From: a virus
Taxonomy: Duplodnaviria > Heunggongvirae > Uroviricota > Caudoviricetes
DNA length: 23,459 bases
Strand: one strand, 5' to 3'
Virus record (IMG/VR): IMGVR_UViG_3300035180_000678
Part shown: positions 1-23,459 of the stretch, one piece after another
How the letters are laid out: every line of letters begins with the position of its first letter
Position numbering within the stretch: position 1 is the stretch's first letter
Notes under the pieces: model-generated
The model's input: only the letters and a program-made list of their open reading frames with translations
Databases searched by the model: none
Told to the model about the DNA's origin: nothing
Translations under genes and position numbers: made by a program

Positions 1-2
1 GC

Positions 3-188
3 GGCGTACTGGGCATCGTGTCGGGTTACCCGGAGTACAACTACCACTTCGGCCCCGTTGCGACGGGCGTGGTGAAATACGAAGGCGAGAAGTACGGTGT
101 CAACCTCATCGTGCTCCCGCCGTCTCCGCTGAAGAACCATCCCGGCTCCACGTGGATGTACTCGGCACAGTTCAAGATCAAGTTCTGA
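3..188 (+). CDS. 5'-truncated hypothetical protein (GVLGIVSGYPEYNY...FKIKF)
   Basis: Open frame from the window edge to TGA 186-188; phage-like codon usage; directly precedes the SD of the next gene. Confidence 0.7.
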   Translation, partial: GVLGIVSGYPEYNYHFGPVATGVVKYEGEKYGVNLIVLPPSPLKNHPGSTWMYSAQFKIKF

Positions 189-197
189 AGGAGACTC

Positions 198-665
198 ATG
201 CAACAACCAACCCTTGGCAAAGGCCAAGTAGCCGTCGAAATTCGCACCGGCAATGTCTCGACAACACAAGGCGATGGCTACATTTCTCTCGAACTGACGG
301 ACCCCGTCTCGGGCATCCAGTTCGTTGACCTCCAGATTTCGTTCGAGGACTTCGGCAAGATCGTTGGGTCGGGCCGATCTGCTGTCGTGGCTGGGGAGCT
401 TCGTGGCCTCCAGTACGTAGGGAAGACCCGCGTGACGGAACGGCGGAGCATCCTCTGTCCGCCTGAAGCTGTCCCCGAGTTCGGGAAAACGGAAGACTAC
501 GAAAAGTGGCTCCGAGAGAACGCGCAGGAAGAGGGCTGGCTTGTGTCGTCCTATCTCGGCAGCCGTGACTCGAAGAAAAGCGTGTTCACCGAAGGCGGTT
601 GGAGCACTCGCAAGTTTCTCGGTACTCGTCTGCACTACCACGTCACGAAGTATGTTGACGTTTGA
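198..665 (+). CDS. hypothetical protein, 155 aa
   Basis: AAGGAGA SD before ATG 198; codon usage matches the operon. Confidence 0.8.
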   Translation: MQQPTLGKGQVAVEIRTGNVSTTQGDGYISLELTDPVSGIQFVDLQISFEDFGKIVGSGRSAVVAGELRGLQYVGKTRVTERRSILCPPEAVPEFGKTEDYEKWLRENAQEEGWLVSSYLGSRDSKKSVFTEGGWSTRKFLGTRLHYHVTKYVDV

Positions 666-825
666 GGACGTGCTGTGGGCAGCGGAAACTGCCACACGAG
701 AAATCAAGGTGCTCGTGCCCAGCAATTGCTACTATGCGAGCAAGGGAGACTTCGACGAAGACCACATCACATACATCGACGGAAAATACTTCGTTGAACT
801 TTTGAAGGAGAAGTTGGATGCCTGA
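652..825 (+). CDS. hypothetical protein, 57 aa (MLTFEDVLW...)
   Basis: ATG 652 overlaps the end of the upstream gene; in frame with track ORF 541..825. Confidence 0.65.
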   Translation: MLTFEDVLWAAETATREIKVLVPSNCYYASKGDFDEDHITYIDGKYFVELLKEKLDA

Positions 826-1024
826 TATTTCCATGTGCTCGGGCATTGCCTGCCCACGTGCAACCACTTGCTACCGCTTCACAGCGGAGCCGAACCCGTG
901 GCGTCAGTCGTATTTTGCCAACAGTCCCGTGAAGACCAATGGTGATTGCGACCACTTCATGCTTGACAACCGAACCCCCAAGGAGAAGAATGAGCGCACC
1001 CATGACGTTCAACGAGTTCGCTGA
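818..1024 (+). CDS. small Cys-rich hypothetical protein (DISMC..CP..TCYR...QSYF...C)
   Basis: Coupled start; four Cys in a pattern suggesting metal binding. Confidence 0.7.
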   Translation: MPDISMCSGIACPRATTCYRFTAEPNPWRQSYFANSPVKTNGDCDHFMLDNRTPKEKNERTHDVQRVR

Positions 1025-1247
1025 CCTCGTTTCGTACATCGCCAAGTTCCACAGCCCCACCCGCTTCTGCGGCAAGGGTTTGATCGTCAAGTACATCGAC
1101 CCGCACTTTGACATGCGGACCAATGACGTGTTCGCCATCACCTTCCGCACCTTCGGAGGTGGCGCAATCGAACTGCACACGCAAAACGAGTGCCGCTCGC
1201 TGCCCACAAGCCTCTACGAACGGTGCATGGACGCACTGACCACCTGA
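990..1247 (+). CDS. hypothetical protein, 85 aa
   Basis: AAGGAGA SD before ATG 990. Confidence 0.75.
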   Translation: MSAPMTFNEFADLVSYIAKFHSPTRFCGKGLIVKYIDPHFDMRTNDVFAITFRTFGGGAIELHTQNECRSLPTSLYERCMDALTT

Positions 1248-1257
1248 AAGGAGTGAC

Positions 1258-1539
1258 ATGACCCTTCGCGATCACGACCACCTGAGCAACGTTCTCTTCC
1301 TCTACGGAGGCGTGCGAGGTGGCGGCATGAGTCAGATGACCATGCTGAAGACACGTCCGACCAAGCTTCGCCCCCTCAAGGACACCGAAATCGTCCAACC
1401 CGGGGATGTGGTGGAAGACATGGCAGCAGGCGACCGTGTGCAAGTTGCCACGGGCACGTTCTACGAAGGCGTAGCGGGCTTCGCTGCCAAGCAAGTGAAA
1501 GAACTGGATCGCGTCTTCGACGTGCTGCGCCCCGAATGA
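1258..1539 (+). CDS. hypothetical protein, 93 aa
   Basis: AAGGAG SD before ATG 1258. Confidence 0.7.
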   Translation: MTLRDHDHLSNVLFLYGGVRGGGMSQMTMLKTRPTKLRPLKDTEIVQPGDVVEDMAAGDRVQVATGTFYEGVAGFAAKQVKELDRVFDVLRPE

Positions 1540-1700
1540 ACCCCTTCGCTCTCGCATACCTGCTGGCCCGCATGGGCTTTCCGTGGATGGCATTCGGAAT
1601 GATTCTCACGAATGAGAATCCGTTCTACTTCGTGCCCCACCTCGACACCAAACATGGCACTCAAGCTGCCAACGAACAAGGAGAACCAACCCGTGCGTAA
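1536..1700 (+). CDS. small hypothetical protein with hydrophobic N-terminus, 54 aa
   Basis: ATGA overlap with the upstream stop; fills the gap before the RNA ligase; not in the ORF track. Confidence 0.6.
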   Translation: MNPFALAYLLARMGFPWMAFGMILTNENPFYFVPHLDTKHGTQAANEQGEPTRA

Positions 1701-2883
1701 GCTCGCATCCATTCAACGCATCACCAACATCCAGCCGATCCCCGGCGCAGACAACATCGTCCGTGCGGACGTGCTGGGCTGGTCCGTCGTCGTCGGCAAG
1801 GACGAGTTCAAGGTGGGCGACCTCGCGGTCTACTTCGAGATTGACTCGTGGCTGGATTCGAGCAACCCGGCTTTCGACACGCCGATCTTCCAACCCCGAT
1901 TCGTCAACTGGGGCACCAAGCGTGGTATGCGCCTGAAGTCGATCAAGCTGCGCAAGCAACTGTCGCAGGGCCTGCTGATGCCCGTGACTGCATTCGGTGA
2001 TACGCTGTTCGCTCGTGCGCTGGGTGAAGGCGACGACGTGACGGAACTGCTGGGCATCGAGAAGTGGGAGCCCGCTGAAGAGACGCAATCCAATGGCCCG
2101 AACAAGTCCGCTGGCAGCAAGCCGTTCCCCTCGTTCATCCAGAAGACGGACCAAGAGCGCGTGCAGAACTACATGCACGTGATTCCCGAGCATCTGGACG
2201 AGACGTTCGAGGTGACGATCAAGCTGGACGGCTCTTCGATGACCGTCTACCACGTCGATGCCACCTCGCCGCATTTCGCACACGTGGCGAAGGACGAGGA
2301 AGCCCGCAAGCTGCGCAAGATGTCTGGCTGGGGCCGCTTCTGGTACAAGATCGGCCGTGCCCTCGGCTTCACTTCCGCCCCGAACTACTTCACGGGCGTG
2401 TGCAGCCGGAACATCCAACTCGGCATCGACGAGGACAACCACTTCTCGAAGTTCGCTCGCGAGCATCAGATGTTCGAGGCACTGGAGAACTATGCCCGCA
2501 ACATCGCCGTGCAAGGTGAACTGCTGGCCCCGTCCATCCAAGGCAACTACGAGCAAGTGAAGGGCTTCGAGTACCACGTGTTCGACGTGTTCGACATCGA
2601 CGATCAACGCTACCTGCTGCCGGAAGAGGCACGCGAGGTGGTGGATGCGCTGGGCTGGAACTACGTTCCGGTTCTGCACGACACGTTCTCGCTGTGTTCT
2701 CTGCTGTCCGGCAACCCGGAAGAGACCCCGCGTGACCTCGTGGACGCAATCCTCGACCTCGCTGAAGGCCCCGGCAAGAACCCGGGCGTGAAGCGTGAGG
2801 GCATCGTCTTCAAGAGCAACAAGACGCCGTTCTCGTTCAAAGCCATCAGCAACAGCTACCTGCTGAAGAAGGAGGGCAAATGA
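1693..2883 (+). CDS. ATP-dependent RNA ligase, Rnl2-like/DRB0094-type, with N-terminal OB-like domain
   Basis: GTG start after AAGGAGA. N-terminus RKLASIQRI..I.PIPGAD.I...VLGW.VVV.K.EF..GDL.VYFEIDS; nucleotidyltransferase motifs KLDGSS, GEL, FDVF, EGIVFK, FKAISNSYLLK. Confidence 0.9.
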   Translation: MRKLASIQRITNIQPIPGADNIVRADVLGWSVVVGKDEFKVGDLAVYFEIDSWLDSSNPAFDTPIFQPRFVNWGTKRGMRLKSIKLRKQLSQGLLMPVTAFGDTLFARALGEGDDVTELLGIEKWEPAEETQSNGPNKSAGSKPFPSFIQKTDQERVQNYMHVIPEHLDETFEVTIKLDGSSMTVYHVDATSPHFAHVAKDEEARKLRKMSGWGRFWYKIGRALGFTSAPNYFTGVCSRNIQLGIDEDNHFSKFAREHQMFEALENYARNIAVQGELLAPSIQGNYEQVKGFEYHVFDVFDIDDQRYLLPEEAREVVDALGWNYVPVLHDTFSLCSLLSGNPEETPRDLVDAILDLAEGPGKNPGVKREGIVFKSNKTPFSFKAISNSYLLKKEGK

Positions 2884-3044
2884 CCCAAGACGAACTGGAA
2901 GCTGAACTGAAGAAGCGCGGCATCGAGCTACAGATCGGTGCGTGCGGCTGCTGTTCTTCCCCGTGGGTTGCCGTCAAGATCGACGGCGAGAAGGTCTTCG
3001 ATGACGAGGGCGTCTCATTCGACTTCAACGAGGACGCCAAGTGA
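2880..3044 (+). CDS. small hypothetical protein with GACGCCSSPW motif, 54 aa
   Basis: ATGA overlap at the start and GTGA overlap at the end; not in the ORF track. Confidence 0.7.
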   Translation: MTQDELEAELKKRGIELQIGACGCCSSPWVAVKIDGEKVFDDEGVSFDFNEDAK

Positions 3045-3493
3045 CGATCATTCGTAGCTATGGCGATGCGCTGGATGTTGAGACTGGCATCATCGTCCAC
3101 GGTTGCAACGCCAAAGGTGTGATGGGCTCTGGCATGGCGAAAGCTGTCAAAGCGCAATACCCTGAAGCTTTCCGTGTCTACAGGGAAGCCTACGAGATGT
3201 GTGCAACACGGCTCGGCACGATTACAACCGTGGAGGTGGACCCCGGCAAATGGCTTGTCAATGCGATCACTCAAACCGACTTCGGCAGGGACGGAAAGAG
3301 GTATGTGAACTACGAAGCCGTGGCTCGCTGCTTCCGGGCAGTACGAGATTTCGGTCTGAACGTGGGGTGCAGCGATCTTCACTTCCCGATGATCGGGGCT
3401 GGCCTCGGGGGAGGTGACTGGGATGTCATCTCCGCCATCATCGAGTCAGAGACGCACGGGATGACGAAATACCTGTGGCTTTTGGTCGAATGA
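3041..3493 (+). CDS. macrodomain (ADP-ribose-binding/hydrolase) protein
   Basis: IIVHGCNAKGVMGSGMAKAVK and FPMIGAGLGGGDW are the two Gly-rich macrodomain loops. Confidence 0.9.
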   Translation: MTIIRSYGDALDVETGIIVHGCNAKGVMGSGMAKAVKAQYPEAFRVYREAYEMCATRLGTITTVEVDPGKWLVNAITQTDFGRDGKRYVNYEAVARCFRAVRDFGLNVGCSDLHFPMIGAGLGGGDWDVISAIIESETHGMTKYLWLLVE

Positions 3494-3497
3494 CCTC

Positions 3498-3526
3498 TTG
3501 ACGTGGGACTAAGAGCCGCATAAGAT
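3498..3526 (+). promoter_or_regulatory. sigma70 promoter upstream of PRTase-rtcB
   Basis: TTGACG-17 nt-TAAGAT in an intergenic gap. Confidence 0.7.
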
Positions 3527-3560
3527 GGCGGCTTCAGAAATTTCAAAGGAGGCTTCGCCC

Positions 3561-4043
3561 ATGCCCCGTTACGATGAAGGTGGTCGTTTCAATTCCAACG
3601 GATACGGAGATTGGAAGTTCAGCCGCAAAGAACTGCGCAAGCGTGCTGAAGCACTGGCTTGCAGTCTCCCAGCCGTCATGGCGGAGTTGCAGGCGGACTT
3701 CATCGCTGTGCGGGGAACGAGCGGAACCTTCATCGCTGGTGCTCTCCAGATGTACATGGACGTGCCTGTGCTCCTGATGCGCAAGCGTGGCGAAGCCTCC
3801 CACGGTTGCTTCATCGAAGGAAACGACCATCACCTGTACCGTCGTGGCATCGTTCTCGACGATTTCATTTGCACTGGAAGCACGGTTGAGGGTATGATCG
3901 ATGACTTGAAGAGGGACGGGCAGCCCGTTCGACTCGTGGCTATCGTGGAGCACGATAGCGCAGGAAGGTCGGGAACTTCGCTTCAACCTCGCACAGCCAC
4001 TTGCCTCAACGTTCGCAACATCCCCGTATACACGTTCAAATAA
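3561..4043 (+). CDS. type I phosphoribosyltransferase-fold protein
   Basis: AAGGAGG SD; VRGTSG loop, LMRK, and PRPP-binding loop IVLDDFICTGST. Confidence 0.75.
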   Translation: MPRYDEGGRFNSNGYGDWKFSRKELRKRAEALACSLPAVMAELQADFIAVRGTSGTFIAGALQMYMDVPVLLMRKRGEASHGCFIEGNDHHLYRRGIVLDDFICTGSTVEGMIDDLKRDGQPVRLVAIVEHDSAGRSGTSLQPRTATCLNVRNIPVYTFK

Positions 4044-4052
4044 AGGAAACAC

Positions 4053-5327
4053 ATGCCCATCATCACCCGCGAAGAAGGTTCCCGTCCCATCAAGGCATGG
4101 CTGGGCACGAAAGAAGTTCCGACGTATGGCTTCGAGCCGGGGACTGCGGACCAAGCCATCGAGAAAGTCATCGACGTGGAAGACGCCGCTCTCCAGCAGA
4201 CCAAGAACCTCGCCCGCCTGCCCTTCATCGCGCCGCAAGGCATCGCCCTCATGCCGGATGCCCACTTGGGCAAGGGTGCAACCGTCGGTTCCGTGGTCCC
4301 GACCATCGGCGCGATCATCCCTTCGGCTGTCGGCGTGGACCTCGGCTGTGGCATGAACGCTGTCCGCACGTCGATGAAGGCGAGCGACCTCCCCGAGAGC
4401 CTGAAGGCCATCCGTGACGCCATCGAGGCGGCTGTCCCGCTGGGCAAGGGCGGCAACCGGGACTTCGATCAAGAGACTTCGCTGCGCTCGCAAGAGTTCG
4501 GCGACCTCTACACGCGCGCCCCTCAGCAAGTCATTTACGAGGTGATGGGAGGTCATTCCGCTTTCGTGCAGAAGGCTGGTCCGCAACTCGGCTCCCTCGG
4601 CTCGGGCAACCACTTCATCGAAATCTGCACGGACGAGAACGACGACGTGTGGGTCATGCTGCATTCGGGCTCCCGTGGCATCGGCAACCTGATCGGCTCG
4701 CACTACATCGAGAAGGCCAAGAAGACGATGGAGCAATACTTCATCAACCTGCCCGACAAGGACTTGGCCTACATCCCGGATGGCACGGAGGACTTCAAGG
4801 ACTACACGGAAGCAGTGACGTGGGCGCAGGACTACGCACTGGCGAACCGTGCCGTGATGATGGATGTCGTCATCGCCGCTCTGCGGAAGCACATCTGCAA
4901 GGAGTTCGTCCTGACCAGCGAGGCCGTGAACTGCCACCACAACTACATCTCCCGCGAGAACCACTTCGGTCAGAACGTGTGGGTCACGCGCAAGGGCGCG
5001 ATCCAAGCCCGCAAGGACCAACTGGGCATCATCCCGGGCTCGATGGGTCAGAAGAGCTACATCGTGCGTGGCAAGGGCAACCCGGACTCCTACTGTTCGT
5101 GCTCGCATGGCGCTGGCCGGGCCATGTCCCGTGCGGAAGCCAAGCGGCGCTTCTCGCTGACGGACCTCGTGGCACAGACCGAAGGCGTCGAATGCCGCAA
5201 GGACGTGGATGTGCTGGACGAGATTCCGGGTGCCTACAAGCGCCTCGATGTCGTCATGGAACTCCAGAAGGACTTGGTGGAGGTGGTCCACACCCTCAAG
5301 GCCGTGCTCTGCGTGAAGGGGAACTGA
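4053..5327 (+). CDS. rtcB: RtcB RNA 3'-phosphate/5'-OH ligase
   Basis: Motifs MPDAH, GVDLGCG, LGSGNHF, HSGSRG, HHN, RKGA, PGSMG, SHGAGR, DEIPGAYK. Confidence 0.95.
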   Translation: MPIITREEGSRPIKAWLGTKEVPTYGFEPGTADQAIEKVIDVEDAALQQTKNLARLPFIAPQGIALMPDAHLGKGATVGSVVPTIGAIIPSAVGVDLGCGMNAVRTSMKASDLPESLKAIRDAIEAAVPLGKGGNRDFDQETSLRSQEFGDLYTRAPQQVIYEVMGGHSAFVQKAGPQLGSLGSGNHFIEICTDENDDVWVMLHSGSRGIGNLIGSHYIEKAKKTMEQYFINLPDKDLAYIPDGTEDFKDYTEAVTWAQDYALANRAVMMDVVIAALRKHICKEFVLTSEAVNCHHNYISRENHFGQNVWVTRKGAIQARKDQLGIIPGSMGQKSYIVRGKGNPDSYCSCSHGAGRAMSRAEAKRRFSLTDLVAQTEGVECRKDVDVLDEIPGAYKRLDVVMELQKDLVEVVHTLKAVLCVKGN

Positions 5328-5467
5328 TGGGGTATTCCGGCTATTCCCCTTGGCACAGAGGAAGAATTGCGTTCCAGATGGGCTTGCCAATCACGGCATG
5401 TCCTCACCGTAGTTGGAGCCAAGTTGCAGCCCTCTGGCGTAAAGGCTGGAATGAGGCCAGCCAATGA
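5327..5467 (+). CDS. RMF (ribosome modulation factor)-like peptide 1, 46 aa
   Basis: TGATG overlap with rtcB; HRG..A...G.....CP........W..GW.EA resembles E. coli RMF as I recall it (RGYQAG..G....CPY.......W.GGWREA). Confidence 0.6.
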   Translation: MGYSGYSPWHRGRIAFQMGLPITACPHRSWSQVAALWRKGWNEASQ

Positions 5468-5655
5468 AGCTCCGCTACTTCATCCTTCCCGCCCTGATGG
5501 CTGTTGCCTTCTCATGGGCTCTCATCAACCACGAAACCGAATACAAGGAGGCCCATCATCGGCACCCCATCCCCCAAGATTACTCGAAGAATCCCCGGGT
5601 ACGCCCCACAGGGCTCCCCCAACGCGAAACGGACGACTTCGGCCCCCGCTCGTAG
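5464..5655 (+). CDS. hypothetical protein with N-terminal hydrophobic segment
   Basis: ATGA overlap; the 3' part overlaps a second plausible frame (see findings). Confidence 0.5.
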   Translation: MKLRYFILPALMAVAFSWALINHETEYKEAHHRHPIPQDYSKNPRVRPTGLPQRETDDFGPRS

Positions 5656-5767
5656 AAGCACGGACGTGATCGTGGAAGAGACTGTCGTCTACGATGACGG
5701 CCCGTCCCTTCTCGACGTGGTGGAAGCCATCGTCGTCGCTGAAGTCATCAGCGATATGTTCGACTGA
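5558..5767 (+). CDS. hypothetical protein, start uncertain
   Basis: Protein-like frame ending ...AEVISDMFD; AAGGAGG at 5545-5551 is followed only by in-frame ATC codons. Confidence 0.45.
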   Translation: MGTPSPKITRRIPGYAPQGSPNAKRTTSAPARRSTDVIVEETVVYDDGPSLLDVVEAIVVAEVISDMFD

Positions 5768-5778
5768 AGGAGGAAAAC

Positions 5779-6006
5779 GTGTACAAATTTCGGACACAAG
5801 GCTTCACGCTCATCGAACTGATGATCTGCGTGGTAATCGTCGGCATCATCCTCGCTGTCGTCGTCCCCGCAATATTCGGGCACCACCCAACCCCTGTGGG
5901 CGACGGTTCCGTCTGCCAAGCGGGCTACAAGTACGTCCAGCAATACGACGGCACACTGCACCAAGTCATCGGTGCGAACGGCGGCGGGGTTCCCTGCAAC
6001 CCGTGA
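5779..6006 (+). CDS. minimal type IV prepilin-like protein, 75 aa
   Basis: AAGGAGG SD, GTG start; QG|FTLIELMICVVIVGII prepilin cleavage/methylation motif, hydrophobic helix, C-terminal Cys pair. Confidence 0.85.
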   Translation: MYKFRTQGFTLIELMICVVIVGIILAVVVPAIFGHHPTPVGDGSVCQAGYKYVQQYDGTLHQVIGANGGGVPCNP

Positions 6007-6464
6007 AGCTCATCGTCGCAGGCAGTCGTTCAATCACCGACTACGAATGCCTGAGATGGGCTCTTGTTGACTCTGGCATCTGGAAGGCACACAAGAAGTC
6101 CATCGAAGTTGTCTGCGGAATGGCAAAAGGAGCGGATGCGTTGGGCCTTGACTTCGCCAAGAAGAATGGGTTACAATGGCATCCGTTCCCAGCCGACTGG
6201 GACGACATCAAGGCTCCCGGAGCCGTGGTGAAGGTCCGAAGCGACGGCGTGATGTACAATGCCCGTGCTGGACACGACAGAAATCAGCGGATGGCGGACT
6301 TCGCCGACGCTCTCCTACTACTGTGGGATGGCAAAAGCACGGGCAGCCGTGACATGCACTCTCGCGCAATCAAGAAAGGACTTTCCACCCATGCGTACCG
6401 ATTCTCAGGACACCCTCTCCGTCCACCCGCTGTTCGGCTCGACCACCAACTACGCCCAGCGTGA
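6003..6464 (+). CDS. SLOG-superfamily (DUF2493/YspA-like) protein
   Basis: GTGA overlap; KLIVAGSR, VVCGMAKGADALG, AG..RN..MA..ADALLLLWDGKSTGS. Confidence 0.8.
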   Translation: MKLIVAGSRSITDYECLRWALVDSGIWKAHKKSIEVVCGMAKGADALGLDFAKKNGLQWHPFPADWDDIKAPGAVVKVRSDGVMYNARAGHDRNQRMADFADALLLLWDGKSTGSRDMHSRAIKKGLSTHAYRFSGHPLRPPAVRLDHQLRPA

Positions 6465-6834
6465 CACCCTCCAGATGGATGCCAAGGACGGCTACTTCAC
6501 GCGCCACATGGAAGCCATGACGGCCGAAGACCTCCACTCGAAGTACGCCATCGCGGCGGAACTCGGCTTCCGTGACATGCTCATCGATTTCCTCGCGGAA
6601 CGCACGCGTGAAGTCGAAGGTCTGCTGGTGGGTCTGCTGAAGGCGCACGACCTGCACAAGCTGGCGGAAGCCCGTTCGGAAGCGGGCGTGCCGACGATGG
6701 AAGGGGTGCTGTTCAACATGCTCTACTCCATCGCCGAAGCCAAGGCACGCGACTTCGCAGGTCTGCCCTCCGCCAAGGAAATCGACGACATGATCGCCGA
6801 GCAGATCGAGGCGGACAACACCGTCGATGCCTGA
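6391..6834 (+). CDS. hypothetical protein (YAQRD...HMEAMTAEDLHSK.AIAAEL)
   Basis: AAAGGA SD before ATG 6391; strong codon bias. Confidence 0.75.
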   Translation: MRTDSQDTLSVHPLFGSTTNYAQRDTLQMDAKDGYFTRHMEAMTAEDLHSKYAIAAELGFRDMLIDFLAERTREVEGLLVGLLKAHDLHKLAEARSEAGVPTMEGVLFNMLYSIAEAKARDFAGLPSAKEIDDMIAEQIEADNTVDA

Positions 6835-7090
6835 AGTCATCACGGAGGCCATGTACCGCAAGGGGAAGCCTCCCTTTGTGGGCTGGTGGCCCGCTTCCAT
6901 CGAAGCCACAGCTTTCCGCGTCTACCGCTGGTGGGACGGCGAGCAGTGGAGCTTCTGTGCTCATCGCTGGATGACGCCGGAAGCCGCTGCGGAGTGGGCT
7001 TCCCGGAAGTCTCTGCACAAGGACATCCAGTGGAGGTACTGGCTGCCGGGAGAAGACGGAGGGAAGCTGCCCAAGGAGTACATCGCGTGA
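6827..7090 (+). CDS. Trp-rich hypothetical protein (PP..GWWPAS...RWWDG..WS)
   Basis: Coupled start; codon usage. Confidence 0.75.
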   Translation: MPEVITEAMYRKGKPPFVGWWPASIEATAFRVYRWWDGEQWSFCAHRWMTPEAAAEWASRKSLHKDIQWRYWLPGEDGGKLPKEYIA

Positions 7091-7230
7091 CACCTCAACC
7101 TCTGACGGGAGCACAAGTCCTTCGACTCTGGCACAACGCTCCGAAAAACATCACCCACGGCCTGACGTTCGCTCAGTTCGCACGGATGCTGCGTTTCGTG
7201 GAGGAAGTTCACCAGATCGGACGGCCATGA
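7087..7230 (+). CDS. hypothetical protein, 47 aa
   Basis: GTGA and ATGA overlaps on both sides. Confidence 0.65.
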   Translation: MTPQPLTGAQVLRLWHNAPKNITHGLTFAQFARMLRFVEEVHQIGRP

Positions 7231-7532
7231 GCAAGGAGTGGACACGCTGGCCCACTTCCCGGGCTGTCTTCGACGCCATCCGCAACGAACACATGACCCG
7301 TCTTCGGGTCTTTTCGTCCTTCAGCAACCCCGAGGGAGGTTACATGGGCTTCAGCGGGCGTGGTGAAATGGAGACGGAGTGGGGGCTGGAAGGCACAGAC
7401 TACCCCATCCTCGGAGCCAATACAACGTGGGACATCTTCGACGAGTACGACCCGACCACCGGGCAACGGAAAGTTGGAGAGCGTAGCACAACCTATTGGC
7501 TCTGCATCGCAATCGAACAAGGAGAAACATGA
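7227..7532 (+). CDS. hypothetical protein, 101 aa
   Basis: ATGA overlap. Confidence 0.75.
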   Translation: MSKEWTRWPTSRAVFDAIRNEHMTRLRVFSSFSNPEGGYMGFSGRGEMETEWGLEGTDYPILGANTTWDIFDEYDPTTGQRKVGERSTTYWLCIAIEQGET

Positions 7533-7699
7533 ACGTCAAACAACTGCGGGAAGCTCTTCGAGTCCTCCCGGATGATCTGGAAGTGGTGCTGGAAGTCACT
7601 GTGGGCGACATTTACGCCTACCCTTCCGTCAACGCCTTCGGCATCACCGAGGAAGGCGAAGTCGTCCTCTTCTGCGAGCCGGAAGGGACGCCCGAATGA
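7529..7699 (+). CDS. hypothetical protein, 56 aa
   Basis: AAGGAGA SD, ATGA overlap. Confidence 0.75.
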   Translation: MNVKQLREALRVLPDDLEVVLEVTVGDIYAYPSVNAFGITEEGEVVLFCEPEGTPE

Positions 7700-7938
7700 G
7701 CATCCTCGGCAACCTGAACATCAACATCACAGCCGAACTCGGACGTGACGCGCTGGAAAAGATGGTCCGCGAGTACGTGGAGGCCAACAGTCCGGGCTAC
7801 ACCGTCAAGAAGGTCCACTGGGATGTGTCACAACAACATGACATGCGAGGTGAGCCGATGGGTGCAACTCTGACGAAGGTCCGGATCGAACTGGGTCCGA
7901 AGAGCCCGAAAAACGAGTGGGTAGGACAGGAACGATGA
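7696..7938 (+). CDS. hypothetical protein, 80 aa
   Basis: ATGA overlap. Confidence 0.75.
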   Translation: MSILGNLNINITAELGRDALEKMVREYVEANSPGYTVKKVHWDVSQQHDMRGEPMGATLTKVRIELGPKSPKNEWVGQER

Positions 7939-8399
7939 GCGGCATCCTTGACATCTCGGGATACTACGACCCGACATCCGTAGGCAAGATCACCTTCGGC
8001 CCTGCACCTCTCCTGACGGCTGCACCTCAATTTGATTGGACAGCCGTCCAGTCCTCGAAGAAGGAAATCGTCTGCAATGCCCTCCCTCCCCGCTACATGC
8101 TGGTGGTGAAGGCAGACAGCAACGACGCCGACTACCTGACGGCCACTTCCTTCATCGAGATGGAAGACCTCCCGCTGATCCGCCGCTGGGCAGACAACGT
8201 GAAGGGCAAGCGCCACCAGTGGGACACCCGCTGGGAGTACCGTGAAGAAGGTGACGATCCGGAAACCGTGTATGCGGGCCTCTTCACGGAGGAAGAATTC
8301 GAGCGGATCGCTCGCTGGGTGCCTCATGGCGACTACGGAGTCCACAGCATCGAGCACATCTGGCTCTTCGGGGTCTTCTCAGAGGAACGACTGGTATGA
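7935..8399 (+). CDS. hypothetical protein, 154 aa
   Basis: AGGA SD, ATGA overlap. Confidence 0.75.
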   Translation: MSGILDISGYYDPTSVGKITFGPAPLLTAAPQFDWTAVQSSKKEIVCNALPPRYMLVVKADSNDADYLTATSFIEMEDLPLIRRWADNVKGKRHQWDTRWEYREEGDDPETVYAGLFTEEEFERIARWVPHGDYGVHSIEHIWLFGVFSEERLV

Positions 8400-8596
8400 T
8401 CTTCTGGTTTGCCCTCCTGATGCTGGTCGTCTACCTCTTCGAGACTTCCTACCGGGCTGAACGTCCGATCATCTTCAAGTACAACAGCAACATCGAACGC
8501 TGGATGGCGAAGTACGAGGATGACGACGTGTGGACCTACCACACCACCAAGGCAGGTGCCATCAACCGCTGTCGTGAGAAGCGTCTGCAATGGTAG
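8396..8596 (+). CDS. small membrane-anchored hypothetical protein
   Basis: ATGA overlap; N-terminal hydrophobic helix. Confidence 0.7.
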   Translation: MIFWFALLMLVVYLFETSYRAERPIIFKYNSNIERWMAKYEDDDVWTYHTTKAGAINRCREKRLQW

Positions 8597-8706
8597 GCTG
8601 GATCGTCCTCGCCCTCCTGATCGTGTGGGCGGGCTGGTACATCCCAGCCATCTTCGAGTTCATCGGTGACTTGCTGGTGATGCTCATTCTCTGTTCTGAC
8701 GACTAA
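8590..8706 (+). CDS. small membrane peptide, 38 aa
   Basis: Coupled start; MVGWIVLALLIVWAGWY...; not in the ORF track. Confidence 0.55.
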   Translation: MVGWIVLALLIVWAGWYIPAIFEFIGDLLVMLILCSDD

Positions 8707-8714
8707 GGAGACGC

Positions 8715-8870
8715 ATGTCTGCATACCAAGAAGGCAAAGACGCCTACTGGGACGGCTTCTGGCATGACCAGAATCCCTACCCCATCGGCTCCACCGAGGA
8801 AGCTGACTGGGACGAGGGCTGGTTCGCTGCACGAGCCTGTGACGAAGACGACCCGGACTGGGAGGACTGA
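8715..8870 (+). CDS. RMF-like peptide 2, 51 aa
   Basis: AAGGAG SD; AYQEGKDAYWDG....NPY........WDEGWFAA; not in the ORF track. Confidence 0.6.
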   Translation: MSAYQEGKDAYWDGFWHDQNPYPIGSTEEADWDEGWFAARACDEDDPDWED

Positions 8871-9100
8871 TGACATATCCCATCTGCAAGAACTGTGCCC
8901 ACTACTCCACCGAACGTGAGTTGTATGGCTACGAGCACTGCGCACGAGACATCCGTCAATCCAATCCGGACCCTGTGACTGGACGGACGCACACCATCGG
9001 ACACCTCGACTGTTCCACCGAACGTGCCCCTCGGTTCATCTCCGTCTTCTCATCCAAGTGCGGACTCCGAGGACGCTTCTTCAAGGAGAAGCAAGGATGA
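8870..9100 (+). CDS. Cys-rich hypothetical protein (CKNC..., HC, C, C)
   Basis: TGATG overlap; possible zinc-binding pattern. Confidence 0.7.
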   Translation: MTYPICKNCAHYSTERELYGYEHCARDIRQSNPDPVTGRTHTIGHLDCSTERAPRFISVFSSKCGLRGRFFKEKQG

Positions 9101-9264
9101 CCTACGGCACTGACGCATACGAACAAGGCTACCAAGCCTACGTCAACGAGGACTCCAAGACAGGGAACGGAACCAACCCCTACCCCTTGTTCACCTGTGC
9201 ATGGGCTGACTGGAACGAAGGGTGGACGAGAGCCTACCTTGACTCCCATGACTCTCAGTGCTGA
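9097..9264 (+). CDS. RMF-like peptide 3, 55 aa
   Basis: ATGA overlap; AYEQGYQAY...NPYP.......WNEGWTRA. Confidence 0.6.
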   Translation: MTYGTDAYEQGYQAYVNEDSKTGNGTNPYPLFTCAWADWNEGWTRAYLDSHDSQC

Positions 9265-9355
9265 CTGGGTGCTGGGACTGGTAGTCGTCTTCTTCCTGTT
9301 CGATTGGTGGCTAACCTCCGATCCTCACTACTCCGTCCCTCATCTCGATCATTAA
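9248..9355 (+). CDS. small membrane peptide, 35 aa
   Basis: Open frame with a hydrophobic core; last gene before the non-coding zone. Confidence 0.4.
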   Translation: MTLSADWVLGLVVVFFLFDWWLTSDPHYSVPHLDH

Positions 9356-9361
9356 GACAAG

Positions 9362-9408
9362 AAGCCTCCTAGACAGACATCCACATAGGACATCTGCCTA
9401 GGAGGCTT
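9362..9408. terminator. long hairpin ending the + strand operon
   Basis: AAGCCTCCTAG (9362-9372) and CTAGGAGGCTT (9398-9408) form a perfect 11-bp inverted repeat followed by TTC. Confidence 0.55.
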
Positions 9409-9409
9409 T

Positions 9410-9553
9410 CCTACATCAGAACTTCTACATCAGGACTTCCTAGTACACAAGGTGTCCCTCTCCCTCAAGTCGTCCCCCTCTCAATAAGAATACTCAATGA
9501 GGATGTCTCCATGAGACTGTCTCTACGTAGAGACTCTGTGTCCCGAAGGGACA
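9410..9553. repeat. tandem and palindromic repeat cluster
   Basis: 14-bp tandem CTACATCAG(A/G)ACT x2; 16-bp palindrome GTCTCTACGTAGAGAC 9519-9534; hairpin TGTCCC-GAA-GGGACA 9539-9553. Confidence 0.75.
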
Positions 9554-9851
9554 TAGAAGATCAATATTGAAGGAGGACTCCTACTGTCTAATCCCTATAG
9601 CACCTTCGCCGCACAAGTGCTTTGATTATAACGCGAAAACGTGGTTTTGTCTATAGGGGAAACCCTAATAGATGCGTGTCTACCGAAAAATTCTGAAAAA
9701 TTTCTGGAGGTGGCACGCCTCAGTGATAAATGCGCAGCAGCCGTCATAAATGCTAGGCGTGTCCGCTCGGACTGACATTGCACGCGTAAAGGCTGCACAA
9801 CGAGTGCTGTGGCTGACATGCACCAGAACAGGGCGGAAAGCGGAAACCTAC

Positions 9852-9908
9852 ATTTATCGAGAGCGTGGGACAGGACAAGTGTAAATATAGGATTTATCGA
9901 GAGCGTGG
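9852..9908 (+). repeat. 17-bp direct repeat, 40-bp period
   Basis: ATTTATCGAGAGCGTGG at 9852-9868 and 9892-9908. Confidence 0.9.
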
Positions 9909-10066
9909 CTTAACGCATGGCCGCGCCGCCTCCATCCTTCGCCTACGATCCTGAAATATGACAGCACGGGCCGTTCGTCCATTGTACCCCAGTCCTGCCC
10001 ATGCTGTCAACAAGGACATTCAATCCGTTGCGCCTAGGCCACGCGATTACGTTTCGTCTCTGACCG

Positions 10067-10095
10067 TTGACGATCCGTAAGGGCTCCGGTATGAT
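10067..10095 (+). promoter_or_regulatory. sigma70 promoter of the serine recombinase
   Basis: TTGACG-17-TATGAT. Confidence 0.75.
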
Positions 10096-10125
10096 GAGGC
10101 ATCCATCATCATTGGAGGTAGCACT

Positions 10126-10815
10126 ATGCGGACGTTTGTCCTCTATCGACGGGTCAGCACAAAGGAACAGGGAGACAGCAGGGCGGGCCTTGATGCTCAA
10201 GCGGAGGCTATGCGGGCCTTCACTGTCGGGCATACCGTCCTCGGGTCATTCGAGGACATCGCATCGGGAAAGCTTCCGCCCGATGTCAGGCCGGGCCTTG
10301 CAGCAGCCTTAGAGGCCGTCAGGCGCAATAAAGGCTCTGCCTTGCTGGTATCCAAGCTTGACCGCTTGTCGCGTGACGTAGAGGTCATCGCGGGCCTTAT
10401 GAACAGGGTTCCCCTTGTCACTGTGGAGGACGGGCTTACAGCGGACCGCCTCACGTTGCACGTTAAGGCTACCATCGCGGAACAAGAAAGGCGGATGATC
10501 GGGGAGCGGACTAGGGTAGCCCTTGCAGCAAAGAAAGCGGCAGGGAAGGCCCTCGGGATGCACGCCCACAAAGACCCCACGGCAGGGGATCGAGCCCGGG
10601 CCGCTAGTGCCGTTGCAGTGAAGGCAAACGCGGACGCGTGCGCCCGGCACGTGGCACCGACCCTGCTAGCCCTCAAGCGGGGCGGGTTGACGTTGTCACA
10701 GATTGCGGATCAAATGAACGCCCTACAGGTTGCCACGCCTAGGGGTGGACAGTGGTACGCTTCCGGAGTCTGCAACATGCTTTCCCGGATTGCGAAACTG
10801 GGCATCACAGTGTGA
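10126..10815 (+). CDS. serine recombinase (resolvase/invertase catalytic domain plus short C-terminal DNA-binding domain)
   Basis: GGAGG SD; catalytic YRRVST..Q...[12 protein letters not shown]; C-terminal IA..MN.....TPRGG.W....V..ML.R. Confidence 0.92.
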
Positions 10816-10972
10816 ACAGGACGGGTGTCGTTAGGGTTTACCCGTAGAAAGGGCGGTTCCCGTGCTGTGCGGGGCCGTCCGGGCGATCCTGCGCGAATTT
10901 ATGTGCAGTGGGAGTGTATATTACACCAATTGGCTAAACACCCGCTCCCCTCCCCTGTCCCGCCTCTATCCC

Positions 10973-11021
10973 TGTGGATAACTTCGGGCTAGCCTGTGGA
11001 TAACTTGCCCACTTATCCACA
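10973..11021. promoter_or_regulatory. three perfect DnaA boxes
   Basis: TGTGGATAA 10973-10981 and 10995-11003, TTATCCACA 11013-11021; identical to the R1-type consensus TTATCCACA. Confidence 0.8.
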
Positions 11022-11257
11022 GCCCGATTCCAGCCCGTTTAAGGCCCTTTTTGGCCGTTTTCGCCCTTCCTGCTACGTCCGCATTCCTACCCTCGTTTTA
11101 TCGCGCTGTAGCCCTTCCTGACGCGTTCCCGGATGCCTCTACTCCGGTAGACTTTCCGCATGGGCACAATTCGGACGTGTCCGACAGATTGTCCGCCTAG
11201 GGAACGCCTAAAGGCGGGAATGACGACAATAGCGCCCGCTAACGTAGAGCAGACGTG

Positions 11258-11281
11258 AAAAAGCCCGCACTAGGCGGGCTT
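11258..11281 (-). terminator. intrinsic terminator ending the minus-strand cassette
   Basis: Minus strand: AAGCCCGC-CTAGT-GCGGGC-TTTTT. Confidence 0.85.
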
Positions 11282-11297
11282 CCGTTTGTGTCAGGCG

Positions 11298-11528
11298 TCA
11301 GCGTCGGGGCAATTTGAGAGCCCGGGACGCGGCGGAGGGTGTCGCGGGCTGATAGCTGATATCATGCCCTTTCTTGATGTGCGCTATTGCGTAGTGCGGG
11401 GCTTCCGTGCTGTCGCGGGTGTCGATCCGGACAGTGATCCCGTTCCGGCTCAGAAAGTAGAGAGCCCCGGAAACGTGAAGATCGCACCCGACAGCATGGG
11501 CACGGCGGAGGAATTCTGCAAGAGTCAT
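11298..11528 (-). CDS. hypothetical protein, 76 aa (MTLAEFLRR...)
   Basis: AAGAAAG SD-like sequence; own promoter at 11578-11607. Confidence 0.7.
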   Translation of the reverse strand: MTLAEFLRRAHAVGCDLHVSGALYFLSRNGITVRIDTRDSTEAPHYAIAHIKKGHDISYQPATPSAASRALKLPRR

Positions 11529-11577
11529 TCTAACGCTTTCTTGGTTGACGGGAGGCCCGATTGCCTCCCGTGCTTCC

Positions 11578-11607
11578 ATTATGAAACGTCAAAGGGTTGA
11601 CGTGCAA
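11578..11607 (-). promoter_or_regulatory. sigma70 promoter
   Basis: TTGCAC-18-CATAAT, with palindrome GGGGAAACCCTTA just upstream. Confidence 0.6.
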
Positions 11608-11621
11608 CCCCGGGGAAACCC

Positions 11622-11960
11622 TTACTTGCTCAGGTGAGCGATGGTCTTTTCGCACTGTGCGAGACAGTCCGTCACCGCTTGCGTGAAGTGGACAGCCGTC
11701 GATTCGACGCCCTGTTTTGTGCTTTCCCGGGCGTAGTATTCGGCGGTTGCCTTGCCCCAAGAGACAGCCCCGAGGATGCCGAAACCGCCGCCATAGCCCG
11801 ATTCCCGGGCGTGGAGGTAGCAGCCGACTCCGCCGATTTGGACGACGAAATCCCCGTGAATGACGTTTTGCAGACGGTCGAGACGGGCGCGGAGTTCGTC
11901 GCGCTGGGCCGTCAGGGTTTCGAGGAATTCGGCGCGGAGGGCTTCGGTGGATTGCGTCAT
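11622..11960 (-). CDS. hypothetical protein, 112 aa
   Basis: GGAAA SD-like sequence; own promoter. Confidence 0.75.
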   Translation of the reverse strand: MTQSTEALRAEFLETLTAQRDELRARLDRLQNVIHGDFVVQIGGVGCYLHARESGYGGGFGILGAVSWGKATAEYYARESTKQGVESTAVHFTQAVTDCLAQCEKTIAHLSK

Positions 11961-12011
11961 GATGTGTTTCCGGGTTGTTTGCGTCGGGCTGATTCCCTAG
12001 CGCATGAGTGC

Positions 12012-12041
12012 ATCATACACCCTTTGACGTTTTGTATGCAA
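12012..12041 (-). promoter_or_regulatory. sigma70 promoter
   Basis: TTGCAT-18-TATGAT. Confidence 0.6.
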
Positions 12042-12137
12042 GCCCCTTCGGTTTGCAGGGTCTTTATGTTCTTCGGGCGTTCTCATGCCTGAGATTTTCC
12101 GGGATGTCACTAGGGCAAACGCTTAGTCAAAGAGAAA

Positions 12138-12183
12138 CGGGCAGGGTTGGATTATGCCCCCGGAGCCGGTTCCCGACGCTGTG
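12138..12183 (-). ncRNA. putative ~48-nt small RNA, copy B
   Basis: Downstream of TTGCAG-19-TACAAT (12219-12189); shares CAGCRTCGG and GCATAATCCAACCCTGC with the copy at 20322-20371; no ORF. Confidence 0.45.
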
Positions 12184-12255
12184 CCCGGATTGTACCCGGG
12201 GGGAGCGTCAGACCTGCAAGCCCTTTAGGGAAGCCCTTTCGGGCCGTAGGGTCTT

Positions 12256-12447
12256 TCAACCCTTCAGGCTTGCCACGCATTCCGCGAGACTGGGAAACGT
12301 CAAGCCTGTCAGGCGAGAGCCCCGGGGATGATAGGTGTAGCCCTTCCCCGTGCCCTGTTTCGTCTCTTTGATGACTCCCACGGCCCGGCCGTCGAGCGTC
12401 ACATGCCATTTCCGGGGGAGGCCCGGGGACGGGTTGACTTGAATCAT
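12256..12447 (-). CDS. hypothetical protein, 63 aa
   Basis: AAGGA SD before ATG 12447. Confidence 0.7.
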   Translation of the reverse strand: MIQVNPSPGLPRKWHVTLDGRAVGVIKETKQGTGKGYTYHPRGSRLTGLTFPSLAECVASLKG

Positions 12448-12449
12448 TG

Positions 12450-12638
12450 TTAGATTCCTTTGTTGACCGTGTCGGGAGTGTGGCAGAGGAATTCGACCAT
12501 ATCGGCCCGGTCCTCCCGTCCGCCCCATTCATCGATGGCGCGGCGTTTCGCGTCACCCTCGTTTTCTGCCGTCAGGAAAACCCGAAGTTTCGTATTGCTC
12601 CGGGGGCTGTACAGGACGACGAGGAAAAGGGAGTTCAT
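12450..12638 (-). CDS. hypothetical protein, 62 aa
   Basis: GGAGA SD before ATG 12638. Confidence 0.7.
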   Translation of the reverse strand: MNSLFLVVLYSPRSNTKLRVFLTAENEGDAKRRAIDEWGGREDRADMVEFLCHTPDTVNKGI

Positions 12639-12661
12639 TAGGGTTTCTCCGGGTTGACGTT

Positions 12662-12850
12662 TCAGCAGCGATTGTCGTAGCTGTCGCGCATTTCTTCCAT
12701 CGCTTCCGCGTCGAGACGGAGGGCCGTCCGGATCATTTCGCACGCGTCCGGGTATTCGATACCCTCGTTCATCGTCATATGCGACAGGATGTCAGCGGGC
12801 GATTCTTCGCGGAACATGCGGCGGATGTCGTCTTTGGTGAAGGTTGCCAT
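12662..12850 (-). CDS. acidic hypothetical protein, 62 aa (EGIEYPDA)
   Basis: GGGG SD-like sequence; consensus promoter directly upstream. Confidence 0.75.
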   Translation of the reverse strand: MATFTKDDIRRMFREESPADILSHMTMNEGIEYPDACEMIRTALRLDAEAMEEMRDSYDNRC

Positions 12851-12886
12851 TTGAAACCCCGTTAAGGTTTTGTTTACGATGGTTCT

Positions 12887-12915
12887 ACTGTAGCCTAGTC
12901 CTAAATCCCTGTCAA
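12887..12915 (-). promoter_or_regulatory. sigma70 promoter overlapped by an inverted repeat
   Basis: TTGACA-17-TACAGT; CCTAGTCCTAA 12894-12904 / TTAGGACTAGG 12926-12936. Confidence 0.85.
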
Positions 12916-12956
12916 GCGTAGGGGCTTAGGACTAGGCCCCGAAGGGCCTTCGGGCT

Positions 12957-13178
12957 CTAGCTGGCCCGGGCCGTGTTGCCGATCGCGTGCGGTCCGCTGA
13001 TGTCGCGGAGCTTCAGGGAGACGCGACGATTGTCCGCACGGCGGACCATGAGGGCGGAGCCGTGCCCGTTCGTGCCGATGACAGTGGCGGGCTTGCCCGT
13101 GGGCATCATGACGGCGGACCCGAGGGGATGCACGGACAGGACGGAACGGCGGGCGATGCGGCGTTGGGATGCGTTCAT
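12957..13178 (-). CDS. basic hypothetical protein, 73 aa
   Basis: GGAG SD; fits the cassette organisation. Confidence 0.65.
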   Translation of the reverse strand: MNASQRRIARRSVLSVHPLGSAVMMPTGKPATVIGTNGHGSALMVRRADNRRVSLKLRDISGPHAIGNTARAS

Positions 13179-13258
13179 AGCGTATGACTCCGGTTAGGGA
13201 TGCGGCGGGAATTCGCCCCAAAGCCCCCATTGTGTTAGAGGCTTTCGGGTGGATTCTG

Positions 13259-13489
13259 TCAGTAGCGGAGGGCTTGCGGAAGTCTGCTGTAATGGTAGTC
13301 CGCCGCTTCCTCCGTGCGGATGGCGGAGGGAATCTGCCCCGCGAGACGTTGACGGCGGGCCATTCGGACGATATGCGCGAGCCGTTGCAGGGCATCGAAT
13401 GCATCGCACGCATCGTCGAGTTCCGCGTCCGTCAGGTCGTCCAGATTCGGGCATTCGAGGCCCGGGATGATGGTTTCAGGGCGGAGCAT
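13259..13489 (-). CDS. hypothetical protein, 76 aa (RLAGQI..A...E..AD..Y..LP)
   Basis: AAGGGA SD; promoter element at 13519-13564. Confidence 0.75.
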   Translation of the reverse strand: MLRPETIIPGLECPNLDDLTDAELDDACDAFDALQRLAHIVRMARRQRLAGQIPSAIRTEEAADYHYSRLPQALRY

Positions 13490-13518
13490 CAGAAAATCCC
13501 TTGTGTTTCGATGTCTAG

Positions 13519-13564
13519 ACTATAGCAGAGATTTTCCTGTCTCTGCTACTAGGGCAAACCCTTA
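13519..13564 (-). promoter_or_regulatory. -10 element plus palindromic operator, no consensus -35
   Basis: TATAGT at 13524-13519; TAGGGCAAACCCTTA 13550-13564; intervening inverted repeat TAGCAGAGA/TCTCTGCTA. Confidence 0.6.
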
Positions 13565-13573
13565 CAGGTTTCC

Positions 13574-13792
13574 TTACAGGATGTCAACCTGTACGTTAAT
13601 CCCATGCCGGACAGTGGCAAGCCCGATAGCGACAGGATCGGCGTTCAGGTCGTGCGCCACGTCGATAAATGCCAGCATGGGGACGCCTTGCAGCATTTCG
13701 AGGGCTTGCCGATAGGTAATCCCGTTCAGGACGACAGCCCCGGAACCCTGCCCGAAGATGATACGAAGTTTCTGATGTGCCCGGATTTTCAT
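13574..13792 (-). CDS. hypothetical protein, 72 aa
   Basis: AGGAA SD before ATG 13792. Confidence 0.7.
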   Translation of the reverse strand: MKIRAHQKLRIIFGQGSGAVVLNGITYRQALEMLQGVPMLAFIDVAHDLNADPVAIGLATVRHGINVQVDIL

Positions 13793-13815
13793 GTCTGTTC
13801 CTGTAGTGTGTCCAT

Positions 13816-13846
13816 AGTGTAGCAGAGAATCGGGGCTTAGTGTCAA
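13816..13846 (-). promoter_or_regulatory. sigma70-like promoter
   Basis: TTGACA-19-TACACT; palindrome TAGGGGTTGCCCTGTA at 13861-13876. Confidence 0.5.
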
Positions 13847-13879
13847 GCCCCTTTCACGTGTAGGGGTTGCCCTGTAGGG

Positions 13880-14572
13880 CTATCGATTCTTCCGGGTGTC
13901 GTCCAGATAATACCAGACGTTGCAGAGACGGACGAGCATCGCGTTAGCCTCCCCGGAGGCTGTCGAGAAAAGCACGTCATCCGCGAACCCGTTTCCCATG
14001 TCCGATTCCATGAGGTCCAATTCTCCGTAGGAATCGAGGTCTTTCCCCTTCACATGGCGCACATGGGCACGGAGCAGGGCGAAGCGTTGGTTATGGTCCC
14101 ATTCGCTCAGGTCGCCCCATTCCGCCACGTCCGGGGAATAGAACGATGCGAACCCGGAACGGGACGTAAACATTTCCTCGGCGATGGTGTCGAGAATTTC
14201 GCGGGGCGTCTCTTTGAAAACGCGGGCGATGTCCTCGTTATCCCATTCCGCGAAAATGCGGTCCGTTGAAAAATTGTACTCCCGAGGGGAGGACAGGCTT
14301 TCCCATTTCAGGCGAACCCCGAATTCTTCCGCGAAAGCTTCGCAGTAGCGGACGGAATAGGCCACGTGTACCGCTTGCCATTCGATGCAATCGAACGCCC
14401 GTCCCTGCAATTCCTCGTTCACGTGACAGCCCGTGTCACGGTCCGAAAACATCATTTCGAGAGCCCTGTCTAGGGCGTCATCGTGCCACGAGTTATAGAA
14501 CCCGGAGAACGGGACGACCACGAGGGAAGAGGGGCGGGTGATGTCCGCGAGGGCTTGCGAAAGGTTATCCAT
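13880..14572 (-). CDS. acidic hypothetical protein, 230 aa (PFSGFYNS; SPREYNFSTDRIF)
   Basis: Longest ORF of the cassette, protein-like composition; function not assignable. Confidence 0.85.
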   Translation of the reverse strand: MDNLSQALADITRPSSLVVVPFSGFYNSWHDDALDRALEMMFSDRDTGCHVNEELQGRAFDCIEWQAVHVAYSVRYCEAFAEEFGVRLKWESLSSPREYNFSTDRIFAEWDNEDIARVFKETPREILDTIAEEMFTSRSGFASFYSPDVAEWGDLSEWDHNQRFALLRAHVRHVKGKDLDSYGELDLMESDMGNGFADDVLFSTASGEANAMLVRLCNVWYYLDDTRKNR

Positions 14573-14582
14573 GATCGGGCTT

Positions 14583-14798
14583 TCAGGCGTGGCAGAATTG
14601 GCGGAAGAGGTCAAGCGGGGTCCGGACGGTAACGGGGCAGCCGTTCACGTTGCGAGTGCAGACCATGACAACATCGGACGCGGGGTAAATGTCCGGGACG
14701 CTATCGGCGCATTCCTGCGCGGCGTATTCGTAAGAATCGCCTTCCCCATATCCGCATTCTTCGGAATTGGCGTACAGGGCGGTTACTTGATAAGTCAT
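14583..14798 (-). CDS. acidic hypothetical protein, 71 aa
   Basis: Directly downstream of a consensus promoter. Confidence 0.75.
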   Translation of the reverse strand: MTYQVTALYANSEECGYGEGDSYEYAAQECADSVPDIYPASDVVMVCTRNVNGCPVTVRTPLDLFRQFCHA

Positions 14799-14830
14799 GA
14801 TCGGAGGTCCGTTTGCGTTTCGATGCCTCT

Positions 14831-14859
14831 ACTGTAGGGGACCGTTTAGGTTTTGTCAA
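14831..14859 (-). promoter_or_regulatory. sigma70 promoter
   Basis: TTGACA-17-TACAGT. Confidence 0.85.
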
Positions 14860-14894
14860 CCGTTTACGGAAACCCCTACGGGACGGAGGGTCTT

Positions 14895-15119
14895 TCAGGC
14901 TTGAACGCGGCGGGCGATGGTGCGAGCCCCGAAGAGGATACGCCCGGAACACGGGGCCAGACAGGGGAGCCATTCCATCGCTTCGCGGGCCGTATAGCAC
15001 ATTTGAAACGTGCCGTAATCGTCGAGCGCGACATACGGGGCGAAGCGGACGCGGAGGGCGTGATCCGCACGGCGGACCGTTGCACGGATACGGGCGCGGA
15101 GGGTTTGCTTACGGGCCAT
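14895..15119 (-). CDS. hypothetical protein, 74 aa
   Basis: AGGT SD; promoter at 15155-15184. Confidence 0.7.
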   Translation of the reverse strand: MARKQTLRARIRATVRRADHALRVRFAPYVALDDYGTFQMCYTAREAMEWLPCLAPCSGRILFGARTIARRVQA

Positions 15120-15154
15120 TTCGTTACCTGTCGGGTTCGTTGCGGTATGGGATC

Positions 15155-15184
15155 ATTATGCAACGTGAACGCCCGGGCTGTCAA
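15155..15184 (-). promoter_or_regulatory. sigma70 promoter
   Basis: TTGACA-18-CATAAT. Confidence 0.75.
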
Positions 15185-15207
15185 TTCCCGAGCATTCCGG
15201 AGGGGCT

Positions 15208-15480
15208 TTACAGCACGAGGGCGAGAAAGGCCCCGATTGCGGCGGAGGCTGTCACGATTGCGAGGACATCGCCACGCGTCAGAATGACGGGCAGGCGGAG
15301 CCATTGAAGGGCGGAGCGTTTCGGCATGGTGGCGGGCTTCCTGTTGCACGTTGAGGGCATCAATGCGGGGTGTCCGTGGGTTCGCTGGTGAACGTCCCAC
15401 AGGGACAGAGACACGAGGGCTAGCGCCTCGTTCGCGGCGTATTCGGACCGCACGGGCAGAGTGTGAAGGGTTGCAGTCAT
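15208..15480 (-). CDS. hypothetical protein with C-terminal transmembrane helix, 90 aa
   Basis: ATG 15480; hydrophobic C-terminus. Confidence 0.6.
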   Translation of the reverse strand: MTATLHTLPVRSEYAANEALALVSLSLWDVHQRTHGHPALMPSTCNRKPATMPKRSALQWLRLPVILTRGDVLAIVTASAAIGAFLALVL

Positions 15481-15490
15481 GGCAGGATTC

Positions 15491-15613
15491 TCAGGAATGA
15501 GAACGGGCCGCACGGATGGCGCGGAGCGTTTCGCGGGCCATCGCCCGGGCTTCCGGATTGTGACGACGGCGGATGTAGATACGGGCGACAGATTCGAGCA
15601 GGACGGCGGACAT
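15491..15613 (-). CDS. Arg-rich peptide, 40 aa (MSAVLLESVARIYIRRR...)
   Basis: GGAGA SD before ATG 15613; not in the ORF track. Confidence 0.6.
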   Translation of the reverse strand: MSAVLLESVARIYIRRRHNPEARAMARETLRAIRAARSHS

Positions 15614-15640
15614 TGTGTTTTCTCCGGGGGTATGCTTTGC

Positions 15641-15683
15641 ATTCTGCCCGGGACGTTGCCCCGGGCCACTAGGGCGAACCCTA
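15641..15683 (-). promoter_or_regulatory. -10 element plus palindromic operator
   Basis: CAGAAT 15646-15641; TAGGGCGAACCCTA 15670-15683; intervening GCCCGGG/CCCGGGC inverted repeat. Confidence 0.6.
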
Positions 15684-15866
15684 GAAAGAATGCCCCGATT
15701 GAAGGGTGGACGCGTTGACGTGATACCTCATCCCGTTGTGGATTTCCACAGTGTAGGCGATGAGGGTCGAAAACGACCAGTCACGCCCGACAATGGTCCC
15801 CGTGACGGGATGGCCGTCCGTATTGGTGAAAGTGAGAGATTGACCGATTGCGAGGGCTTGCGTCAT
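15681..15866 (-). CDS. hypothetical protein, 61 aa
   Basis: GGAG SD; own promoter. Confidence 0.7.
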   Translation of the reverse strand: MTQALAIGQSLTFTNTDGHPVTGTIVGRDWSFSTLIAYTVEIHNGMRYHVNASTLQSGHSF

Positions 15867-15893
15867 GGTGTCGGGCTCCGTGTTGATGAGTCA

Positions 15894-15923
15894 ACTATAA
15901 CAGACCCTTTGACGTTTTGTAAA
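15894..15923 (-). promoter_or_regulatory. sigma70 promoter
   Basis: TTTACA-18-TATAGT. Confidence 0.65.
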
Positions 15924-15942
15924 GCCCCTCCGGGCTTTAGGG

Positions 15943-16152
15943 TCATTCGAGCGGCAAAGCTTGCATGATGCTTTCGAGACGGCGGAGGACATCGCCCGTA
16001 GCGATCCAGTCTTTCCGCGTCCCGTCAACGTCGAGCCCTTGAAACTTCGCGGACAAGAGATGCAAACGGAATTCTTCGATTTCGATTCGGGCCGCGCGAA
16101 TCACGTTTTGCTTGTCGGCGTTTTCTTGCTGGAGACGGGTAATGTAGTTCAT
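15943..16152 (-). CDS. hypothetical protein, 69 aa (LLSAKFQG.DVDG.RKDWI.T.DV)
   Basis: GGAG SD; own promoter. Confidence 0.75.
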   Translation of the reverse strand: MNYITRLQQENADKQNVIRAARIEIEEFRLHLLSAKFQGLDVDGTRKDWIATGDVLRRLESIMQALPLE

Positions 16153-16187
16153 TGCGAGGGCTCCGGGCCGTGGGTGGAATGGTTCCC

Positions 16188-16215
16188 ATTGTGGCGGGCT
16201 TTCGGAGCATGTCAA
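16188..16215 (-). promoter_or_regulatory. sigma70 promoter, near-identical to the one at 23161
   Basis: TTGACA-16-CACAAT. Confidence 0.75.
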
Positions 16216-16259
16216 GCGGAAACAGCAAAGCCCCCACAGATTGCAGGGGCTTTCCGCTT
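16214..16259. terminator. hairpin/terminator
   Basis: AAGCGGAAA/TTTCCGCTT outer arms and AAAGCCCC/GGGGCTTT inner arms. Confidence 0.55.
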
Positions 16260-16398
16260 AAAGCATCGCGGATCGCTTGTCCGTTCGGGTCCACGGGCGG
16301 CGTTTGCTTGCCGATTCGTGGCGGGCCTGTCGGGCTTCGCGGGTTTCGTGGGTGTTGCGGGTCTTGTTCGTCTTTGCGTAGGTTTTCGAGTGTTGCAC
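16258..16398 (-). CDS. basic peptide, 46 aa (MQHSKTYAKTNKTR...RTDKRSAML)
   Basis: GGAAA SD-like sequence plus GTG; fills an otherwise empty gap; not in the ORF track. Confidence 0.45.
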   Translation of the reverse strand: MQHSKTYAKTNKTRNTHETREARQARHESASKRRPWTRTDKRSAML

Positions 16399-16509
16399 GG
16401 TTTTCCGTTTCGGCGTCTTCAGTTTGATTTATAGCCCCGTAGGGCATTCGGCGATGTCTGGCAGTGTCCTACCCTTCCCGGGTAGGTTTTGAAGGCGTGG
16501 AGGGCTGTT

Positions 16510-16659
16510 CTATACGGTCCCCTCCGTGTTCCTATAGAAGCGTTCCGCCCAGTCTCTGCAATTCGCACGGCGGAGGCTTGAAAACATGATGTTGCCGTCT
16601 CGATTGATGACCCGCCACAGAGAGCCATCGCGTTTGATGCTGTAGGGTTGTCCCGTCAT
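16510..16659 (-). CDS. hypothetical protein, 49 aa
   Basis: ATG 16659 just after the upstream stop. Confidence 0.6.
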   Translation of the reverse strand: MTGQPYSIKRDGSLWRVINRDGNIMFSSLRRANCRDWAERFYRNTEGTV

Positions 16660-16663
16660 CGTA

Positions 16664-17347
16664 TCACGTCCCGAGAGAATGCACGGGATACGTGCGGCGG
16701 GCTTCGTCGGCCAAAGCCTCCCGGCACAATTCCGCGATGACTTCCGCGAAGTAATCCCCCGCGTCCGATTCGATACCCCACAGGGCATAGGCGAAAGTCT
16801 CTTCGGGTTCCTCCGCGAATTCGTCCGGGTCTTCCGGGGGAGTCACGAGGGACACGGACACTCCGCAGTAATGCCAGCCATCGTTACACCAGTCACGGAG
16901 GCGGGCGAAGTCTGCCCGGACAGCACGGGCCGCAATCTCCCTTTGCGTCATGCCCAGCCATTCCCCGAGGGGATCGCGACACGCGAGGGCCGCGCGGCGG
17001 TTGATTCGGCCCCCGCCCGTGAATCCCCATGCAGTCTGTTGGGCGATGGCCCGGGCTTCCGCTTCCCTCATGTATGCGGACGGCGGTTCATACGGGGCAT
17101 CGGGAGGGCATCCCCAGCCATCGCGCAGCGCGATTCGCTGGGCCTCTTGCGCATCGTAGAATCGACGCGATCCCCGGTCCTCGTTGATGATCCATTCCCC
17201 GGGCCGCTTGTCGCGGCGTTCCCAGCCCGTGACGGGTCCGTGTCCGTCCTCCCGTTCCCACGGGGCATCGTGGGAATCATCGTAATAGAACCGGGCGACG
17301 AATTCGCGTCCGTCATGCGTCACTTTGCGGGAATCGTAGGCTTGCAT
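16664..17347 (-). CDS. hypothetical protein, 227 aa (PWEREDGHGPV..W...KRPGE...RFYD...DGWG)
   Basis: Long protein-like ORF with a promoter element upstream. Confidence 0.85.
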   Translation of the reverse strand: MQAYDSRKVTHDGREFVARFYYDDSHDAPWEREDGHGPVTGWERRDKRPGEWIINEDRGSRRFYDAQEAQRIALRDGWGCPPDAPYEPPSAYMREAEARAIAQQTAWGFTGGGRINRRAALACRDPLGEWLGMTQREIAARAVRADFARLRDWCNDGWHYCGVSVSLVTPPEDPDEFAEEPEETFAYALWGIESDAGDYFAEVIAELCREALADEARRTYPVHSLGT

Positions 17348-17380
17348 TTTGTTTGCCTGAAGTGTTGCGGGATGCTTTGC

Positions 17381-17425
17381 ATTCTGCCCGGAACCGTAGT
17401 TCCGGGCTACTAGGGGAAACCCTTA
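17381..17425 (-). promoter_or_regulatory. -10 element plus palindromic operator
   Basis: CAGAAT 17386-17381; TAGGGGAAACCCTTA 17411-17425; intervening GCCCGGAAC/GTTCCGGGC inverted repeat; 20-bp identity with 15632-15651. Confidence 0.65.
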
Positions 17426-17953
17426 GCGGTAGAGGTATGAGGTCCCGTTGATATCCGTTTCGCTGTAATCGTGGCGGAGTTCCCGGGCCGCTTCCTCCCA
17501 GTCGATGCAGGTACAGGGCCACGCGGCATCCCCGGGAATCGCGCCGATGTCCTCCGCGAATTGCTGCGCGTAGTCCGTGAAATGGGTTTCGCGAATGAGG
17601 TAGCCCGGGAACCAATCGCCCTCGAATTGATGATCCCCGCCATCCCCTCGGAGTTCGTCCACGATGCCCGACAGGGTGTCGAATTCTTCGCGGTTCTCTT
17701 CCTCCCATTCGTCGAGAGCTTCCCGGGCCGCTTCCGCGTCGGATTCCGCGTCCGTAACTGCCGATTGTGCGGCGTCCGTCTCCGCGTCGGGCTCTTCGCC
17801 CGTCAGGTCATCCCGGGCGAGCTTCGCGTTTTCGAGGGCTTCCGCCGCGTCCGTGATATCGGATTCGAGGTCCGCCCGCTCGTCGCGGAGTTCCGCGAAA
17901 CGCTCCGTGATGTCGGAAACGTTGATGATGTCGTCGGAAAGGTCGAGGTTCAT
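17423..17953 (-). CDS. highly acidic ArdA-like antirestriction (DNA-mimic) protein, 176 aa
   Basis: About 52 D/E versus about 12 K/R (hand count); C-terminal DYAQQFAEDIG.IP......CIDWEEAARELRHDY resembles the ArdA C-terminal YIDYE.Y.RDL pattern. Confidence 0.65.
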   Translation of the reverse strand: MNLDLSDDIINVSDITERFAELRDERADLESDITDAAEALENAKLARDDLTGEEPDAETDAAQSAVTDAESDAEAAREALDEWEEENREEFDTLSGIVDELRGDGGDHQFEGDWFPGYLIRETHFTDYAQQFAEDIGAIPGDAAWPCTCIDWEEAARELRHDYSETDINGTSYLYR

Positions 17954-17988
17954 AGGTTCACCCGTTCGGGTTTGTTGACAGTGAAGGA

Positions 17989-18017
17989 ATTCTAAGCTAT
18001 CGGCAGGGGCCACGCAA
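17989..18017 (-). promoter_or_regulatory. sigma70 promoter
   Basis: TTGCGT-17-TAGAAT. Confidence 0.75.
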
Positions 18018-18074
18018 GCCCCTAGCGAAAGCCCCTTCGGGCTTGTCGGGAATCCCTAAAGGGACGTCCTCGGG

Positions 18075-18557
18075 TCAATAGTCCGCGAGCATGTCCGCGA
18101 GGGCTTGCCGTTCCTCCGCAGTGAAAAACGCCCGGAGTTCCGCGCCGATGTCGCAACATTCCCGATAGGTGTCGAGCGCGCGAATGGAATCGGGGTTATC
18201 CCCCATTTCGTCGCACCAGTCACGGAAAGACATATCCACCGCTTGCCCGTCGAGAATGAGGGAATGCAGGACGGATGCCGCGTCCGGGGCTTGAGGCTTC
18301 GCGGGCGTGAATTTCGTTCCGGGCTTGCGAAGCCCCGTACCCGTGAAGAAAGGGCGGGCGATGTCCGGGCAACCCTTGCGGGCGGGCTTCGCATACGTCC
18401 CGATTCGACGGAACACGGGGCGCCATTCGTCGCATTCCCAGCCCTTCCCGCCATCCGGGCGGACCGTCGGGCCGACGAGGGTAACGGAATACGTGATCCC
18501 GGCAGCCGTCAGAAATTCGGCGACTTGTTCGGGAATGGTGGCGCGTTCGATGGTCAT
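18075..18557 (-). CDS. hypothetical protein, 160 aa (SFRDWCDEMG.NPDSIRAL.TY..C)
   Basis: Long protein-like ORF under a consensus promoter. Confidence 0.85.
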   Translation of the reverse strand: MTIERATIPEQVAEFLTAAGITYSVTLVGPTVRPDGGKGWECDEWRPVFRRIGTYAKPARKGCPDIARPFFTGTGLRKPGTKFTPAKPQAPDAASVLHSLILDGQAVDMSFRDWCDEMGDNPDSIRALDTYRECCDIGAELRAFFTAEERQALADMLADY

Positions 18558-18591
18558 TTGTCTACCCGTGGGTTTGTGTTGCGATGTCTAG

Positions 18592-18620
18592 ACTGTAGGG
18601 CATTGATGTTTTGTTGTCAA
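18592..18620 (-). promoter_or_regulatory. sigma70 promoter
   Basis: TTGACA-17-TACAGT; downstream 25 bp nearly identical to 13501-13525. Confidence 0.85.
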
Positions 18621-18639
18621 GCCCCTTTGATCCATGGGG

Positions 18640-18891
18640 TTATTCGTCTTCCCGCTTGAAGTAGAACGATTCACCGGACCAGATGTGAACCGGGTTCGCG
18701 GGGTCCGGGCGGAATTCGACGCGGATATCCCCGGAACAATTCGGAATCCATCCGTCCGGGTCCGCGATTTCCACCCCGTAGGCGTCCGCGATTTCGTCCG
18801 CAAACGTCCGTTCATTCATGATTTCATCGGGGGCGAGTTCCCGCGAAAGGTACTCTTCCCCGGTTTCCGGGCTGTAAACGATGACGTGCAT
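18640..18891 (-). CDS. acidic hypothetical protein, 83 aa
   Basis: GGAG SD; own promoter. Confidence 0.75.
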   Translation of the reverse strand: MHVIVYSPETGEEYLSRELAPDEIMNERTFADEIADAYGVEIADPDGWIPNCSGDIRVEFRPDPANPVHIWSGESFYFKREDE

Positions 18892-18920
18892 TTGTCGGGC
18901 TCCGTTAGTTGAGGGTTCCC

Positions 18921-18949
18921 ATTGTGCGGACCCTTTTAGGTTTTGTCAA
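18921..18949 (-). promoter_or_regulatory. sigma70 promoter
   Basis: TTGACA-17-CACAAT; palindrome AGGGGAAGCCCTTA upstream at 18956-18969. Confidence 0.8.
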
Positions 18950-18981
18950 CCCTTCAGGGGAAGCCCTTACGGGCTAGAGGG

Positions 18982-19215
18982 TTATTCCCTCGTCAGGTCG
19001 CCCGTTTCCGGGTCTTGCACGTATTCTGCGGCGGGCTTGTCCGTATACAGGGGATCGGCGGAGGTGTACAGCGTCACGCGTTCCGGGGCGTCCTCGTTCC
19101 CTTCGATGGTGAACGATTGAAAGGGCGGAGCGTCCGGGAACGAACGGAGGGCCGTATCCCGGAGCCATTCGCAATCTTCCGGGGCGTTCAGGAATTGAGG
19201 GGCGCGGGCCATCAT
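18982..19215 (-). CDS. hypothetical protein, 77 aa (EDCEWL...GNEDAP)
   Basis: ATGA overlap with the upstream gene. Confidence 0.75.
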   Translation of the reverse strand: MMARAPQFLNAPEDCEWLRDTALRSFPDAPPFQSFTIEGNEDAPERVTLYTSADPLYTDKPAAEYVQDPETGDLTRE

Positions 19216-19529
19216 TCGCCCCCTTCCTCGTCCGTGTCGTCTCCGTACATTTCCGCCAGATACGCGAGGGCTTCCGCTTCCGTGTTGTGCGCGGTCCAGT
19301 CCGTGCAATCGAGGTAGCCCGGGGCGGACATGCGCGCGAGCCATCCCGATTCCGTGGGGATGATTTCTTGCGGGTCGTCCGGAGTCCCTTCTAAATAGTC
19401 CGCCAGAATCGAAGCCTCCACGCCTCCGACACGGAGGGACAGCACGTCAGCGGGGACCGTCTCCGTACCGGCCGACGTGTTCACGCGGAAGAATTCGCCT
19501 TGATAAACTTGCGGTTGCATGAAAGACAT
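19212..19529 (-). CDS. acidic hypothetical protein, 105 aa (GWLARMSAPGYLDCTDW)
   Basis: Protein-like ORF under a consensus promoter. Confidence 0.8.
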   Translation of the reverse strand: MSFMQPQVYQGEFFRVNTSAGTETVPADVLSLRVGGVEASILADYLEGTPDDPQEIIPTESGWLARMSAPGYLDCTDWTAHNTEAEALAYLAEMYGDDTDEEGGE

Positions 19530-19602
19530 TTCGGTTTCTCATTCGTGAGAATCGGCGGGCTTGCCGATGGTTCCCGGAGGGCGTCCGGAGCGCATGACTG
19601 CG

Positions 19603-19631
19603 AGTGTAGGCGATGAGGGAGCGTAACGCAA
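19603..19631 (-). promoter_or_regulatory. sigma70 promoter
   Basis: TTGCGT-17-TACACT. Confidence 0.7.
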
Positions 19632-19653
19632 GCCCCTTAGATTTGTAGGGGCT

Positions 19654-20109
19654 TCAGGCCGTCACGCGCTCCCTCTCCCTCCGTTGCATGGAAGGATGCC
19701 GGGAGGTCCGCCCGATGCGGTCAACATGCCCGGGGGAGGGCTTGAAGGGCTCCCGGGGGCGTTCCTGTTGCCTGTTGCCATTCACAGGCGGGCGGATGAC
19801 TTCGCGGGGCTGTCGGTCCGTGTCACGCTCCGGGGCTTCGATATCGAAACGAATCCGGGCCATGACTTCCCCGAGGATGTCCGCACGGACGCGGGGCGAA
19901 GGGTGCCAGTCTGCCACGCGAACGAAGGACGGACGGGCCGGGATGCCCGGGCGGATGACGAGCCATCGCAAGCCCTCCGGAGTCATGCGGCGGAGGGGGC
20001 GGGACGGGATGCCCAACGCATCCGCACGAGTCCGGGCGTCCGCATAGTCTGTGAAGGGCTCCGCCACGAGGGAAGAGGGGGCGGGCGATGTCTTGCGGTA
20101 TGTCGTCAT
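19654..20109 (-). CDS. Arg/Pro-rich hypothetical protein, 151 aa
   Basis: AAGG SD; first gene of the cassette under its own promoter; low complexity lowers confidence. Confidence 0.55.
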   Translation of the reverse strand: MTTYRKTSPAPSSLVAEPFTDYADARTRADALGIPSRPLRRMTPEGLRWLVIRPGIPARPSFVRVADWHPSPRVRADILGEVMARIRFDIEAPERDTDRQPREVIRPPVNGNRQQERPREPFKPSPGHVDRIGRTSRHPSMQRRERERVTA

Positions 20110-20154
20110 GGTCTGCCTTCATAGTGGGCGGGATGCCCGGTTTTGAAGGTTTGC

Positions 20155-20183
20155 ACTATGCACGACACGGGCGGGCGTGACAA
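20155..20183 (-). promoter_or_regulatory. sigma70 promoter
   Basis: TTGTCA-17-CATAGT. Confidence 0.65.
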
Positions 20184-20284
20184 GTCAGAATCTAGGGGGA
20201 ATTGATGGTAGGACAATTCTTACACGGCAGAGCAGAAACTGCAAGTAACGCGATGTAATGCCCTTCGGGTTTGTCGGGTATTGC

Positions 20285-20315
20285 TTGACGGGCGAAGCGG
20301 AGGCGGCGGTATAAT
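20285..20315 (+). promoter_or_regulatory. sigma70 promoter facing away from the cassette
   Basis: TTGACG-19-TATAAT with no downstream ORF. Confidence 0.6.
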
Positions 20316-20321
20316 AGGGGC

Positions 20322-20371
20322 GCAGCATCGGAAGAGAGGCCGTCCCCCGGGTGCATAATCCAACCCTGCGC
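20322..20371 (+). ncRNA. putative ~48-nt small RNA, copy A
   Basis: GCAGCATCGGAAGAGAGGCCGTCCCCCGGGTGCATAATCCAACCCTGCGC; promoter upstream; paralog at 12138-12183 on the minus strand. Confidence 0.45.
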
Positions 20372-20524
20372 GTCTCCCGGACACTAAGGGTTCACCCTTA
20401 CGGGTTTGTCCCGATGACAGCCCCGGAATACCCGCTAGAATCCGCTCCCATACGGTCAAACGACCGTAGGGCCGTTAGCGCCCGTCGTTCTTTATCATAG
20501 GGTTATCCCCTAGGTCCGTCGCGA

Positions 20525-20643
20525 GACGCCCGTCGATAGCCTGAGGCTAACGGACACCCGTCCATGATAGCCGACAGCCGTCTCATAGGCTCCGCCTATT
20601 GGACACTGTCTCTGATAGCCGCTCCCTATCAGACACCTGTCTG
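20525..20643 (+). repeat. degenerate tandem repeats GAC(A/G)C-N1/2-GTC-N-ATAG
   Basis: Units start at 20525, 20553, 20573, 20602 and 20632; GATAGCC occurs three times. Confidence 0.6.
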
Positions 20644-20886
20644 TTGTTTTCGCGCAACAGGCGGGTGATCGCCCGGGGGCGAGGTGGGGGAGGGGAAGCG
20701 AAGCTCATATTAGGGGAATTGGCCCCTTCCGCTAGGAAATCCCAAATCCGAAAAATCCAATTCTGAGCCAGCCCGGGAGGGCTGCCGATCTGTGGTACAG
20801 TTCACAGAATCGATGACAGCTTCCTTGTTTCTACTCTCATGCCTCTACTTGGCAATCCTCCGAGAAAGGGCCAGACGGCCCCTCCT

Positions 20887-21054
20887 TCAGCACAGAACCG
20901 ACTTGCCATCCCTCAGGCACCTGAACGCATGGCGCAGTCCGAACACGCAGCCCGTCAGCACAACCACAGTCACTGCCAGAGCCACAATGACCAGCATGGT
21001 AGTGACTGCGCCCGCAGCAACCATCTCGAAGAAAGCGGAAGTTTCTGCGTTCAT
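20887..21054 (-). CDS. small membrane protein, 55 aa
   Basis: ATG 21054 just after the dUTPase stop; long hydrophobic stretch; not in the ORF track. Confidence 0.6.
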   Translation of the reverse strand: MNAETSAFFEMVAAGAVTTMLVIVALAVTVVVLTGCVFGLRHAFRCLRDGKSVLC

Positions 21055-21057
21055 GTT

Positions 21058-21507
21058 TCAGACCCCCGTACTGCCGAAGCCGTTCTCGCCACGCGCCGAC
21101 TTGACAGCGAAGTCCTCCACTTGCTCGAAGTCCACCTTCACGACGGGGAGGAACACCATCTGAGCGATGCGGTCCATCGGCTCGATGAAGCGGGTCTGGT
21201 TGGAACGATTCCACAGGGGGATGAAGATGGGGCCTTGGTAGTCGGAATCGATGAGGCCCGTGCCGTGGGCGAGCACCAGCCCTTGCTTGGTTCCCAGCCC
21301 GGAGCGAGGCAGGATCATGGCGCAGAGGTCATCCCGCCCCATGTCGAGAGCGAATCCGGCAGGCACCATCTCGACGCCACCCGGGCCGATGCCGATGGTG
21401 TCGGGGAGACAGGCGCACAGATCGAGCGCCGCCGATCCTTTCGTCGCGTAGCTGGGCATGTTGCCGTGAAGACGATCATCCAGCAGCTTAATTTGGACAG
21501 TGGTTAT
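21058..21507 (-). CDS. dut: trimeric dUTPase
   Basis: Motifs GSAALDL, PRSGLG, GLIDSDYQG, DRIAQMVF, RGENGFGSTG; SD AAGGAGA precedes an in-frame ATA at 21507. Confidence 0.92.
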   Translation of the reverse strand: MTTVQIKLLDDRLHGNMPSYATKGSAALDLCACLPDTIGIGPGGVEMVPAGFALDMGRDDLCAMILPRSGLGTKQGLVLAHGTGLIDSDYQGPIFIPLWNRSNQTRFIEPMDRIAQMVFLPVVKVDFEQVEDFAVKSARGENGFGSTGV

Positions 21508-21616
21508 GTTGGTTCTCCTTGGAAGTGGTTGGAAGAGTTGACGTGTGGCATTGACAGCGCGATCCAAAATCCTTGGAACAAAGTCCAAAAATCCTGAAAT
21601 CGATATTCCAAATACC

Positions 21617-21639
21617 AAAACCCTCCTGAAAAGGAGGGT
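21617..21639 (-). terminator. intrinsic terminator
   Basis: Minus strand: ACCCTCC-TTTTCA-GGAGGGT-TTT. Confidence 0.6.
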
Positions 21640-21660
21640 GACCATCCTTCAGGCGGGAGC

Positions 21661-21942
21661 CTACTGGATGGAGCCGGTGGTCACGTCCATGAATTGAGCG
21701 AGGGTCAGGCCCTTGCCTTCGGCTGCCATCAGCCGCGTGTGCAGCATGTCGGCATCTCGGGCGTATTGTCGGTTGTCTTTCGACAGTTCGTCAAGCTGGG
21801 ATTCCAGCCTCTTGTTGTTCGTCAGGGATTCCGCGAGGGAGTCCCACAGAGCGATGATGCAATCGTCACGTTGATCGTGCTTCGCCTTCCTCTTACGAGC
21901 CTGTGCTTGTTGGTAGACGGCGTAAAGCTGGGACTGGTTCAA
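21661..21942 (-). CDS. coiled-coil-like hypothetical protein, 93 aa
   Basis: AAGGAG SD before TTG start. Confidence 0.7.
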   Translation of the reverse strand: MNQSQLYAVYQQAQARKRKAKHDQRDDCIIALWDSLAESLTNNKRLESQLDELSKDNRQYARDADMLHTRLMAAEGKGLTLAQFMDVTTGSIQ

Positions 21943-22129
21943 GAGGGAACTCCTTCCGGGTTGTTGCTGTCACCGTAACGATGTGTACGGAATGGCTGAA
22001 CTGTAACCCACAGTCGAGCAAACTGTGCGTGAACTTTGTCACATACAACACTTAGGGCAAATACCTATACCCGTGTACGCACCATGTGTAACAATGTTCG
22101 TTTCGTCACATAGCTACAAGGAGAGACGT

Positions 22130-23098
22130 ATGGCTACCAAACCCAAACCTGATTTCAAGCCGCAGTTGGCTTGCGACTTCGAGGAATCGAAGCTGAAGTT
22201 CCCTCTCATAGCCATGCCCAAGATCGACGGCGTGCGTGGGATCAACTTCAGTGGCACGCTCACCGGGCGCAGCCTGAAGCTGCACGACAACCCGCACGTC
22301 ACGGCACGCTTCTCCGGGGAGCAGTTCATCGGCTTCGATGGCGAAATCGTCACCGACGACTGGACGCATCCGGACCTGTGCCGGAAGACCTCCGGCGACC
22401 TTCGTCGCAAGAAGGCTCCGACGCACTGCGATGCGGTGTGGTACATCTTCGACTACATCGCCCCGCACATGCAAGACCAAGCCTACCACGAACGGCTGAA
22501 TGCCGTGGAGGAATTGGTCACGGCTCTGCAAGCGGAAGGCTACAGCTACGTCCGCATGGTGCCGTGGAAGCTGGTGCATTCGCTGGAAGAACTTCTCGAC
22601 CTTGAGAATGTCTGGCTGTCGATGGGATTCGAGGGAGTCATCATGCGCGATCCGAACGCCCCGCACAAGCATGGCCGGGCCACCGTGAAGGCGGGGTCTT
22701 ACCTCCGCATCAAGCGTTTCATGGACTTCGAGGTGCGTGTCATCGAAGTCACCGAAGCGATGGAAAACCAGAACGAGGCCAAGACGAACGAACTGGGCCG
22801 CACCGAGCGTTCGACGCATCAGGAAAACCTCGTGCCGAAGGGTATGGCGGGGATGCTGAAGGCCGAAGTGCTGAAGGATGTCGTCTGGAATGGCAAGACG
22901 TTGATGACGGCGGGACAGGTCATCGACGTGGGGCCGGGCAACATGAACCACGATGACCGTGTGAAGTTCTTCAAGAACCCCGAACTCCTGACCTCCGAGG
23001 TGTCGAAGGTGAAGTTCTTCCCGCACGGCCAGAAGGACAAGCCTCGCTTCCCCACGTGGGTCTGCATCCGCTCCAAGGAGGACATGAGCGAGGGCTGA
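22130..23098 (+). CDS. ATP-dependent DNA ligase
   Basis: AAGGAGA SD; motifs PKIDGVRG (KxDG), FDGEIV, YIFD, EGVIMR, RIKRF, RFPTW. Confidence 0.93.
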   Translation: MATKPKPDFKPQLACDFEESKLKFPLIAMPKIDGVRGINFSGTLTGRSLKLHDNPHVTARFSGEQFIGFDGEIVTDDWTHPDLCRKTSGDLRRKKAPTHCDAVWYIFDYIAPHMQDQAYHERLNAVEELVTALQAEGYSYVRMVPWKLVHSLEELLDLENVWLSMGFEGVIMRDPNAPHKHGRATVKAGSYLRIKRFMDFEVRVIEVTEAMENQNEAKTNELGRTERSTHQENLVPKGMAGMLKAEVLKDVVWNGKTLMTAGQVIDVGPGNMNHDDRVKFFKNPELLTSEVSKVKFFPHGQKDKPRFPTWVCIRSKEDMSEG

Positions 23099-23160
23099 TT
23101 TCGGACTTTCCGAGATTCCTTGAAAATCCATGAGATTGACATGGGAATTTCGGAATTTGC

Positions 23161-23188
23161 TTGACATGCTCCGAAAACTGAGCACAAT
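23161..23188 (+). promoter_or_regulatory. sigma70 promoter
   Basis: TTGACA-16-CACAAT; 30/35 identical to the promoter at 16181-16215. Confidence 0.75.
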
Positions 23189-23249
23189 GGGAACCGTCAG
23201 ACAGGGAATGGTTCTCTGTCGGCAGGATGCAATCACAGGAGAACGCATC

Positions 23250-23459
23250 ATGGCTACCTCGACGATCCGTGCCCCCCGCAAGACGCTGACGCTGCCGAAG
23301 ACGGCTGCCAACACGCGTGCCGCCCTCAAGGCTGGCGAGAAGGAAGTGCCGCGTCACGACGCGCCGAAGCCCCCGAGCAACAGCATGTGGGTCCACGCGC
23401 TGCAAGACGCGGGCGGCTTCCACCGTGACGCGCTGCAACTCGAACTCGCGGTCGGCCTC
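23250..23459 (+). CDS. 3'-truncated hypothetical protein (MATSTIRAPRKTLTLPK...)
   Basis: AGGAGA SD; open to the window end; good codon usage. Confidence 0.75.
   Translation, partial: MATSTIRAPRKTLTLPKTAANTRAALKAGEKEVPRHDAPKPPSNSMWVHALQDAGGFHRDALQLELAVGL

Follow-up and report, generated by a model that had tools for sequence, protein, structure and literature searches.

The question raised by this locus is whether three small peptides that resemble E. coli RMF, and that are encoded in a phage genome near genes for RNA repair, act on ribosomes as RMF does, or whether they have put the same fold to some other use. The window, by which we mean the whole stretch of DNA analysed, comprises 23,459 nucleotides (IMG/VR record IMGVR_UViG_3300035180_000678) of a sediment phage genome of 87 kb. 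The region was found in four DNA runs, from sediment and microbial mat, with zero differences reported, and thus offers no variation from which selection could be read; no RNA run is listed as containing it. A preliminary description had proposed that three paralogous RMF-like peptides beside RNA-repair genes shield or redirect ribosomes while ligases mend cleaved RNA, and had named reuse of the fold as a generic small interaction domain as its fallback. We refer to the three proteins as P1, P2 and P3 (Table 1).

Table 1. Features of the window, with positions counted from its first nucleotide.
Feature	Position	Strand	Description
ATP-dependent RNA ligase (Rnl)	1612..2883	+	N-terminal OB domain, PHA02142 type; PF21189 and PF09414; phrog_968
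Macro-domain protein	3041..3493	+	Between the two ligases; PF01661, E 7e-8
RtcB 3'-phosphate/5'-OH RNA ligase	4053..5327	+	Pfam RtcB, E 2.5e-125; PHROG tRNA splicing ligase
P1	5327..5467	+	46 aa; basic, net +4, pI 10.3; Rmf/CrpP-fold, CPH type
63-aa ORF	5464..5655	+	Hydrophobic N-terminus; coupled to P1 stop; no family match
P2	8715..8870	+	51 aa; very acidic, net -14; Rmf/CrpP-fold, NPY type
76-aa Cys-rich ORF	8870..9100	+	Lies between P2 and P3, with translational coupling to each; phage-only family
P3	9097..9264	+	55 aa; acidic, net -6; Rmf/CrpP-fold, NPY type
Hairpin, 20-bp	9362..9408	.	Terminator-like, from scan and sequence; closes the operon of the plus strand downstream of P3, where two gene blocks converge

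All three open reading frames (ORFs) are present where they had been placed, with the motif that had been ascribed to them, and they are genuine phage genes. When P1, P2, P3 and E. coli RMF are aligned, a G, A, P, W, G, W and A are invariant, in the pattern G..A...(C/N)P(H/Y)...W..GW..A. The Shine-Dalgarno site of P1 is GAAGGGGA and that of both P2 and P3 is AAGGAG; because such a site precedes position 9097, a GTG start for P3 at 9058 is less likely. Starts and stops are tightly interleaved in both blocks. The rtcB stop and the P1 ATG overlap in the sequence TGATG at 5325-5329, which bears out the proposed translational coupling of the first copy to rtcB, and the P1 stop is in turn overlapped by the ATG of the 63-aa ORF (ATGA). 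Likewise, the P2 stop and the ATG of the Cys-rich ORF overlap, and the stop of that ORF overlaps the P3 ATG (ATGA). P2 ends in an acidic, Trp-containing tail, DEDDPDWED, and the interhelix loop of P3 carries a three-residue insertion.

P1, P2 and P3 are homologous to RMF. The preliminary description had suggested a profile comparison with Pfam RMF (PF04957; cut-off 27.9 bits), in which P1 passes with 29.3 bits and in which P2 (13.9 bits, E = 0.058) and P3 (12.6 bits, E = 0.15) are both under the cut-off when taken singly; these three are the only matches to the profile across the whole genome. The Rmf/CrpP family model of NCBIfam, NF041886 (cut-off 28 bits), accepts P1 at 32.5 bits, scores P2 below the cut-off at 13.1 bits and does not match P3. 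P2 and P3 are linked to RMF through the profile of their family: with P1, P2 and P3 included, it matches the RMF entries of the PDB (2jrm, 1.7e-6; 6h4n, 3.5e-5), and 38 of the 45 aligned small family members match Pfam RMF at E <= 0.01. A leave-out HMM, for which 40 family members from other contigs were used, scored P2 at 54.5 bits, P1 at 46.4, P3 at 35.3 and E. coli RMF at 25.7, and the next ORF of the window at 4.9. Single-sequence phmmer searches of the PDB gave zero matches for P1, P2 and P3. In PHROGs, P1 had only a weak match (phrog_13106, E = 0.006) and P2 and P3 had none, tblastn of P1 against phages gave only weak matches (E of at least 0.09), megablast of the region matched none of the phage records, and a word-index homologue search returned P2 itself alone for P2 and nothing for P1.

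P1 and P2 are also predicted to adopt the two-helix Rmf/CrpP fold and to superpose on the core of RMF. Their AF2 models have pLDDT values of 89 and 92, respectively. RMF structures are the best PDB matches of the P2 model (9iot, TM 0.68, rmsd 1.3 Å; 2jrm, TM 0.72), and for the P1 model a VIA wide search placed RMF (4v8g) first among 48,161 chains, with a Z of 5.2. All 21 of the top 21 matches of the P1 model in the Swiss-Prot AFDB are RMF, and residues 8-45 of P1 fit residues 12-48 of E. coli RMF with an rmsd of 1.2 Å; RMF was not among the matches listed by Foldseek for the P1 model against the PDB. The preliminary description would have been refuted by the lack of a significant profile or structural match to RMF; both kinds of match exist, and RMF is the best match for both models. 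The BFVD holds more than 200 phage proteins with the same fold as P2, several copies of which occur in single Caulobacter phages.

These proteins belong to a large and already catalogued family of phages and plasmids. The Rmf/CrpP domain is represented by 4,190 cluster representatives at E <= 1e-3, many of the proteins that contain it consist of two to eight repeats of the domain with no further Pfam domain, and related phages have from zero to two Rmf-fold copies each. Annotated members of this phage and mobile-element group (NF041886 'Rmf/CrpP family protein', NF041887 'Rmf/CrpP fold protein'; PF04957) occur in the Caulobacter phages CcrSC and CcrBL9, in Delftia phage IME-DE1 and in Gluconobacter phage GC1. 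The three proteins resemble such phage and mobile-element proteins in size (44-70 aa), motif, two-helix fold and mostly acidic character, and in their location in early or accessory gene blocks with multiple copies per genome. They differ in that P2 and P3 are too diverged for the curated cut-offs alone, and in the uncommonly basic character of P1 and its place within an RNA-repair module; all three fail the cut-off of 40 bits of NF041887, the phage Rmf-like equivalog, which gave 26.6 bits for P1 and no match for P2 or P3. A search of the literature for the function of phage Rmf-like proteins found no paper.

CrpP was reportedly first described as a ciprofloxacin-modifying enzyme, a role that later biochemical work is said to have disputed, and crpP-like genes are reportedly not always associated with ciprofloxacin resistance. 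Encoded on ICEs and plasmids of Pseudomonas, CrpP belongs to the same superfamily as P1, P2 and P3 and is, like them, small and carried by a mobile element. However, all three fail the CrpP model NF033696 (cut-off 55 bits), with just 13.3 bits for P1 and no match for P2 or P3, and the relationship has no bearing on quinolones here.

The identity between any two of P1, P2 and P3 is 22-35%, which indicates that they are not recent duplicates, and each is nearer to proteins of unrelated contigs (up to 52% for P2) than to the other two. The term paralogous therefore applies only loosely; judged from their sequences, the three copies appear to be either anciently diverged or separately acquired.

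P1, P2 and P3 are single-domain members of the Rmf/CrpP-fold superfamily, a two-helix module of about 40 residues, and we consider it reasonably likely that they serve as small binding adaptors that are not RMF-like in action. This corresponds to the fallback of the preliminary description, the reading best in accord with the data. The fold is probably built by the conserved residues, Gly, Ala, Pro and Trp (G..A, (C/N)P(Y/H), W..GW..A), with the variable surface setting what is bound. Each copy would be a small, stoichiometric binding adaptor, produced by translational coupling with its neighbours. P1, which is basic and would be made together with RtcB, would most likely bind either RNA or one of the proteins of the RNA-repair module. 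P2 and P3, acidic, with aromatic-acidic tails and apparently co-translated with the Cys-rich protein, would most likely dock on the basic surface of a protein of the host or the phage, probably one that binds nucleic acid.

The surroundings of P1 bear on a more specific possibility, namely that P1, and neither P2 nor P3, serves the RNA-repair module as an accessory subunit, a small basic RNA binder that would present or protect broken tRNA, or a broken 16S rRNA 3' end, for RtcB or Rnl, like PrfH with RtcB2. We regard this as possible but unlikely. An alignment of 18 phage RtcBs has many invariant columns, among them C99 and the SCSHG stretch that contains H352, which we take to be the metal-binding Cys and the GMP-accepting His, respectively. 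Archease is a known cofactor of RtcB; the 172-aa ORF upstream of rtcB matches no Pfam family at threshold, so no archease was seen. A complex prediction for RtcB with P1 returned a score of 0.00, which has no bearing either way on binding.

The termination-reinitiation by which P1 would be translated right after RtcB favours such a subunit, as does the module of the closest relative phage. In that phage, whose RtcB is 72% identical, a basic copy of the CPH type lies right after Rnl and 430 bp before rtcB, and a nearby macro gene encodes a 45.5% identical homologue of the macro-domain protein found here. On a third contig, of only 1.9 kb, Rnl is directly followed by a basic Rmf-fold copy, and the most basic of the 45 sampled family members are P1 and its counterpart in the closest relative. 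The association is, however, confined to one clade and so may have arisen in only one or two events of evolution. At 22 other phage rtcB loci and 80 other Rnl loci, the surrounding 4 kb contain no Rmf-fold ORF, and such an ORF is also missing from Bordetella phage PHB04, which by RtcB is the nearest relative in culture. A degenerate DNA pattern for CPH...W..GWN recovered 10 loci, with RNA-repair genes only at that of the known relative. The placement of RMF-like peptides beside RNA-repair genes accordingly holds for P1 here, for its counterpart in the closest relative and, with Rnl, for the 1.9-kb contig, and it does not extend to the roughly 100 other rtcB or Rnl loci. Further members that are mildly basic or of the CPH type sit in unrelated contexts, and P1 is no nearer to the copy of the closest relative (35-41% identity) than to unrelated members (37%).

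There is precedent for an RtcB with a ribosome-binding partner, acting on 16S rRNA (PMC9223846, PMC13166195, PMC5416887). The likeness to RtcB2-PrfH, which repairs rRNA in E. coli (PMC9223846, PMC13166195), is one of arrangement alone, an RtcB gene with a gene for a small protein of a ribosome-binding fold family; PrfH is homologous to release factors and has no relationship to RMF. We hold it very doubtful that P1, like its counterpart in the closest relative, is a dedicated subunit of the Rnl/RtcB/macro module, in which the RMF fold would place it at or close to the 16S rRNA 3' end, or on other broken RNA, which it would guide or protect for religation.

For P2 and P3 another reading has to be weighed, which strikes us as improbable though worth considering: that they might be mimics of nucleic acid or of the SSB tail, acidic decoys that would inhibit a DNA- or RNA-binding protein of the host, for example a defence or replication factor. 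It draws on their extreme net charges and on the C-terminus of P2, on the similar acidic-aromatic tails of many family members, and on a related phage in which a similar tandem pair comes right after a long ORF that, judged by eye, resembles a DNA polymerase, but this support is compositional. The Cys-rich ORF between P2 and P3 has no Pfam or PHROG family; it falls in Atlas clusters of 92-227 members that are almost entirely viral. Rfam and tRNA scans of the window returned nothing.

Far less probable is the explanation with which the locus was introduced, that all three copies bind host ribosomes in the manner of RMF and shield, redirect or hibernate them while Rnl and RtcB mend RNA. The true homology and common core fold with RMF would agree with it, as would the basic charge of P1 and its coupling to RtcB. 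According to a preprint by Beckert et al. (10.1101/382572), RMF contacts 16S rRNA through Arg3, Lys5, Arg8, Arg11 and Arg15, and its N-terminal extension is intertwined with S7. The part of RMF from Gammaproteobacteria (E. coli b0953; NF011162; PDB 6H4N, 4V8G, 9IOT, 2JRM) that is homologous to the phage proteins is its core, residues 12-48, with the G..A, CP(Y/H) and W..GW..A motifs and the fold in common; the basic N-terminal extension is absent from P1, P2 and P3, and residues 1-10 have no counterpart in them. In the alignment P1 keeps one of the five contact residues, R11 being the equivalent of Arg15, and has lost the other four. P2, P3 and the copy of the closest relative keep none of the five, the position of Arg15 being occupied by Glu in P2 and Gln in P3, and Arg3, Lys5, Arg8 and Arg11 are absent from all three proteins of the window. 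The net charge of P1 is positive, like that of an rRNA binder, and those of P2 and P3 are of the opposite sign. As they lack the basic arm at the N-terminus and the arginines with which RMF grips 16S rRNA, we do not expect P1, P2 or P3 to act like RMF.

The wider context also argues against ribosome shielding or hibernation. None of the three reaches the cut-off of the RMF equivalog NF011162 (40 bits; P1 15.9, P3 10.1, P2 no match), the domain is very common in phages, often repeated and found in many contexts unrelated to translation, and the link to RNA repair is restricted to one small phage clade. Given that P1 and its counterpart are the most basic of the sampled members and lie inside an Rnl/RtcB/macro module, a role at the ribosome or on rRNA stays conceivable for P1, and the protect-and-repair idea survives, at low odds, for P1 only.

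Hardly credible at all is the notion that the motifs arose by chance, in sequence that is non-coding or read out of frame, and are not genes. P1 is indeed absent as a called gene from a large protein collection, and the genome is GC-rich, which makes spurious open frames common. Yet the three score 35-54 bits with the leave-out HMM against at most 5 for every other ORF of the window, all three have Shine-Dalgarno sites and tight start/stop overlaps, the AF2 models of P1 and P2 are confident, and a related phage has a counterpart.

The resemblance to RMF in phage genomes is thus real homology and by itself no sign of ribosome hibernation, as the same tiny fold has been reused thousands of times, mostly with reversed charge. 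Any partner identified for the common phage Rmf/CrpP mini-proteins would be informative for thousands of genes. A new question could be opened here only by the basic copy inside the RNA-ligase module: if P1 were a cofactor of a ligase or of rRNA, the RMF fold would be linked to RNA repair, and if it were a subunit of the repair module near 16S rRNA or broken RNA, the arrangement would be a phage analogue of the RtcB2-PrfH pair.

The three short ORFs that the preliminary description had singled out as similar to RMF, the ribosome modulation factor of bacteria, were found as described, and are referred to here as P1, P2 and P3. Seven residues (G, A, P, W, G, W and A) are the same in all three and in E. 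coli RMF when the four sequences are aligned. By their sequence features, all three ORFs appear to be genuine genes. The ATG of P1 shares its A with the stop codon of rtcB (TGATG), bearing out the proposed coupling of this copy to rtcB, and has the Shine-Dalgarno site GAAGGGGA; the P1 stop codon in turn overlaps the ATG of the next ORF. P2 has an AAGGAG Shine-Dalgarno site 5 bases upstream, and its stop codon overlaps the ATG of a cysteine-rich ORF whose own stop codon overlaps the ATG of P3, likewise preceded by an AAGGAG site. Across the whole phage genome, the Pfam RMF model and a family profile identify exactly these three places. The cysteine-rich ORF, with P2 upstream and P3 downstream and translationally coupled to both, falls in clusters of 92-227 members, phage-only or nearly so, that match no known family; it may form a unit with these two acidic Rmf-fold proteins.

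Features of the plus-strand gene block and of the remainder of the window
Feature	Position	Strand	Remarks
Plus-strand gene block	1-9264	+	Rnl ... RtcB, P1 ... P2, Cys-rich ORF, P3
Rnl (OB-domain ATP-dependent RNA ligase)	1612-2883	+	
54-aa ORF		+	between RNA ligase and macro gene
Macro-domain protein	3041-3493	+	
172-aa ORF	3525-4043	+	between macro gene and rtcB; faint phosphoribosyltransferase similarity only (phrog_2068, E 1e-4; Pfam Pribosyltran, E 0.08)
RtcB (RNA ligase)	4053-5327	+	directly before P1
P1 (46 aa)	5327-5467	+	
63-aa hydrophobic ORF		+	directly after P1
SLOG/YspA-family domain protein	5694-6464	+	PF10686; phrog_289; just 3' of RNA-repair genes
Run of small ORFs		+	after SLOG/YspA gene; last three are P2, Cys-rich ORF and P3
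P2 (51 aa)	8715-8870	+	
Cys-rich ORF (76 aa)	8870-9100	+	
P3 (55 aa)	9097-9264	+	
Hairpin, 20-bp stem	9362-9408		closes plus-strand block, between convergent plus- and minus-strand blocks; likely a two-way terminator
Anti-restriction-like protein	17423-18013	-	elsewhere in window; phrog_25535 and phrog_2059
ATP-dependent DNA ligase	22025-23098	+	elsewhere in window; phrog_114

The window belongs to a phage record of IMG/VR that is 87,459 bp long and has direct terminal repeats; the phage's nearest cultured relatives by RtcB are Bordetella phage PHB04 (62% identical) followed by Burkholderia and Ralstonia jumbo phages. The region is present in four DNA runs from sediment and microbial mat, with no differences reported. 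Metagenome contigs aligned to it produce short depth spikes with many loose ends at 5797-5847, ~6620-6756 and ~8538-8674; the contigs at these spots are those of other organisms, with ~5 mismatches, and chance sharing of short GC-rich stretches with unrelated genomes is the probable cause.

P1 exceeds the curated cut-offs of both Pfam PF04957 (29.3 bits, cut-off 27.9) and the NCBIfam model NF041886, 'Rmf/CrpP family protein' (32.5 bits, cut-off 28), while P2 and P3 taken singly reach only E 0.06-0.15 against Pfam RMF. An exhaustive profile search, whose six query sequences were P1-P3 plus three counterparts found in two related phages, returned 4,190 cluster representatives with E <= 1e-3. The small single-domain matches share the pattern M.(P/A)Y.EG..A...G......(N/C)P(Y/H)..G......W..GW..A, in most cases with an acidic tail after it. 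Pfam RMF matches 38 of the 45 small members that were aligned, and a profile of the 45 matches the solved RMF structures 2jrm (1.7e-6), 6h4n and 4v8g (both about 4e-5). To avoid circularity, the HMM was rebuilt without any sequence of this phage or its relatives; it scored P2 at 54.5 bits, P1 at 46.4, P3 at 35.3 and E. coli RMF at 25.7, with the next best ORF of the window at 4.9.

Structure models of P1 and P2, generated by AlphaFold2 with the family alignment, are confident helix-loop-helix folds (pLDDT 89 and 92, respectively). The best PDB matches of the P2 model are RMF structures, namely 9iot (TM 0.68, rmsd 1.3 A), 2jrm and 6h4n. A Foldseek search of the PDB with the P1 model missed RMF; exhaustive alignment of this model to 48,161 chains placed ribosome-bound RMF (4v8g) first (Z 5.2), its top 21 Swiss-Prot AlphaFold matches are all RMF, and P1 residues 8-45 superpose on E. 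coli RMF residues 12-48 at 1.2 A. The preliminary description had named the lack of a profile or structural match to RMF as a refuting result; profile matches and, for P1 and P2, fold matches are both present, and the match to RMF is real.

The preliminary description had further proposed that the three act on the ribosome in a protect-and-repair system, and here the comparison with RMF argues against it. RMF, in the hibernating ribosome of E. coli, has its helix 1 inserted between h28 and h37/h40; Arg3, Lys5, Arg8, Arg11 and Arg15 form bonds with the backbone of the rRNA, and the N-terminal extension of the protein is intertwined with S7 (preprint 10.1101/382572). The phage proteins, in contrast, align from roughly RMF residue 8-12 onwards, and of the contact residues P1 retains only the equivalent of Arg15, a position occupied by Glu in P2, Gln in P3 and Ala in the copy of the closest relative. 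Their net charges are +4 (P1), -14 (P2) and -6 (P3), and all three score at or below 15.9 bits against the RMF equivalog model NF011162, whose cut-off is 40. An acidic 51-residue protein such as P2 would not be expected to fill the rRNA cleft as RMF does. The homology and fold stand, but RMF-type action is improbable, and the three are most likely small binding adaptors and not ribosome hibernation factors.

Proteins with this fold are common and modular. Many of the best database matches are proteins of 90-1300 residues in which the domain is repeated in tandem 2-8 times and no other Pfam family occurs; the large metagenomic ones, of 250-1317 aa, consist of such repeats. In BFVD, the Rmf fold is shared by more than 200 phage proteins; the Caulobacter phages CcrSC and CcrBL9 each contribute several, and some BFVD entries are already annotated 'ribosome modulation factor'. 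NCBIfam models already exist for the Rmf/CrpP superfamily as well as for a subgroup from phages. The copy number in related phages is 0, 1 or 2. One of these phages, of 80 kb, has an adjacent pair (1329-1647, +), one near-neutral and one acidic, directly 3' of a long ORF that by eye reads like a DNA polymerase. As P1, P2 and P3 share only 22-35% pairwise identity and are closer to proteins from unrelated contigs (37%, 52% and 41% identical, respectively) than to one another, the earlier term 'paralogous' holds only in the sense of a shared superfamily.

The closest relative, an 87,772-bp contig with an RtcB 72% identical, has a basic CPH-type copy 41% identical to P1 directly after its RNA ligase gene and 430 bp before rtcB, with a homologous macro gene nearby. 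A third contig of 1.9 kb has Rnl followed by an Rmf-fold gene, in the same order. Among 45 sampled members, none is more basic than P1 and the closest relative's copy. The set of OB-domain Rnl, macro gene, RtcB and basic Rmf-fold gene occurs in this phage (window 1612-5327) and in the closest relative (2152-5272 of one locus and 346-915 of another), and its gene order differs between the two. Neither a Pnkp-type end-healing enzyme nor an archease turned up in the window.

This arrangement, together with the coupling of P1 to RtcB, would fit an accessory role for P1 in RNA repair, which we consider unlikely but retain because RtcB is known to act together with a ribosome-binding partner, in RtcB2-PrfH (PMC9223846, PMC13166195), and to religate the 16S 3' end (PMC5416887). 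A ribosome-targeted version of this role would be very improbable. Against the accessory role, no Rmf-fold ORF lies within 4 kb at 22 other phage rtcB loci or 80 other Rnl loci, other mildly basic or CPH-type members have unrelated gene neighbourhoods, and orthology between P1 and the closest relative's copy is not clear; the association may therefore reflect a single lineage-specific event. P1, P2 and P3 are new, diverged members of a group already known and widespread in phages and mobile elements, the Rmf/CrpP-fold mini-proteins, and the RNA-repair link of P1 is the sole unusual point of the finding.

Follow-up and report, generated by a model that had tools for sequence, protein, structure and literature searches.

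A candidate family of promoter-driven small RNAs in uncultured tailed phages

Introduction

What kind of element does a tailed phage carry twice, 8 kb apart and on opposite strands, each time behind a predicted sigma-70-type promoter? We analyzed a stretch of 23,459 nucleotides (the window) from an uncultured phage (G000), which differs from the 87,459-bp genome record at a single position, 20340 (C/T), in the variable loop of one of the two copies. The original prediction had read this duplication as a small RNA. A sequence check placed both copies at the positions it had given, copy A on the plus strand and copy B on the minus strand, and we then compared their sequence, predicted structure and gene context with those of related elements in other phages.

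Two diverged copies with equivalent promoters

The promoter of copy A (20285..20315, +) comprises a -35 box TTGACG (20285-20290), a 19-nt spacer and a -10 box TATAAT (20310-20315), and is followed by AGGGGCG and then by CAGCATCGG from 20323. The RNA core occupies 20322..20369 (+), with a predicted start at 20322. Its ends are predicted to pair in a short closure, P0, formed by CA (20323-20324) and UG (20367-20368). Inside this closure lies helix P1, with a 5' strand at 20325-20331, a loop at 20332-20346 and a 3' strand at 20347-20354 that includes a bulged G at 20349. An unpaired tail follows at 20355-20366, and the 17-mer common to both copies covers 20353-20369.

Copy B has the same order of parts on the minus strand. 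Its promoter (12189..12219, −) consists of a -35 box TTGCAG (12219-12214), a 19-nt spacer and a -10 box TACAAT (12194-12189), followed by CCGGGCA and by CAGCGTCGG from 12181. The core (12141..12182, −; predicted start 12182) comprises a predicted P0 pairing of CA (12181-12180) with UG (12143-12142), the P1 strands at 12179-12173 and 12163-12156 around a 9-nt loop (12172-12164), and the tail at 12155-12144, with the 17-mer at 12157-12141. P1 of this copy contains one G.G mismatch, at a position that co-varies in other copies. Promoter and core thus stand at an equal offset in both copies, as originally described.

In a gapped comparison of copy A with the rest of the window, copy B was aligned over 91 nt with 71% identity (E = 4.7e-10), while the next-best match reached only E = 0.01. 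The two copies form the longest inverted repeat of the window (I1). The exact 17-mer is by itself only marginal evidence, because 3 of 40 block shuffles gave a repeat of at least 17; it occurs only twice in the 87,459-bp genome, even when two mismatches are allowed. The similarity is longer than first proposed, extending from the -10 box to about +120 with 74% column identity, and includes a palindrome after the core and a TGACA..CCCGGAA block.

Homologues in other phages

Eight further copies were identified in six other phage or phage-like contigs, with GC contents of 39-63%: two each in L104 and G016 (one of the latter first found as L134) and one each in L121, G024, G021 and G023. All 10 copies share a -10 box, a predicted start about 7 nt further on, a 5' CA, the hairpin P1 and an invariant tail, UAAUCC-N(1-4)-CUG. 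In all eight copies that could be aligned to the model, a -10-like hexamer stands at a fixed distance from the RNA core. The exact tail motif was found in G016 (twice), G021, G023 and G024; 31 other related or cultured genomes all lacked it, and a control search with the pattern written backwards gave one match.

The terminase of G016 is 72% identical to that of G000, and both of its copies face outward, as they do here; the two genomes, though strongly diverged, remain collinear over this entire region. The closest cultured terminase match, at about 42% identity, belongs to the phage group of PAK_P3. We did not find the element in three cultured relatives tested, and it is missing from the complete genome G025.

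RNA structure and coding potential

Covariation carries the structural argument. Across the eight alignable copies, 95.8% of P1 cells were paired, three pairs had changed on both sides (GC/CG, CG/UA and AU/GC/UA), and a U.G pair was invariant in 8/8 copies, accompanied by a bulged G. None of 500 shuffles reached the observed covariation score, although the alignment was fitted to the structure and the ten copies derive from about four lineages, so that the covariation rests on few events. Sliding the P1 partners reduced pairing to 12-45%. Read from the opposite strand, the invariant U.G would become an A.C mismatch, which identifies the promoter strand as the functional one. Loop lengths in the eight copies were 9, 9, 13, 15, 20, 20, 21 and 31 nt. 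The structure rests on covariation rather than on energy, since single-sequence folds were no better than those of shuffled sequences (z = -1.0 and +1.45 for the two copies). Minimum free energy folds varied from copy to copy, since the C-rich tail offers the G-rich 3' strand of P1 an alternative partner. The proposed pairing of GCRUCGG with CCGGGKGC, with a variable loop and an unpaired AUAAUCC stretch, gains support from covariation in relatives. The closing arms had been drawn as CAG/CUG; their CA and UG pairs are conserved, while the G belongs to P1, so that the closure comprises two conserved pairs only.

The two copies have no ORF in common, in line with the original statement that neither has one. 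Sense frames through the core of copy B stop within 10 codons, the frames on the antisense strand vary from one family member to another, and indels in the loop have lengths not divisible by three; no conserved ORF was found across the family. The element also matched no known family in Rfam 15, where membership was defined by a covariance-model score at or above the gathering threshold, and where the families include C4/CI antisense RNA, CRISPR-DR, riboswitches and small ribozymes. A search of the whole window at E up to 1 returned only an unrelated Yfr1 match (11260-11330; 24 bits against a threshold of 38). For the regions of 401 nt and 181 nt around A and B, searches at E up to 10 gave only wrong-strand matches, one of 14.9 bits (threshold 59) and one of 9.4 bits (threshold 45). 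For the antisense seed suggested originally, the phage's own genome showed no excess of targets, with 8 sites of at least 9 nt against a shuffled mean of 8.4. Taken together, the sequence features support copies A and B as putative promoter-driven, non-coding, structured RNA units.

Sequence downstream of the cores

The palindrome noted after the core is present in both copies. After copy A it reads TAAGGGT-TC-ACCCTTA (20385..20400, +) and belongs to the genome's TAGGG..CCCTTA palindrome family (D12); after copy B, an imperfect member of this family, ACTAAGCGTTTGCCCTAGT, lies at 12109..12127 (−). The original length of ~48 nt proved to be a guess, as copy A has no terminator before about 20497. 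The segment at 20414..20497 (+) contains a second promoter-like site, ATGACA-16-TAGAAT (20414-20441), a hairpin (20452-20467) and then a terminator-like hairpin with a U-tract (20469-20495). This segment, which is kept at the orthologous position in G016 with one compensatory pair, is probably either the 3' end of the copy A transcript or a second small RNA unit.

Directly 3' of copy B, a U-rich tract, UUUCUCUUU (12129..12137, −), may mark the 3' end, although it is not a canonical terminator; the RNA would then be about 55 nt long. At the matching position, the G016 B-like copy carries GUUUGCUUUUC. The copy in G024 ends at a bidirectional terminator.

Gene context and mobility

Seven of the ten copies (A, L104a, L104b, L121, G024, G021 and, by synteny, copy 2 of G016) lie on the strand opposite to both neighboring genes. 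The other three, namely copy B, its B-like counterpart in G016 and the one in G023, are followed by genes on their own strand. The genes downstream of copy B and of the G016 B-like copy carry separate promoters; that of the 112-aa gene after copy B (11960-11622) is TTGCAT-18-TATGAT (12012..12041, −), so that copy B is not simply the leader of this gene. Copy A is followed by about 500 nt lacking codon periodicity and then by convergent genes.

The position of the cassette varies among relatives whose flanks are 81-92% identical: comparison of G024, G021, G023 and G025 revealed that it is displaced or missing between close relatives. This relocation and absence, together with the opposite strand placement of 7 of 10 copies, argue for a free-standing, relocatable RNA gene rather than an mRNA leader, and for a unit that is independent of neighboring genes.

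In both G000 and G016, copies A and B bracket a poorly conserved block of early genes that is rich in hairpin-plus-TTGACA promoter repeats (families D1, D2, D9, D11 and D14). Both copies coincide with contig breaks in the source sample, and depth is lower in the inner block, at 10.1 compared with 14-16. Early timing of the RNAs themselves is suggested by just two features, the sigma-70-type promoter and the location.

Alternative explanations

In our preferred reading, copies A and B are probably paralogues within a small family of free-standing phage small RNAs that had not been described before. Strand placement speaks against a cis-acting leader, in which hairpin and tail would form a 5' attenuator or a nut/put-type antitermination site for the genes downstream. 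In lambda and HK022, two copies of nut or put serve divergent early operons and act in cis on the polymerase transcribing the downstream operon. Like putL/putR or nutL/nutR, the present pair consists of structured RNA signals just 3' of outward-facing early promoters, the element begins at the predicted 5' end of the transcript, and three copies (B, G016 B-like and G023) do lie upstream of same-strand genes. Sites of that type stand on the same strand, upstream in the 5' part of the operon transcript, whereas the majority of the copies described here are not followed by same-strand genes. The non-periodic stretch and convergent genes after copy A, the terminator reached by the G024 copy and the separate promoters behind copy B and its G016 equivalent all speak against a leader, and neither a boxA- or boxB-like sequence nor the two-hairpin put fold was recognized by eye; we consider this reading quite improbable. 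It is even less plausible that A and B are DNA sites, inverted crossovers of a serine recombinase (10126-10815) that would render the 8.2-kb early block invertible in the manner of Gin/Hin. The copies are inverted around the block, the resolvase/invertase-family gene lies 1.3 kb outside copy B, the 17-bp core is identical, contigs of the source sample break at both copies, and G016 shows the matching layout of inverted sites with an adjoining recombinase gene. However, in two other samples contigs run across each copy in the reference orientation with no strand-change joint reported, so that a second orientation was not seen in these contigs (as distinct from raw reads), and G000 and G016 are collinear although strongly diverged. 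Nor are paired sites and recombinase always linked: the complete genome G024 carries just one copy, at 11 kb from its recombinase, G025 encodes the recombinase but lacks the element, and the L104 pair is in direct orientation. By eye, no convincing dyad symmetry was apparent in the core. The two promoters resemble each other and both stand within the segment, so that inversion would switch little, and the covariation with its invariant U.G pair is of the RNA type. The inversion-site reading thus found no support.

The mobility of the cassette raises a further alternative, which we judge rather unlikely: the shared segment could be mainly a mobile early-promoter module, spread by recombination, that shuffles or insulates variable early genes, for instance through back-to-back promoters boosting or shielding a neighboring gene, with the short transcript as a by-product. 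PeSLs of T4-type phages, in which a terminator stem-loop precedes an early sigma-70 promoter (Comeau et al. 2014, PMC4122927), are likewise small promoter-plus-hairpin modules, repeated within a phage at the borders of variable early ORFan regions and differing in presence and position from one close relative to the next (Arbiol et al. 2010, PMC2839356; Comeau et al. 2014, PMC4122927). The displacements and losses among G024, G021, G023 and G025 and the bracketing of the early block in G000 and G016 are in keeping with this, as are the promoter repeats of the block, which resemble PeSLs and among which D1 and D2 have the PeSL order. Contig breaks and lower inner depth would be expected at the borders of a strain-variable region, and the opposite-strand copies have their promoter back-to-back with the upstream region of the next gene. 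In A and B, however, the order is promoter, then hairpin and tail, and the best-conserved part lies 3' of the start site, not in the promoter, whereas the PeSL stem-loop stands upstream as a terminator and PeSL motifs are genome-specific. Spread by recombination would leave the conservation across GC contents of 39-63%, the compensatory changes and the invariant U.G unexplained. The variable loop, in turn, is at odds with mimicry of a host repeat, either as an RNA anti-CRISPR (a solitary repeat unit) or as a type III toxin-antitoxin pseudo-antitoxin, which we regard as most unlikely. AUAAUCC faintly resembles the AUAAACCG handle of type I-E repeats. A hairpin, a short conserved handle-like flank, an own promoter and an early-region location also give the element the general look of the phage-encoded Racrs, which copy a CRISPR repeat of the host (Camara-Wilpert et al. 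2023, PMC10651486). Here, each of 90 metagenome stretches contained the 17-mer a single time, and each of 6 genome stretches did so for the hairpin-plus-tail pattern (about 8 expected by chance), so that no array among these stretches carries either; no CRISPR-DR family was matched, not even in the short-region searches at E up to 10. Loops of 9 to 31 nt and a freely co-varying outer helix do not fit one repeat of fixed length, and in place of the ~36-nt tandem repeats of ToxI, the units are single, with no tandem family. The suggested comparison with CRISPR and type III antitoxin repeats thus turned up no array in the stretches covered, no CRISPR-DR match and no tandem units.

Proposed function and significance

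For a family of free-standing small RNAs, we propose the following scheme. Host sigma-70 RNA polymerase would start about 7 nt 3' of the -10 box, and the first 45-65 nt would fold into the terminal CA/UG closure and the 7-bp helix P1, in which the outer three pairs co-vary freely while the inner UCGG/CCGG remains fixed, with its U.G pair and bulged G. This fold would display the invariant, unpaired UAAUCC and one to four mostly C residues on its 3' side as a working surface that may act in trans, pairing with or being bound by a conserved host component. Because the motif is unchanged between phages of 39% and 63% GC, its partner may be widely conserved among hosts. The promoter-plus-RNA unit behaves as a compact cassette, relocated or lost among close relatives. 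A pair of diverged copies faces outward at the ends of the variable early-gene block, both in this phage and in its nearest relative.

A bolder version, which we think unlikely, is that the mobile, self-promoted RNA uses its UAAUCC loop to bind a universally conserved host machine (for instance an exposed rRNA loop, or a conserved RNA-binding or defense protein), and that the outward-facing copies also mark and insulate the hypervariable early block. The complement of UAAUCC, GGAUUA, would correspond to the 16S 790 loop, a 6-mer match without statistical weight. If this version held, the RNA would be an early take-over or anti-defense tool shared by phages of unrelated hosts.

Lytic phages have yielded few known small RNAs, and hardly any of these has been assigned a function. 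Among them, T4 band C/D and PAK_P3 ncRNA1/ncRNA2 are, like this family, short intergenic non-coding RNAs of virulent phages, of the abundant type and without known function (Chevallereau et al. 2016, PMC4933390; Putzeys et al. 2024, PMC10914365). Those of PAK_P3 are late products encoded beside tRNA genes and, being processed, have no start site of their own (PMC4933390, PMC10914365), whereas the family described here has its own promoter and an early-region location.

This family is compact and defined by sequence, with its own promoter, a helix backed by covariation and a short unpaired motif that does not vary. Uncultured phages of very different base composition share it, and it is mobile among close relatives. 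These traits make the family a tractable candidate for a phage RNA that acts in trans and may serve as a regulator, decoy or anti-defense factor. At only about 100 bp, the cassette can be synthesized for tests in a laboratory host, although the phages that carry it are uncultured.

Two copies of a putative small RNA gene

The two copies of the element, A (promoter 20285-20315, RNA core 20322-20369, strand +) and B (promoter 12219-12189, core 12182-12141, strand -), lie exactly where the original prediction had placed them. Both consist of a -35 hexamer, a 19-nt spacer, a -10 hexamer, a 7-nt spacer, CAGCRTCGG, a variable insert and CCGGG-K-GC, followed by an identical 17-mer (20353-20369 in A, 12157-12141 in B), 13 unlike bases and a palindrome. 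No inverted repeat in the window ranks above this pair, whose gapped alignment of 91 nt (E 4.7e-10) is far beyond chance; the exact 17-mer repeat, which occurs just twice in the 87,459-bp genome, is by itself only marginal against chance. A Tn3-like 12-mer in the copy B spacer, GGTCTGACGCTC, has no counterpart in copy A; with no sign of a transposase either, we treated it as a coincidence.

The window corresponds to positions 57167-80625, reverse strand, of this 87,459-bp uncultured phage genome. The sole difference is at position 20340, inside the variable loop of copy A, which is C in the window and T in the genome record. The "direct terminal repeat" of the record is an exact 127-bp overlap of the ends, which we take to be a circular-assembly artefact. 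The phage carries its own replication genes, an RtcB and an RNA ligase, and no RNA polymerase was found among the large ORFs tested. By terminase, its nearest cultured relatives are 88-98-kb Pseudomonas myoviruses at ~42% identity.

Codon periodicity was absent from ~770 nt around and downstream of copy A, and in copy B the sense frames crossing the core soon run into stop codons, which agrees with the claim that neither copy has an ORF. An antisense peptide (..DYAPG..) on the opposite strand was rejected as a by-product of DNA conservation, its register differing among family members. Rfam gave no match for the whole window or, at very permissive thresholds, for the two short regions around A and B, ARAGORN found no tRNA-like gene, and a literature search for the motif strings returned nothing. 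The RNA had been described as belonging to no recognised family, and on the negative Rfam and literature searches the family appears to be new.

Homologues in other phages

Searching 50,697 cultured phage records by BLAST, with the region and with copy A as queries, returned no match. The exact 17-mer had seven matches in IMG/VR, all by chance in AT-rich coding DNA, and 90 in metagenome contigs, which were real only in two phage-like contigs singled out by extended similarity in a profile search: L104 (GC 49%, two copies) and L121 (GC 39%, one copy). The closest relative, G016, was reached through a degenerate pattern; its genome is 87.8 kb with GC 63%, and its terminase is 72% identical. A covariance model built from six copies then brought G016 to two copies and added one copy each in three further phage genomes, G024, G021 and G023. 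These four genomes carry the exact tail motif (the unpaired part containing UAAUCC), and 31 further related or cultured genomes do not. So far the family numbers ten copies on seven contigs; broader models and patterns gave no further members, and the ligase-based relatives G001-G015 all lack the element.

Several groups of candidates were discarded. A hairpin-plus-tail pattern matched genome contigs six times, against ~8 matches expected by chance; L135 and L137 sit within long same-strand ORFs, and the others of the six resemble coding sequence. The matches discarded in bacterial MAG contigs fall within long ORFs. A tail-free pattern gave three more chance matches in IMG/VR.

A conserved hairpin and tail supported by covariation

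All copies have a -10-like hexamer, often an extended TG one, and a predicted start 7 nt on, usually A. After the start come CA, the core helix P1, an unpaired N-UAAUCC-N(1-4), and UG pairing with the 5' CA. The closing arms had been predicted as CAG/CUG; the CA/UG pairs are found in all copies, and the G is not part of the closure. The eight alignable copies agree in the inner part of P1, where UCGG pairs with CCGG and which includes one U.G pair and one bulged G. They differ in the three outer pairs: GCA...UGC in the window versus CUU...AAG in G024, with GCG...CGC in L121 and a G.U pair in the second G016 copy. Across these eight copies, 95.8% of P1 cells are paired and three pairs are changed on both sides; the covariation score was reached by none of 500 shuffles, and sliding the partners cuts pairing to 12-45%. 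Because the invariant U.G would read A.C on the opposite strand, the promoter strand is the functional one. The P1 loop ranges from 9 to 31 nt. In G021 a shorter form of P1 is retained (GCAUC...GAUGGC); in G023 another hairpin precedes the same tail. Single-sequence folding energies of the copies are ordinary.

Neither a pseudoknot between the P1 loop and the tail nor an alternative hairpin GGGNN..NNCCC was consistently supported across copies by eye. A sigma-dependent pause at the -10-like CATAAT of the core was also rejected, the hexamer being lost in the second G016 copy, G024, G021 and G023.

Genomic setting and mobility

Seven of the ten copies (A, both in L104, and those of L121, G024, G021 and the second of G016) are intergenic and lie on the opposite strand from both neighbours; the G024 unit leads into a bidirectional terminator. 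In two same-strand copies, B and the first of G016, a U-rich tract follows and then a separate promoter for the next gene. Among G024, G021, G023 and G025, a complete relative without the element, flanks are 81-92% identical and the unit occupies one site, lies ~1 kb along, is found on the opposite strand at a distance of >10 kb, or is absent. Since placement differs among such close relatives, promoter and RNA behave as a small relocatable cassette. In the genome holding the window and in G016, the A-like and B-like copies form orthologous pairs that face outward at the ends of a collinear, poorly conserved early-gene block.

In the probable source sample, assembled contigs stop at both copies (12113-12270 and 20334-20358), and depth is 2.6 for the copy B junction piece, 10.1 for the 8.1-kb inner block and 14-16 for the flanks. 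These contig ends and depths suggest that strain-level variation starts at the two RNA genes. The early block was rejected as a terminal repeat; depth inside is lower, not double, and the recorded repeat is the overlap of the ends.

Other conserved features lie nearby. Directly past copy A, a second small unit at 20414-20497 combines a promoter-like ATGACA-16-TAGAAT with a hairpin of 6 bp (20452-20467) and with GGGCCGUUAGCGCCC, which together with a U-tract resembles a terminator. The unit is conserved in the equivalent position of G016, where one pair has changed in a compensatory way and there is one G.U change. It could represent an additional small RNA gene of ~50 nt, or a shared 3' end for the copy A transcript. 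The non-coding 20520-20700, between copy A and a convergent dUTPase operon, contains three GATAGCC repeats (~20535, 20567 and 20615) and, at ~20643-20690, a strongly conserved block CGCGCAACAGG..TCGCCCGGGGGCG common to G016. In L121 (~10499-10560) and L104 (~910-960 and 4540-4600) the RNA element is followed by long palindromes based on GYTGTTAGTATCTTT..AAAGATACTAACAGC. These recur in the vicinity and are probably terminators or protein sites particular to each genome. One stretch that G024 and G021 both conserve (L171 2567-2988, L174 1016-1404) has open frames in both directions; this points to a conserved non-coding element, not a gene.

Alternative explanations and function

Inverted copies could be DNA inversion sites flanking a segment invertible by a nearby recombinase, and the pair does adjoin a serine recombinase gene of the resolvase/invertase family in this lytic-looking phage (10126-10815; 34-53% identity in G016, G021, G023, G024 and G025). 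However, the evidence goes against inversion: in two other samples, contigs span both copies in the reference orientation and show no strand-change joints, orientation is alike in this genome and G016, and the L104 pair is direct. The recombinase is also clade-wide, and some genomes that have it lack the RNA element or have just one copy, far from it. A cis-acting leader or antitermination signal fails on the orientation of the copies.

A mobile promoter module, comparable to the early-promoter and stem-loop (PeSL) cassettes of T4-type phages, fits in part. It would account for the mobility and for the position at variable-block borders, and it does fit the hairpin-promoter repeats inside the block, but it leaves the conservation and covariation past the start site unexplained. 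Within the early block (12030-19660), small ORFs each follow a GC hairpin and a promoter close to consensus, TTGACA-17-TACAGT/CACAAT (for example 12221-12258, 14860-14897, 15912-15949 and 18951-18988), several with a conserved initial transcribed sequence (repeat families D1, D2, D9, D11 and D14); this is the layout described for PeSL cassettes. Another duplicated promoter-leader pair on opposite strands is the 37-nt inverted repeat at 16181-16217 and 23159-23195 (86%), with a TTGACA-16-CACAAT promoter and the conserved start GGGAACC. Mimicry of a repeat, as an anti-CRISPR or ToxI-like RNA, is unlikely, as no array among the stretches scanned carries the sequence and loop length varies. The PAK_P3 sRNAs are a different kind of RNA from this family.

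The comparative evidence supports the small RNA reading originally proposed. Within the phage's own genome, sites complementary to the tail are no more frequent than expected by chance, and we have no preference between base pairing and protein binding by the tail. Because the unpaired motif stays the same in phages that differ widely in base composition, a trans-acting RNA is favoured, and we infer that its partner would be a broadly conserved host RNA or protein.
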